Virus record (IMG/VR): IMGVR_UViG_3300017971_000185
Coordinates: 288,694 to 320,693 of that record
DNA from: a virus
Length of the DNA: 32,000 nt
Reading direction: 5' to 3' (one strand)
Shown here: in pieces, positions 1-32,000 of the stretch
Layout: the number at the start of each line of letters is the position of its first letter
Position numbering within the stretch: position 1 is the first letter of the stretch
Translations under genes and position numbers: made by a program
Notes under the pieces: generated by a model
The model's input: only the letters and a program-made list of their open reading frames with translations
The model's database searches: none
What the model was told of the DNA's origin: nothing

Positions 1-89
1 CAGAGGAAGAAAAGGAGGCTCCGGGCTCTCCATCATCCCCGGTGGGAAAGCAGAATCCATGCTCGATCACTGGTGGGAGGACTACGAGG

Positions 90-527
90 ATGGCTGAGCA
101 CTCATTCTTCGTGCTCGCCTGCTTGGATGGCTCCGTCGTGACGTTGCAGCAGGAAGATGGCATGGCATGGCTTCCTGTGATGTCAACACAGGAGGATGCA
201 GAAGGCTTGCTACGGGCGCAAGACACAGAAGGCGTAGAAGTGGCCGAAGTAGCCCCCGAAGTCCTTTTCCACGGCATAGGCAGGCTACTTCCACACATCG
301 ATGTGGTCGGCTTCGTGGGAGACGATCCCGCGGTTATTCCCCTGACCAGAAAAGGCTTACGTGGTGCGTGGGATATGCTCCGAGACTTCTTCGATGACGA
401 CACAGGGCTAAAAGGACGCCTGCTCCAAATCGGAAGCCTGGAGAAGATGGAATCGCAAGATCCCGAGATGTTCCTCAAGGAATCGCTCGGTAAGGTCAGA
501 GAGATGCTCGGGCTACGCGAGAATTGA
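90..527 (+). CDS. hypothetical protein (~145 aa)
   Basis: ORF track 42..527. ATG at 90 (MAEHSFFVLA...) lies about 10 nt after GGAGG (75-79). Composition is acidic and protein-like. No family recognised. Confidence 0.6.
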   Translation: MAEHSFFVLACLDGSVVTLQQEDGMAWLPVMSTQEDAEGLLRAQDTEGVEVAEVAPEVLFHGIGRLLPHIDVVGFVGDDPAVIPLTRKGLRGAWDMLRDFFDDDTGLKGRLLQIGSLEKMESQDPEMFLKESLGKVREMLGLREN

Positions 528-529
528 AC

Positions 530-712
530 ATGACGGAGCGAGAGATGGAGATTCGAGTAGAAAAGCTAGAGGGAGGCATACGGTTCGTTGCCTACATAGA
601 CGGAAGAAGGGGTCCGTCGTTGTTCCTGACCGATGCGTACTACCGGAAGGTAGGGCCGATCGATCCCATGCCAATCCTTGCCCAAGGGGGTAAAAGGAGC
701 CAGAGTGGGTGA
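530..712 (+). CDS. hypothetical small protein (60 aa)
   Basis: ORF track 524..712. ATG at 530 lies 3 nt after the stop of the previous ORF. MTEREMEIRVEKLEGGIRFVAYIDG... is protein-like. Confidence 0.45.
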   Translation: MTEREMEIRVEKLEGGIRFVAYIDGRRGPSLFLTDAYYRKVGPIDPMPILAQGGKRSQSG

Positions 713-878
713 GAACCAAGCAGAACGAGCACTGCGTGCGCTGATTGAAGATCTGGAGCGTCTGGTCAAAAACCTGTCTCCACTGCGTGCTCGTGAAACT
801 ATCGAGTGCGAACCGGCAACAATCGCCGTCGCGGAAATCGAAGCTGCCCTCCGTAAGCTGCCGAAGCGCTATCTGTGA
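705..878 (+). CDS. hypothetical protein ending ...AALRKLPKRYL (57 aa from GTG 705)
   Basis: ORF track 678..878. GTG at 705 lies 6 nt after AAGGAG (693-698) and overlaps the upstream stop. The C-terminal LPKRY resembles the lead-in of sigma-70 region 4. Confidence 0.4.
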   Translation: MGENQAERALRALIEDLERLVKNLSPLRARETIECEPATIAVAEIEAALRKLPKRYL

Positions 879-903
879 GCAGTACACCGAGAGACTACAG
901 GCG

Positions 904-1161
904 ATGATCATGGACCTGGAAGGCATCGATGACATGGCTCAGAACGAGCCCAGCCGCCTACGGAAACTCATGAAGGGTCTCCTGACACTGGAAGCAGAGA
1001 TTGTCGATCTCTGCTTTTTCCAGCGGACCAGCCAGGTCAAAATAGCCGAAAAGCTCGACGTAGGGCTTCCGGTAGTGGGTTATCGCCTTGGGAGAGCCGC
1101 AGCGAAGATACAGGCGATGATGGACGCAGAACAGGACATGACGATCAATGACAAACCTTGA
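904..1161 (+). CDS. sigma-70 region-4-like HTH protein (85 aa from ATG 904)
   Basis: ORF track 745..1161. The N-terminal 53 aa of that ORF look like out-of-frame noise. From MIMDLEGIDD..., the segment LEAEIVDLCFFQRTSQVKIAEKLDVGLPVVGYRLGRAAAKI matches the region-4 HTH pattern. Confidence 0.45.
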   Translation: MIMDLEGIDDMAQNEPSRLRKLMKGLLTLEAEIVDLCFFQRTSQVKIAEKLDVGLPVVGYRLGRAAAKIQAMMDAEQDMTINDKP

Positions 1162-1522
1162 AGAAGTGCTAAAGATCATCAGCACGCACCCGGATGCCCC
1201 CTGCTACTTTCTGGAAGTCGAACCTTTGCCAGATGATGCCGAGGTTTTCGACACGGCCTCGGATTGGTACGAAGCCGTGAAAACCGAAGGGCAAAAGGGC
1301 CGGATGGTGCTGTCCATGGACCACCCGTCAACAAGGATGTTGGGCTTCTCGACGTATGATCCGGCAAACGAGGAAGACACGGCCAGATATCTGGTGGTGG
1401 CGCTCTTTCGGTTCAAAGAAGAAGCCCCCGACTCAATCAGGGAGTACTTCAAGACTCCGCAGAAACGACACGGGCTGGCAGAAATGCTTGCGAAGGGAAT
1501 AGCACCGGATTGGAACGCTTGA
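1148..1522 (+). CDS. hypothetical protein (124 aa)
   Basis: ORF track 1148..1522. The start overlaps the upstream gene's end by 14 nt. Composition is protein-like. Confidence 0.6.
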   Translation: MTNLEEVLKIISTHPDAPCYFLEVEPLPDDAEVFDTASDWYEAVKTEGQKGRMVLSMDHPSTRMLGFSTYDPANEEDTARYLVVALFRFKEEAPDSIREYFKTPQKRHGLAEMLAKGIAPDWNA

Positions 1523-1526
1523 GCGA

Positions 1527-1820
1527 CTACCGCCGGTAGTGCTCGCGAATCCCCGTTCGGATGGCCTTCTTCGTGGCCGCGTTCCACCTGTAAGAACGTG
1601 CATCCGCGTCGAGATTCATCAACGCATCACGCTCGCGCACCCCCTCCAACGTGCCCAGGAAATTCTCCACCGCAACAGCCTTGACCCCAGGCTGACGTGC
1701 AAGAGCCTGGATACGAGCGTCCGATAGACCCGCCTGACGGAGCAACGGAAGAACAGCATCCCGAATCTTGCCAGGGTTGGCATGAGCGAGACGGATGAGA
1801 CGTTTGCGAAGGTCAGACAT
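1527..1820 (-). CDS. LRK-NPG-LLPLL N-terminal-module family protein (97 aa)
   Basis: ATG at 1820. The N-terminus MSDLRKRLIRLAHANPGKIRDAVLPLL matches four other ORFs in the window. Confidence 0.7.
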   Translation of the reverse strand: MSDLRKRLIRLAHANPGKIRDAVLPLLRQAGLSDARIQALARQPGVKAVAVENFLGTLEGVRERDALMNLDADARSYRWNAATKKAIRTGIREHYRR

Positions 1821-1965
1821 CCTACTCGGACCAACCCTATAGCGTGAATACCGCCAAATGGGGTAAAACGTACCAGAGGATGAGCCGTGGTACTATGAGA
1901 CGACCGTACACGCTGGAGAATTGTCTTCAGACGAGCAAGAGATTGGTGCTCTGCGTGGGGGGAAG

Positions 1966-2154
1966 ATGAAACACTGCCTCTACTGTAAAAGCGAGATGAA
2001 TACGTCAGATGCGGCCTATGCGGAAAACCCGTTCTGCGTGAAATGCCTGCCCGAGAGGATGAAGAAGGCGGCTGAGGAAAGAGGACCAGGAAAATGGGTG
2101 ACCGAAGGAAACTACGTCGTGTGGAAGGAGCAAGATGAGCGAAAAAGCACGTGA
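1966..2154 (+). CDS. small zinc-ribbon protein (62 aa)
   Basis: ORF track 1921..2154 (TTG start); ATG at 1966 is more plausible. Motifs CLYC ... CVKC. Confidence 0.5.
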   Translation: MKHCLYCKSEMNTSDAAYAENPFCVKCLPERMKKAAEERGPGKWVTEGNYVVWKEQDERKST

Positions 2155-2476
2155 GTGGCTCTGTCCCAAATGCCACGGAAATCGCTGCCCCGCTTGCTTT
2201 CAAACCGGTAAGCGACTCTACGAGATCGGCGAGCAGGTCGTCTGGGACAACCAAGAGGGCAGCCTGGCACCGTGGAACGTGCGGGAGGAGGACTACCGCA
2301 CGTACGTCGGAAAGACCTACCGTGTGAACGCCCTCATGGCCCACCCCGGCGACACCGAAGATCGCTACTATGTCGGCATCGACGTGGCTATGGAAACCAT
2401 TCATGGCGGCACAGCCTCGATGCTCGTGTTCGACACAAACCTGCGCCGCCTAAGGAACAATGGACATCATCCTTGA
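2135..2476 (+). CDS. zinc-ribbon-containing hypothetical protein (113 aa)
   Basis: ORF track. CPKC..CPAC near the N-terminus. Overlaps the upstream ORF by 20 nt. Confidence 0.6.
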   Translation: MSEKAREWLCPKCHGNRCPACFQTGKRLYEIGEQVVWDNQEGSLAPWNVREEDYRTYVGKTYRVNALMAHPGDTEDRYYVGIDVAMETIHGGTASMLVFDTNLRRLRNNGHHP

Positions 2477-2807
2477 ACAAGCCAAGAAGGCCCACTGCGG
2501 AGGACTCCATGGATGGCTCAGGCGCTTCTGGCGCATCCTGACCCAAGGAAGATGGCAACCCCCTCCAGTCGTCCGAGGATGCGGCGTGTGCTGTCCAACC
2601 TGTGGGTACACCTTCGTGGCCAGCTTCAGAGGAAAACGCGACAAGGTGCTCTGTGAGCGCTGCTGGACATGGGTGGGAAGACCCAGCATCGGGATGGAGT
2701 GGGAAGGCAACGACGATGCCCAGAGGTACAGCTTGAGGGGATCGTCCTCATACGTTTTCCGGGCTTGGTCGAAGTCCAGGGTCCCGTCGATCTTTTCATC
2801 CTTGTAA
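2460..2807 (+). CDS. Cys-rich zinc-ribbon protein, 3' extent uncertain
   Basis: ATG at 2460 overlaps the upstream stop. CPTC...CERC. The last ~35 aa (SSSYVFRAWSKSRVPSIFSSL) look like antisense shadow of a minus-strand ORF. Confidence 0.45.
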   Translation: MDIILEQAKKAHCGGLHGWLRRFWRILTQGRWQPPPVVRGCGVCCPTCGYTFVASFRGKRDKVLCERCWTWVGRPSIGMEWEGNDDAQRYSLRGSSSYVFRAWSKSRVPSIFSSL

Positions 2808-2997
2808 GCCTGTAGAGTTTCATCAGCTTTCGGCAAGAGCCAGGTTCGTACACGCCCTCAATCAGTACGACGGGAAAACCCCTCCCGAGACCCTTGTCCA
2901 AGCGCTCAAAGTGATCCTGCGCATAACTCGCATGTTCGAGAAGCACCTCCTCGATAGGGAAGTCCCCTACCTGGCCGGCAACAAGTTCCGAGAACAC
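2626..2997 (-). CDS. hypothetical protein, possibly frameshifted
   Basis: The first ~55 aa (MFSELVAGQVGDFPIEEVLLEHASYAQDHFERLDKGLGRGFPVVLIEGVYEPGS) are protein-like and the rest is R/S/P-rich. A protein-like continuation (PKADETLQAYKDEKIDGTLDFDQARKTYEDDPLKLYL) lies in another minus frame from 2836. Conflicts with 2911..3105(+). Confidence 0.3.
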   Translation of the reverse strand: MFSELVAGQVGDFPIEEVLLEHASYAQDHFERLDKGLGRGFPVVLIEGVYEPGSCRKLMKLYRLTRMKRSTGPWTSTKPGKRMRTIPSSCTSGHRRCLPTPSRCWVFPPMSSSAHRAPCRVFL

Positions 2998-3105
2998 GCG
3001 AAGGAGCTTGAAGAAATGGTGGGGCTCTTCGAAAGTATCCCCTCCGAGGACCTTCGCCGTGAGTTGATGCTGGCAGGTGTAGGCGTGGAAGACCTAGGCG
3101 ATTGA
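2911..3105 (+). CDS. hypothetical small protein (alternative to the minus ORF)
   Basis: ORF track (GTG start). The C-terminal half AKELEEMVGLFESIPSEDLRRELMLAGVGVEDLGD is protein-like. An internal ATG at 3016 lies 9 nt after AAGGAG. Mutually exclusive with the 5' end of 2626..2997(-). Confidence 0.3.
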   Translation: MILRITRMFEKHLLDREVPYLAGNKFREHAKELEEMVGLFESIPSEDLRRELMLAGVGVEDLGD

Positions 3106-3133
3106 TACGGAACCAATAGCCTCTAGATGGGGA

Positions 3134-3673
3134 TCACGTACGCGGCTCGCTGAGAAGGCAAGCGTTGAACAAGGTGTGTGGCCCGGAGTGTTGTGGGTGA
3201 TACCAGGCGCCGTGTGTCCAGCCAGGGCCAGACCTGAAGCCGGCGGTCGGTTTGGCAACCCAACAACGCCGAAGAAGGGCGTCCGAAGCGTCCTTGACCA
3301 CCAGGGGCGGAAGCTCATCGGTGAAAGACGGCAGGATCTCTTGGGCAACGTCGAGCAGCATGATGATGGCCTTGTCGCCTCCAACAAGCGCTCTCTTCTG
3401 CCTGTGCTCCCAGATGTAGAGCCCGGTAACAAGCAGCGAACCCGACAACAGCACATGCCATCCGAAGAAGTCTGGAGGAGTGTCCCTCATCGATACCACC
3501 ACAACACCCACCATGAAGGCCAGTACCCCCAGATTGATCAGGAAATCATCGAGGGTCTTCGCCTTGAAAAGTACGCCGACGATCCTCGATAGCGTCCAAA
3601 ATGCCGCCATAGCGGCTAGTAGGACCACAACAACCAGAATCAGCATGGCAACCATCACCTGAAAAAATAGCAT
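3134..3673 (-). CDS. integral membrane protein (179 aa, about 3 TM segments)
   Basis: Hydrophobic stretches VMVAMLILVVVVLLAAMAAFW, LINLGVLAFMVGVVVV and VLLSGSLLVTGLYIW. Confidence 0.75.
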   Translation of the reverse strand: MLFFQVMVAMLILVVVVLLAAMAAFWTLSRIVGVLFKAKTLDDFLINLGVLAFMVGVVVVSMRDTPPDFFGWHVLLSGSLLVTGLYIWEHRQKRALVGGDKAIIMLLDVAQEILPSFTDELPPLVVKDASDALLRRCWVAKPTAGFRSGPGWTHGAWYHPQHSGPHTLFNACLLSEPRT

Positions 3674-3711
3674 GCATCAAGGGAAAGCCGCAAGAGTGGT
3701 AGTGTGGAGGC

Positions 3712-3996
3712 ATGGCAATCGATTGGGGTTCCAAGAACACAGCCATCAGGGCCGAGGGCATGCTGACCGTGATGGGTCCACAAGTGCGCGTGACCATCGG
3801 CGGAGAGGATCTAGGTATAAGCCCAGAAAAGGCCGCCGATTTTGGGGCGTACATGGTCAAGGTTGCGGCTGAGACGATAGCTGCGGCGTCAGAAGCAGAT
3901 GTTGAGGCAGGCGGGGACTACACAGCCTCGCTCGAAGAGCCCGTGACGCTGGAGTGGCGGGCCGTGAAGGATGAAAACGGAACCGAGGTCGTCTAG
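3712..3996 (+). CDS. hypothetical protein (94 aa)
   Basis: ORF track. Divergent from 3134..3673 across a 38-bp gap. Acidic, protein-like. Confidence 0.65.
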   Translation: MAIDWGSKNTAIRAEGMLTVMGPQVRVTIGGEDLGISPEKAADFGAYMVKVAAETIAAASEADVEAGGDYTASLEEPVTLEWRAVKDENGTEVV

Positions 3997-4025
3997 TCCA
4001 CGTCGTAGTCCGTCCATGACCCCGC

Positions 4026-4412
4026 ATGAGCATGACCACGTGGTCCCAACTCAGCGAGCCGGAAAAGACCAAGCTGCTGCTGAAACACCCCGCCAAGGAG
4101 ATAGCTGAGGCGCTCGAAAATAGCCTCCAGAAGCGATGGGACAACGAAAGCGGGCTCTACCACACAGAGGAATGCAGAAGGAACGGAGTGCTCAAGCTCG
4201 TCCGTCAAGCCCTAGAACCCCTCCTGCCCGATCACGAAGAGAAAGCACGGGAAGTGTATGCGCAAATCCCGTGGCCCGTAGCTCCCAAGGCATTCAGACC
4301 CGTCCCAACGTTCGAAGGCTGCATGGGGCTCGCTTGTGCGACCTGTGGCGGAACAGGCGTCTGGGGCTTCATCTCAGGTCAACGCTGTCCCGACTGTGAA
4401 GGAGGCGGGTAG
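4026..4412 (+). CDS. protein with two DnaJ-type CxxCxGxG zinc-finger motifs (128 aa)
   Basis: The C-terminus holds CATCGGTG and CPDCEGGG, which match the CxxCxGxG repeat of the DnaJ cysteine-rich domain. Confidence 0.7.
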   Translation: MSMTTWSQLSEPEKTKLLLKHPAKEIAEALENSLQKRWDNESGLYHTEECRRNGVLKLVRQALEPLLPDHEEKAREVYAQIPWPVAPKAFRPVPTFEGCMGLACATCGGTGVWGFISGQRCPDCEGGG

Positions 4413-4466
4413 GAAAGAGCTAGAGATCTCCAAGAGGCCCCCCAGGGGAATGAGATCGAGATCCCA

Positions 4467-4559
4467 GGGGAAGGAGACAGGAAAGGGAAGGAGGAGAAGG
4501 AGGAGGAGGGGAAGCACCGGAAGAAGCCCAAGCACAAGCAGAAGAGAAGGGGCAACAAG
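4467..4559. repeat. polypurine (GGA/AGG-rich) tract on the plus strand
   Basis: 4479-4514 is 36 nt of uninterrupted purines (aggaaagggaaggaggagaaggaggaggaggggaag). The flanks remain strongly purine-biased. Confidence 0.85.
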
Positions 4560-4698
4560 TGCCAACCTCCCAGACGGCAAGAAGGAGCCTCTACAGAGGG
4601 GCCCGATCACATACACGACTGGGTATCCGCAGCAGTGGAGAGCTATAGCTCGTAGAGTTTTCGGACGGGGCAGATCTGCCTCGTAAATTCCTTCGGGG

Positions 4699-5618
4699 TG
4701 AGTTTCAAGTGCCGCCAGAGCACTTGAGTTTTGAGTTTGGTCCCTGAAACTCGAAACTCAGGGTGCGTAGACGAGTTTGGTTCTCCGTTGGACCCGAATT
4801 TTCTGCCGTTGGGAGAAACAAGTTGGGTCTTGCATCGAGTTTTCGAGTGGTGCTAAAGTCCGCACCGCAAAACAGCCTGCATCTACAGTCAACACGACGC
4901 AGAGCACGCATAGATGGCATTCGGGGATCAGGGCGTGAAGCACGCACAGCTCCTCCCAAAATCGAACCGGCGAGGAGAATGCATCGACCTGCGTGCGAGC
5001 AGACAAACGCACTGCCCACATTCGCAGACAAGTTATGTCAAAACTCGACTGAACATTTGCAATTGTCGGAAAAGTTAATCATCAAACACCGATAAAACTC
5101 GACAAAATGCAAACACAAACGCGCGATGATACATTCAAACCAGACTTCGGATTCACGAAAGCTACTTCCAAACTTGTAGAGCGAGTTTGGACGCGACAAG
5201 AGCACGGGCAAATTCCGGTTTCGGTCTGGGAAACAGAAACTCGCGGCCTCGTTTACGAATTAGAGCGTGAAGAAGGCAGCGAATTTTATCGCTCAGCCCG
5301 AAGATTGCTCAAGGCGATCACGGGAAGTCGCCGTCACGACTCGTTCGGCGCGTACTTTCGGGCTGACAACGCGAAAGTTACGGACGAAAAACTTTCCGTC
5401 GCGAAAGTTTTGGATGAAACTCAGCGCAAAGTCATCGTCCCGCGCGTGAAAGGTGAGCTTCGCGAGACCAAATCCGTCATCGACACGAGTGAAACTCGAC
5501 AAATCGAGTCAAAAGTCGAGTTTGGTTTCGACGCGGACGAGTTTCACACGACTTCGGACGGTCTGAAACTCACGGACGGGGCAGATGAGCAACTTGTTCG
5601 GCAGCTTGTCGCGAGTTT
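4699..5618. repeat. dense array of 17 GAGTTT/AAACTC hexamers (consensus about CGAGTTT / AAACTCG)
   Basis: Direct count. GAGTTT starts at 4700, 4726, 4733, 4773, 4837, 5183, 5518, 5539, 5613. AAACTC starts at 4747, 4754, 5041, 5095, 5237, 5417, 5492, 5566. Confidence 0.85.
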
Positions 5619-6234
5619 CGACGGACTTTACGAAGAAATTGCAAGGCCCGAGCTAGGAATTGACCTGGCACAGCGCGGACATGAGGTACGCAAGCTGTTG
5701 TTCAAGGGCTTCCGTGGGCTGATGTTCTCGCGGGGCTACGACCCGGAGGATGTCTTGCAAGAGATCTACCGGGGCTTGCTCACTCGCAACAAGGGCAAGT
5801 GTCCGTGGGACGGGCGCAAGAGCACGTTCGGGTTCTACGTGACGATGGTGTGCCGCTGCGTGCTGACCAACTACCATCGCAAGCAGAGCCGGCGACTGGA
5901 CCGGCAAGCGGTCGAGCTAGATGAGGCGATGCTGGATGGTCAGGTCATGGACCCGAGCGATTCGAGCGATTCGAGCGACCGGCTGGCGCAGGAATCGCTG
6001 GAGAAGTGGTTATCCGACCCCGAGCGTGGTGGAGACACGCCGGATGGGAAGCTCGCGGTGGAGATCTTGCCCTTGGTGGGAGCGGGGTATCAGCGTCGGG
6101 AGATCATCGAGGTGACGGGCAAGCGGGAGACTTTGGTGAGTCGGGCCTTGGCTCACTTGAGGAAGTGGTCGAAGGAGTGGGCTTCTGAGATGGGCATGAC
6201 GATTCGCGAGAGGCGGCGTCAGCCGGTTCACTAA
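5107..6234 (+). CDS. sigma-70 family (ECF-like) RNA polymerase sigma factor with ~190-aa N-terminal extension
   Basis: Region-2-like segment DPEDVLQEIYRGLL...STFGFYVTMVCRCVLTNYHRKQSRR. Region-4-like HTH YQRREIIEVTGKRETLVSRALAHLRKW. No SD before ATG 5107. Confidence 0.75.
   Translation: MQTQTRDDTFKPDFGFTKATSKLVERVWTRQEHGQIPVSVWETETRGLVYELEREEGSEFYRSARRLLKAITGSRRHDSFGAYFRADNAKVTDEKLSVAKVLDETQRKVIVPRVKGELRETKSVIDTSETRQIESKVEFGFDADEFHTTSDGLKLTDGADEQLVRQLVASFDGLYEEIARPELGIDLAQRGHEVRKLLFKGFRGLMFSRGYDPEDVLQEIYRGLLTRNKGKCPWDGRKSTFGFYVTMVCRCVLTNYHRKQSRRLDRQAVELDEAMLDGQVMDPSDSSDSSDRLAQESLEKWLSDPERGGDTPDGKLAVEILPLVGAGYQRREIIEVTGKRETLVSRALAHLRKWSKEWASEMGMTIRERRRQPVH
5954..5980. repeat. 3 x 9-bp in-frame tandem repeat (CGAGCGATT, CGAGCGATT, CGAGCGACC)
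   Basis: Seen directly. Encodes SDSSDSSD in the linker between sigma regions 2 and 4. Confidence 0.9.
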
Positions 6235-6355
6235 TCTCGCGAAGTCTGGTTGGGTTTTTTGTCCCAGCCCTGTGCCTTCATTTCGTCTTTCACTCGTTCC
6301 TGAGGCGTACGACGACATCAATGAACCCCACTTCTACGGCCCACAGGAGGGCGTC

Positions 6356-6592
6356 ATGGCGTTGTCGCACGGCAAGACCGAATTTACGCACGGATGTGAC
6401 CGCGTAATGCTGTGTGGCCAAGCAGGAGCTTGCAAACCCTACCTGTATCCCCCAGGGGATACCCAGGAGGTAAGGTGTGTCCTGGAGACCCTCGATGTTG
6501 CCCAGTATCCTGGGACGGTCAATCACTACCGACTGCTCAAACCTGAAGGCTGGGAAAAAGCAGTCTCCGCTCAGGAACGATCGTCATCGTGA
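6356..6592 (+). CDS. hypothetical protein (78 aa from ATG 6356)
   Basis: ORF track 6272..6592 (GTG). ATG at 6356 follows AGGAGGG (6345-6351). The stop lies inside the 74-bp repeat. Confidence 0.5.
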   Translation: MALSHGKTEFTHGCDRVMLCGQAGACKPYLYPPGDTQEVRCVLETLDVAQYPGTVNHYRLLKPEGWEKAVSAQERSSS

Positions 6593-6651
6593 TCGTTGCG
6601 ATCTGAGCGTTCGTGATGTTCCGTTAGTTTCGATGCAACCATCTATACGCA
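6578..6651. repeat. 74-bp perfect direct repeat, copy 1
   Basis: cgatcgtcatcgtgatcgttgcgatctgagcgttcgtgatgttccgttagtttcgatgcaaccatctatacgca is identical to 10279-10352. Confidence 0.95.
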
Positions 6652-7056
6652 CGGCTTGGGGTTCAGGGTGTACTGCGTGACAGCTTCGGAACACGGCTTG
6701 AGAGCTTCGTGGATCTTCACCATGTCTGCATTGGCGGCGTAGCCGGTGATTATCCCTGACGACGGGTATGGGTTGGCTTTCTGGTAGGACGCATCGGCTT
6801 GAGCGGCCACGGAGGCGTATTTGGCCTGAAGAGTCGTGGATATGCGGCCTTGTTCCTTCGTTATTGTTTCGGGGTGTGCTTTGCACCTCTGGCTCCATTC
6901 CTTGATCTCCTGGACCACGGGTGCGGTGGCTGTGGTTATGGCTTCAACCAGTCCTTTCTCCCAGTCCGTGACGGACGATTTATCTGGCGTCGTGGTACCA
7001 AACAAATTGCATCCAAGACAGGCCAGGATAAAGAAAGCAAACACCTTGAGCGTCAT
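6643..7056 (-). CDS. secreted protein or probable lipoprotein (137 aa)
   Basis: ORF track 6643..7104. ATG at 7056 lies 6 nt after GAGGAGG. Signal-peptide-like MTLKVFAFFILACLGCNLFG with Cys candidates for a lipobox. Confidence 0.7.
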   Translation of the reverse strand: MTLKVFAFFILACLGCNLFGTTTPDKSSVTDWEKGLVEAITTATAPVVQEIKEWSQRCKAHPETITKEQGRISTTLQAKYASVAAQADASYQKANPYPSSGIITGYAANADMVKIHEALKPCSEAVTQYTLNPKPCV

Positions 7057-7276
7057 CGGTTTCCTCCTCGTGGACGACATTGTCAGGATCGCGCTGTCAG
7101 GCATGGGGGGTCAATGTTTTTCTGGCAGGGCGAGATCGCCCTTGTGGCGCCGTGAAACGCAGATTTGTGGGGCTTTGTATACTTTCGTCGGATTCCCGCG
7201 TAGAGGGGTTGGAACCGAATGGAGATTTCTTCCACTAGGAGAGCACGCATGTACGTGATTTAAAGGAGCAGAGACA

Positions 7277-7405
7277 ATGGCGATGGGTTGGGATGTCGTT
7301 TTGGTGGTCACGTTGGTCGTGAAGGTGCTCGAAACGTTCCCCGAAGTGTTTGGAGAGCCCGGCGAAGTGCTCGATTCGCTCTACGAGGGCCTCGGAAGAA
7401 AATAG
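7277..7405 (+). CDS. small hydrophobic peptide (42 aa)
   Basis: Below the ORF-track cutoff. AAGGAG (7263-7268) lies 8 nt before ATG 7277. MAMGWDVVLVVTLVVKVLETFPEVFGEPGEVLDSLYEGLGRK. Confidence 0.4.
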   Translation: MAMGWDVVLVVTLVVKVLETFPEVFGEPGEVLDSLYEGLGRK

Positions 7406-7412
7406 AGACCTG

Positions 7413-7609
7413 ATGCTGACCGTACAAGACGAAATGATCACTCCTGAGCAGGCTAAGCTGCTTTTGGGTTCTCACAACCGATCGCGGCAGACGGGACGTT
7501 GATCGACGGGGCGTGTCGTTTGAAGGCAGTGGTTAGACTTGGGTGTCCGGTCTCCTTTAGCGTTGTACGCGGTATGAGCCTGGAGCCGTTTACGGCGAAT
7601 GAAGCCTAA
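7413..7609 (+). pseudogene. decayed ParB-like nuclease-domain gene remnant
   Basis: Frame 1 reads MLTVQDEMITPEQAKLLLGSHNRSRQTGR*. A different frame reads DGTLIDGACRLKAVVRLGCPVSFSVVRGM.... Together they mirror ITLTRAKGLLSLNYEGQRNLRP...NLINGQHRLAAIVKTGITAKIDITYGV of the intact gene at 31099, but with an internal deletion, a frameshift, and DGACR in place of NGQHR. Confidence 0.45.
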
Positions 7610-8010
7610 TGATGAGCATGGAGCAGCGTCACGCACTGGATTTCCAGTTTCGGTGCCGGGTCGACCAACTTAGGAGACGAATCATGCTGACAGCAGGCGA
7701 TTTGGAAAAAATCAGAAGAGGGCAAGTCGAGGAGCCGTTCTTCGATGCGTTCTTTCGTCCCGTGCTTGCAGAAGTGCTCGATCGAGTCGAGCTAACGGGC
7801 TGTACAAAGGTCGAGTTGGAAACGGATCTCAGGACGGCGCTTGCACTTCGTGTCGATCTGCCCCAGATGGAAGGGCTCATGAGGGCTTTCATCCAGCCGG
7901 TGGTCGAAACAGCGCTCGAAAAGGGGTCCAAGAAGGGTCTCTTCAAGCTCAAGGGACGCCAAAATTTCGACAATTGGACTGCTTCGATGAAAGCAGACCT
8001 AGATCCGTAA
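7609..8010 (+). CDS. hypothetical protein (133 aa)
   Basis: ORF track. The ATG overlaps the TAA of the remnant frame (TAATG). Confidence 0.6.
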   Translation: MMSMEQRHALDFQFRCRVDQLRRRIMLTAGDLEKIRRGQVEEPFFDAFFRPVLAEVLDRVELTGCTKVELETDLRTALALRVDLPQMEGLMRAFIQPVVETALEKGSKKGLFKLKGRQNFDNWTASMKADLDP

Positions 8011-8055
8011 ACTCTCGCTTGGATCTCGCGTAGGAGAGGTAGAGGAGCGTGCGTA

Positions 8056-8595
8056 TTGAGTTTCACGTGGTCTAGACCGGTCGAGAACCCCTACGGGCTC
8101 CAGGTCCGCACGTCCAAGTGCGGTCGTGCGAAGATCGCGCGTCTTTCCAAGCCCGGATGGTCGTGGAACGAGTACCTACCGCTGCTCGACGGGGTGTTTC
8201 TGCCCAAGTACTACCGGCTCAAGGACGCCAAGGCAGCCTTGGAGGCCGCTGAGACGGGCCAGGAGCTTCCAGAAGCCGTTGCACCGAAGTGGATGCACGA
8301 GTACGAGGTCACGGAGACAAAGACTCAGAGCGAGGCTGAGGCGTCCTACAAGCGTGCGACGGAGTGGTTCCGGTCCAAGGTGCGGGCAGGGCGCCATGCG
8401 GCTAACCAGGGCGCCGACAAGGCGCAGAATCCCTACGAGGTTCTGGGGCTCGATGAGACAGCCTCGCTCGATGACTGCAAGGAGGCCGCCCGAAACCTCA
8501 TCTTGCTCTACCATCCCGACAGGGAGACCGGAGACAGGGACAAATTCGAGGCAGTGAAGGCAGCGATCGATGAGATCAAGGAGCTAGCATCGTGA
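8056..8595 (+). CDS. J-domain (DnaJ-like co-chaperone) protein, J domain C-terminal (179 aa)
   Basis: NPYEVLGLDETASLDDCKEAARNLILLYHPDRETGDRDKFEAVKAAIDEI matches the J-domain pattern, including HPD. TTG start lies 9 nt after GAGGAG. Confidence 0.8.
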   Translation: MSFTWSRPVENPYGLQVRTSKCGRAKIARLSKPGWSWNEYLPLLDGVFLPKYYRLKDAKAALEAAETGQELPEAVAPKWMHEYEVTETKTQSEAEASYKRATEWFRSKVRAGRHAANQGADKAQNPYEVLGLDETASLDDCKEAARNLILLYHPDRETGDRDKFEAVKAAIDEIKELAS

Positions 8596-8915
8596 AGATT
8601 GTGGAGACAACCTTCGGCAAGTTGAAACGAGGCGATCGTTTTGCCTTGGGGCCAGGAGCATTTCTGGAGCCTACGGACCACTTGATGAACATCAAGGTCG
8701 ATCCGGCGTTACTCTGCGGCGAGGACCAACCGTTGCCTTTCAACGTCATTTGTTTGGGAGACGGGCGTGTTCGTACCTTCCGCGATGAAGAGAAAGTGCT
8801 GGTGAAGCGCACTGAAGCGCGAACCGACGCGGCCGAAGCGCGAGCGGAGGAGGCGGACTCTACCATCGATTGCGACGCTCTCACCGACACCCCCGAGCCA
8901 GAGGAGAAGCCATGA
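8592..8915 (+). CDS. hypothetical protein (107 aa) ending with an RTDAAEARAEE unit
   Basis: GTG start in a GTGA overlap with the upstream stop. Protein-like. Confidence 0.6.
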   Translation: MKIVETTFGKLKRGDRFALGPGAFLEPTDHLMNIKVDPALLCGEDQPLPFNVICLGDGRVRTFRDEEKVLVKRTEARTDAAEARAEEADSTIDCDALTDTPEPEEKP

Positions 8916-9892
8916 CCGTCACGAGATACACCTGCGACCCGATGCCAAACTCAGGCGATGTGATGGTCGAGGACCCCTTGGGGGAGTACGTGCTCGCATC
9001 TGACTACGACGCAGCCGAAGCGCGAGCGGAGCAGCAAGAGTCTGTTGCGCGCAAGGCAATAGGTTTCTCCGGGCTGTGCATGGAGATGGCTGACATTGAG
9101 GAGAGGCGAACCGACGCAGCCGAAGCACGAGCAGGGGAGAAGGTGCGGACGCTCAAGGCCAAGCTCGTCGCAGCCGAAGCGCGGGCGGGGCGATGGGAAG
9201 AGAAGGCCAGAAACTACAAGGCAAGTCTAGTAGCCCGCAGCACAATTCTCAGCGACACGGAAGCCGACCGCGACCGCCTAGCCGAAGCGCTGCGGGAGTT
9301 GCGAGAAACACTACGCAATCCGGGCTTGACCGAAAGGGCGAAGATGGAGAAGGCGCTCGCCGCCCTTGTCAACATCTCCGGGACGGATTCGATGACTCAA
9401 GGGAACGAGGCCGAAGCGCGAGCGGAGGAGGCAACGCGAATAGGCTACGCGCTGAGTGCAGAGGTTGCCGACCTGACTGACCGCACCGACCGACTAGCCA
9501 AAGCGGCCACACACGCGCGCGACCTGTTGGGAGGGATCGCGAAGCAATTGTCACCCGACGCCAAGACGGCACTTCGTGCGATCGTCAACTTCAGCAAGGT
9601 CACGCATCAGAATATCGATGAGCTACGCGAAGCAGGTTTGGTGGAGCGTAGGTACGGGGGAACGTATGGTGCGAACGACCTGGGCTGGGTAGTCGAGTCT
9701 CATCTGGCGGACGACAGCATTCTCAGTCGAGAGAAGCTGCGCAAAGGCAAGTACACGAGGGGCTGGGCCAGTCTCACGGAGGACCAAATGACGGCCTTGC
9801 TCTGGTTGCTCGGAGAATGGTCTATTCGGGGCGGCCACGGACCACCTCTCTCGCTATTGGAGGTTTACGCACTCATGCAGTGCGCCCCATGA
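8912..9892 (+). CDS. coiled-coil-like protein with four AEARA(E/G) units (326 aa)
   Basis: ORF track 8870..9892. ATG at 8912 is in an ATGA overlap. Repeats are DAAEARAEQ, TDAAEARAGE, VAAEARAGR and NEAEARAEE. Confidence 0.65.
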   Translation: MTVTRYTCDPMPNSGDVMVEDPLGEYVLASDYDAAEARAEQQESVARKAIGFSGLCMEMADIEERRTDAAEARAGEKVRTLKAKLVAAEARAGRWEEKARNYKASLVARSTILSDTEADRDRLAEALRELRETLRNPGLTERAKMEKALAALVNISGTDSMTQGNEAEARAEEATRIGYALSAEVADLTDRTDRLAKAATHARDLLGGIAKQLSPDAKTALRAIVNFSKVTHQNIDELREAGLVERRYGGTYGANDLGWVVESHLADDSILSREKLRKGKYTRGWASLTEDQMTALLWLLGEWSIRGGHGPPLSLLEVYALMQCAP

Positions 9893-10158
9893 ATCTTGAA
9901 GCGCAACAAGAACGCATAGCCGAGCTAGAGGCGGAATTCGGGTTCACGCACGATGAGGCCCTACTCGAGACCGAGCTATGCTGCAACGACTACAGCCTGG
10001 AGCAGCTACGCAAAATCAAACGTGCTTTCGTGGGCTTGAAGTCGTACCTGAAGCGTAGGATTTCGTCTACGGTCACCCACACGCCAGGGCCGCTCGCGGA
10101 GAGCTACTACGTTGCGGGCACGCCCTGGAGGGCACGCCATGAGGGGCACGATGACTGA
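9889..10158 (+). CDS. hypothetical protein (89 aa)
   Basis: ORF track 9817..10158. ATG at 9889 is in an ATGA overlap with the upstream stop. Confidence 0.55.
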   Translation: MNLEAQQERIAELEAEFGFTHDEALLETELCCNDYSLEQLRKIKRAFVGLKSYLKRRISSTVTHTPGPLAESYYVAGTPWRARHEGHDD

Positions 10159-10237
10159 CGTGCTCATGGCGTTCGGGTTGACCGTGTGGGTTGGCTTCAT
10201 GGTCGTGCTTGCGTACCACACGATCCGCACGTGGTGA
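10151..10237 (+). CDS. possible 28-aa single-TM peptide
   Basis: ATG at 10151 overlaps the upstream stop. MTDVLMAFGLTVWVGFMVVLAYHTIRTW. Too short to be sure. Confidence 0.3.
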   Translation: MTDVLMAFGLTVWVGFMVVLAYHTIRTW

Positions 10238-10248
10238 TCGTCGTGGTC

Positions 10249-10274
10249 AGCTATGCGCGGACCGACGCATAGCT
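10249..10274. repeat. perfect 9-bp inverted repeat (agctatgcg N8 cgcatagct)
   Basis: Seen directly. Lies 4 nt upstream of 74-bp repeat copy 2. No T-run follows. Confidence 0.9.
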
Positions 10275-10278
10275 CGAT

Positions 10279-10352
10279 CGATCGTCATCGTGATCGTTGC
10301 GATCTGAGCGTTCGTGATGTTCCGTTAGTTTCGATGCAACCATCTATACGCA
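10279..10352. repeat. 74-bp perfect direct repeat, copy 2
   Basis: Identical to 6578-6651, same orientation. Confidence 0.95.
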
Positions 10353-10836
10353 ATGTCGATTCATCTATTGCAATTGTGTGACGCGAGTCGGTCGCAATCG
10401 TGATAGGTGCGCACGAAGTTGGTTTCGAGTCGATCGTCAAAACCGTTTAAAAAAGTCATCGGGGTGGGGCCCAAGGGCTTAAATTCCGAATCCGACCGAC
10501 ACCCAAAATCTCAAAGTGAACTTCCGGGAGCAGATCCCTAACTTCTTGAAATCATTGGGTTTTCTCCACAGGGCCCGTCTCTCTCCTCACGAAACCTGTT
10601 TCGATGGAGAGCGCGGGAGTCCCTGGGGCAGCTATTCTGTTAGTGCTTCGCACGAAAGGGTGTTTTCAAAGGGCCTCTGCGGGCAGTTTGTGCTACTCGT
10701 GCATCAAAAGGCCCCTGCGGGGCGGTTTCGTGCATATCTACCCTCATCAAAACGACCATCGACCTGTCACGGCTCTCCTCTGGGCGCTTTTCCCGCACTA
10801 GCTGGCCTATGGGGTCGGTGAGGGTAGGAGCGAGAG

Positions 10837-11478
10837 ATGGTCGACCCACGACAAGTCGAGGAGTGGAACAAGACGCTCGACAAGCGGATGGCCGACGCGA
10901 AGAGGATGTATGCGCATCTGCTGGAGCGGGGTGAGATTCCGGTTCAAGTGCGCAAGGGCGCGCCCGGTGGCAAGCCGGGCAAGAAGTTTACGATCAAGAT
11001 GCGGACGGGGATGGGGGCCAAGGGGTTCGGGGTGATCGAGCCGGGGAGGAAGAGGCCGGTGGAGGGGTACAAGATGCTGGGCAGGGACCGGATGCTCGAT
11101 TGGCTGTCTGGTCTGGAGCCGCAGCGAGGAACGAGAGTTGGAGCCATGGACGAGCTACGCAAGCAGGTCTTCAAGGTAGCGTATGAGAATCCTGGCGAAG
11201 TGAGGGAGGCCCTCTTGCCGCTGCTGAGGGAGGAAGGCGAGCCGATGGCGAAGCCGGGCACAGATTCCAAAAAAGCCGCTCAAGCATCTCACAAGGCGCT
11301 CATGGCGGCTTACGACTTGCTCACTGACGTGAAGGCGGAGATTCAAGTACTGCTCAATCCCCACGCGGGTGTAGATGACAAGACGAAGCAGCAGGCCAAG
11401 AAGGTGTTTGATTCAGTCAAGAAGATCGAATTGGCGATGAACACCACCCACACCCATCTAGGCAAGATGATTCGGTAG
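10837..11478 (+). CDS. LRK-NPG-LLPLL module family protein with the module internal (213 aa; alternative start 11146)
   Basis: ATG at 10837 follows AGGAG (10826-10830). MDELRKQVFKVAYENPGEVREALLPLL begins at residue 104. Confidence 0.65.
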   Translation: MVDPRQVEEWNKTLDKRMADAKRMYAHLLERGEIPVQVRKGAPGGKPGKKFTIKMRTGMGAKGFGVIEPGRKRPVEGYKMLGRDRMLDWLSGLEPQRGTRVGAMDELRKQVFKVAYENPGEVREALLPLLREEGEPMAKPGTDSKKAAQASHKALMAAYDLLTDVKAEIQVLLNPHAGVDDKTKQQAKKVFDSVKKIELAMNTTHTHLGKMIR

Positions 11479-11668
11479 GCACTGCGGGGGCGGAAGCCAC
11501 GAAGGCGATGAACAGAGACCTGACAGGATTTTTGAACGGGCCGCCAAGCCAGGTGCTCTGCGGCATCTGGCTTTCCGCCTTGACCAGACCGGAAGTCCAG
11601 GCTTGGACAGGCCGATCGAAAGATGGGGCCGCCGCGGTGCGGGTAATGCCGAAAGGCCGGAGTGAGAG

Positions 11669-12166
11669 ATGAACGATCTACGCAAGCAAGTCATCAAGGT
11701 CGCGTACGATAATCCTGGAGAGGTACGGGACGCATTGCTGCCGTTGTTGTTGAAGATTCGAGTTACGCCCGACAGCACTCTGGTGCGGAAGGCAGTCGGA
11801 GACCCGACTTCATCACGAACCTCGCCTGGACCGTGGCCGGAGTTGACGAATGACGACAGGAAGGTGCTCGGGGAAATTGCGTGGAAGTACAACAAGATCC
11901 TTGAGAGGCTCTCGGGTCAACTGTATGGCGAGTTACGGAAGCTGGCGGGTCAAGCAGAGAGACATCGGCGGGCGGTCTTGCAGCAGGCCAGACAATCAGA
12001 GGACCCGGTCACACAGCGGAAGATGAAGAGCTTGGCTGATGTGCTCAGGGACGTGGTCAAGCAGGCTACGGCTTTTGCACACAAGGATACGCTATGGAGG
12101 GATTTGAGCCAGGTAGGTCAAGCGGATTACGAAGCCAGGTGGATGCTCGATCCGTTCCACACGTGA
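11669..12166 (+). CDS. LRK-NPG-LLPLL N-terminal-module family protein (165 aa)
   Basis: MNDLRKQVIKVAYDNPGEVRDALLPLL at the N-terminus. An in-frame TGA lies 2 codons upstream. Confidence 0.7.
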   Translation: MNDLRKQVIKVAYDNPGEVRDALLPLLLKIRVTPDSTLVRKAVGDPTSSRTSPGPWPELTNDDRKVLGEIAWKYNKILERLSGQLYGELRKLAGQAERHRRAVLQQARQSEDPVTQRKMKSLADVLRDVVKQATAFAHKDTLWRDLSQVGQADYEARWMLDPFHT

Positions 12167-12173
12167 GGTAACC

Positions 12174-12515
12174 ATGTCCAATCTACGCAAGGAAGTCATC
12201 AAGCTGGCTCACGAAGCCGGGCCGGGAGAGCTACGGGACAAGCTGATGCCTCTCATCAAGGAGGGCATCTCGGATGAGGAGGCCCAGTCGGGCGCGATTC
12301 AGAAGCGCATGGCAACGGCTCACGCGATGTGTTGGGTGCTCCACAGCGTCCTTCAGGACATGCTGCCGCTCGGGGAGCACATTCCGAGGCAGTCAACACT
12401 CAAGCTCCAGAACGATGCTGTCAGGATGGGGAAGGTGTTGTGGGAGAAGATGGACTCGCAGGGGCGGAGTTGGGCCAAGCGCTATCGGGGCAAGATCGAG
12501 TCGGCGTTGCGGTAG
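12174..12515 (+). CDS. LRK-NPG-LLPLL N-terminal-module family protein (113 aa)
   Basis: MSNLRKEVIKLAHEAGPGELRDKLMPLI at the N-terminus. Lies 7 nt after the previous stop. Confidence 0.7.
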   Translation: MSNLRKEVIKLAHEAGPGELRDKLMPLIKEGISDEEAQSGAIQKRMATAHAMCWVLHSVLQDMLPLGEHIPRQSTLKLQNDAVRMGKVLWEKMDSQGRSWAKRYRGKIESALR

Positions 12516-12550
12516 CATGGGCGCGCCCGATCGTTCCGCGCTGAGCGTAG

Positions 12551-13021
12551 CTACTGGTCCTTAGCCCACTGAATCAGCGCTTCGTGGGCGGCCTTGTCCC
12601 ACTTGATGATGATGTTGATGACCGGTTCCATGAAAAGGGTGATCGTGCCTTCTTCAACTTGAGGCGAGTACAAGATCTCCAGGGTGCCTTCGCCCTCGAC
12701 TCCCTTGGTTTCGATGAGGGTATAGATCGGGACGCGTCGGAGGAAGATGAGGTCTGGGGCCAAGCTGGCTCCGCACTTGGGGCAGAACGTGAAGGACCTA
12801 TCGTTGACGACGTACTGGCAGCCTGGTTTGTGGGGGTTGTCGTTACCGTCTGCATCTTTGCCTTGGTCGAGAAGCTCTCCTGCGCGTTGCAGTCTTCGTT
12901 CTCGTATCTGGGCATCGATCGCTTCATCAGACGGGTTGTAACAGCAAGCGCCTTGCCGCAGTGCTCTTCCGAGCAGGGCGGCACGGGCGTCTTCTCTTTC
13001 CTGTTTGGATGGCTCTGTCAT
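12551..13021 (-). CDS. hypothetical protein with CPKC zinc-ribbon half-site (156 aa)
   Basis: The ORF track gives 271 aa (12551..13366), but its N-terminal part is R-rich shadow. ATG at 13021 (MTEPSKQ...) is in an ATGA overlap with the upstream stop. Confidence 0.65.
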   Translation of the reverse strand: MTEPSKQEREDARAALLGRALRQGACCYNPSDEAIDAQIRERRLQRAGELLDQGKDADGNDNPHKPGCQYVVNDRSFTFCPKCGASLAPDLIFLRRVPIYTLIETKGVEGEGTLEILYSPQVEEGTITLFMEPVINIIIKWDKAAHEALIQWAKDQ

Positions 13022-13341
13022 TTTTTCGTTCCCTCGAAAGAAGCATCGTCCAGGTAGGCTGCGTGTTTTGATCTGCCTCGTAGTCCGTTTTGCTCTCTCC
13101 GGTTGCCGATTTGCTCGATGCATTCGTCGGCTGCTTCTTTGAACGTGTCGCCGATTGCGTGTGCGTAACCAGGCCAGTTGTGTGGCGAACGAACGGAGAA
13201 CGCCCACGTCTCTAGGGGTTCTTCGCTGCCGATGGAAAACTCCAGCTTCACGTAGTCGACGGGGACATTCCATGCGTCGGCGACGCGCTTGCACTCGTCG
13301 CACATCCGCCGTTTCATTGTTGACCACTTGAGGTCTGGCAT
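13018..13341 (-). CDS. hypothetical protein (107 aa)
   Basis: ORF track. Protein-like (MPDLKWSTMKRRMCDECKRVADAWNVPVDYVKLEF...). Confidence 0.65.
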   Translation of the reverse strand: MPDLKWSTMKRRMCDECKRVADAWNVPVDYVKLEFSIGSEEPLETWAFSVRSPHNWPGYAHAIGDTFKEAADECIEQIGNRREQNGLRGRSKHAAYLDDASFEGTKK

Positions 13342-13343
13342 GG

Positions 13344-14243
13344 CTAGGTTTTCCGTAGCAGCTCACGGAGCGCTTTTCCGGGTGGGGGTTCTACTGTCTC
13401 GGCGCGCAGCGAGGGATCGAGACGCAACCAGACAGTTTCGTAGACAAAGGCGATGAGCTTTTCAAGCTCTGCCTCCTTCACTCCCGTTGCTTTGTCTACC
13501 AGGGTTTCGATGGGTGTCCGCTCGGATGCCAGGCGACAACCCATGAGGCTGTCAAACTCGCGGAGGAAACCTTCGTTCTTGAGGCAGAGGCGAATGCAGG
13601 TTTCGAACGTGATCATGCTATTCGGTGTTTCCGGGCGCCTACTCGGTATCGGAGGGTGCCATAGGGTTGGTGGATGCGGCCGGCTCTCTAGCCGTTTGAC
13701 GGAGCTTTCCAGAGCGCGGCCGATGCTGTTGCTGAGTTTTCGAGTGCCGCGCCACCATCGCTCGGGATCGGTGAGATGGTTGTAAAAGAAGTGGTGTGCG
13801 ATGTCTACGTCCCACAGCAGGTCGGGCTCGTCGCGGAGAATAGCGACTACGAGATCATCGAGTTTCTCCTTCGCGGCCTTGCAGCGAAGGTCTAGCTGCC
13901 ACACTTCTCGCACGGCGGGTGCGTGACGGACGAGCGAATCGAGGAAGCGTTCTCCACGTTCGCGACGGAGGATTGGGTGGTGTGCTAGCTCATCGGGATC
14001 GGTAGGCACGGTGACGAGATGGTCAACGACTTTGAGAAACCCATCTTCGATGAGTGCGGTGCTGCAATCGTAGAGGGGAGCGAGTCCGTGGGTGGGGAAG
14101 CGGGTTGTGAAGTACCAGCGCTTCTTGCCCAGGTGGATCACTCGGTCGCCGGGGCTCACGACGCAGCTATCGAAGTCCGTGGCGACTTCAATCACGTCGC
14201 CGACCCGGAGCGGCGGGATCTCTGTGTCGGTGGTCGTTGTCAC
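13344..14243 (-). CDS. hypothetical protein (~299 aa from GTG 14243)
   Basis: ORF track 13344..14315. The first 24 aa are R/H-rich noise. GTG at 14243 is in a GTGA overlap with the upstream mini-ORF stop. Confidence 0.65.
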   Translation of the reverse strand: MTTTTDTEIPPLRVGDVIEVATDFDSCVVSPGDRVIHLGKKRWYFTTRFPTHGLAPLYDCSTALIEDGFLKVVDHLVTVPTDPDELAHHPILRRERGERFLDSLVRHAPAVREVWQLDLRCKAAKEKLDDLVVAILRDEPDLLWDVDIAHHFFYNHLTDPERWWRGTRKLSNSIGRALESSVKRLESRPHPPTLWHPPIPSRRPETPNSMITFETCIRLCLKNEGFLREFDSLMGCRLASERTPIETLVDKATGVKEAELEKLIAFVYETVWLRLDPSLRAETVEPPPGKALRELLRKT

Positions 14244-14335
14244 GCCATGCCTTCCACGGTGACGGTGAGACCGGAGATCTTGCCTCCTTCGTTGCGGCTG
14301 ATGGCACACCTGCATCCCCTTCTCTGCAACTCCAT
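14240..14335 (-). CDS. possible 31-aa mini-ORF (MELQRRGCRCAISRNEGGKISGLTVTVEGMA)
   Basis: This is the coding-looking tail of ORF 14240..14563. Coupled at both ends by overlaps. Confidence 0.3.
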   Translation of the reverse strand: MELQRRGCRCAISRNEGGKISGLTVTVEGMA

Positions 14336-14337
14336 GA

Positions 14338-14427
14338 TCAAGTCCTCGGTTGAGAAGCTGTCAGATCGAGTTTCCTTCGGCGTAGCTCGTCTACCAGTTG
14401 TTCGGCACGGTATTCGTGTAGTTTCAT
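14338..14427 (-). CDS. possible 29-aa mini-ORF (MKLHEYRAEQLVDELRRRKLDLTASQPRT)
   Basis: ATG at 14427 is in an ATGA overlap with the stop of 14424..14951. Below the ORF-track cutoff. Confidence 0.3.
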   Translation of the reverse strand: MKLHEYRAEQLVDELRRRKLDLTASQPRT

Positions 14428-14951
14428 GGATTACTCCGGGCCTTGTAGAAGGCACGCCAGCCGCCTTGCCAGCAGCAGAGGTCCAGTGGTGGGTCACGTC
14501 CATCTTTAGGCTCAGCGCCCCGCACGCCCATCGCCCAGGGATAGTTGATGAGGTCTTCGGCATTCATGCACTCGTAGATGGCTTCTTGCCGGGACTGTTC
14601 TTCCGCAAAGGCGTGACGCAAGCGTTCGGCGTTGGTGTACTTGCAGTAGTCTTGGTCGAGCCGGTCTTGAGCCACCATGCGTATCTCGGCGACGGTCATC
14701 TGGACTTCCTCGGCTCGTTCTTTCGCTGCCGCCCGACTCGTGACGATGTGCTTTGCCTCCCAACACGAGAACCTGAAGGAGTCTCCCTCACGATGGGAGA
14801 AGTGCCTGTTCCACCGCATCATGCACAATTCCATCTCTGCGCGGCTTTCGTCTCCGAAGGCAACGAGGTCTTTGTGCAGAACGTCCCAGCAGGTCGCTGG
14901 GCAGGAGAAGGAATTGAGCTTGAGCAAGAGGGGGAGGACTAGGGAGATCAT
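14424..14951 (-). CDS. hypothetical protein (175 aa)
   Basis: ORF track 14424..15032. ATG at 14951 (MISLVLPLL...) is in an ATGA overlap with the upstream stop. Confidence 0.65.
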   Translation of the reverse strand: MISLVLPLLLKLNSFSCPATCWDVLHKDLVAFGDESRAEMELCMMRWNRHFSHREGDSFRFSCWEAKHIVTSRAAAKERAEEVQMTVAEIRMVAQDRLDQDYCKYTNAERLRHAFAEEQSRQEAIYECMNAEDLINYPWAMGVRGAEPKDGRDPPLDLCCWQGGWRAFYKARSNP

Positions 14952-15247
14952 GGTATGTGTCCTGTCAGCTTCACGTATTCGTTGAAGTCTACGAGACCTT
15001 GCAACGCGATTGGGAATTTCTCCCGCACCCACGGATACTTGGTGAGGATGATGTGAGCGAGAGCGTCTTTGGTGTCTTGGATGCTACGTGTCTTCACTTC
15101 GCAGAGCAGGACAATGAGCTTTCCTTGCCATCTGCCTGCCGTTTGGATTCCAAGCTCGACGTTGCCGATGTAGGCACCGCACTCCTCGACTTGCAGCGTG
15201 TCGGGATCGATCACGAGGCAGAATTGCCAGTGGGTTCGGTCAGTCAT
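14948..15247 (-). CDS. hypothetical protein (99 aa)
   Basis: ORF track. Protein-like. Confidence 0.65.
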   Translation of the reverse strand: MTDRTHWQFCLVIDPDTLQVEECGAYIGNVELGIQTAGRWQGKLIVLLCEVKTRSIQDTKDALAHIILTKYPWVREKFPIALQGLVDFNEYVKLTGHIP

Positions 15248-15271
15248 GGTTCTCTGAGGTTGGGTTTGTGG

Positions 15272-15577
15272 TCAGCCCTCTTCTCCCCATATCTGTCCGG
15301 TCACGTAGTCAACGCCCAAGCAGTCTTGGATCGTCTCACGAAGGACACCGTGGACGTTGGGGCAGAAGTCGTTTCGGATGCGTTGGCACACCTGGCACGT
15401 TCGAAACTCCATCCAATAACCGTCCCACTTGCCACGGACGTGCTCGTGTTGTTCACCGATGGTGATGGTCTCTCCGCACTCGGAACAAAGATGTTCCTTG
15501 CGAGCCCTGGGATGTCTTGTGCGGCAGACTTCTGGCCAGGGTTCGTCATTGGAGCAGAAGCAGGAACATTCCATCAT
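15272..15577 (-). CDS. Cys-rich zinc-binding protein (101 aa)
   Basis: ORF track 15272..15742. ATG at 15577 (MMECSCFCSNDEPW...) is in an ATGA overlap. Motifs CSEC...CQVC. Confidence 0.6.
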   Translation of the reverse strand: MMECSCFCSNDEPWPEVCRTRHPRARKEHLCSECGETITIGEQHEHVRGKWDGYWMEFRTCQVCQRIRNDFCPNVHGVLRETIQDCLGVDYVTGQIWGEEG

Positions 15578-15711
15578 GGGTCCTCGTGAGAACGTCGGGT
15601 TCGCCGTCGTGTTACCCAATCGTCTGCCTTGGCCGCCAACCGGACGCCACACCAAACTCCCAGGACTCCGAGGGTGGCTACGAGCCCGAGGAAAATCCAT
15701 GTCTCGGTCAT
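15574..15711 (-). CDS. small single-TM protein (45 aa)
   Basis: Below the cutoff. MTETWIFLGLVATLGVLGVWCGVRLAAKADDWVTRRRTRRSHEDP. ATGA overlaps at both ends. Confidence 0.45.
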   Translation of the reverse strand: MTETWIFLGLVATLGVLGVWCGVRLAAKADDWVTRRRTRRSHEDP

Positions 15712-16121
15712 GGAGTTTCGCTCCGGGGTGGCATTGTTTCATCGCAGGCGGCGAACCATTGCTTCAGCTTGGCTTCATCTTCGCCGTTGAGTCTTTCTCC
15801 GCTTCGCACAGTGCAGGCAAGGAACGCGACCATCTCTCGACCTTGCCGCAGGACTTCTTCCAAGCTGGCGATCGAGCCACGTAGGTTGTCTAGCTCTTCG
15901 CCGCATAGCTCGCATTCACAACCGATGTCGTCGCACGTGTCCACGCGGGGAGACTTCATGATCTCCTGCATGGTCTCGACACGGGCGCTCAGGTCGATGA
16001 CGCCTTGGGCGAGTTTTGCCACGGTTTCCATCGGCGGTGGTCCGTGTAGCGTCAGGGTGAGAACGTCGGTCGCGAGTTGTTTCACGCCAGGGTCTGGTTG
16101 GCCGGGTAGGACTTGCGGCAT
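15708..16121 (-). CDS. hypothetical protein (137 aa), first gene of the minus-strand chain
   Basis: ORF track. Protein-like. Confidence 0.65.
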   Translation of the reverse strand: MPQVLPGQPDPGVKQLATDVLTLTLHGPPPMETVAKLAQGVIDLSARVETMQEIMKSPRVDTCDDIGCECELCGEELDNLRGSIASLEEVLRQGREMVAFLACTVRSGERLNGEDEAKLKQWFAACDETMPPRSETP

Positions 16122-16198
16122 GTATAGAGCCTACTCCATTTGAACCTTGCGTGAGACGCGCGTTCCTAACCGAGCTATTTGTGGGGTAGGTAGAGATA

Positions 16199-16369
16199 GT
16201 GAAGATTCCGAAAACCGTCACCTACGTGTGTCGACATTGCCAGCAGCCGGTAGACGAGAGCGATCGATTTTGTCGTAACTGTGGGGCTCCGTGGGGCAGG
16301 GACGGGGTGCCTTATGATGAGCTTTACCGGATGGTCAAGTCCGATGAGCCCGACAGGGAAGGTGCATGA
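16199..16369 (+). CDS. small zinc-ribbon protein (56 aa)
   Basis: Below the cutoff. GTG at 16199. Sequence KIPKTVTYVCRHCQQPVDESDRFCRNCGAPW.... Its stop overlaps the next ATG (ATGA). Confidence 0.5.
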   Translation: MKIPKTVTYVCRHCQQPVDESDRFCRNCGAPWGRDGVPYDELYRMVKSDEPDREGA

Positions 16370-16650
16370 GGGCCGTCACCATAGCCCGAAAGCCCATGAA
16401 AGGAGCGATTGCTCAGAATGCGATCGAGTATGGGTGTGGAGCGCTCAACGTGGACGGTTGTAGAATCCCTGGTGTCAAGCAAGCAACAGCCGGTCGTAGA
16501 ACGGTGAGATGGGGTGTTGGGGAAGGCGGATGCTCGTATGAGAAGGGGACAGGAGCACTCTTTTCCAACGAGGGACGTTGGCCTGCCAATCTGATCCTGC
16601 TTTCGGGCGGGCGCACGGCGTCTCGATTCTTCAAACAGGTAAAACCATGA
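16366..16650 (+). CDS. orphan fragment homologous to the middle region of N4/N6 DNA methyltransferases (94 aa)
   Basis: IARKPMKGAIAQNAIEYGCGALNVDGCRI...GRWPANLIL...ASRFF follows the pattern (ARKP..tva.Nv...G.GaLNid.cRi...GRwPaNv....srFF) that lies between the DPPY and FxGxG motifs of phage-type MTases. Neither catalytic motif is present in this ORF. Confidence 0.6.
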   Translation: MRAVTIARKPMKGAIAQNAIEYGCGALNVDGCRIPGVKQATAGRRTVRWGVGEGGCSYEKGTGALFSNEGRWPANLILLSGGRTASRFFKQVKP

Positions 16651-17102
16651 GTCTACACGAACGATATCCGCTTGTCTTTTCCCAGGGGCCTGCGGCGGTA
16701 CAGCACGAGTTTGGATGGAGTGCCTTGCTTGATCGGGCATGCGCCACGATCGAGAATGTGCTTTTGCGGCTACCGGAAGAGGATCGCCAGTACTACCACA
16801 TGGCATACACCAAGGAGAAGTACGGTGGTCTGGTGCTCGTGTTTCACTCTCCGACTCCGCCCTGGGGAGGGGACAAACGCTACCCGGCGCGAGAGGCTGG
16901 TCCGGGCTACGACCCGGCCGTGTGCGATGCGATCGAGAAGATCATCAAGGCGACCGAGCACGAGAGCTACACGATCTGTGAGAGTTGCGGAAAGCCAGGG
17001 GAGCTACGCATGTACTCTTGGTGTCGGACCCACTGTGAAGACTGCTTCGACCCGAGGGCGGTTTGCCCCGAAGCCTGGGAAGGCATGATTCGGATCTGCT
17101 GA
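16647..17102 (+). CDS. hypothetical protein with C-terminal zinc ribbon (151 aa)
   Basis: ORF track 16578..17102. ATG at 16647 is in an ATGA overlap. Motifs CESC...CEDC. Confidence 0.6.
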   Translation: MSLHERYPLVFSQGPAAVQHEFGWSALLDRACATIENVLLRLPEEDRQYYHMAYTKEKYGGLVLVFHSPTPPWGGDKRYPAREAGPGYDPAVCDAIEKIIKATEHESYTICESCGKPGELRMYSWCRTHCEDCFDPRAVCPEAWEGMIRIC

Positions 17103-17109
17103 GGAGGGG

Positions 17110-17274
17110 ATGATGGACAAGTGTCGATGTTGTGGAAGTCAACGAACCCAGGTGTGGTGGAGAGCGCGTGACACCTTTCGGACACGAACGGGCCGCATGA
17201 TTGCGGGCGACTCGTATGCGGTTGTTTGGTGTCCTGACTGCAAGAGCGTGGAGCGGCGCTACCTAGGCTTGTAG
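17110..17274 (+). CDS. small zinc-ribbon protein (54 aa)
   Basis: Below the cutoff. GGAGG (17103-17107) lies just upstream of ATG 17110. Motifs CRCC...CPDC. Confidence 0.45.
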   Translation: MMDKCRCCGSQRTQVWWRARDTFRTRTGRMIAGDSYAVVWCPDCKSVERRYLGL

Positions 17275-17664
17275 CACGCTGGCTACAAACTGCCTGATCG
17301 CGTTCTCCACGGCTGGGAGCGGCATGTCAACTTGCTGTTCTTTGACCAAGTCCTTGGTGCCGTCCGAGCACGTCATGAGGTAGGAGACTTTCAGCGTGGG
17401 CGTCCATCGCGTCGCGTCTTCCATCGTGAAGGCGAGGTAGAGCCGCAGCGTCGCTGGGCGTTTGTGGAAGAAGAACACGATCTTGTTTTGACGACGCGGA
17501 TTCCAGTACTTCGGCGGCCCGGATTGAAAGAAGTCACCTTGTGGGATCTTGCCCCAGCCAGTCAGAGCGTTGCCCTCCACACCAGCTTTCTTCAACGCAT
17601 CCTCCAGCGAGGCCGCGAAGGCAGCCTGCGTCTCGTTGTAGGGCTTGTTGGACATCCCGCTCAT
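17263..17664 (-). CDS. hypothetical protein (133 aa)
   Basis: ORF track. Protein-like. Confidence 0.65.
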   Translation of the reverse strand: MSGMSNKPYNETQAAFAASLEDALKKAGVEGNALTGWGKIPQGDFFQSGPPKYWNPRRQNKIVFFFHKRPATLRLYLAFTMEDATRWTPTLKVSYLMTCSDGTKDLVKEQQVDMPLPAVENAIRQFVASVLQA

Positions 17665-17685
17665 TGGAGGGAAATCATAGCCTGG

Positions 17686-18000
17686 CTAACGGAGTCGCTT
17701 GTACTTCCTGACGGTGTAGGGGCTGACGCCTAGGCGACAGGCGATCTGTCTCGATGAGCCAGAGGCGGCGGCGATCTTCTTCTGCGTCTGGGCAGAGACC
17801 AGATGGCGGAATCCGCGTTTCAAGGTAGCATCGGCAATTTGTCCACAGGTTCCGCAGAGACGCAGCAGGTACTCTTCGCCTCTGCCGATGATGATGCAGT
17901 ACCCAACCGGATCTCTGGGGCACACGGAACATGATAACCGGCGGTCAAAGGTCCACGGGAAGAACCCGAGGTACGTGAAGCCGTCGAGCGAAGTGCTCAC
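17686..18000 (-). CDS. zinc-ribbon plus C-terminal HTH DNA-binding protein (104 aa)
   Basis: Motifs CSVC...CGTC, followed by the HTH-like segment KIAAASGSSRQIACRLGVSPYTVRKY. GTG start in a GTGA overlap. Confidence 0.6.
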   Translation of the reverse strand: MSTSLDGFTYLGFFPWTFDRRLSCSVCPRDPVGYCIIIGRGEEYLLRLCGTCGQIADATLKRGFRHLVSAQTQKKIAAASGSSRQIACRLGVSPYTVRKYKRLR

Positions 18001-18314
18001 TTGCTGGTTGCTTTCTCGGCCACCGTCTCGACGGCTGCTTCGGAGATAGGAAACTCACCCTGCATCTGCCCACAGTCGAGGCAGTATTCGAAGTCCACGT
18101 AGTCTCCGCCGCCGATGCCAACGTTCTCGGGAGCGTAGTCGTTGAGGCAAATACCTGACCGATCCTGCGCATAGCCCGTCGAGTTTAGCGAACCGCCGGC
18201 AGATCGCCAAAAGACGCTCAGCCCCGTAGGACATGTTGTTTGCCATGTGCAGCGGTCGCTTGTCTTGGCGCCGACTGACGCGATGCGGTTACTGTTACAT
18301 CGTTGACAACTCAT
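17997..18314 (-). CDS. zinc-ribbon protein (105 aa)
   Basis: ORF track. Motifs CQRC...CLDC. Confidence 0.6.
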   Translation of the reverse strand: MSCQRCNSNRIASVGAKTSDRCTWQTTCPTGLSVFWRSAGGSLNSTGYAQDRSGICLNDYAPENVGIGGGDYVDFEYCLDCGQMQGEFPISEAAVETVAEKATSK

Positions 18315-18352
18315 TCTCTAGTCTCCGTTTCAGTGCTTCCATGCAGCCATAC

Positions 18353-18712
18353 TCAGTTGACGATGGTTGGGTCTTCGCCTGTGACTCTCCAGTTGTTGGT
18401 GATCCACACGACGCCAATCTCGCCGTCCCATGGTCTCACGTCACGCCAGACGTTTTCGGGCGGCACTTCAATCTTGGAGGCCAGATCATCGAGATGCTCC
18501 ATTGCCTCTTTTAGGGTGGGTGATCCCGTCGTGTGGTGTAGTCTCGACTTGAGCCGTACGGCTGTCACTTCTTTCCAATCGGGAACGGGGCCGGGCATCG
18601 GCTTTTCTTCGAAGAAAGCTACGTGGTAGGTGTTGGCTTTGACGTTGTGGAGGACACAAAGGACATCTAGGGGGCCGCCAATGAATGTTCCGTTGCCGTT
18701 GTCGATCAGCAT
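18353..18712 (-). CDS. hypothetical protein (119 aa)
   Basis: ORF track. First gene of this minus-strand block. Confidence 0.65.
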   Translation of the reverse strand: MLIDNGNGTFIGGPLDVLCVLHNVKANTYHVAFFEEKPMPGPVPDWKEVTAVRLKSRLHHTTGSPTLKEAMEHLDDLASKIEVPPENVWRDVRPWDGEIGVVWITNNWRVTGEDPTIVN

Positions 18713-19048
18713 AAAATGCTCCTCTTGCTCCTACTACGCGAGATTCGGTCCAGAGTTTACACACCTGTCGAATTAGGCCGCAAGAAGCCCCGTGGTGGCC
18801 TTTTTGAACCAGGAAACTCCCCTTTGCCAATTTCTCAATTCCCTGCTCCAGCGGGGCAAGATAAGCATTGGATCGGGTCAGATACTATCTTTCCTGCGGT
18901 GTGCTGCAAAGTGGGGGTTTCTCGCTCGCGGCGAGATCGGTGAAAAACCCTTTGTTGGGATATGAAACCCTGGCCGTGTCCGAATTCGGGAAGTTATCGC
19001 CCTGAGCGTTGCGGTTTCCAACCCCGATTGGTCGCTTTCGTGTAGCAT

Positions 19049-19297
19049 GTGGGTGTGGATCATTCGGAGGCCCACATTCGGCTCAATCGGTTGCTCGACG
19101 GCACCTTCTGTGGAGCGACTACAGAGGAGCGGCGACTGGAGGGCGTTCTCTTGTGTGCAGTGTCGGTCACACGGTGGCCGAAGCTTACGCAGATCTTGAA
19201 GTCACCCAAGGTCGTGTACAAGGCGAGCCATTCGACGTGGGAGGATGCCTACGAAGCGTTCGCGGCGTGGGTCGAGGCTGAGTTGCCTGGGGTATAG
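19049..19297 (+). CDS. hypothetical protein (82 aa)
   Basis: ORF track (GTG start). Third codon positions are mostly G/C. The C-terminus is STWEDAYEAFAAWVEAE. The competing ORF 19009..19281 is G/R-rich. Confidence 0.45.
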   Translation: MGVDHSEAHIRLNRLLDGTFCGATTEERRLEGVLLCAVSVTRWPKLTQILKSPKVVYKASHSTWEDAYEAFAAWVEAELPGV

Positions 19298-19303
19298 TGA
19301 AGC

Positions 19304-19801
19304 ATGGCCGAGAACGAGAAGGCTGGCGGGGACTACACTCCCCAGACACCAGAGGAGCGGAGACGCACCACGGTGGACATCGTGAGGCGCGGCCTGGAGG
19401 AGTGCGGCAATCTCAAGTGGTCACACTACGCGGACTTGATGATCCGGCGGGATGGCAAAGACATCCATGTAGAGGCTGACTGGCTCAAGTACGTCGAGGA
19501 CGTGTGTCCCGAAGTCAAGCCGGGTGAGCGGGAGCGTTGTGTGATTTCGGATCTTCCGCCGGGCACGCTGTTTCTCGATAAGGGGGAGCGCCACGTGCTG
19601 ATCGACAACTCCTCTTACGCGATTCATCGTTTGACTGAGGCGATGTATTGGCCGACTGTGCGGTTGCGGGATGGAGAGGTAGTCCTCTTTCTTTATCCCG
19701 ACACGGAAGTCGAGATCCTAGAGAAGCCCGTGGAGCCCAAGGCGGTCGTCGCAGAAGAAGAAACAACCGTCATGGCAGCACCCCATGACGGAACGGACTG
19801 A
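19304..19801 (+). CDS. hypothetical protein (165 aa)
   Basis: ORF track. Protein-like. Confidence 0.65.
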   Translation: MAENEKAGGDYTPQTPEERRRTTVDIVRRGLEECGNLKWSHYADLMIRRDGKDIHVEADWLKYVEDVCPEVKPGERERCVISDLPPGTLFLDKGERHVLIDNSSYAIHRLTEAMYWPTVRLRDGEVVLFLYPDTEVEILEKPVEPKAVVAEEETTVMAAPHDGTD

Positions 19802-20258
19802 GACAGAGGCTCTCTGGGAGCAGCTACGCCAAGCGTGGGGAGACATCCGATCGCTTGAGGAACGGCTCCTCATAGCCGAAGCCCAGAAGTCTGATGAGGA
19901 AAGTCGTGTAGAGATCTCGCGCGCAGAGGAGACGCTGCGGATGCCGATGGGGAAGGTGCGGGGTTGTATGGTCCAGTGCTTTGAGCAGATCACCCGATAC
20001 CGCACGCATGATGTTCGGCAGTGCTTCGTTGTCGCGATTCCTGGCCGTACTTCCGAGCAGCCTCCCAAGGCGATCCAGGTCACCAAGGAGGATACCTGGG
20101 AGAAGGCTGTTGCGGCGGCGGAGAAGTGGCTAGCTGAGACGGAGCCCGTGAAGCGAGAGCTTTCGGAAGAGGTCGCCGCGGTGGAGAAGCGGCAAGGCGA
20201 GAAACGAGAGCTTTCGGAAGAGGAGCTAGCTCCTCTGGCTTGGCACGTCCAGCGCTAG
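19785..20258 (+). CDS. hypothetical protein (157 aa) with duplicated KRELSEE unit
   Basis: ORF track. The 19-bp exact repeat cgagagctttcggaagagg occurs at 20154 and 20205. Confidence 0.6.
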   Translation: MTERTETEALWEQLRQAWGDIRSLEERLLIAEAQKSDEESRVEISRAEETLRMPMGKVRGCMVQCFEQITRYRTHDVRQCFVVAIPGRTSEQPPKAIQVTKEDTWEKAVAAAEKWLAETEPVKRELSEEVAAVEKRQGEKRELSEEELAPLAWHVQR

Positions 20259-20935
20259 TCCCAATCTAGGCGAACGGGATCGCCTGGCTTCCAGGTCGCC
20301 TGGTACGCTTTGAGAGCGGCGGGCCGTGGGTCTTTGGGGAAGTCGGGTTGATGTTCCGACTTCGCGAACAGATCTTTCCAAGAGATGCGGCCGAGGAGAG
20401 GCAGAGTTTCTGTCTTCGTAAGCGCAAAGGCTGGGTAGTGCCTTGTCTGTCGCACATCGTACCAGTGGGCTTTGAGATACTCCTGGCTGTTGTGCCAATA
20501 GATTTCGTCTTGATACCGAGGAGCGGGGGACATGGGTTTGCCATCTTTGTAGAGAAAGTCGGAGTGCAGCCCTGCGTGAAGTTGCCATTGACGATGACGT
20601 TGTTTGGCGAAAAGATCAGGCGTCAGTTGTCGAATGTCGAAAATTCGTGGCTGGTTTTCGTTCATCTTCTCATCGTACTTGCGTTCGATGCGGTCCCAGA
20701 TGTTCTCCGCGTCCTCCTCATCGAGCAGGTCATCGATCAAGGTTTCTAGCTCTCGCCAACGAGGCTTGAGATTCCAGCTTCCCATCTGCTCGGAGGCATC
20801 GAGGTAGACAGGCTGCCCGTCGAGAAGGCCGATTCCTGTGACCATCCCGTCGTAGCTTCCCTCGCGCCAGAGAAGGAGAATACGGCCGGGCTCGATGTCT
20901 GATCGGTCGAATGTCTCCTTTACGCTAGTCATCAT
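20255..20935 (-). CDS. hypothetical protein (226 aa)
   Basis: ORF track. Protein-like, W/D/E-rich. Confidence 0.7.
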   Translation of the reverse strand: MMTSVKETFDRSDIEPGRILLLWREGSYDGMVTGIGLLDGQPVYLDASEQMGSWNLKPRWRELETLIDDLLDEEDAENIWDRIERKYDEKMNENQPRIFDIRQLTPDLFAKQRHRQWQLHAGLHSDFLYKDGKPMSPAPRYQDEIYWHNSQEYLKAHWYDVRQTRHYPAFALTKTETLPLLGRISWKDLFAKSEHQPDFPKDPRPAALKAYQATWKPGDPVRLDWD

Positions 20936-21359
20936 TCTCCCTTGACTCAGCGATTTCGCTGTCGAGCAGGCTTTTGATCTGTTGAATGAGATCCTCGGGG
21001 ATGTCTATCTTTCGATACCTGTCTTGCCAGCCGTGAAATTCATGCATGTAGCTGTACGTGCGGCCTTCGCCGACTTCCATGTAGAAAGGATCTGAGTAGA
21101 TCCTTCCTAGAGTAGTCTCGACGTAGGGCATGGCGAGAATGCCGGCGTCGGAACAACAGCCGCATGTGCGTCTCCACTCAAACTTGTTGCACTGGCTGTT
21201 AACCGTTGCGCTCTTGTACCGGATCGTGCCCCACCGATCTCGCTGAAAAGTGAGATCTGGAAACTCTTGTCTGAGCCGGTGAAGGCGCTCGTGCTCGGTC
21301 AGTCTTTTGGTTGCCTCTGCCTTGAGAGACGCGAGGTGTTCTTCCATTGAGTCAGGCAC
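20925..21359 (-). CDS. hypothetical protein (144 aa)
   Basis: ORF track. Protein-like. Confidence 0.65.
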   Translation of the reverse strand: MPDSMEEHLASLKAEATKRLTEHERLHRLRQEFPDLTFQRDRWGTIRYKSATVNSQCNKFEWRRTCGCCSDAGILAMPYVETTLGRIYSDPFYMEVGEGRTYSYMHEFHGWQDRYRKIDIPEDLIQQIKSLLDSEIAESRENDD

Positions 21360-21693
21360 AGGCGGACTCCTCTTCTTCGCGGAGATACTGTTGTCCCACG
21401 CACTCGGCGAGTTTGCGGTTGTGCTCCTCGGCGTCCCACTCGGTACACAATTTCTCGCGGCCTGTTTCTCTCATCGATCTGTTGTAGTCGCGGACGTGAG
21501 CGGGAGGATTCTTGCGGTGCAATCGTCCTCTGCCCCAAGCCCGAAGTGTGTAGAGACCCGTCACCACGTCGGCGTAGCGCCAGGGTGAGTAGTTACGGGC
21601 CTTGCAGAATTTCGTCCACTCGTCCCAAGAGGTACGGTGGAGTTTCTCGGCTGCGTGTATGTCGTCTACGAGTTTCTTGATGTCGATTTGCAT
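21352..21693 (-). CDS. hypothetical protein (113 aa)
   Basis: ORF track. Protein-like. Confidence 0.65.
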   Translation of the reverse strand: MQIDIKKLVDDIHAAEKLHRTSWDEWTKFCKARNYSPWRYADVVTGLYTLRAWGRGRLHRKNPPAHVRDYNRSMRETGREKLCTEWDAEEHNRKLAECVGQQYLREEEESACA

Positions 21694-21699
21694 GTTTCC

Positions 21700-21996
21700 T
21701 CAGCGCAGCAACGGCAAGCCGCCGACTGCCTTTTTGATGGGTTGACGGTCGGCTACCGGCGGAATGCCGATTGCCATGATCTCTCCGCACCACGGCTCAT
21801 CGGGTTCCCGAATTGCGTGGTGTGGAATGTTGAAAAGCCGCAGCTTGTCCTCGATGAAGGACAAGTGCGGCTCGTCTCTCGCAGCTAGCGCTACGGCATG
21901 TGTCCCCGGAGGCAGTTGCCCCGGCGACGATTCTCCGGCAGCGTGGATGACCATCGCTGCCAGGACGCCCAACGGAAGGTCGCGGCGGACGATCAC
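21700..21996 (-). CDS. PTH2-like peptidyl-tRNA hydrolase domain protein (98 aa, divergent)
   Basis: VIVRRDLPLGVLAAMVIHAAG ... AVALAARDEPHLSFIEDKLRLFNIPHHAIREPD...EIMAIGIPPVADRQPIKKAVGGLPLL parallels the archaeal/eukaryotic Pth2 layout as I recall it (vvvvR.DL.mgkGK.aAQ..HA ... v.lkv.se.eL..l...a...gl....i.DAG.T....gt.TvlaiGP......id.vtg.LkLl). Confidence 0.5.
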   Translation of the reverse strand: MIVRRDLPLGVLAAMVIHAAGESSPGQLPPGTHAVALAARDEPHLSFIEDKLRLFNIPHHAIREPDEPWCGEIMAIGIPPVADRQPIKKAVGGLPLLR

Positions 21997-22013
21997 GTAG
22001 TGCGTCCAGAACG

Positions 22014-22088
22014 CGCGCTGAGAGGGGGTCGAACCCTCGACCTTCCGGGCGAATACCCCGGCTGCTCGGCCTACTGAGCTTCCAGCGC
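22014..22088 (-). tRNA. tRNA-like gene with 9-nt (or atypical 7-nt) anticodon loop; identity undetermined
   Basis: Minus-strand read: GCGCTGG AA GCTC AGTAGGCC GAGC A GCCGG GGTATTCGC CCGGA AGGTC GAGGG TTCGACC CCCTC TCAGCGC G. The acceptor, D and T arms are canonical. The anticodon region is not. Confidence 0.55.
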
Positions 22089-22234
22089 TGGCGTCTGCGG
22101 AGTCGCCTGGGGCGCTTCCGCGTGAATTCCGAGGTCCCTCAAGGGGCTGACTGTCATTCGGACTTCATCTGGGTCTCGACTCTAAGACCGGCCCCCGGTG
22201 GTGTCAAGGCCGCGCGAGTCGCGCTGTAAACTTC

Positions 22235-22456
22235 TTACCCACGGCTACCAAGGGATCCCGTCCGCGATTCCCGCGTAGAGGTGAGCCGTCTCAGGGCGTG
22301 GGCCGTAAAGGGTGCCGCTACTTTGAAGGAGGCAACACGGACGCCGGTACGCTGCGCAGGCTTGATTTGGTGCTCGGGGTTCTCAAGTATGCTGTCGACC
22401 ACGGTCAACGAGTGGTCTGGAATTAGCGCCGCTTTGGCACCTTGTTGATCAGCCAC
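22235..22456 (-). CDS. hypothetical protein (73 aa), weak
   Basis: ORF track only. Mixed composition. Overlaps the 3' end of the upstream ORF. Confidence 0.3.
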   Translation of the reverse strand: MADQQGAKAALIPDHSLTVVDSILENPEHQIKPAQRTGVRVASFKVAAPFTAHALRRLTSTRESRTGSLGSRG

Positions 22457-22623
22457 AGGGCCATGCGCTCCAGAAGTCCCAGCGGTCGTACTCTCAATTG
22501 TGTTGTGGAGCGGGCAAGGATTTTGACGTAATCCCCGTTCGTCAATTGAATGATATTTCCACGTCGGTAGTCGTGGCCGTCAGGATGTGGAATCCAAGGC
22601 ATCTTGTACTTGGGGAGTTGCAT
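22423..22623 (-). CDS. small basic protein (66 aa), paralogue of 28445..28645
   Basis: ORF track 22423..22680 (TTG). Starting at ATG 22623 gives the same 66-aa length as the paralogue. RGNIIQLTNGDYVKILARS aligns with DGAIVWTDKGWAKIIGRD. Confidence 0.5.
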   Translation of the reverse strand: MQLPKYKMPWIPHPDGHDYRRGNIIQLTNGDYVKILARSTTQLRVRPLGLLERMALWLINKVPKRR

Positions 22624-22866
22624 AGACCAAATAGAAAGGGCTTCCCCGTGAGGAAGCCCCGTGCTCGATGACGCGGCCAAAAAGTGACCGGCCTCGGTGC
22701 GGATACCTGGCCCGTATCCGACACTTCGCGCCCCGCTGCTTTTGGATCTACGATCCGGCCTTACAGCGATTGGGAGGAGTATAGATGGCCTGGGGGGCGC
22801 CCGTCAACGCGCCTGGCGCGCGAAGGTTGGTCTATTTTGTGCCGATTCGGCGTATTCTGTAGGTGG

Positions 22867-23253
22867 ATGATGGTCGAATTGGAACATCCTCTGGAGTCGA
22901 TCGCGGCTGTGATGGCGTTCTCCACTCTAGACATGAAGCGGAAGTCCCAAGCAGCTTGGGAGGGGGATCGTGTGTGGAACAGCATTGCAGTTTCGCCGGA
23001 CAGGCCCCCGATTGATTGGTTGTCCGATCCAAGACTCGCGTGGGTTTGGGGTGTCGTCCACGGCTGGGGTCCAGAAGACGAGGACTGGCATAGAGCGGCC
23101 AACGTAATCGGTTGGGATGATAGCACTCTCGATCGTTTGCGACGACTTCATCGCAAGTACCGGAATCTTCGTGCTAGTCAGATTGTACGTTCCTACATGA
23201 AGATGATCGGCATTGCAGAGGAGACTGCTCGTGATCTGGGAGATCTTCCATGA
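22867..23253 (+). CDS. hypothetical protein (128 aa from ATG 22867)
   Basis: ORF track 22684..23253. The first 61 aa are R/P/S-rich. ATG at 22867 follows AGGTGG. Confidence 0.6.
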   Translation: MMVELEHPLESIAAVMAFSTLDMKRKSQAAWEGDRVWNSIAVSPDRPPIDWLSDPRLAWVWGVVHGWGPEDEDWHRAANVIGWDDSTLDRLRRLHRKYRNLRASQIVRSYMKMIGIAEETARDLGDLP

Positions 23254-23450
23254 ATGAACAGAAGCAAACGTGGTTTCCTCTCGACGCCAGCACGACGGAA
23301 CAGCATCGTGCTTGGGGGCTTTTGGTGTACCGCAATGACGGACAGACACGAGGGCACGTAGCGGGCACCATTGTGATGGCTCGCATGGGTGAGGCCAGTG
23401 GGGTGGTGTTTGTGCCGCATGAGCTAATGCCCGCGCCTCGAAAGGGATGA
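23250..23450 (+). CDS. hypothetical protein (66 aa)
   Basis: ORF track. ATGA overlap with the upstream stop. Confidence 0.55.
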   Translation: MNEQKQTWFPLDASTTEQHRAWGLLVYRNDGQTRGHVAGTIVMARMGEASGVVFVPHELMPAPRKG

Positions 23451-23626
23451 CAGTCGAGCACATCCAGAGCGCCGTGGTTCACTCCTGGCGCTGCACGGTC
23501 TGCAAGTACGAGTGGGATGTCTACGGAGGAGACCCCTACGACTACGACCCGGATGAGGAGCCGGTAGGTCCGGTGCCGGACAGTTGTCCTCGTTGCGGGC
23601 CTTGGCAGCCTACCGTCACTCGATAG
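23447..23626 (+). CDS. small zinc-ribbon protein (59 aa)
   Basis: Below the cutoff. ATGA overlap. Motifs CTVC...CPRC. Confidence 0.5.
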   Translation: MTVEHIQSAVVHSWRCTVCKYEWDVYGGDPYDYDPDEEPVGPVPDSCPRCGPWQPTVTR

Positions 23627-24305
23627 GAGCCCAGGCCCACTCTGCGGTAGCCGTGAATTTCGCCCGGAAGGGGAACGTGATCTGTCGCGTGTCTGCCCTG
23701 ATTCGTCTGGGAGGAACGGCGAGGTTGTCCCAATCGGGGAACAGGATGTCCCAAGCCCCTACGTTGCTCTCTTGAGCCATCCAGTCTTCCCAAGTCTCCT
23801 CATCATCGATCACGCGCCCTACTCTCGGCCACTCGGCGTGCTCGATGATCACCCAGGACCAGACCTTGGGGAAGTGCCGGTTGAGCACCATGGTCTCTAG
23901 CTTGCTCTCGATGATGAGAAAGTCACGTCCGCTTACCCGCGTCCGCATGGCTCGCCGCATGCTTTTCAGGGGGTAGCGGATCACTCCAGTCGTGTAGGCT
24001 GCGACGGTGCCCTTCACATCGCGTCGTTCGTGCTGAGCTTTTTCTGCGTCATCGGCAAGATTCTGAAAAGTGCTCTTGTCGGCTTGCGTCACTTGCCGAA
24101 CAATGTAGTTGTCTGCGTCGTTCGCCGCAGCGATCAGAGCCTTGACCAGCTTGGGAAGGATGGTTCGCGCCTGATCTTCGAATACTTCTTTCGCGAGCGA
24201 CTGGAGCGCCGAAGGAGGGGCTGCCTTCTTGAGCAAAGGAAGCAAGCCTTCCCGAAGTTGCGGTTGTTGCTGGGCGAGCCGGAGAATGCTGCGTCGTAGG
24301 CTCAT
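23616..24305 (-). CDS. LRK-NPG-LLPLL N-terminal-module family protein, divergent member (229 aa)
   Basis: MSLRRSILRLAQQQPQLREGLLPLL at the N-terminus. Confidence 0.7.
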   Translation of the reverse strand: MSLRRSILRLAQQQPQLREGLLPLLKKAAPPSALQSLAKEVFEDQARTILPKLVKALIAAANDADNYIVRQVTQADKSTFQNLADDAEKAQHERRDVKGTVAAYTTGVIRYPLKSMRRAMRTRVSGRDFLIIESKLETMVLNRHFPKVWSWVIIEHAEWPRVGRVIDDEETWEDWMAQESNVGAWDILFPDWDNLAVPPRRIRADTRQITFPFRAKFTATAEWAWAPIE

Positions 24306-24370
24306 GGTCCTACTTCACGATCTTCCATAGCCTACCTATCGAGAGGCTGTTTGGGGTAAGGTGTTCTATC

Positions 24371-24562
24371 ATGGTGTTGGAAGCACTACCGAAGACGGAG
24401 CGCATTCGGCGGCTGATAAAGAAGGCGGATTTGGCAGTTGAGCTTGCGAGGCTGTCGCTCCCAGCGCACTCGAGTCTTGAGGAAGTTGAGGAGAAAGCTC
24501 TCAAGTACATGAGTCTCACGAACAAGGAGATTCAGGCTCGGATTCGGAAGAAGCAGAAGTAA
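24371..24562 (+). CDS. hypothetical small protein (63 aa)
   Basis: ORF track. K/E-rich and helical-looking. Divergent from 23616..24305. Confidence 0.45.
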   Translation: MVLEALPKTERIRRLIKKADLAVELARLSLPAHSSLEEVEEKALKYMSLTNKEIQARIRKKQK

Positions 24563-24588
24563 CGTGGATTCGTGGGCGTGTGTGTAAG

Positions 24589-25008
24589 ATGAGAGATGCG
24601 TGGGACGTGGAGGGCGAGGAGTCCGTAGCTCTCGTGAAGTGGTGTGACAAGCGGAAGTGCCTCCGAATCGGCGTACCACAAGGCGGCTGCCGAGGAGCTA
24701 GCGGTGCAAACGGGAGAGCAGAAACCCCGATAACGCTCGGGGCCGGCGGCCCGTCTCTACCCGTTTGCGAGGTCGGCTTTGGACGGAGCCGAGGTCAACC
24801 TATCCTCGCTCCAGTATACCCTTGCATTTGCTCAGGGAGTCGTGTAGAAGGTGATCAGAGGTCAACATGTTCATCCTCAGCCGTCGAATATCCAAGCCTG
24901 TCGCCCCCGTTCCCAGCGGTATGGGTGTCGTCGTCGTGCGCTTGGCGTTTGACAGGCGACGGTGAACGCCAGGCTCAAGGACCGCGGAACGGGCGTATAG
25001 GCCCGTAG
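24589..25008 (+). pseudogene. possible degenerate VRR-NUC-like nuclease ORF
   Basis: MRDAWDVEGEESVALVKWCDKRKCLRIGVPQGGCRG...LGAGGPSLPVCEVGFGRSRGQP loosely follows the VRR-NUC pattern (E..q.alv.w......ipNGG.R....G...G.PDl....iEvK...g.ls..Q). It has PSL for PDL and EVG for E-x-K. The tail is S/C/R-rich and runs into the tRNA. Confidence 0.25.
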
Positions 25009-25072
25009 CTCAGTCGGTTAGAGCGTGGGGCTCATAACCCCGTGGTCCTCGGTTCAATCCCGAGCGGGCCTA
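24999..25072 (+). tRNA. tRNA with CAT anticodon (Met or lysidine-dependent Ile2)
   Basis: AGGCCCG TA GCTC AGTCGGTTA GAGC G TGGGG CTCATAA CCCCG TGGTC CTCGG TTCAATC CCGAG CGGGCCT A. Full cloverleaf. No encoded CCA. Confidence 0.85.
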
Positions 25073-25087
25073 CGAAAAGCATTCAAG

Positions 25088-25161
25088 GAGGACGTATCGG
25101 CCCAGTCTCCTAAACTGGCAAGCCGTAATGGATGATGGGGGTTCGAGTCCCTCCGTCCTCA
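25088..25161 (+). tRNA. non-canonical 74-nt tRNA-like element carrying a CCT (Arg) anticodon-type hairpin
   Basis: Perfect acceptor GAGGACG/CGTCCTC plus discriminator A. T arm GGGGG-TTCGAGT-CCCTC. The hairpin CCAGT-CTCCTAA-ACTGG (25102-25118) is displaced toward the 5' end and no D arm sits in the normal place. Confidence 0.4.
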
Positions 25162-25195
25162 CTATACCGAGGTTCAAATCCTGCCGGGGACGCCA
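25162..25195 (+). other. tRNA 3'-half-like fragment (GGTTCAAATCC ... GGGGACG-CCA)
   Basis: T-loop consensus with a poorly paired stem. GGGGACG (25186-25192) is complementary to CGTCCTC (25154-25160) and is followed by CCA. Confidence 0.4.
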
Positions 25196-25204
25196 AGGAG
25201 AAAC

Positions 25205-25477
25205 ATGAAGAGACGCACGTTCATAGGCAGCCTGTTCGCGGCCCTTGGAGCGATCTGCTTCCCTTGGAAGAGACGCAAGCGCAAGAAGTCTCTAGAGGAG
25301 ATCAAGCAGGAGATCCTCATGGAGTACTTTCGTTCTCCTCAAGCACGAGGGAAACTGGCTGTAGGTATGGCTTTCCCTCTCCGAATGCGTCGCAACTATG
25401 CAGAGATTGGCAAGAGGATCTTTCTTGTGGAGGAATTGCCATCGGGCGCTCTCCCCTTCTACGACAGGGAGCCATGA
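25205..25477 (+). CDS. small protein with twin-arginine-like N-terminus (90 aa)
   Basis: AAGGAG lies 4 nt before the ATG. MKRRTFIGSLFAALGAICFPW is followed by KRRKRKK. Confidence 0.55.
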   Translation: MKRRTFIGSLFAALGAICFPWKRRKRKKSLEEIKQEILMEYFRSPQARGKLAVGMAFPLRMRRNYAEIGKRIFLVEELPSGALPFYDREP

Positions 25478-25674
25478 AAGAGCACTGTACCAGACATCTC
25501 CGAAAAGGGATCAAGAAGCCAGCCGTGTACATCCTCGAAGGCGGGCTATGCGAGACTTGTTGGATCGATTGGTGGATCGAAGGACTGCACATCGAGAACC
25601 CGAGAGAACGAGCCAAAGTACGTCGAGAGACAAAAGCTGCCTTAAGGAGAAGACGCAAGCGAAAGGCCGGGTAG
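25474..25674 (+). CDS. small basic Cys-containing protein (66 aa)
   Basis: ATG at 25474 is in an ATGA overlap. MKEHCTRHLRKGIKKPAVYILEGGLCETCW.... The last 10 nt overlap tRNA-Val. Confidence 0.5.
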   Translation: MKEHCTRHLRKGIKKPAVYILEGGLCETCWIDWWIEGLHIENPRERAKVRRETKAALRRRRKRKAG

Positions 25675-25741
25675 CTCAGATGGTTAGAGCACCATCCCGA
25701 CACGGTGGGGGTCCTCGGTTCGATCCCGAGCCCGGTCACCA
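25665..25741 (+). tRNA. tRNA-Val (GAC), CCA encoded, C at position 33
   Basis: GGCCGGG TA GCTC AGATGGTTA GAGC A CCATC CCGACAC GGTGG GGGTC CTCGG TTCGATC CCGAG CCCGGTC A CCA. Confidence 0.8.
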
Positions 25742-25742
25742 C

Positions 25743-25817
25743 GTTCCTGTAGCTCAGCCCGGACAGAGCGTCACGTTCCGAACGTGAGGGGCGTAGGTTC
25801 AAATCCTACCAGGAACG
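25743..25817 (+). tRNA. tRNA-Arg (CCG)
   Basis: GTTCCTG TA GCTC AGCCCGGACA GAGC G TCACG TTCCGAA CGTGA GGGGC GTAGG TTCAAAT CCTAC CAGGAAC G. Starts 1 nt after the CCA of tRNA-Val. Confidence 0.85.
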
Positions 25818-25878
25818 CAAGTATACTTTCTGCCGAAACTCACGTAGACAAGAGCGTGTGGAGACGACACAAACCTCT

Positions 25879-26187
25879 TCAACGAGCTACTGTAGGAGGT
25901 AAGCTATGGGCATGCCCCAAAAGGGTTCCCGTACGCGCTTGAAGGATGAAGATGCCGTCGTGTCCCTCTTCGTCATGCGCGACGCCAGCTTCTAGTTGTA
26001 CGTTTCCGCCATCGGGAGGCACACGGAATTCTTGCTCCTCTCCGAACCGGCTGCCCGCTTCGCCCGGCTCACCCGGCTCGCCTCCAAGGTCCGCCTGGAT
26101 CTTGCCTTCGCCGCCCGGCGTGAGAATGACATCATCAGGATGGGATTCTTGTGGGTTTGTGATCTCTGGCACGTTCCACTCTACCAA
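25879..26187 (-). CDS. hypothetical acidic G/E/P-rich protein (102 aa)
   Basis: ORF track. TTG start overlaps the upstream stop. Confidence 0.4.
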   Translation of the reverse strand: MVEWNVPEITNPQESHPDDVILTPGGEGKIQADLGGEPGEPGEAGSRFGEEQEFRVPPDGGNVQLEAGVAHDEEGHDGIFILQARTGTLLGHAHSLPPTVAR

Positions 26188-26399
26188 CCAGAGGTATCGG
26201 GATTTGCCAGCATGGCGTGGCGCTCAGCCACACGTCGGGAGCGTCTGAGGCATCGTGGCTTGCCGTCGATGGGTTTGCCGTCGAGGTACACGAGGTAGTC
26301 GTCTGTTCGCTGTTGTTTCACCGGACGAATTTCGTAGCCCTTCCACGTGTACGTGTACGACGTGTTTCCTTTATCCAGGCGAGGGACCCACGTAGCCAT
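26181..26399 (-). CDS. hypothetical small protein (72 aa from ATG 26399)
   Basis: ORF track 26181..26420. MATWVPRLDKGNTSYTYTWKGYEIRPVK.... Confidence 0.5.
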   Translation of the reverse strand: MATWVPRLDKGNTSYTYTWKGYEIRPVKQQRTDDYLVYLDGKPIDGKPRCLRRSRRVAERHAMLANPDTSGW

Positions 26400-26458
26400 G
26401 CTTCTCTCAAGAGAACACAATACGCTCAGTACCGATCCAGATGGTGTAGAATAGGGCA

Positions 26459-26653
26459 GTGGACGATTACCGCAAGATCGACGCAGCGGTTCCCGTAGCG
26501 AGGAAGAAGAACCTCACCATCCGCATGGCTTGCTTCAGCGAAGAAGAAGCACGAGCACTAGAGGACTACGCGAAGAACAAGTACCCGGATGTTTCGTTCC
26601 AATTCACTTGGCTCACGTTTTTCGATCCCAATGAAACAGACGCTAACAACTGA
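26459..26653 (+). CDS. hypothetical small protein (64 aa)
   Basis: ORF track (GTG start). Protein-like. Confidence 0.5.
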   Translation: MDDYRKIDAAVPVARKKNLTIRMACFSEEEARALEDYAKNKYPDVSFQFTWLTFFDPNETDANN

Positions 26654-26870
26654 AGAAGTGCTACGACAGCGCGTTCAAGGTGCCATCCGCGAGGAGATTC
26701 GGTTGCGCATAGTATGGGAAAATGCGGTAGAGCGTGCCAAGACAGGCGCTCCTGGTGCGCGGCATGCCGAAGAGGACGCTGCGTATGCCCTCGGCCTAGC
26801 TCGCAAACAAGTGAACGAGCAAATGCGGCAGTTGATGGAGCACTGTCGCCGGAGGTACGGATACGGCTAG
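26631..26870 (+). CDS. hypothetical small protein (79 aa from ATG 26631)
   Basis: ORF track 26589..26870. MKQTLTTEEVLRQRVQGAIREEIRLRIVWEN.... Confidence 0.5.
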   Translation: MKQTLTTEEVLRQRVQGAIREEIRLRIVWENAVERAKTGAPGARHAEEDAAYALGLARKQVNEQMRQLMEHCRRRYGYG

Positions 26871-27796
26871 TAGAGGTTTCTGATCTCAGGCGCAGCCGTG
26901 AACAGGCGGCAATGCGTTCCCGGTGTATAGTACCGTAACTGCAAACCGTTGCGAGCTAGTGCATGGTGGACGGGAGGATCCGAGATGCGCGTCGTGTTCT
27001 GCTGACAGGCGAACGTCGTTGTCCACGTTGCGTTGAAGGACGGGATGTACTCGTAAGCGGTTCGCGTCACACGGAAGGCTGAGCGGATGGTCTTGATGAT
27101 TTCGACGTGGTGAGCATCGAGGGGACCGCTCAGGCGGATGCCTCCTGTCTGTGCGGCAAAGATGCCTCTGTCACGCAGTTTCCCGCCAATGGCCGAGAAG
27201 AAGTCCTTGGTGAACAACCGCTCAGAGAGATTGTTGCTGTCGCCCGTGTCATCGTAGGGCTCAGTGAGATCGGAGATGATCACGTTCCAAGTCTGGTTCT
27301 CGTTGAGCACAGTGGACGCGTCGGAGATGCGGACGGTAACGCGCTCGTCCTCGAATGCGCCGTGTGTCCATTCGGGAAAGAGCACCTTGAAGGTCTCGAT
27401 CATGTCTTCATCGATCTCGACCAAGCAGACTTCTTTCACGTCGGGCCACTTGAGCACTTCGCGGAGAGCACAGCCATCGCCGCCACCGAGGATGAGCACA
27501 CGCCCGATGTTCTGGGCCATGACCATGGCCGGATGCACGAGCATGTCGTGGTAGATATACTCGTCACTCTCCGCAACCTGGATGCGCCCGTCTAGAATCA
27601 GAGTGCGTCCGAGGTCCGCGAAGTCTGCTAGCTGGATGAGTTGGTACTCGCTTTGCTTTTCGTAGAGGAGATCGCGGATACCCCACAGAGCGAAGAAGGA
27701 TTCGCTCTCTGCCTCAAGAAACCAGCGCGGCTGTCGAGTCTCCAGCAAGTGCGGCAGAGATTCCAACGGACTAAAGATTCGGTTGGCTGGTATCAC
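26867..27796 (-). CDS. spermidine synthase-like (polyamine aminopropyltransferase fold) protein
   Basis: VLILGGGDGCALREVLKW, VCLVEIDEDMIE and VIISDLTEP match the GGGDGG / (V/I)EID / D-x-x-(D/E)P motifs of the spermidine synthase family. GTG at 27796 is in a GTGA overlap downstream of AAGGAGG. Confidence 0.8.
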   Translation of the reverse strand: MIPANRIFSPLESLPHLLETRQPRWFLEAESESFFALWGIRDLLYEKQSEYQLIQLADFADLGRTLILDGRIQVAESDEYIYHDMLVHPAMVMAQNIGRVLILGGGDGCALREVLKWPDVKEVCLVEIDEDMIETFKVLFPEWTHGAFEDERVTVRISDASTVLNENQTWNVIISDLTEPYDDTGDSNNLSERLFTKDFFSAIGGKLRDRGIFAAQTGGIRLSGPLDAHHVEIIKTIRSAFRVTRTAYEYIPSFNATWTTTFACQQNTTRISDPPVHHALARNGLQLRYYTPGTHCRLFTAAPEIRNLY

Positions 27797-27990
27797 CAAC
27801 GGAGTCCCTCCTTGCGCCGTTGTTCTTGCTCCTCGCAGACGCTCCGAAGCTGGCTCCAATTGCGGATGACGTTGAGATCGTCCAGGGCTTCTTTGGTTTC
27901 CTGGGTCATCGTGGCTTGGAAAGGCAGCCGATCGTCGTTGCGGAAGCTCTCGCTCGCGTAGTTGAAGGTCGTGATGTTTTGCCGTCTCAC
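27793..27990 (-). CDS. hypothetical small protein (65 aa)
   Basis: ORF track (GTG start). Coupled to the downstream spermidine-synthase-like gene. Confidence 0.5.
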   Translation of the reverse strand: MRRQNITTFNYASESFRNDDRLPFQATMTQETKEALDDLNVIRNWSQLRSVCEEQEQRRKEGLRW

Positions 27991-27998
27991 ACTCTACC

Positions 27999-28427
27999 CT
28001 ACATCTGATGGCCCATCTGGGAGACCACGTTTTGGAACGATTGCTGGAGAAGGGCGTAGAGAATCTCCGCTGCGTTTTCCTTGATGAGCTTTTCGATGCG
28101 AATGCCCGCCATTTGCTTTCCGTCTTCCCAGAATTCCGTCCATTCCTCGGACTCCAGCATTTTCTTGATCTTCGCGCGTGCTTGTTCTTCTAGTACTGAG
28201 TGGACGATCTGCTGGAGTAGTGGGGGTCGTTCTCTCGCCCGCCCGTACTGATCCTGTTCGGTGTGCCTGTTGAGAAAGGTGTTGATGTGCTCTTGGAGTA
28301 CCTTTTCCCACATCTCATCGGGCATCAACTCTGCGAGATCGAGATGGATCTTGTCCTTGAGTTTTTGCGCGAGGGTCATTGCATCGTGGGAAGATTCGTC
28401 CTGGGGAGTGAGGCTGTGGTTTCCCAT
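27999..28427 (-). CDS. hypothetical protein (142 aa)
   Basis: ORF track. Helical, E/K/Q-rich. Confidence 0.65.
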   Translation of the reverse strand: MGNHSLTPQDESSHDAMTLAQKLKDKIHLDLAELMPDEMWEKVLQEHINTFLNRHTEQDQYGRARERPPLLQQIVHSVLEEQARAKIKKMLESEEWTEFWEDGKQMAGIRIEKLIKENAAEILYALLQQSFQNVVSQMGHQM

Positions 28428-28444
28428 GCAGTCTCTTTACTCCC

Positions 28445-28645
28445 CTAGCGTGGGGTTGGGAGCAACCTGCGCAACTTCATCCACCAGATGGTCCAGAACC
28501 GTAGTTTGTGGACTACCAGTCCACGTTTGTCCCGTCCTATGATTTTGGCCCAGCCCTTGTCTGTCCAGACGATGGCCCCGTCCTCGAAGAGTTTGTGGGA
28601 GGACACCGGTACTCTGAAGCGGCGTCTATGCATTCTCCTTGCCAT
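28445..28645 (-). CDS. small basic protein (66 aa), paralogue of 22423..22623
   Basis: ORF track. See the alignment under 22423..22623. Confidence 0.5.
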   Translation of the reverse strand: MARRMHRRRFRVPVSSHKLFEDGAIVWTDKGWAKIIGRDKRGLVVHKLRFWTIWWMKLRRLLPTPR

Positions 28646-28674
28646 GGTGTAGGCTGTGAGGAATGTCCGTTACC

Positions 28675-28941
28675 TCACTCGTCATCGGGATTGTCGTCGC
28701 TGTCGTCGGGCTTGTGTTCTTCCTTGCTGTCCGATGGCTCCGGGGCTGGCTCGGGGCTGGGGGTGGGCTCATCTTCAGTGTCTCGCGCCCGTGTTCTGAT
28801 CACCCGCGCTTTGGGCGGAACCAGGGGCGGACTGGCATCAAGTGAGGCTCTGCTCTTAGCTAGCCGTCCTCGAATGTAGGATCTCGGGCGAACGTTGCGG
28901 CTGTAGCTTGGGGGTCTCATGTACCCCGGCAACGCATACAC
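28675..28941 (-). CDS. hypothetical protein, basic N-terminal half and acidic P/E/D-rich tail (88 aa)
   Basis: ORF track (GTG at 28941; alternative ATG at 28920). Low-complexity. Confidence 0.4.
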   Translation of the reverse strand: MYALPGYMRPPSYSRNVRPRSYIRGRLAKSRASLDASPPLVPPKARVIRTRARDTEDEPTPSPEPAPEPSDSKEEHKPDDSDDNPDDE

Positions 28942-29567
28942 TAACTATCGTCAGGAGCCGCTGCGATGCGGTAGTTGTCGCTGTTCTTTGGCTTGTGCCT
29001 GTCGAGAAACTCCGCAAACTGTTCGCGCGTGTGTGTTCGTCCGCACTCTCGATCCCAACTACTCAACCTAGCTTGGTAATTTTTCCAGTATTGGTCGAGT
29101 TCTTCCTTGTAGCCTGGAAGATCCGAGATCTCATCTCCCTGAAGCGCTCGGACGATCATCTGCTCCCCGTGTTCGGGGAAGTAGAGGATCTCGTGTTTGG
29201 GGTGTTGCAAGATCTCCTCCAGGTTAGGCCAAGGCCACCATTGGCATGGTAGCTCTCCGCCCCAATCGTCGCTCGTGCCTCCGTTGAGCGCGAACAACCA
29301 GCTTTGGAATTCCTCCAGGTCGAATTTCACGCGAAGCTGCGAGCCGCACTCCGGGCAGTACTCGCTGTCGGCCTTCTTGCAGCAGTCGCGGTATGGCGTT
29401 GAGGACTGGAGAAGCTCATCAGCATACTTGAGGATGAATCCGTGAGCTAGATCCTGAAGGGCATCAATCCCGCGTTCGAATGGAGGACCATGGTTGTCGA
29501 AGAACAGCGTCGCCGTGTGGGCCGACTCCACGTAGCCCATGGTCATACAGATGAGATTGGTTCGCAT
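28941..29567 (-). CDS. hypothetical protein (208 aa)
   Basis: ORF track. Protein-like. Contains a CPEC motif. Confidence 0.65.
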   Translation of the reverse strand: MRTNLICMTMGYVESAHTATLFFDNHGPPFERGIDALQDLAHGFILKYADELLQSSTPYRDCCKKADSEYCPECGSQLRVKFDLEEFQSWLFALNGGTSDDWGGELPCQWWPWPNLEEILQHPKHEILYFPEHGEQMIVRALQGDEISDLPGYKEELDQYWKNYQARLSSWDRECGRTHTREQFAEFLDRHKPKNSDNYRIAAAPDDS

Positions 29568-29611
29568 AGGAGAAATCTACCCCACGCGAGCGTACCTGTG
29601 AGCCTACGAAT

Positions 29612-29839
29612 CTATGGGATGGGGCCCAGCGCCGCGGCGATCACTTCATCCACGTTGTCGTAGGAGAGGTAGAGCGCGTTGTTCTGGTAGGGTACGAGGT
29701 ACTCGGCAATCCGACTGGACACTTCCTTGACCATCCGTGCGTGTCCTCTTCGGATGTCCCAGGCCATGAGCTTGATCTCGCCCTCGGTGACAGTGAGCCC
29801 ATACTTCTGTTGAATGCCGTCGATGACCTGCTGAGACAT
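29612..29839 (-). CDS. hypothetical protein (75 aa)
   Basis: ORF track. Protein-like. Confidence 0.6.
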   Translation of the reverse strand: MSQQVIDGIQQKYGLTVTEGEIKLMAWDIRRGHARMVKEVSSRIAEYLVPYQNNALYLSYDNVDEVIAAALGPIP

Positions 29840-29846
29840 GGGGGTC

Positions 29847-30299
29847 CTAGCTGGGGGAAGGGATAGACTCGTTAGGGAAGCAGTGCTGTAGGAGCGGGAG
29901 GGGATCGATGTTGCGCTCTTTTCTCCAGATACCTACGTGAAGGTGTGAGCCTGTGGTGCGTCCCGAATCTCCCACCGATCCGATGCTCTCACCTGACTTT
30001 ACTTGTTCGCCCTTCACGACAGCTATCTGATCCAGGTGGGCATACAAGATCCTGAAGTCGCCTGACTGAATCATGACGTAATTGCCGAATCCGCGGTTTG
30101 AGGGGCGTGTGGCTGTCACTTTTCCGCCCCAGATCGCCCTCACCTCAGTGCCCTTGGGAGCCCCAATGTCCAGGCCCTTGTGCCATCTTCGGCGGTTGCT
30201 TGCGATGGGATCTCTACGCGGCCCCCAAAAAGATGTTATGTGGCCGTCTGTGGGGCAGGAAGGCAACAATTGCAGCCAAAGGAGGATTCCCAGGAACAC
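29847..30299 (-). CDS. M23 family metallopeptidase with N-terminal signal sequence (150 aa)
   Basis: WHKGLDIGAP (HxxxD) and GRTTGSHLHVGIW (HxH), with a GFGNYVMIQ core. N-terminus MFLGILLWLQLLPSC. Confidence 0.85.
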   Translation of the reverse strand: MFLGILLWLQLLPSCPTDGHITSFWGPRRDPIASNRRRWHKGLDIGAPKGTEVRAIWGGKVTATRPSNRGFGNYVMIQSGDFRILYAHLDQIAVVKGEQVKSGESIGSVGDSGRTTGSHLHVGIWRKERNIDPLPLLQHCFPNESIPSPS

Positions 30300-30364
30300 G
30301 TAATCTTCACTTTCGTCTGGAGAGGTTGTTCACTTTTACTCCCGGTTCGCGTATAAGAGCCTCA

Positions 30365-31078
30365 GTGCATTCAAACTCGCGGGACCAATATCTGCCTTTT
30401 CGGAAGGTGTACGACCTCTACAAGACGATGGTGAGGTATCCTGTGTCGGAAGGTGCGGTCCGGCGTTGGGTCAACCAAGGCAAGATACCGGCGTTCAAGC
30501 GAGGTAACCGGTGGACGTTCTGCGTCAAGGATCTCGTTCGCTACCACGTGAACAATCTGGGCCAGGGGCCTTCTTACAAGAAGGCTCCCCCGCGCACGAC
30601 GCGAATTCGGCCGGTTGCTGATCACGAGCTAGACCCGGTCGAGTGGGAGCCTCACGTCAGGAAGTTTCTCAAGGGACGTACGGTCGTGAGACCACGGCAG
30701 ATCTGCGATCTCGTTGGCGTCGCTCAGGACAGGTTGGGGCCTGAGGTTCGAAACCAGATGGATAGGGTCAAGACGCTGCTCCGGCATCTCGGATGGGAGA
30801 GGATGCCCGAACCCAAGAGCTATGACTGGTCTCCCATTGCGATCGTTCGCAAGGCCAGTGCCAAGAAGCGGGCGCCTGCTCGCACACAGAAACAGATCGA
30901 ACAACAGAAACGACAATTGGTACGCCTCCTGAAACGTGAAGGAGGAGCCTATACCGCGGACGAGCTTGCTGAGAAGATGGGGTTGACACGCATTCAGGTT
31001 CAACGTCGTCTTCTTCGTCCGCTGGTCAAGGAAGGCAAAGTCCTCTATATGGGGGCGCAACTCTACTATCACCCCTGA
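30365..31078 (+). CDS. DNA-binding protein: excisionase/MerR-type HTH N-terminus plus winged-helix-like C-terminus (start uncertain)
   Basis: ORF track 30098..31078 overlaps the M23 gene. The coding-looking part starts around GTG 30365. N-terminal motif VSEGAVRRWVNQGKIPAFKRGNRWTFCVKDLVRY. C-terminal motif YTADELAEKMGLTRIQVQRRLLRPLVKEGKV. Confidence 0.6.
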   Translation: MHSNSRDQYLPFRKVYDLYKTMVRYPVSEGAVRRWVNQGKIPAFKRGNRWTFCVKDLVRYHVNNLGQGPSYKKAPPRTTRIRPVADHELDPVEWEPHVRKFLKGRTVVRPRQICDLVGVAQDRLGPEVRNQMDRVKTLLRHLGWERMPEPKSYDWSPIAIVRKASAKKRAPARTQKQIEQQKRQLVRLLKREGGAYTADELAEKMGLTRIQVQRRLLRPLVKEGKVLYMGAQLYYHP

Positions 31079-31098
31079 CAGACACAGGAACAACAGAC

Positions 31099-32000
31099 AT
31101 GCCCAAGAAGACCAAGAAGCAAAAGACCAAGAAAAAGAAGACTTCCGCCGCGCGAGCCACCAAGGTGAGGAAGCCTCCCAAGAGGAAAACCCCCGGATTG
31201 AGCGGTGCAGAACGAGCCGCCAAGAAACGAGCCGCACGCAAGAAGTTGACTGCGGACAACCGACGCAAGAAGTACGCTAAGCGCACGACGGAGTTTGGCG
31301 CACGAATCACTCTGACTCGCGCGAAGGGTCTCCTCTCTCTGAATTATGAGGGACAGCGGAACCTCCGTCCCACCAGAGTCGATCAATTCTGTGGCATTCT
31401 CCGTCGCGGGTTGTGGATTGAGTCCGGTGAGCCCATCATCATCGACTGGTTTGGGAACCTGATCAACGGGCAGCATCGGCTGGCTGCCATCGTCAAGACC
31501 GGAATCACCGCCAAGATCGACATCACCTATGGCGTTCCGCCAAAGGCGTTTGATGTGATCGATACTGGTGCCGTGCGTGCTCTCTACGACATCCTGCCTG
31601 TGGAGTTTCCCAAGCAGGTTTCGGCGCTGTATCGCGTCTACCTGGATTTCAAGACCACCGAGGGAGCGACTTACACCAGCTTTGGTCGACGGAGTGCTTC
31701 GGCCTTCCGTGAGGATCGGACCGGAGCCATCCAGTGGGCGCAGCGGAACGAAAAGCTCTTGACCAAGATCGTCAAGACGTGTCATGTGGACAAGGACGCT
31801 CGCGCATTGCTCCGTCCTCCCGCAGTGTTTAACGCGTTCTACTTCCTCGTCGCTCGCAAGGCACCCAAGGAAGCGGACACGTTCTTCCGCACTCTGATCG
31901 ACGGCGTGGAGTTTGAGTTGAAGGGGCTCGACCCCATCTACCAGCTTCGGCAGAATCTCGTGATGTTCAACGACAAGTACAAGAACAAGCGAGGGACTGC
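31099..32000 (+). CDS. ParB-like nuclease-domain protein with Lys-rich N-terminal tail (partial, runs off the window)
   Basis: Not in the ORF track because no stop lies within the window. ATG at 31099. MPKKTKKQKTKKKKTS... followed by GLWIESGEPIIIDWFGNLINGQHRLAAIVKTG, which matches the ParB N-terminal/DGQHR-type motif. The minus ORFs here are shadows. Confidence 0.75.
   Translation, partial: MPKKTKKQKTKKKKTSAARATKVRKPPKRKTPGLSGAERAAKKRAARKKLTADNRRKKYAKRTTEFGARITLTRAKGLLSLNYEGQRNLRPTRVDQFCGILRRGLWIESGEPIIIDWFGNLINGQHRLAAIVKTGITAKIDITYGVPPKAFDVIDTGAVRALYDILPVEFPKQVSALYRVYLDFKTTEGATYTSFGRRSASAFREDRTGAIQWAQRNEKLLTKIVKTCHVDKDARALLRPPAVFNAFYFLVARKAPKEADTFFRTLIDGVEFELKGLDPIYQLRQNLVMFNDKYKNKRGT

Follow-up and report, generated by a model that had tools for sequence, protein, structure and literature searches.

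Why should one short DNA word and its complement, GAGTTT/AAACTC, be crowded around the start of a single gene and continue into its coding sequence? The question arises in a 32-kb window (the whole stretch of DNA analysed here), which is identical to ~119-151 kb of the 527,654-bp ENA contig k141_1249434 from ERZ27256778. The source element appears to be a huge phage, judging from its size, tRNAs and gene content. The window holds four or five tRNA genes, a spermidine synthase, a DnaJ-domain protein and HTH proteins, the rest being small ORFs that could not be annotated, and nearly all of its genes are without a family assignment. Pfam and PHROGs searches with the neighbouring genes returned a DnaJ domain, spermidine synthase, HTH_17, weak sigma region 4 matches and almost nothing else, and no replication, terminase or ParA/ParB genes were recognised among the window and neighbouring ORFs scanned in this way. 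Rfam reported tRNAs only, with nothing in 4.4-5.7 kb. The gene in question encodes a protein of 375 amino acids, which was found in 17 collections on contigs of 0.2-1 Mb. No nucleotide match was obtained in the phage collection and no protein match in plasmids; among phage records the sole match is LR745208, an uncultured phage of 485 kb whose homologue is distant and shorter and which carries no array, and in reference genomes relatives occur on two MAG contigs only.

An exact search of the window located 18 GAGTTT/AAACTC copies in 4655-5618 (964 bp), ten on the plus strand and eight on the minus strand. All 17 positions listed in the original prediction (nine GAGTTT and eight AAACTC) proved exact, an 18th copy (GAGTTT at 4655) being found beyond that list, and its statement that most copies extend to CGAGTTT/AAACTCG agrees with 11/18 array copies. 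Its count of about a dozen copies in the rest of the window was too low, as 32 are present in the ~31 kb outside the array, approximately twice the chance expectation. With both strands considered, the window contains 50 copies compared to 15.9 +/- 3.7 (maximum 27) in dinucleotide-preserving shuffles, and a scan of all hexamers ranked 4655-5618 as the top 1-kb cluster of the window (Poisson p ~1e-16), so that the enrichment anticipated earlier was borne out at this scale. A first-order Markov model of the array region's own composition predicts 1.1 copies. When one mismatch to AAACTCG is allowed, 106 sites are found in the window, 24 of them in 4600-5700. The word is absent from a further 4.9 kb upstream of the window in the source contig, and the array is the single AAACTC cluster of its type within the 37 kb scanned. 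Pooling of sites from five relatives (n=67) gave a 9-bp consensus, YV-AAACTC-R, with T at position -1 in 0/67 sites and G or A at position +6 in 62/67. Spacings between array sites range from 7 to 204 bp with no period, and inspection of the positions revealed no helical phasing. A 13-mer, GAGTTTTCGAGTG, common to 4837 and 13734 was also considered and was deemed compatible with chance in 32 kb.

The words fall into three groups (A, B and C) around a promoter-like element, an AT-rich island and the 5' half of ORF 5107-6234, with the following features:

4655..4842, unstranded: cluster A, a non-coding segment of 188 bp with 9 words, located 270-450 bp upstream of the ATG
4669..4680, unstranded: GGCAGATCTGCC, a perfect palindrome of 12 bp that lies at the outer margin of cluster A and does not vary among relatives with protein identities as low as 60%
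4705..4728, plus strand: terminator-like hairpin TCAAGTGC-N7-GCACTTGA, followed by a U-rich tail formed by two words
4725..4760, unstranded: inverted repeat TGAGTTTTGAGTTT / AAACTCGAAACTCA, 14-nt arms, 8-nt spacer, 93% complementary
4888..4913, plus strand: GTCAACACG-N10-CGCATAG, located between clusters A and B and predicted from an alignment of relatives to be the promoter of the sigma-like gene
5028..5120, unstranded: AT-richest stretch of the window, 23-24 G/C per 70 nt, abutting the ATG at 5107
5041..5242, unstranded: cluster B, with 4 words that surround the start codon and extend into the part coding for the conserved N-terminal domain
5107..6234, plus strand: ORF of 375 aa, predicted ECF-sigma-like from alignment, profile match and AlphaFold model
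5417..5618, unstranded: cluster C, 6 words within 200 bp that code for the variable linker (aa 104-171), with three codon phases and either orientation represented

Cluster A includes two tandem TGAGTTT heptads facing two AAACTC heptads. Four relatives, L002, L003, L005 and L007, with 99, 87, 77 and 60% protein identity to the window, respectively, all carry the same word cluster at the same place; the positions in cluster A are the same in L003 and L005 and partly the same in L007, and the cluster B copies at +76 and +130 occupy identical positions in all three. Between clusters A and B, the CGCATAGATGG block (4907-4917) shows no change in any of four relatives, the most distant having 60% protein identity, and the CGCATAG of the predicted promoter is one base off a CGCGTAG element that recurs elsewhere in the genome. 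The AT-rich stretch had been placed at 5051-5120 in the original prediction; the 24 G/C given for that segment are correct, whereas the exact minimum of the window is 23 G/C at 5028-5097. It is bracketed by two direct AAAACTCGAC copies at 5040-5049 and 5094-5103, and in L091, L007 and L037, which belong to the same gene family, the 400-nt segment of lowest GC in the locus likewise coincides with the gene start.

The coding part of the array allows selection on the DNA to be separated from selection on the peptide. Of the 375 codons of ORF 5107-6234, the first 171 contain 8 words and the other 204 contain none. Synonymous resampling from the codon usage of the window gave 1.17 words expected vs the 8 observed (P<2e-4), and shuffling of the ORF's own synonymous codons gave 2.39 expected (P=0.0008). 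The words of the coding part occupy codon phases 1, 1, 1, 1, 0, 0, 0 and 2 and occur on both strands, in support of the earlier argument from codon phases for a DNA word over a peptide. When the window was compared to L007 (60% amino acid identity), codons for conserved amino acids were identical in 13/14 cases under words vs 35/81 elsewhere (p=5e-4), and nucleotide identity was 85% within words and 56% outside (p=3e-5). Individual sites are gained, lost or inverted among the relatives while the cluster persists, as evidenced by +411 in L003 and +392/+406/+481 in L007. It is thus well supported that the word is maintained as DNA and not as peptide, and this turnover of sites within a persistent cluster, together with the use of both orientations, argues for protein-binding sites and against RNA helices or peptides. 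The array is therefore a well-supported candidate for a set of protein-binding sites; the earlier inference of a maintained DNA word and binding-site array stands on the codon tests, the codon conservation, the site turnover and a layout that recurs over 43 loci, as described below.

The same comparisons make it highly improbable that the words act at the RNA level, through pairing of GAGUUU with AAACUC in the leader or mRNA, or that they are by-products of a codon or peptide preference. Complementary words would permit hairpins; in the fold predicted for 4690-4790 the dominant element is the 14-bp inverted repeat at 4725-4760, and the upstream hairpin at 4705..4728 carries a double compensatory change in L003 (CAGATGC/GCATCTG). 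The z-score of that fold is only -1.78, however, and the pairing partners are not conserved, as +411 is lost in L003 but its partner is kept and L007 has three copies on the same strand. Rfam finds nothing at the array, and a codon or peptide cause is rejected by the resampling, the three phases and the two strands.

In the product of ORF 5107-6234, a variable linker (aa ~95-185) separates a conserved N-terminal domain (aa ~20-90) from a C-terminal half that is conserved as well. Full-length relatives number in the hundreds in metagenomes, and some were named 'sigma24 family' by JGI. Pfam gave no match for the 375-aa protein or its relatives, and neither Pfam nor PHROGs gave a replication match for this ORF. 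Alignment revealed motifs typical of regions 2 and 4 in the C-terminal half, and a family profile run against the PDB matched sigma-H (3mzy) over regions 2-4 with E=0.002. The AlphaFold model has a mean pLDDT of 77, with values >90 in both domains. Its top Foldseek match, 9m7y_F, is chain F of the phiEco32 gp79-RNAP-sigma complex (PMC12276001) and is weak (E=0.065), and the structural matches in BFVD are likewise phage sigma proteins at weak scores. From alignment, profile and model, the C-terminal half is predicted to be sigma-like, of the ECF type, its closest structural likeness (a weak match) being to the phiEco32 sigma. The N-terminal domain, predicted as four strands and two helices, has no significant fold match in the PDB (best E=1.2) and no recognisable DNA-binding fold; a 185-aa N-terminal extension containing a domain without structural match sets this protein apart from phiEco32 and other ECF sigma factors.

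In promoters of ECF sigma factors, a -35 with an AAC core is separated by 16-17 bp from a -10 CGT, and phiEco32 gp36 is an ECF-like sigma of a phage (PMC12276001, PMC8948821). A promoter-like motif, GTAAACTYT-N11-CGCGTAG, precedes other genes and fits AAC-N16-CGT, its -35 half being the AAACT core that the array has as well. AAAC-N16-CGTA occurs 6 times in the window vs 0.33 expected, 4/6 of these being AAACTC; outside the array AAACTC is followed by CGTA after 14 nt four times, and the spacing peak is at AAC-N14-CGCGTAG (8 vs 0-4). Dispersed sites at 8009, 18758, 31296, 31608 and 16844 combine the -35 AAC core, the 16-17 bp spacer and the -10 CGT and point toward a gene. The promoter-like sites of the window are:

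7177..7203, plus strand: GTATACTTT-N11-CGCGTAG, the same element being present in L003
8007..8033, plus strand: GTAAACTCT-N11-CGCGTAG, then a GGAG-rich stretch, with the start codon 47 nt after AAAC (DnaJ-domain gene 8056-8595)
18734..18760, minus strand: GTAAACTCT-N11-CGCGTAG, with the ATG 46 nt after AAAC (gene 18353-18712)
31273..31296, minus strand: AAACTCC-N13-CGTA
31585..31608, minus strand: GGAAACTCC-N13-CGTAGA

At both GTAAACTCT-N11-CGCGTAG sites the start codons are preceded by GGAG-rich stretches. The composite motif, with its 11-nt spacer to CGCGTAG, is also found in relatives in the following forms:

L003: GTAAACTTT and GTATACTTT
L005: GTGAACTTT
L091: ATAAACTTC and GCCAACTTC
L037: CTAAACCAC

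An AAAC -35 before CGCGTAG is confined to the window clade, L091 and one L037 site. In a distant clade CGCGTAG is very abundant and strand-specific (in L034, 23 on the plus strand and 0 on the minus strand in 7.4 kb), and a general association of CGCGTAG with an AAAC -35 was rejected there, as the pooled logo is without a -35 consensus. GTAAACTYT-N11-CGCGTAG is plausibly the target of the sigma-like protein, and the element at 4888-4913, GTCAACACG-N10-CGCATAG, looks like a weaker copy of the same promoter, which would give the sigma-like gene the positive autoregulation usual for ECF factors. We also considered whether the array words themselves are complete promoters. This was rejected, since CGT lies at promoter distance in 2/18 copies only, 4747 (CGTAG) and 5417 (CGTC), each with a spacer of 15, and the words point both ways. 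Unlike ECF promoters, 16/18 array copies are without a -10 half, and the flanks differ, the array having never T at -1 and R at +6, whereas the promoters have T at -1 and Y at +6; sigma region 4 is thus not clearly the reader of the array.

Comparison across the metagenomic family suggested that the arrangement is not peculiar to the window. The sigma-like gene is the only gene common to the loci fetched, as tblastn with the window ORFs found different neighbours, and the array is linked exclusively to this gene. In 43 non-redundant loci we searched for any 6-mer repeated at least 4 times per 200 bp. Such a 6-mer is present at +320..+520 in 18/43 loci vs 1-2/43 for equal-sized pieces coding for the sigma domain (Wilcoxon p=5e-6), and -520..-320 is also enriched in repeated 6-mers (p=0.01). 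This two-part layout, at about -450 and about +400, recurs with words that are specific to each clade:

Window clade: AAACTCR
L037, L038, L082 and L092: palindromes GGGAGTTYNAACTCCC
L091: GAAACTT, including CCAAGTTTCGAAACTTGG
L013: TCGAAAC
L085: 17 tandem 8-bp units at the cluster A position

Conservation of position together with divergence of sequence between clades is the mark of a protein and a DNA site that co-evolve and stay together as a module. The word also co-varies with the region 4.2 helix, VSRALAHLR being paired with AAACTCR, VSRALAWLR with AACTCCC and VGRGMAHLR with GAAACTT, which is suggestive but confounded by phylogeny.

Taken together, the codon tests, the layout and the promoter analysis suggest that the words most likely serve as docking sites, and that the regulatory protein which binds them controls the sigma-like gene. 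We favour the reading, at a probability of roughly 0.4, that the array is a multi-site operator cluster gating this gene and possibly bound by the gene's own product. With cluster A upstream, cluster B at the start codon and cluster C some 400 bp into the coding sequence, the sites would bracket the promoter, the AT-rich leader and the 5' half of the sigma-like gene; as observed, clusters A and B/C lie on either side of the conserved promoter-like block at 4888-4913, the predicted promoter. A sequence-specific DNA-binding protein would occupy the upstream and intragenic groups cooperatively, with contact by looping or spreading over the ~750 bp between them, and its occupancy would gate transcription of the sigma gene, whose product would then drive the GTAAACTYT-N11-CGCGTAG promoters elsewhere in the genome. 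As binder, the product of the gene itself would be the most economical candidate, acting via region 4 or via the novel N-terminal domain, which would make the array an autoregulatory device, and no conserved regulator gene adjoins the array among the loci compared. The enrichment, the selection on the DNA, the two-part layout, the exclusive linkage to the sigma-like gene and the core common to the array and the -35 half are established from the sequences, whereas binding by a protein, the identity of that protein, an effect by repression or by activation and the looping are inferred.

The nearest analogues of such an arrangement are intragenic auxiliary operators and the DnaA-box groups around dnaA. 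Auxiliary operators that act with looping from within genes include lac O2 in lacZ, gal OI in galE and the CI operator OD of TP901-1. There, as here, sites upstream and several hundred bp inside a coding sequence bracket a promoter (a predicted one in the present case), and the coding sequence is constrained by a DNA site. The difference is one of number and form, with 2-3 dyad operators in those systems and ~18 short sites of mixed orientation here, at the sigma gene of a huge phage.

The binder may instead be a separate phage or host regulator encoded elsewhere in the ~0.5-Mb genome, for example a small HTH protein that silences or times the sigma gene, which we regard as somewhat unlikely. 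The resemblance of the word to a -35 half would then reflect competition with sigma at promoters. All of the evidence for a regulatory cluster fits this as well, and array flanks unlike those of the promoter -35 suggest a reader other than sigma region 4. A dimeric HTH protein would suit palindromic pairs such as GGGAGTTTCAAACTCCC and CCAAGTTTCGAAACTTGG of other clades, the invariant 12-bp palindrome stands at the edge of cluster A, and HTH proteins are encoded in the window. However, no such regulator is conserved beside the array, where the neighbours are wholly different between loci, and the clade-specific words would need a co-evolving regulator that is kept elsewhere in a mosaic genome.

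The AT-rich island raises the further alternative of a replication origin, in which the words would be initiator boxes, similar to DnaA boxes or iterons, that flank an AT-rich unwinding element and lie partly inside, or split around, the gene. The most AT-rich 70-90 nt of the window does lie mid-array between the two direct AAAACTCGAC copies, several relatives likewise have their AT-rich minimum at the gene start, and the uniqueness of the cluster in 37 kb would be in line with an origin. The AT-rich feature itself is found at 5028-5097 and is ambiguous, being also the leader of the sigma-like gene. In L091 and L092, the cumulative GC-skew minimum is located 574-601 bp upstream of the gene, where gene orientation diverges; this minimum coincides with the switch in gene strand, which explains the skew without replication. 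Within the window, both sides of the array have positive GC skew, and the cumulative curve rises monotonically, so that the skew inflection that had been proposed as a check is not seen at the array. We therefore consider an origin less likely than an operator, because GC skew does not switch at the array, and unlikely overall. The host gene, moreover, is sigma-like and not an initiator of the Rep, O or DnaA type, and no replication gene was recognised among the nearby ORFs scanned.

In the Bacillus-type oriC/dnaA region, many 9-bp boxes in both orientations and at irregular spacing are divided into groups on the 5' side of dnaA, next to an AT-rich element, as in the present locus. The Bacillus dnaA product binds these boxes, and the dnaA promoter is autoregulated; the array would, like the dnaA boxes, combine autoregulation with a cis site. 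The word here is AAACTC, however, and not TTATCCACA, the gene is sigma-like, and the window has no skew switch. As for the lambda ori in gene O, P1 incC/incA and F ori2, a cis site is placed in the linker-coding part of a gene or flanks it, and the position of cluster C in linker-coding DNA parallels the lambda ori in particular; a lineage-specific specificity that travels with the gene as a module is a further likeness to the lambda ori and plasmid iterons. Iterons are 17-22 bp direct repeats in helical phase, whereas the words here are 9 bp long, bidirectional, irregularly spaced and not phased, and the 375-aa protein is not a winged-helix initiator such as lambda O or a plasmid Rep. As an origin, the array would be the first to be defined by sequence in this phage group.

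A packaging (pac) or partition (centromere) site, with the two word groups flanking a cleavage or assembly point inside the gene of the binder, is very unlikely. The distribution of short words over two groups in a promoter and 5' coding region recalls the P1 pac, with seven hexamers in two groups inside pacA, and the SPP1 pacL/pacR around gene 1, as in these cases the words stand in or before the gene of the presumed binder. Contigs of at least 5 kb that end within the outer 10% upstream of the gene are also in excess (8/38 vs ~3.8 expected). The ends of contigs that are 99-100% identical differ by 52 and 266 bp, though, so that they are more likely assembly breaks at a mosaic junction than a fixed terminus, in line with the differing upstream genes, and the end bias was rejected as a genome terminus. 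In contrast to P1 and SPP1, the locus has neither a terminase context nor a fixed DNA end; the neighbours scanned include no recognised terminase, ParA or ParB gene, and the region is internal in the 527-kb and 95-kb contigs. Among the candidates put forward in the original prediction, a multi-site operator thus fits best, the origin is weakened, packaging is unsupported in view of the lack of a nearby terminase and the variable contig ends, and partition by a ParB-like protein is without support, given that no ParA/ParB-type gene was detected among the ORFs scanned. Three findings go beyond that prediction, namely the match of the word core to the -35 half of a promoter-like motif of this genome, the linkage of the array to the sigma-like gene alone and a layout found throughout the family with words that change from clade to clade.

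Returning to the operator cluster, a more specific and rather doubtful version of it is that the sigma-like protein reads the array itself, as ~20 decoy or tethering sites, placed ahead of its own gene and in the linker-coding DNA, with a -35-like core but without a -10, and so titrates itself. Newly made sigma would be captured in cis first and released to the promoters across the genome once the array is saturated. We know of no self-titrating architecture of this kind described for any sigma factor. If true, self-titration would amount to a DNA-encoded timer or dosage gate for a phage sigma, with words that co-evolve across a large uncultivated family of huge phages.

To our knowledge, almost nothing is known of gene regulation in huge phages. 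The locus provides a testable module, in which a phage sigma-like factor with a novel N-terminal domain is combined with a candidate promoter consensus and a conserved array. Selection on the array at the DNA level is measurable and overrides the freedom of the protein-coding sequence in the linker, and the clade-specific words supply experiments with a natural series of matched specificities of protein and DNA. Should the sigma itself be the binder, the array would represent a new mode of sigma factor control.

The window carries a promoter-like composite, GTAAACTYT-N11-CGCGTAG, at the following positions:

7177-7203, plus strand, promoter-like composite
8007-8033, plus strand, promoter-like composite
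16821-16844, minus strand, promoter-like composite
18734-18760, minus strand, promoter-like composite
31273-31296, minus strand, promoter-like composite
31585-31608, minus strand, promoter-like composite

AAAC-N16-CGTA was observed 6 times in the window against 0.33 expected, and start codons lie 46-47 nt downstream of two composite copies. The phage sigma-like factor is probably the reader of the composite. CGCGTAG, frequently within TTCCGCGTAGTTG, is also extremely enriched in the distant relatives L034 (1724-4074), L092, L082, L028 and L026, where it is strictly co-oriented with the sigma-like gene; the 7.4 kb of L034 hold 23 plus-strand copies versus 0 on the minus strand, part of them in 32-bp tandem units. 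A search for a -35 consensus accompanying these elements in the distant relatives gave none, and CGCGTAG there may act as a promoter consisting of a -10 element alone, or as some other signal tied to one strand. Within the sigma-like gene itself, the 9-bp tandem repeat CGAGCGATT (2.8 copies, 5954-5978) encodes DSSDSSD in the spacer separating the region 2-like from the region 4-like part, and its copy number differs in the relatives L003 and L005.

Both outer edges of the GAGTTT/AAACTC array are marked by an exact 14-nt direct repeat, CGGACGGGGCAGAT, whose copies (4662-4675 and 5573-5586) lie 911 bp apart, with a chance expectation of ~0.007 for such matches in 1.9 kb. One of them, the copy at 4662-4675, shares bases with the invariant palindrome GGCAGATCTGCC; the other falls within coding sequence and encodes LTDGADE. 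Upstream of the distant sigma-like homologue in L085, the position of cluster A, the upstream group of array words, is occupied by 17 perfect tandem 8-bp units of GGTCATCG type (~1570-1700, -514 to -394 from the gene). Two small ORFs are possible additional DNA-binding proteins for the array:

745-1161, plus strand, weak sigma-70 region 4-like HTH match (E about 1e-3)
17686-18000, minus strand, weak sigma-70 region 4-like HTH match (E about 2e-2)

Between the gene at 4026-4412 and the array lies one further feature, across which gene callers predicted a 96-aa ORF in the relative L002:

4413-4600, polypurine tract (GGAGGAGAAGGAGGAGGAGGGGAAG...)

Metagenomic contigs tend to end shortly before the sigma-like gene, no more than a few hundred bp from it (8 of 38 contigs of >=5 kb). 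Since the positions of these 5' contig ends vary (L034/L036, L031/L033 and others) and the upstream genes are not alike among relatives, a recombination or mosaic junction is suggested here.

Elsewhere, the window encodes tRNAs and a metabolic enzyme:

22013-22088, minus strand, predicted tRNA-Asn
24999-25161, plus strand, tRNA genes
25665-25818, plus strand, tRNA genes
26867-27859, minus strand, spermidine synthase gene (Pfam E=1.5e-36)

The tRNA-Asn, with the unusual anticodon ATT, was called by ARAGORN and is absent from the Rfam calls; the 25-kb cluster comprises Met, Val and Arg tRNAs and a fourth (25088-25161) called by Rfam only. The surroundings of the spermidine synthase gene are phage-like and otherwise unannotatable. 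This gene is possibly an auxiliary metabolic gene.

Follow-up and report, generated by a model that had tools for sequence, protein, structure and literature searches.

Knowledge of huge phages (200-700 kb) comes almost entirely from metagenomes, and the majority of their genes lack an assigned function. The cargo-loading peptides of encapsulins and the corresponding peptides of microcompartments are short terminal tags on unrelated cargo that bind the inner face of the shell, which in encapsulins has the HK97 fold; they are N- or C-terminal and sometimes repeated. The Rubisco-binding motif of the pyrenoid is a short helical motif common to unrelated proteins, and this system includes multivalent linkers with disordered spacers. 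In phage T4, the capsid-targeting sequence (CTS) of IPI, IPII, IPIII and Alt is about 10 residues long, strictly N-terminal and cut off by the prohead protease. The T4 internal proteins are diverse, and the CTS is their only common part (PMC3012670). For phage P22, two reports describe a C-terminal helix-turn-helix of the scaffold protein gp8 that binds coat protein and loads fused cargo (10.1101/2022.12.13.520362, PMC9962691).

Here we analyse a window of 32,000 nucleotides, positions 288,694 to 320,693 of the IMG/VR virus record IMGVR_UViG_3300017971_000185. Its source is an uncultured phage with a genome of about 0.5 Mb. A reading of this window from the sequence alone had described five proteins with a common N-terminal module, and the follow-up of that description is reported below.

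The five module genes of the window

All five open reading frames (A to E) were present, with the module peptide at the start of the protein or inside it. Gene A (1527..1820, minus strand, 97 aa) encodes the module in residues 1-29 (nt 1734-1820); a short linker joins it to a cargo domain of 60 residues with four helices. Genes B, C and D follow one another on the same strand. In gene C (11669..12166, plus strand, 165 aa; module residues 1-29, nt 11669-11755) a Pro/Ser/Thr-rich linker of about 35 aa leads to a cargo for which no relatives were detected. The module turn of gene D (12174..12515, plus strand, 113 aa; module residues 1-30, nt 12174-12263) reads EAGPGEL and has two additional residues, a variant that is also found in the proteins P0086 and P0107 on other cargoes. 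Turns with one and with two extra residues are both present among the window modules. Gene E (23616..24305, minus strand, 229 aa; module residues 1-27, nt 24225-24305) has a turn of canonical length, an AAPPSA linker and a 200-aa cargo. A Gly/Pro/Ser-rich linker follows the module in all five proteins. None of the cargoes has a recognisable function by Pfam, PHROGs or, for A, Foldseek, and about 16 kb of flanking contig contained no additional module copy.

Gene B (10837..11478, plus strand, 213 aa) is the one member that departs from the N-terminal position claimed by the sequence-only reading. Its module is internal (residues 104-132, nt 11146-11232), preceded by a conserved 103-aa N-terminal domain and followed by a Pro/Gly-rich linker and an 80-aa helical tail. 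The 103 residues before the internal Met (11146) are 84% identical to residues 24-124 of the metagenomic protein P0069, whose module has no Met directly before it, and the 213-aa form is also predicted by gene callers. B is thus a 213-aa protein, and the module is not strictly N-terminal even within the window.

The observation of a shared module in five proteins is real and was confirmed. When 910 six-frame segments were searched with a profile made from the five modules, these five alone matched (E 8e-21 to 7e-14), the next best segment having an E of 0.28. A second, independent profile, built without window sequences from 270 instances of the module in other proteins from metagenomes, recovered the same five (E 1.1e-13, 1.3e-12, 4.4e-12, 1.1e-11 and 1.1e-9; next best 0.35).

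After LLPLL, no similarity between the members had been seen by eye, and BLASTP, jackhmmer and, where profiles exist, hhalign found none either. The best E among the five module-less remainders was 0.7 in all-against-all BLASTP, and iterated jackhmmer against about 9,500 segments of related phages gave no cross-hits. Profile-profile comparison, which had been named as the check for homologous C-terminal parts, returned a probability of 0.2% in the families profiled (hhalign, E family against the A family and against the N-domain of B); B, C and D, with too few homologues for this method, were compared as single sequences. Jackhmmer and hhalign did not bear out a weak similarity of the E cargo to the N-domain of B that BLAST had shown when run without composition correction (E = 0.01). 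It also held up that the peptide is conserved and not the DNA: per pair of window genes, 31% to 83% of the identical module residues are encoded by different codons, and nucleotide identity between the modules is 0.51-0.76. The B and C modules have 81% protein and 76% DNA identity.

Features and predicted structure of the module

The module comprises about 27 residues with the consensus [KM][SA]SLR[KS]xLIRLAHENPELRxxLLPLLKxA; an example from the phage genome LR745208 is MTTLRSKLIRLAHENPALRPQLLPLLKEAG. Pro16, Pro24, Ala12, Arg5 and Arg19 are invariant. The peptide is amphipathic, its net charge is roughly +2 to +3, and it contains conserved acidic residues. It is predicted to form a helical hairpin, the models being AF2 predictions throughout (pLDDT 52-84). 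In the module of P0009, helices were placed at residues 3-13 and 15-25 (pLDDT ~80); in that of A, a helix at 3-14 is followed by a turn and a helix at 16-29. The cargo of A was modelled with a pLDDT above 90, and the module was not packed confidently onto it, leaving two separate units. A Foldseek search of the PDB with this model gave nothing significant (best E 2.2). The hairpin is too small for a stable fold alone.

Across 308 instances, nothing is conserved past K27, and a conserved cleavage motif or prohead-protease site (L/I-x-E) after the module is absent; L-K-E at positions 26-28 occurs in only about 16% of them. The module consensus contains no hydrophobic core of at least 12 residues and no h-region, charged residues being found throughout.

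Extent and distribution of the family

The profile search that the sequence-only reading had suggested was carried out and yielded about 1,975 protein clusters (representatives) at E<=1e-3, 132 of them at E<=1e-10. All ten clusters that were sampled are metagenomic. IMG/VR and GTDB were searched for loci with a synthetic double consensus of the module as the query. In IMG/VR, 50 module loci were confirmed on viral contigs with lengths of up to 485 kb and several copies per contig, and 21 of the 50 loci (6 kb each) had at least two module genes. In GTDB (185,579 bacterial and archaeal species genomes), none of 600 pattern matches was confirmed. Of the earlier idea of a local tandem diversification, the frequent clustering of module genes is supported; with about 1,975 protein clusters, the family is not local.

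When 50,697 GenBank phage records were searched with two multi-module proteins, LR745208 was the sole match, and no cultured phage in this collection matched either query. LR745208 is a complete 485-kb phage genome with 11 module copies and no multi-module protein. GenBank phages yielded no Megablast match to 15 kb of the window. A word-indexed search with a 55-sequence module alignment, a very short query, gave one match from 51 candidates, and only 2 IMG/VR and 4 JGI stretches matched a degenerate DNA pattern that encodes the window-type variant NPG[EK][VI]R.

The module could not be placed in a named family, in agreement with the first assessment. In Pfam-A 2025 and PHROGs v4, none of the five window proteins had a match below E=0.1, NCBIfam 20.0 gave nothing relevant for 10 multi-module proteins, and the module profile reached a best E of 0.35 against PDB sequences; in the literature on peptide strings and huge-phage motif descriptions, nothing relevant was found. 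The module constitutes an undescribed large family that is missing from current domain databases and specific to a wide range of tailed phages with large and huge genomes. The scans run here placed it in viral and metagenomic sequence only.

Between phages that span GC contents from 39% to 67%, modules share about 66% identity, and the window and LR745208 have few other detectable genes in common. In the E family (two homologue clusters), identity is about 85-90% over the first ~36 alignment columns versus 51-54% overall. By these alignments, the module is more strongly conserved than its cargoes. Concerted evolution, which would have pointed to co-evolution with a genome-specific partner, was not supported: in a biased sample, module identity is 0.72 within and 0.66 between genomes, and no more than 22 of 90 modules have their nearest neighbour in the same genome.

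Portability and domain architectures

The cargo domain of A belongs to a family in which the module is lacking in 10 of 10 relatives from other protein clusters, and LR745208 also has a copy of this cargo without the module. P0069 combines the N-domain of B and the module with the cargo of P0043, a recombined arrangement. Elsewhere, module proteins carry the Pfam domains RNA_ligase (1e-27), Pentapeptide (1e-22), DUF2958 (5e-19), ART-PolyVal (4e-12) and WGR (3e-7), as well as HExxH peptidase-like domains; two multi-module proteins gave a weak match to the ParB-like nuclease ParBc_2 (E=0.03).

The module is mostly N-terminal, but in other proteins it is internal, C-terminal or present in 2-5 copies between charged linkers. 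Among the top 150 matches, a list skewed to multi-copy proteins because the scores of repeated modules add up, 120 contain 2-5 modules, typically at both termini or in direct tandem (e.g. 1-31 plus 35-65). The linkers between them are of low complexity and rich in K/E/D, and extra short motifs recur right behind the module, which results in a beads-on-a-string organisation. These fusions to unrelated cargoes show the module to be portable. Of the portable N-terminal leader on different cargoes that had been postulated, portability and unrelated cargoes thus stand, whereas the N-terminal position is not obligatory.

Gene neighbourhood and a promoter-like motif

LR745208 encodes TerL, a portal, a prohead protease and an HK97-type major head protein. 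One of its module genes (398171-398575) lies between the gene for the major head protein (396418-397293) on one side and, on the other, the genes for an E/K-rich scaffold-like protein of 422 aa (398706-399974) and the prohead protease (399989-401413); the portal gene is at 406172-407866. L051, an independent phage, has two module genes immediately behind its portal gene. The majority of module genes do not adjoin head genes, and this applies to all five in the window; the probability that 2 of the 11 LR745208 copies lie within 24 kb of the head cluster by chance is about 0.1. A J-domain gene is located 2.2 kb upstream of B, and another abuts a module gene of LR745208; in the other 50 loci, none was found near module genes.

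A putative promoter element, the hexamer CTATGG, is located 30 nt upstream of B (10807..10812, plus strand). Equivalent hexamers precede A (1837-1842, minus strand), D (12092-12097, plus strand) and E (24325-24330, minus strand), so that 4 of the 14 hexamers in the window stand before module genes. The same CTAT motif is enriched before the module genes of LR745208 (Fisher P=1.5e-4). It is also found upstream of helicase, RNA-ligase and methyltransferase genes, and the regulon mixes DNA-metabolism with head-related genes, so that the motif assigns the module genes to neither the early nor the late class.

Proposed function and rival explanations

We consider it probable that the module mediates protein-protein docking. 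Attached via a flexible linker to numerous unrelated proteins of the same genome (in the window, to four small proteins at the N-terminus and to one internally), it would bring all tagged proteins to a single common binding partner. That this partner sits in the procapsid is plausible, and we hold it with clearly less confidence. The likeliest destination would be the interior of the assembling procapsid, where the HK97-type major head protein, the scaffold or the portal might be bound; the tagged proteins would then be packaged and delivered along with the DNA. On the same surface, the 2-5-module proteins of other phages could serve as multivalent scaffolds or as cross-linkers. Head targeting is suggested by the module genes in the head-gene clusters of two phages (LR745208 and L051), and ART-PolyVal, which is part of the cargo repertoire, is predicted to be head-packaged and injected (PMC5512222). 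Our overall reading, offered tentatively, is a portable helix-turn-helix docking peptide that most likely serves as a procapsid-targeting handle.

The multi-module proteins could also be explained by hairpins that bind each other, e.g. two of them in a four-helix bundle. Such proteins would build a network or condensate, for instance a replication or assembly factory, and single-module proteins such as A-E would be recruited to it as clients. Multi-copy proteins with modules at both termini would fit a self-associating network equally well. An amphipathic hairpin too small on its own, beads-on-a-string motifs and the 120 of the 150 top matches with 2-5 modules between low-complexity linkers also speak for it. 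We nevertheless regard it as unlikely: the list of 150 is biased, as mentioned, and neither LR745208 nor the window encodes a multi-module protein, so that a module-built scaffold is missing from these genomes. An AF2 model of the two-module P0009 (pTM 0.28) gave no sign of packing between the hairpins, which as a single-sequence model is weak evidence. Less likely again is a conserved host machine (e.g. DnaK/Hsp70, RNA polymerase or the ribosome) as the docking site. A universal host target would suit conservation over GC contents of 39-67%, which imply different hosts, and J-domain genes are found near B and beside an LR745208 module gene; moreover, LIRLA and LLPLL with flanking Arg/Lys presumably resemble Hsp70-binding cores (Rudiger-type DnaK motif). 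Against this, the J-domain gene is absent at the other 50 loci, the five invariant residues suggest a defined fold and not an extended chaperone substrate, and the scan of cellular genomes confirmed no module, which leaves no endogenous ligand class to mimic.

Ordinary paralogy, i.e. duplication of one gene with C-terminal parts diverged past recognition and the N-terminus kept for an intrinsic structural reason, is very improbable and largely refuted. The tandem of B, C and D and the similarity of the B and C modules look like the result of recent duplication, and these three genes lack homologues deep enough for profile-profile tests. However, the A cargo is an independent family whose relatives lack the module, cargoes elsewhere belong to unrelated Pfam families, and the module is also internal, C-terminal or multi-copy; the hhalign probability between profiled families and the separation of module and cargo in the AF2 model of A speak against paralogy as well. 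We give equally little credence to a membrane or secretion signal or a nucleic-acid-binding helix-turn-helix. The positive net charge and the Lys-rich linkers of multi-module proteins would agree with these functions, and the start of E, SLRRSILRL, is superficially Tat-like. With no hydrophobic core of sufficient length, conserved acidic residues and internal and C-terminal copies, the module is not signal-peptide-like, and two 10-residue helices without a third, with no match in Pfam or the PDB, are unlike known DNA-binding helix-turn-helix domains.

If the module is a sorting or docking signal, as we prefer, it would allow the proteins sent to one destination, possibly an injected effector set, to be listed from sequence only. 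It would also point to a partner protein necessarily as conserved as the module, and provide a compact 27-residue tag for cargo loading into large capsids. The module is virus-specific, present many times per genome and attached to proteins that include recognisable host-manipulating enzymes. More speculatively than the docking handle itself, it may be the address label of an unrecognised protein-sorting system in uncultured huge phages, marking the full set of proteins loaded into the giant capsid or an assembly compartment built by the phage, with the multivalent versions as a scaffold that organises very large capsids. The packaged and injected effectors of hundreds of uncultured megaphages would then be readable from their genomes. 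Even with another destination, the module defines a large protein-module family.

Comparison with known systems

Like the pyrenoid linkers, module proteins can be multivalent, with several copies between low-complexity linkers; the pyrenoid system is eukaryotic and its motif unrelated in sequence, and we know of no condensate in module-bearing phages. Encapsulin and microcompartment systems are cellular, with shorter and unrelated motifs, whereas the module is viral or metagenomic and unconfirmed in GTDB. In length (97-229 aa) and tandem layout, the window proteins are, in our view, reminiscent of the IP loci of T-even phages.

The T4 CTS, which directs proteins into the prohead for injection, is likewise a short peptide, transferable to foreign proteins and common to diverse, fast-evolving and mostly small proteins (PMC3012670). 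The analogy to it drawn by the sequence-only reading fits in its logic and has circumstantial support from the head clusters, but not in its cleavage motif. A T4-type CTS would have a strict N-terminal position, a length of about 10-20 residues and a conserved cleavage site; the module has 27 residues, is a predicted helix-turn-helix, is also internal, C-terminal or multi-copy, and lacks a conserved cleavage motif. The two have no sequence similarity, and packaging of module proteins is a proposal from gene neighbourhoods.

In the P22 reports, gp8 provides a small hairpin that docks on HK97-fold coat protein inside the procapsid, and the module is similarly basic and, by AF2 (pLDDT 52-84), a predicted helix-turn-helix comparable to such hairpins of ~30-40 residues. 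A domain of the P22 type would be expected to bind the N-arm of the major capsid protein. A profile search of the PDB found no sequence match to gp8 or to any other scaffold domain of solved structure. In P22, one dedicated scaffold protein carries the hairpin once, whereas the module is a tag across many genes. Polyvalent proteins and MuF-fused effectors (Iyer et al. 2017, PMC5512222) overlap with the module cargoes in their effectors (ART-PolyVal, HExxH and, weakly with E=0.03, ParB-like), and the same fate is proposed for them, i.e. packaging into the head and co-injection (PMC5512222). Polyvalent proteins unite many domains in one giant polypeptide with a MuF/portal-associated handle, whereas the module places one peptide on many, mostly small proteins.

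The shared peptide in the window

A profile built from the five sequences of the roughly 27-residue module matched only the proteins A-E among 910 six-frame segments of the window (E values 8e-21 to 7e-14; next best 0.28). Their genes lie at 1527-1820 (-; A), 10837-11478 (+; B), 11669-12166 (+; C), 12174-12515 (+; D) and 23616-24305 (-; E). Because this test is circular, the profile was rebuilt from 270 module instances of other metagenomic proteins, with the window's own excluded. It recovered exactly A-E (E values 1.1e-13 to 1.1e-9; next best 0.35), so the peptide noticed in the sequence-only reading is real. The flanks of the parent contig, 8.8 kb to the left and 7.5 kb to the right of the window, contained no further copy.

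In pairwise BLASTP comparisons of A-E, the alignments were confined to the first 27-64 residues (E values 2e-13 to 1e-3), and without the module nothing better than E = 0.7 was found among the five, which agrees with the earlier statement that the similarity ends with the module. Depending on the pair, 31%-83% of the identical module residues are encoded by different codons and the module DNA identity is 0.51-0.76; it is thus the peptide, as had been claimed, and not the DNA that is conserved. An N-terminal position had been assigned to the module in all five proteins. This holds for A, C, D and E but not for B, in which the module begins at an internal Met at 11146. Residues 1-103 of B, upstream of this Met-104, are 84% identical and 91% similar to residues 24-124 of the related metagenomic protein P0069, which carries an extra segment before its module and no Met preceding it, and gene callers on parent contigs likewise give the 213-aa form. 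For these reasons B is regarded as a protein of 213 aa whose module is internal.

The AF2 predictions show two helices, each 10-14 residues long, that are connected at an N-P-(E/G) turn. Turns of three lengths occur side by side in the window, the canonical one in E, one of +1 in A-C and one of +2 in D, and the conserved surfaces are therefore the two helices. The stretch that follows is rich in Gly, Pro, Ser and Glu in all five proteins, examples being AAPPSA (E), EEGEPMAKPGTD (B) and, in C, some 35 residues rich in Pro, Ser and Thr. The predicted hairpin and the flexible-type stretch behind it suggest that the module is a tethered, independent unit.

Four of the five module genes are preceded, at a distance of 22-82 nt, by a CTATRG hexamer, at 1837-1842 (-) before A, 10807-10812 (+) before B, 12092-12097 (+) before D and 24325-24330 (-) before E; these are 4 of the 14 occurrences in the window. 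In the complete uncultured phage genome LR745208, [GC]CTAT is found at -32 to -14 of 5/10 module genes versus 37/592 genes overall (Fisher P=1.5e-4). The motif, enriched in this way before module genes, probably marks the promoters of one transcription class. Since it also precedes helicase, RNA-ligase and methyltransferase genes, as well as head-closure-like ones, it does not fix the timing of the module genes.

A large family of viral modules

The HMM search recommended in the sequence-only reading revealed a large family. When the five-sequence profile was scanned against 1.84 billion representative proteins, 1,975 proteins matched at E<=1e-3 and 132 at E<=1e-10. The consensus of 308 instances is [KM][SA]SLR[KS]xLIRLAHENPELRxxLLPLLKxA; in a crude stack of these, L4, R5, A12, P16, R19, L23, P24 and L25 are the strongest positions (68-84% each), and nearly invariant columns were also seen in further alignments. 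Text searches of the literature for the peptide returned nothing, and Pfam, PHROGs, NCBIfam and PDB hold no entry matching it.

Among the 150 best matches, a list skewed to multi-copy proteins because the scores of copies add up, 29 proteins contain a single module and 120 contain two to five. Of the individual copies, 120 are at the extreme N-terminus, 141 are internal and 47 are at the extreme C-terminus. Multi-copy proteins often have modules at both ends or directly in tandem, with Lys/Glu/Asp-rich low-complexity linkers between them. Of 95 instances in 52 phage loci, 65 come immediately after the start Met. Between phages of 39-67% GC, the modules share about 66% identity, whereas only a handful of detectable genes are common to the window and the curated 485-kb LR745208. 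Within the family of E, identity is roughly 85-90% over about the first 36 columns, compared with 51-54% overall.

Other phages have two additional short conserved motifs that recur immediately behind the module; neither is present in the window. The first, [EK]Fx[ST]x[DE]..[YH][LK]xxHPxA[DK]xxxHx[VI], is in this position in 17 of 18 occurrences; the second is AGCEKLPEGPMRDNCEKKK. Carriers include the phage loci L019, L034, L044 and L050 and the proteins P0001, P0004 and P0010, among others, and also L007/P0009, P0024, P0026, P0056 and P0110. Together with the module, these motifs suggest a beads-on-a-string system of peptide motifs.

All ten module clusters that were looked up are metagenomic, and the sampled module contexts on a 530-kb contig (homing endonucleases, Cpn10, ThiF, ART-PolyVal) and a 102-kb contig (SET and PLD domains) look viral. 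With a synthetic double consensus as the query, IMG/VR yielded 50 confirmed loci on contigs of up to 485, 289, 266, 222 and 167 kb, with several copies each, while 185,579 GTDB species genomes gave 600 pattern matches, none of which was confirmed. Two multi-module queries against 50,697 GenBank phage records matched LR745208 only, and no cultured phage. LR745208 is a tailed phage that encodes a terminase large subunit, portal, prohead protease and major head protein (phrog_2522, E=2e-47); its 11 module copies are scattered, and 10 of them directly follow a start codon. The module defines a large family, uncatalogued and, in these scans, virus-specific.

Protein C is encoded on 23 assembled contigs, 17 of which are 0.2-1 Mb long (e.g. 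ENA ERZ27256778 k141_1249434, 527,654 bp, and JGI Ga0310068_1000001, 497,091 bp). Besides four tRNA genes, the window contains genes for two sigma-like proteins, a J-domain protein, an M23 peptidase and a spermidine synthase, together with many small ORFs that belong to no known family. We regard it as a section of a huge phage genome, phage hallmark genes being established for LR745208 rather than for the window. The spermidine synthase gene (26867-27859, -; Spermine_synth, E=1.5e-36) is an auxiliary metabolic gene in a phage-like region. A tRNA-Asn predicted by ARAGORN at 22013-22088 (-) has an unusual anticodon, ATT, with A at position 34. The similarity of a 94-aa ORF (16366-16650, +) is confined to an internal piece of LR745208 ORFs of 515-543 aa with a resemblance to DNA methyltransferases (78% identity across 32 residues); it is possibly a fragment of a gene or one part of a split gene.

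Portability of the module

The module is found on different cargoes, as had been proposed. The cargo of A (residues 32-97; 1527-1727, -) forms a conserved four-helix domain of about 60 residues (IAVENFLGT...ALMNLDADARSYRWN..T.NAIR.GI.EHF), which also occurs in ten other protein clusters from large metagenomic contigs and in LR745208, in each case without the module. Five of these clusters, like the LR745208 ORF, consist of little more than the domain by itself; four have an N-terminal extension of a different, Lys/Arg-rich kind and one a C-terminal extension. AF2 gives a confident four-helix model for this cargo (pLDDT above 90), which has no structural neighbour in PDB, and a separate helix-turn-helix for the module with low confidence of packing. 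Shuffling is seen in P0069, in which the N-domain of B is followed by an insert, the module and the cargo that is also found in P0043, a small module-plus-cargo protein. Unrelated Pfam domains are present on IMG/VR module proteins (RNA_ligase 1e-27, Pentapeptide 1e-22, DUF2958 5e-19, ART-PolyVal 4e-12, WGR 3e-7); two such proteins have HExxH peptidase-like domains by eye and two a weak ParB-like domain (ParBc_2, E=0.03). With the modules masked, 240 module proteins fell into 92 cargo clusters, 71 of them singletons. Profile-profile comparison, which the sequence-only reading had named as a check, detected no homology, with an hhalign probability of 0.2% both for the E family against the A family and for the E family against the N-domain of B. 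On this evidence, ordinary paralogy is rejected wherever testable; C, D and the tail of B are without homologues and were compared as single sequences.

A probable docking peptide and its possible destination

The hairpin is short, strongly constrained and portable, and it sits on many unrelated proteins of one virus. We infer that it is best explained, with good likelihood, as a docking peptide through which these proteins would be brought to a common partner. The interpretation of the sequence-only reading is partly borne out, in that portability has been demonstrated, whereas docking and its destination are inferences. Multivalent architectures would also fit a network of self-associating stickers, but the window and LR745208 both lack a multi-module protein, and we consider this rather improbable. 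Binding to a host hub appears more improbable still: a J-domain gene is close to module genes in both genomes in which one was found, but the other loci have none nearby. In the window this gene (8056-8595, +) is 2.2 kb upstream of the tandem module genes, and in LR745208 the only other clear one (20673-21650, +) abuts a module gene starting at 20732 (-). The composition of the module and its positions make a signal peptide or a nucleic-acid-binding helix-turn-helix unlikely.

For the docking peptide, the procapsid is the destination that we favour, tentatively and on circumstantial grounds. On the minus strand of LR745208, TerL and the portal are followed by the prohead protease (399989-401413) and a scaffold-like, E/K-rich protein of 422 aa (398706-399974); next come a module protein of 134 aa (398171-398575), a protein of 228 aa and finally the major head protein (396418-397293), with a second module gene 5.5 kb further on. 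In L051, an independent phage, the portal gene has two module genes immediately behind it. Among the cargoes are some, notably ART-PolyVal, from a repertoire predicted to be packaged in the head and injected (Iyer et al., PMC5512222). The internal proteins of T4 are a varied set with only a capsid-targeting sequence in common (PMC3012670), and the P22 scaffolding protein is described as binding coat protein by a helix-turn-helix that also loads fused cargo (10.1101/2022.12.13.520362, PMC9962691). Against this destination, most module genes, including all five of the window, are not near head genes, the co-location in LR745208 has a chance probability of about 0.1, and no cleavage motif was found after the module. 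Apparent intein or LAGLIDADG homing-endonuclease insertions are present in the L051 portal gene (19-2802) and in a 1,229-aa ORF by the LR745208 head genes (392525-396214).

A 90-aa ORF of the window (25205-25477, +), also called as a gene on the parent contig, lies between tRNA-Met (24999-25073) and tRNA-Val (25665-25741). Over its residues 33-90 it shares 50% identity with the N-terminal arm region (residues 8-65) of the LR745208 major head protein, which is of the HK97 type, and the ORF itself has a match to phrog_2522 ('major head protein', E=2e-4); the remainder of the head protein is absent from the window. Judging from this similarity, it could be a stand-alone or truncated copy of a capsid-protein N-arm. 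The capsid protein of P22 binds the scaffold through its N-arm, and by analogy the ORF might be relevant to the partner of the module.

The module resembles the capsid-targeting sequence of phage T4 internal proteins in its logic, the P22 scaffold helix-turn-helix in its predicted shape and the encapsulin cargo-loading peptide in its shape. It differs from them in length, in position and in the missing cleavage site, has no sequence relationship to any of the three, and is thus a member of none of these systems. We file it under a known type, the shared targeting or docking peptide.

Follow-up and report, generated by a model that had tools for sequence, protein, structure and literature searches.

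To our knowledge, the cloverleaf connectivity of cytoplasmic tRNAs is treated as universal, and the recognised exceptions, all mitochondrial, are tRNAs from which arms have been lost. In permuted and split tRNA genes, such as those of Cyanidioschyzon merolae and Nanoarchaeum, the order of the gene segments differs from that of the mature canonical molecule, and RNA processing restores the normal cloverleaf. D-arm-lacking mitochondrial tRNAs, which include mammalian mt-tRNA-Ser(AGY) and nematode mt-tRNAs, are natural and translationally active (PMC7609411). In them a short 5' connector joins the acceptor stem to the anticodon stem, the D stem is lost, usually together with the contact linking the D loop to the T loop, and they work with specialised mitochondrial ribosomes and factors. 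Allo-tRNAs with 8/4 or 9/3 acceptor/T branches were obtained by genome and metagenome mining, and some of them are found in phages and bacteria (PMC5389517). These tRNAs retain cloverleaf connectivity and have altered stem lengths.

The element described here is located at 25088-25161 of the window, which is the whole 32,000-nt stretch of DNA that was analysed, from a phage with a genome of 497 kb. Comparison of its sequence with related genes suggests that it probably encodes a working non-cloverleaf tRNA-Arg(CCU) that reads AGG. The element shares with canonical class I bacterial and phage tRNA-Arg(CCU) (RF00005) a 7-bp acceptor with a discriminator, a 5-bp/7-nt anticodon arm with the loop CUCCUAA, a T arm with a UUCGAnU loop, G18G19 and A20 in a D-loop-type sequence, and an A15.U48 match. 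It differs from this tRNA in that the D-stem 5' strand and the D loop sit after the anticodon arm, in the would-be variable loop. The segments run in the order acceptor-5', U8-A9-U, D-stem 3' strand, N26, anticodon arm, linker, D-stem 5' strand, D loop, T arm, and acceptor-3', and because of this order the anticodon arm ends up inside the D helix, which the D loop does not close. The D-arm-lacking mitochondrial tRNAs are similar in being non-cloverleaf with a short 5' connector; the element, in contrast, keeps all of the D-arm parts in rewired form and would have to suit ordinary bacterial ArgRS, EF-Tu, and ribosomes. Relative to the allo-tRNAs the situation is inverted, with the same stem lengths and altered connectivity, and relative to the permuted tRNA genes the change is an internal transposition and not a circular permutation. 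The coordinates of the parts are collected in Table 1.

Table 1. Parts of the rewired element and its surroundings (window coordinates), with the corresponding genes of related phages and the Felix O1 member (coordinates of their own records).
Feature	Position	Strand	Basis or content
Canonical tRNA-Met(CAU), upstream neighbour	24999..25073	+	ARAGORN; Rfam 68.4 bits; R3 72.2 bits
Candidate rewired tRNA-Arg(CCU), block-swapped D arm, 74 nt	25088..25161	+	R2 58.4, R3 31.1, Rfam 35.7 bits
Acceptor 5' strand GAGGACG	25088..25094	+	7/7 pairs with 25154-25160
CGG(C), equivalent of D-stem 3' strand (positions 23-25) and position 26	25098..25101	+	RNAfold MFE, R2 alignment
Anticodon arm CCAGT-CTCCTAA-ACTGG	25102..25118	+	Anticodon CCU 25109-25111, U33, A37
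Linker CAAG, equivalents of variable-loop positions 44-46 and position 9	25119..25122	+	
Transposed block: CCG (equivalent of D-stem 5' strand), then D-loop-like UAAUGGAUGAU	25123..25136	+	
T arm GGGGG-TTCGAGT-CCCTC	25137..25153	+	5/5 pairs, one G.U
Acceptor 3' strand CGTCCTC and discriminator A73	25154..25161	+	Discriminator A at 25161
Junction of 8 nt, CTATACCG, between rewired gene and relic	25162..25169	+	Alignment with relatives
Relic of ancestral canonical tRNA-Arg(CCU)	25170..25195	+	25/26 identical to L156 gene 3' end
ORF of 90 aa, function unknown, synteny anchor	25205..25477	+	
Canonical tRNA-Val(GAC) and tRNA-Arg(CCG), remainder of conserved tRNA cluster	25665..25818	+	
Canonical tRNA-Arg(CCU) slot genes of relatives	L155:3915-3987, L156:719-791, L159:3918-3989		
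Felix O1 rewired member	NC_005282:25951-26029		Unannotated

The pairing unique to this layout is formed across the anticodon arm by CGGC (25098-25101) and GCCG (25122-25125). The bracketing helix consists of CGG 25098-25100 and CCG 25123-25125, C25101-G25122 is a possible fourth pair, and U25097 and U25126 flank the helix. The D-loop-like TAATGGAT (25126-25133) lies 3' of the anticodon hairpin, and the transposed block supplies A14, A15 (25128), G18 and G19 (25130-25131), A20 (25132), and U48 (25136), so that A15.U48 is an R15.Y48 Levitt-type match. The RNAfold minimum free energy structure is exactly the rewired fold (-28 kcal/mol, z = -2.0), and all of its helices are perfect, with 7/7 pairs in the acceptor, 5/5 in the anticodon stem, 5/5 in the T stem, and 3-4 bp in the rewired helix. 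The two D-stem strands would still pair in the RNA, now bracketing the anticodon arm, and because of this placement the helix is expected to stack on the anticodon stem as it does in a normal tRNA. The GG of the D loop would adjoin the T arm and be able to dock on the T loop.

The topology was evaluated with models that differ in segment order. R2 is a generic model made from 89 unrelated tRNAs that were block-swapped in silico, and it never saw the element; R3 uses the same 89 tRNAs in normal order, and R1 is a single-sequence model of the element. R2 matches the element over its full length with 58.4 bits (E about 9e-18) compared with 31.1 bits for R3, whereas the genuine tRNAs of the window give the reverse, with 23-31 bits for R2 and 49-72 bits for R3. 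Since R2 reaches this score on a sequence that it had not seen, the arrangement of the element is far from chance. The Rfam tRNA model (RF00005) gives 35.7 bits, which is above its gathering score of 29 and is the weakest above-cut-off Rfam tRNA match in the phage genome; in its alignment the D arm is deleted (4 nt replacing 15) and 15 nt are inserted in the variable region. ARAGORN makes no tRNA call on the element. The 7-bp acceptor with discriminator, the 5-bp/7-nt anticodon arm, and the 5-bp T arm with a TTCRANY loop of a canonical tRNA are all present, and no D arm separates the acceptor 5' strand from the anticodon arm. Moving one 12-nt block back in silico yields a canonical cloverleaf, and 10 of 105 boundary variants of this un-swap pass ARAGORN at 115% stringency, while 0 of 200 interior shuffles did as well; at a lowered ARAGORN threshold the comparison is non-discriminating, and stricter thresholds with the shuffle control were used.

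A first-pass annotation had listed a tRNA-sized element with perfect acceptor and T arms, an anticodon hairpin starting 7 nt after the acceptor strand, and a following tRNA 3' half, and all of these features are present in the window where it placed them. Its description of a rearranged tRNA-Arg(CCU) whose interior is not a cloverleaf agrees with the block-swapped order, with the CCU anticodon, and with the canonical models, which delete the D arm, score no more than 31-36 bits, and recover no normal cloverleaf. The same annotation considered the interior scrambled and perhaps decaying, which does not fit, as a single clean block transposition accounts for the interior, the helices are all intact, and more than 100 phage sequences conserve the same topology with covariation.

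The rewired layout occurs in more than 100 distinct phage sequences, which include Salmonella phage Felix O1, Streptomyces phages such as Mildred21 and Jay2Jay, and Vibrio phages (those of Vibrio crassostreae among them) and carry Arg or Ile anticodons. A pattern scan returned 122 matches, 115 of which fold correctly and 111 of which are unique; the anticodons of the folding members are 76 Arg, 38 Ile/Met, and 1 other. The search pattern fixed GTAT, GAAA, TA, and the T loop, so the conservation of those bases is by construction. Natural members found with R2 (G025, G042, Mildred21, and Felix O1) score 44-52 bits with this model and 24-26 bits or no score with R3. In G042 three rewired genes (CCU, UCG, and UCU) are arranged in tandem beside a canonical Arg-CCG. 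Cellular genomes are almost devoid of the class, which is restricted to phages and is large and mostly unannotated there. ARAGORN calls just 2 of the 122 pattern matches, and the Mildred21 member is annotated as 'tRNA-Phe(gaa)', which is a mis-assignment. No published description of the class and no biochemical data on it were found in the searched literature. The element is an atypical member that features a 4-nt linker and a shorter D-loop/variable segment, whereas most members have the 5-nt linker NGAAA. The Felix O1 linker (CGUUAACC) also departs from NGAAA, so this linker marks a subfamily and not the class.

Every helix of the family covaries, including the new one. Family pairing is 94.4% of cells compared with 59.6% in shuffles (none of 500 is as high) and at most 47% with slid partners, a contrast that overstates independence because the members share descent. 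In the bracketing helix pairing reaches 98.4%, and each of the 3 pairs shows double-sided changes. This covariation bears on the reading that only the DNA order is rewired, and that cleavage and religation of the RNA restore a canonical tRNA as happens for the permuted and split genes of algae and archaea. Such a repair is highly improbable, although an RNA-ligase-like gene adjoins the same tRNA cluster in relatives. The helix that covaries so strongly exists only in the rewired order, which shows selection on the unprocessed topology, and circularisation cannot undo an internal block transposition; to reverse it, the RNA would have to be cut twice and ligated twice in the right order. The element showed no bulge-helix-bulge or intron-like motif, and the ligase-like gene is absent from its locus.

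The family analogue of the Levitt pair, 15.48, is A.U in 98 members, G.C in 10, and mixed A.C or G.U in 5 (Fisher p about 3e-10, a statistic that overstates independence, given the shared descent of the members). A20 is present in 69 of 69 Arg-type members and U20 in 33 of 34 Ile/Met-type members, and A73 is found in 31 of 31 Ile-type members. A20 is the main ArgRS determinant (PMC9976931), and the element combines its CCU anticodon with A20, C35, U36, and A73. The rewired anticodons also complement the neighbouring canonical tRNA set. Among the 79 loci in which 5 or more canonical tRNAs occur, the anticodon of the rewired gene is duplicated by a canonical tRNA in only 5, and the element itself lies in a phage tRNA cluster where no canonical tRNA duplicates its anticodon.

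The surroundings of the element reveal what preceded it. The upstream tRNA-Met(CAU) is syntenic in the relatives L155, L156, L159, L160, and L162. Four diverged relatives, with flanking ORFs that are 51-64% identical, carry a canonical tRNA-Arg(CCU) in exactly this slot, with the same anticodon and the same presumed job; these genes score 73-75 bits with R3 (73.2 bits for that of L156) and 18 bits with R2. Downstream of the element the window contains GGTTCAAATCC, GGGGACG (25186-25192), and CCA (25193-25195), which the first-pass annotation had taken for a tRNA 3' half. It is indeed a tRNA remnant, which matches the 3' end and CCA of the relatives' canonical gene at 25 of 26 positions and comprises the last 3 nt of the T-stem 5' strand, the T loop, the T-stem 3' strand, the acceptor 3' strand, G73, and the encoded CCA. 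This CCA directly adjoins AAGGAG, the Shine-Dalgarno sequence of the following ORF. The alignments indicate that the rewired gene replaced the 5' two-thirds of a resident canonical tRNA-Arg(CCU) and left the 3' third as a relic, and the replacing gene is a member of the widespread phage family of rewired Arg/Ile tRNAs. The locus is therefore a natural replacement experiment, with a canonical gene in the relatives and a rewired gene plus relic here. Relatives intermediate between this phage and those with the canonical gene were absent from the protein collection, in which only a 100% cluster and clusters at 51-64% were found. The alternative pairing of CGTCCTC with GGGGACG, proposed earlier as a possible RNA signal, exists and is no better than in shuffles (z = -0.3). 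This alternative fold, which draws on the downstream half, arose as a by-product of ancestry and is not detectably favoured.

The tRNA complement of the phage leaves a place for the element. The genome has about 48 tRNA hits, and the 46 tRNAs called by ARAGORN include Arg ACG, CCG, and UCU and lack CCU, which is thus the one Arg anticodon otherwise missing. AGG makes up 9.9% of the Arg codons in long ORFs. The tRNA-Arg(UCU) of the phage could read AGG by wobble, in which case the rewired gene may be dispensable. This possibility is one of several observations that would fit a dead or dying gene, in which a messy recombination left a relic and a divergent, non-functional sequence of the rewired type, even if the family as a whole works. 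The 4-nt-linker subtype had 0 matches on a second viral contig in the pattern scan of the viral collection, no close homologue of the element was found in 76 related phage records, and the adjacent relic with its 8-nt filler suggests an untidy event. In addition, L154, the one available strain variant, differs by 9 SNPs over 6.3 kb, and the single one inside the element (G to A at 25090) changes acceptor pair 3-70 from G-C to an A.C mismatch, which is a hint of relaxed constraint. A dead gene is nevertheless unlikely, since the helices are perfect throughout, U33, A37, A14, G18G19, A20, A15.U48, and A73 are all in place, and the R2 score is the top one among the natural members tested. The element, which carries exactly the Arg anticodon that the phage otherwise lacks, is also identical in at least two independent assemblies, from ENA and JGI, and is thus not an assembly artefact; the phage was recovered in at least 24 contigs, and samples that contain it include ENA ERZ27256778 and JGI 3300029267.

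If the element is a working tRNA, which is the preferred reading, the rewired gene would be co-transcribed with tRNA-Met and the downstream ORF; no terminator or promoter was found between the element and its neighbours. The ends of the transcript would be processed as for any tRNA, and the RNA would fold to an L shape, as argued from textbook tRNA geometry. Host ArgRS would then charge it by way of A20, C35, U36, and A73, and no ArgRS gene was found in the phage genome. The charged tRNA would decode AGG on the host ribosome. The RNA could instead be made and serve as a tRNA-shaped decoy, scaffold, or regulator, for example as bait for a host tRNA-Arg/Ile nuclease or a tRNA-binding protein. 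The family is nearly limited to Arg and Ile, which would fit a specific nuclease or toxin as the targeting agent, its members occur only in phages, and the same genome has many non-decoding tRNA mimics. This role is distinctly unlikely as a replacement for decoding, because a decoy has no need for anticodons that complement the canonical neighbours, and its takeover of a slot held by a canonical tRNA of the same anticodon would be unexpected. The element moreover keeps free 5' and 3' ends in a 7-bp acceptor with a discriminator, as well as U33 and A37 in an anticodon loop of the canonical 7 nt, and the aminoacyl-tRNA synthetase determinants of the family track the anticodon. The roles of decoy and decoder are not mutually exclusive.

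As for the reason for the rewiring, our preferred guess, which is a tentative and somewhat doubtful one, is that the altered core evades a host defence or toxin directed at tRNAs and stays usable in translation, which would be its selective advantage. For the class as a whole, we lean toward the view that phages employ, on ordinary bacterial ribosomes, a second tRNA architecture that is not a cloverleaf, in which the D-stem strands are swapped round the anticodon arm and the L core is built from the same parts. At this locus such a tRNA would have assumed, in situ, the function of a canonical tRNA-Arg(CCU), and the rewiring may help Arg and Ile tRNAs to escape host defences or toxins while they remain substrates of host ArgRS and IleRS. 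If this is true, the L-shaped core is reachable by another topology, and bacterial synthetases, EF-Tu, and ribosomes accept it, with a bearing on tRNA evolution, orthogonal tRNA design, and phage-host conflict over tRNAs. Since standard tRNA finders miss rewired genes and annotators mis-assign them, there are systematic gaps for Arg and Ile in phage tRNA repertoires and in codon-usage analyses. To the family the present locus adds a divergent subtype with a minimal linker, in a 497 kb phage.

Searches for the origin of the element gave the following results. With R1, the phage's own genome yielded no paralogue, and 19 large related records yielded no homologue; two R1 look-alikes were rejected as type II tRNA-Ser and tRNA-Leu aligned out of register, and no donor close to the element was present among the phage's own tRNAs. 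Synteny searches in IMG/VR returned one partial, non-syntenic match for the 90-aa ORF protein, no match for the spermidine synthase, and only near-identical fragments for the structural protein. The exact word of the anticodon hairpin had 0 matches in viral contigs. That of the T arm plus acceptor matched only a normal tRNA(CUA) of another huge phage, and in metagenomes the same 22-mer matched ordinary type II tRNA-Leu(UAA) genes. As these matches are ordinary tRNAs, the outer shell of the element is a common tRNA scaffold that is uninformative on origin.

The same phage genome also contains many tRNA mimics that do not decode, among them Y-RNA-like RNAs of the YrlA type with a CACAAGC hinge (342929-349638 of the phage genome). 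Like the element, they are composed of tRNA-derived modules in a changed segment order. The mimics are circularly permuted and have a stalk. Their hinge lies immediately 5' of the T arm, after which comes an acceptor hairpin that is closed, and with this closed hairpin and stalk no aminoacylation is possible. The element has free paired 5' and 3' ends, a discriminator, and a full anticodon arm, and is without the CACAAGC hinge. Kinship between the two was rejected because the topology differs and only the pentamer CAAGC is common to both.

The 74-nt element at 25088-25161 on the plus strand of the window is likely a working tRNA-Arg(CCU), as read from its sequence and from covariance models. 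Every feature that the first-pass annotation had named (acceptor, anticodon arm, flanking helix, D-loop-like segment, T arm and downstream piece) was found in the window sequence. The minimum free energy structure determined by RNAfold consists of three helices and the acceptor, with -28 kcal/mol and z = -2.0. The Rfam tRNA model matches the element at 35.7 bits (gathering score 29) with the D arm deleted and 15 nt inserted in the variable region, and the element was not called by ARAGORN in the window scan. When tested against the cloverleaf tRNA, it fails the defining position of the D arm.

Features of the element and of the piece downstream of it, read from the window sequence
Feature	Sequence	Position in window
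Acceptor, 5' strand	GAGGACG	25088-25094
Flanking helix	CGGC / GCCG	25098-25101 / 25122-25125
Anticodon arm	CCAGT-CTCCTAA-ACTGG	25102-25118
D-loop-like segment	TAATGGATGAT	25126-25136
T arm	GGGGG-TTCGAGT-CCCTC	25137-25153
Acceptor, 3' strand	CGTCCTC	25154-25160
Discriminator	A	25161
Downstream piece	GGTTCAAATCC...GGGGACG-CCA	3' end at 25195

The interior of the element is a single block transposition. Splitting the element into P (1-8), B (9-34), A (35-46) and S (47-74) and joining the parts as P+A+B+S gives a canonical cloverleaf tRNA-Arg(CCU) that features A14, G18G19, A20, A21, a 5-6 nt variable loop, and a D stem with three Watson-Crick pairs and a U.U at 13-22. Even at 115% stringency, ARAGORN accepts the un-swapped order for 10 of the 105 boundary variants, and 200 control shuffles of the non-hairpin interior gave a mean of 0.13 and a maximum of 7 accepted. 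Two covariance models were trained on 89 class I tRNAs, drawn from this phage as well as from other phage loci, with the element and its orthologue left out; R2 uses these tRNAs swapped in silico and R3 uses the same 89 in normal order. The element scores 58.4 bits with R2 (E ~9e-18, full length) versus 31.1 bits with R3, and R2 is independent of the element in sequence, not in design, because the swap boundaries were chosen from it. The four genuine tRNA genes of the window score 23-31 bits with R2 versus 49-72 bits with R3, and the element is the sole R2 match above 36 bits in the whole 497 kb genome.

R2 also revealed related genes elsewhere. Among 76 further phage records the ordinary-tRNA background reaches at most 39 bits, and there are four outliers that have a common layout and differing helix sequences. 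The first, on an 84 kb contig, has the anticodon UAU and an R2 score of 49.1 bits; R3 does not match it as a unit, giving just a 19-bit fragment that overlaps it in part, and it is missed by ARAGORN. The other three form a tandem array in a phage of 309 kb (R2 46.3, 51.5, and 47.1 bits; R3 24-26 bits; 0/3 called by ARAGORN), carry the anticodons CCU, UCG, and UCU, and adjoin a canonical tRNA-Arg(CCG). A pattern taken from the outliers, GTAT-N22-GAAA-N2-3-TA-N12-18-GTTCGANTC, has at least 122 matches at at least 120 loci in the viral collection, and the conservation of GTAT, GAAA, TA, and the T loop is by construction since the pattern fixes these bases. Among the 122 matches listed, 115 pass an explicit structural parse and 111 sequences are unique; 76 have Arg anticodons (UCU 31, ACG 21, UCG 15, CCU 8, GCG 1), 38 have UAU (20), GAT (15), or CAU (3), and one has UUC. 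The same pattern in cellular genomes (596 Gb) gave 112 matches, of which 31 parse; the parsing matches with visible titles are all on MAG contigs, about half of them in dense tRNA arrays. On these viral versus cellular pattern-scan counts, the family is nearly restricted to phages. Single-base anticodon steps join UCU, UCG, CCU, ACG, UAU, GAU, and CAU, so that common descent with anticodon switching would be sufficient to explain the Arg/Ile restriction. An appealing conjecture for the reason behind it is that such tRNAs may escape a host nuclease or toxin directed at tRNAs.

Members also occur in cultured phages. In Streptomyces phage Mildred21 (MF155946.1, 91367-91442; L297:1495-1570) a member is annotated as 'tRNA-Phe(gaa)', it seems because the UGAAA linker was misread; the actual 5-bp/7-nt arm carries UCG, and the gene scores 43.9 bits with R2 and 32.0 bits with Rfam and is uncalled by ARAGORN. 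Unannotated copies are present in ~40 Streptomyces phages and ~24 Vibrio phages. Salmonella phage Felix O1 (NC_005282.1, 25951-26029; L409) has an unannotated Arg(UCU) member with a longer linker (R2 45.8 bits), and the start annotated for an HNH endonuclease CDS (26003) falls inside this member. An HNH gene adjoins the rewired tRNA in both Mildred21 and Felix O1. No description of the rewired class was found in the literature searched, including the reviews PMC7609411 and PMC5389517.

The covariation alignment (plain MAFFT) holds 116 unique sequences, parse failures included. In it 94.4% of the cells are paired versus 59.6% in shuffles (0/500 reach the observed value, a statistic that overstates independence because the members are related by descent) and 36-47% with slid partners; the covariation score is 0.887 versus at most 0.17 in slid registers. 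The helix that is unique to the rewired order is 98.4% paired and has double-sided changes at 3/3 pairs, with CG 53, GC 33, and AU 27 at one position. Set beside this helix, repair at the RNA level that restores the canonical order is very improbable. Position '15', two positions past the rewired helix, and position '48', before the T stem, are each other's top mutual-information partner and covary like a Levitt pair, with A.U 98, G.C 10, and A.C or G.U 5 (Fisher p ~3e-10, where common descent again overstates independence). In 75 of the 116 members (alignment A4, columns 15 and 31), 27-43 forms no standard pair, being mostly U.U, which leaves a 4-bp anticodon stem; the element is an exception, its stem being paired throughout with C-G at 27-43.

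Position '20', which follows GG, is A in all 69 Arg-type members and U in 33 of the 34 Ile/Met-type ones; all 31 Ile-type members have A as their discriminator, and N37 is A in almost all members. The ArgRS determinants are A20, C35, U/G36, and A/G73, of which A20 is the chief one in E. coli (PMC9976931). Identity elements track the anticodon across the family. Among 79 loci with five or more canonical tRNAs (13.4 on average), just 5 also have a canonical tRNA with the anticodon of the rewired gene, versus ~24 expected by a rough estimate if anticodons were independent. The family is a structured, probably chargeable tRNA. The element keeps the class topology and the bracketing helix CGG/CCG, with a fourth C-G pair possible, and carries A14, A15.U48, G18G19, A20, C35, U36, and A73. 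It departs from the family in its linker, which is just 4 nt long (CAAG), and in a D-loop/variable segment that is shorter; its identity to the family has a median of 57% and a best match of 72%, and a pattern search of the viral collection found this 4-nt linker subtype in no other viral contig.

In the proposed fold, the D helix would be built from strands that bracket the anticodon arm and so would still stack on the anticodon stem, while the D loop would be placed beside the T arm. Three new junctions would result, 9 to 22/23, 43-46 to 10, and 21 to 47-49. In the tRNA core, A9 lies on 12-23, 45 on 10-25, and 21, 46, and 48 around 8-14-15-13-22. The new junctions would therefore link residues that are already neighbours, and an L shape is plausible by analogy with established tRNA structure. 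In contrast to armless mitochondrial-type tRNAs, the rewired class keeps all D-arm parts. It differs from circularly permuted or split tRNA genes in being an internal transposition whose rewired helix itself appears to be under selection, from allo-tRNAs in its normal stem lengths, and from YrlA-like mimics in its open ends, which would make it chargeable in principle.

The element would be charged by the host's ArgRS; an ArgRS gene was not found in the phage by a search in which the control genomes were all positive. The 497 kb virus record (window: bases 288694-320693) has 49 Rfam tRNA matches, of which 48 exceed the family cut-off, and 46 tRNAs called by ARAGORN. The set is close to complete, and its Arg anticodons are ACG, CCG, and UCU, without CCU; in long ORFs, 9.9% of the Arg codons are AGG (7.4 per 1000 codons). 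A decoy or regulator that does not decode is quite unlikely. A canonical tRNA-Met(CAU) ends 14 nt upstream of the element, a 90-aa ORF starts 43 nt downstream, and tRNA-Val(GAC) and tRNA-Arg(CCG) follow ~500 nt further on. No terminator-like or convincing promoter-like site was seen between the element and its neighbour genes.

At least 24 contigs of independent assemblies, e.g. of 527 kb (ENA), 497 kb (JGI), and 33 kb (JGI), encode an identical copy of the downstream ORF's protein, and two of these three do not differ from the window across 6.3 kb. The third, strain variant L154, has 9 SNPs, and the sole one in the element (G->A at 25090) makes acceptor pair 3-70 A.C, which is predicted to weaken the stem. 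That the copy in the window is dead is unlikely, its own acceptor being fully paired. Five contigs of diverged relatives (L155, L156, L159, L160, and L162) have homologues of the downstream ORF with 51-64% identity and of a 229-aa gene upstream with 51-54%, and all show the order tRNA-Met, 1-2 nt, canonical tRNA-Arg(CCU), SD, ORF, and later tRNA-Val and tRNA-Arg(CCG). Their slot genes score 73.2-74.7 bits with R3 and 18 bits with R2.

Window 25170-25195 (AGGTTCAAATCCTGCCGGGGACGCCA) aligns with 25/26 identity to the 3' end and CCA of the L156 gene. The supposed 3'-half ending in CCA is therefore indeed tRNA-derived, a relic of the ancestral canonical tRNA-Arg(CCU), and its CCA is the ancestral encoded CCA, adjoining the Shine-Dalgarno sequence of the ORF. 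The ancestral 5' strand read GTCCTCG, and this is why the relic GGGGACG can pair with CGTCCTC of the rewired gene, the alternative pairing proposed in the first-pass annotation; as a fold it is not energetically distinguished (z = -0.3). The element has little in common with the ancestral gene outside the anticodon loop, so the event is read as a xenologous gene replacement, and in-situ scrambling of the resident gene is disfavoured on the same comparison.

A spermidine/spermine synthase gene (26867-27859, minus strand; PF01564, E = 1.5e-36; PF17284) is kept beside the tRNA cluster in the relatives. Directly after the same cluster there is an RNA-ligase-like gene (weak PF09414 match) in L155:4685-5296, L156:1467-2081, and L157:703-1317, and a class I release-factor gene (PCRF/RF-1) in L159:4678-5313; both are missing at the window's locus.

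Other unusual tRNA-like genes were seen. The gene at 22014-22088 (minus strand) of the window has canonical acceptor, D, and T arms and a 9-nt anticodon loop (ARAGORN Asn(ATT); Rfam 38.3 bits, R3 48.7 bits) and could be an aberrant tRNA, of the frameshift type or some other. In the whole phage record (G000:C1), a 59-nt gene at 369014-369072 (+) (L002:25-83; Rfam 44.2 bits) has acceptor, D, and T arms without an anticodon arm, and its acceptor, AGGGACG/CGUCUCC, resembles that of the element. An otherwise good tRNA (58.8 bits) at 368101-368173 (+) (L006:22-93) has an anticodon loop of 6 nt, for which ARAGORN gives the anticodon 'cc', and could be the Gly(CCC) gene of the phage after a deletion in the loop. 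A cluster of circularly permuted tRNA mimics with a CACAAGC hinge (hinge, T arm, closed acceptor hairpin, D arm) spans 342929-349700 (+), and the mimic at 342933-342993 retains a CAU anticodon arm. At L150:~4480-4572 (Ga0335085_10063175), a 72-nt tRNA-like sequence with a core of unclear layout lies right after a terminator-like hairpin and has its T arm and acceptor 3' strand in common with the element. Another huge phage (IMGVR_UViG_3300037297_000066, 437 kb) has two adjacent CUA tRNAs (amber suppressors; L008:6673-6830), one of 61 bits and the other of 30.5 bits with an odd D arm, and this pair suggests TAG recoding in that phage.
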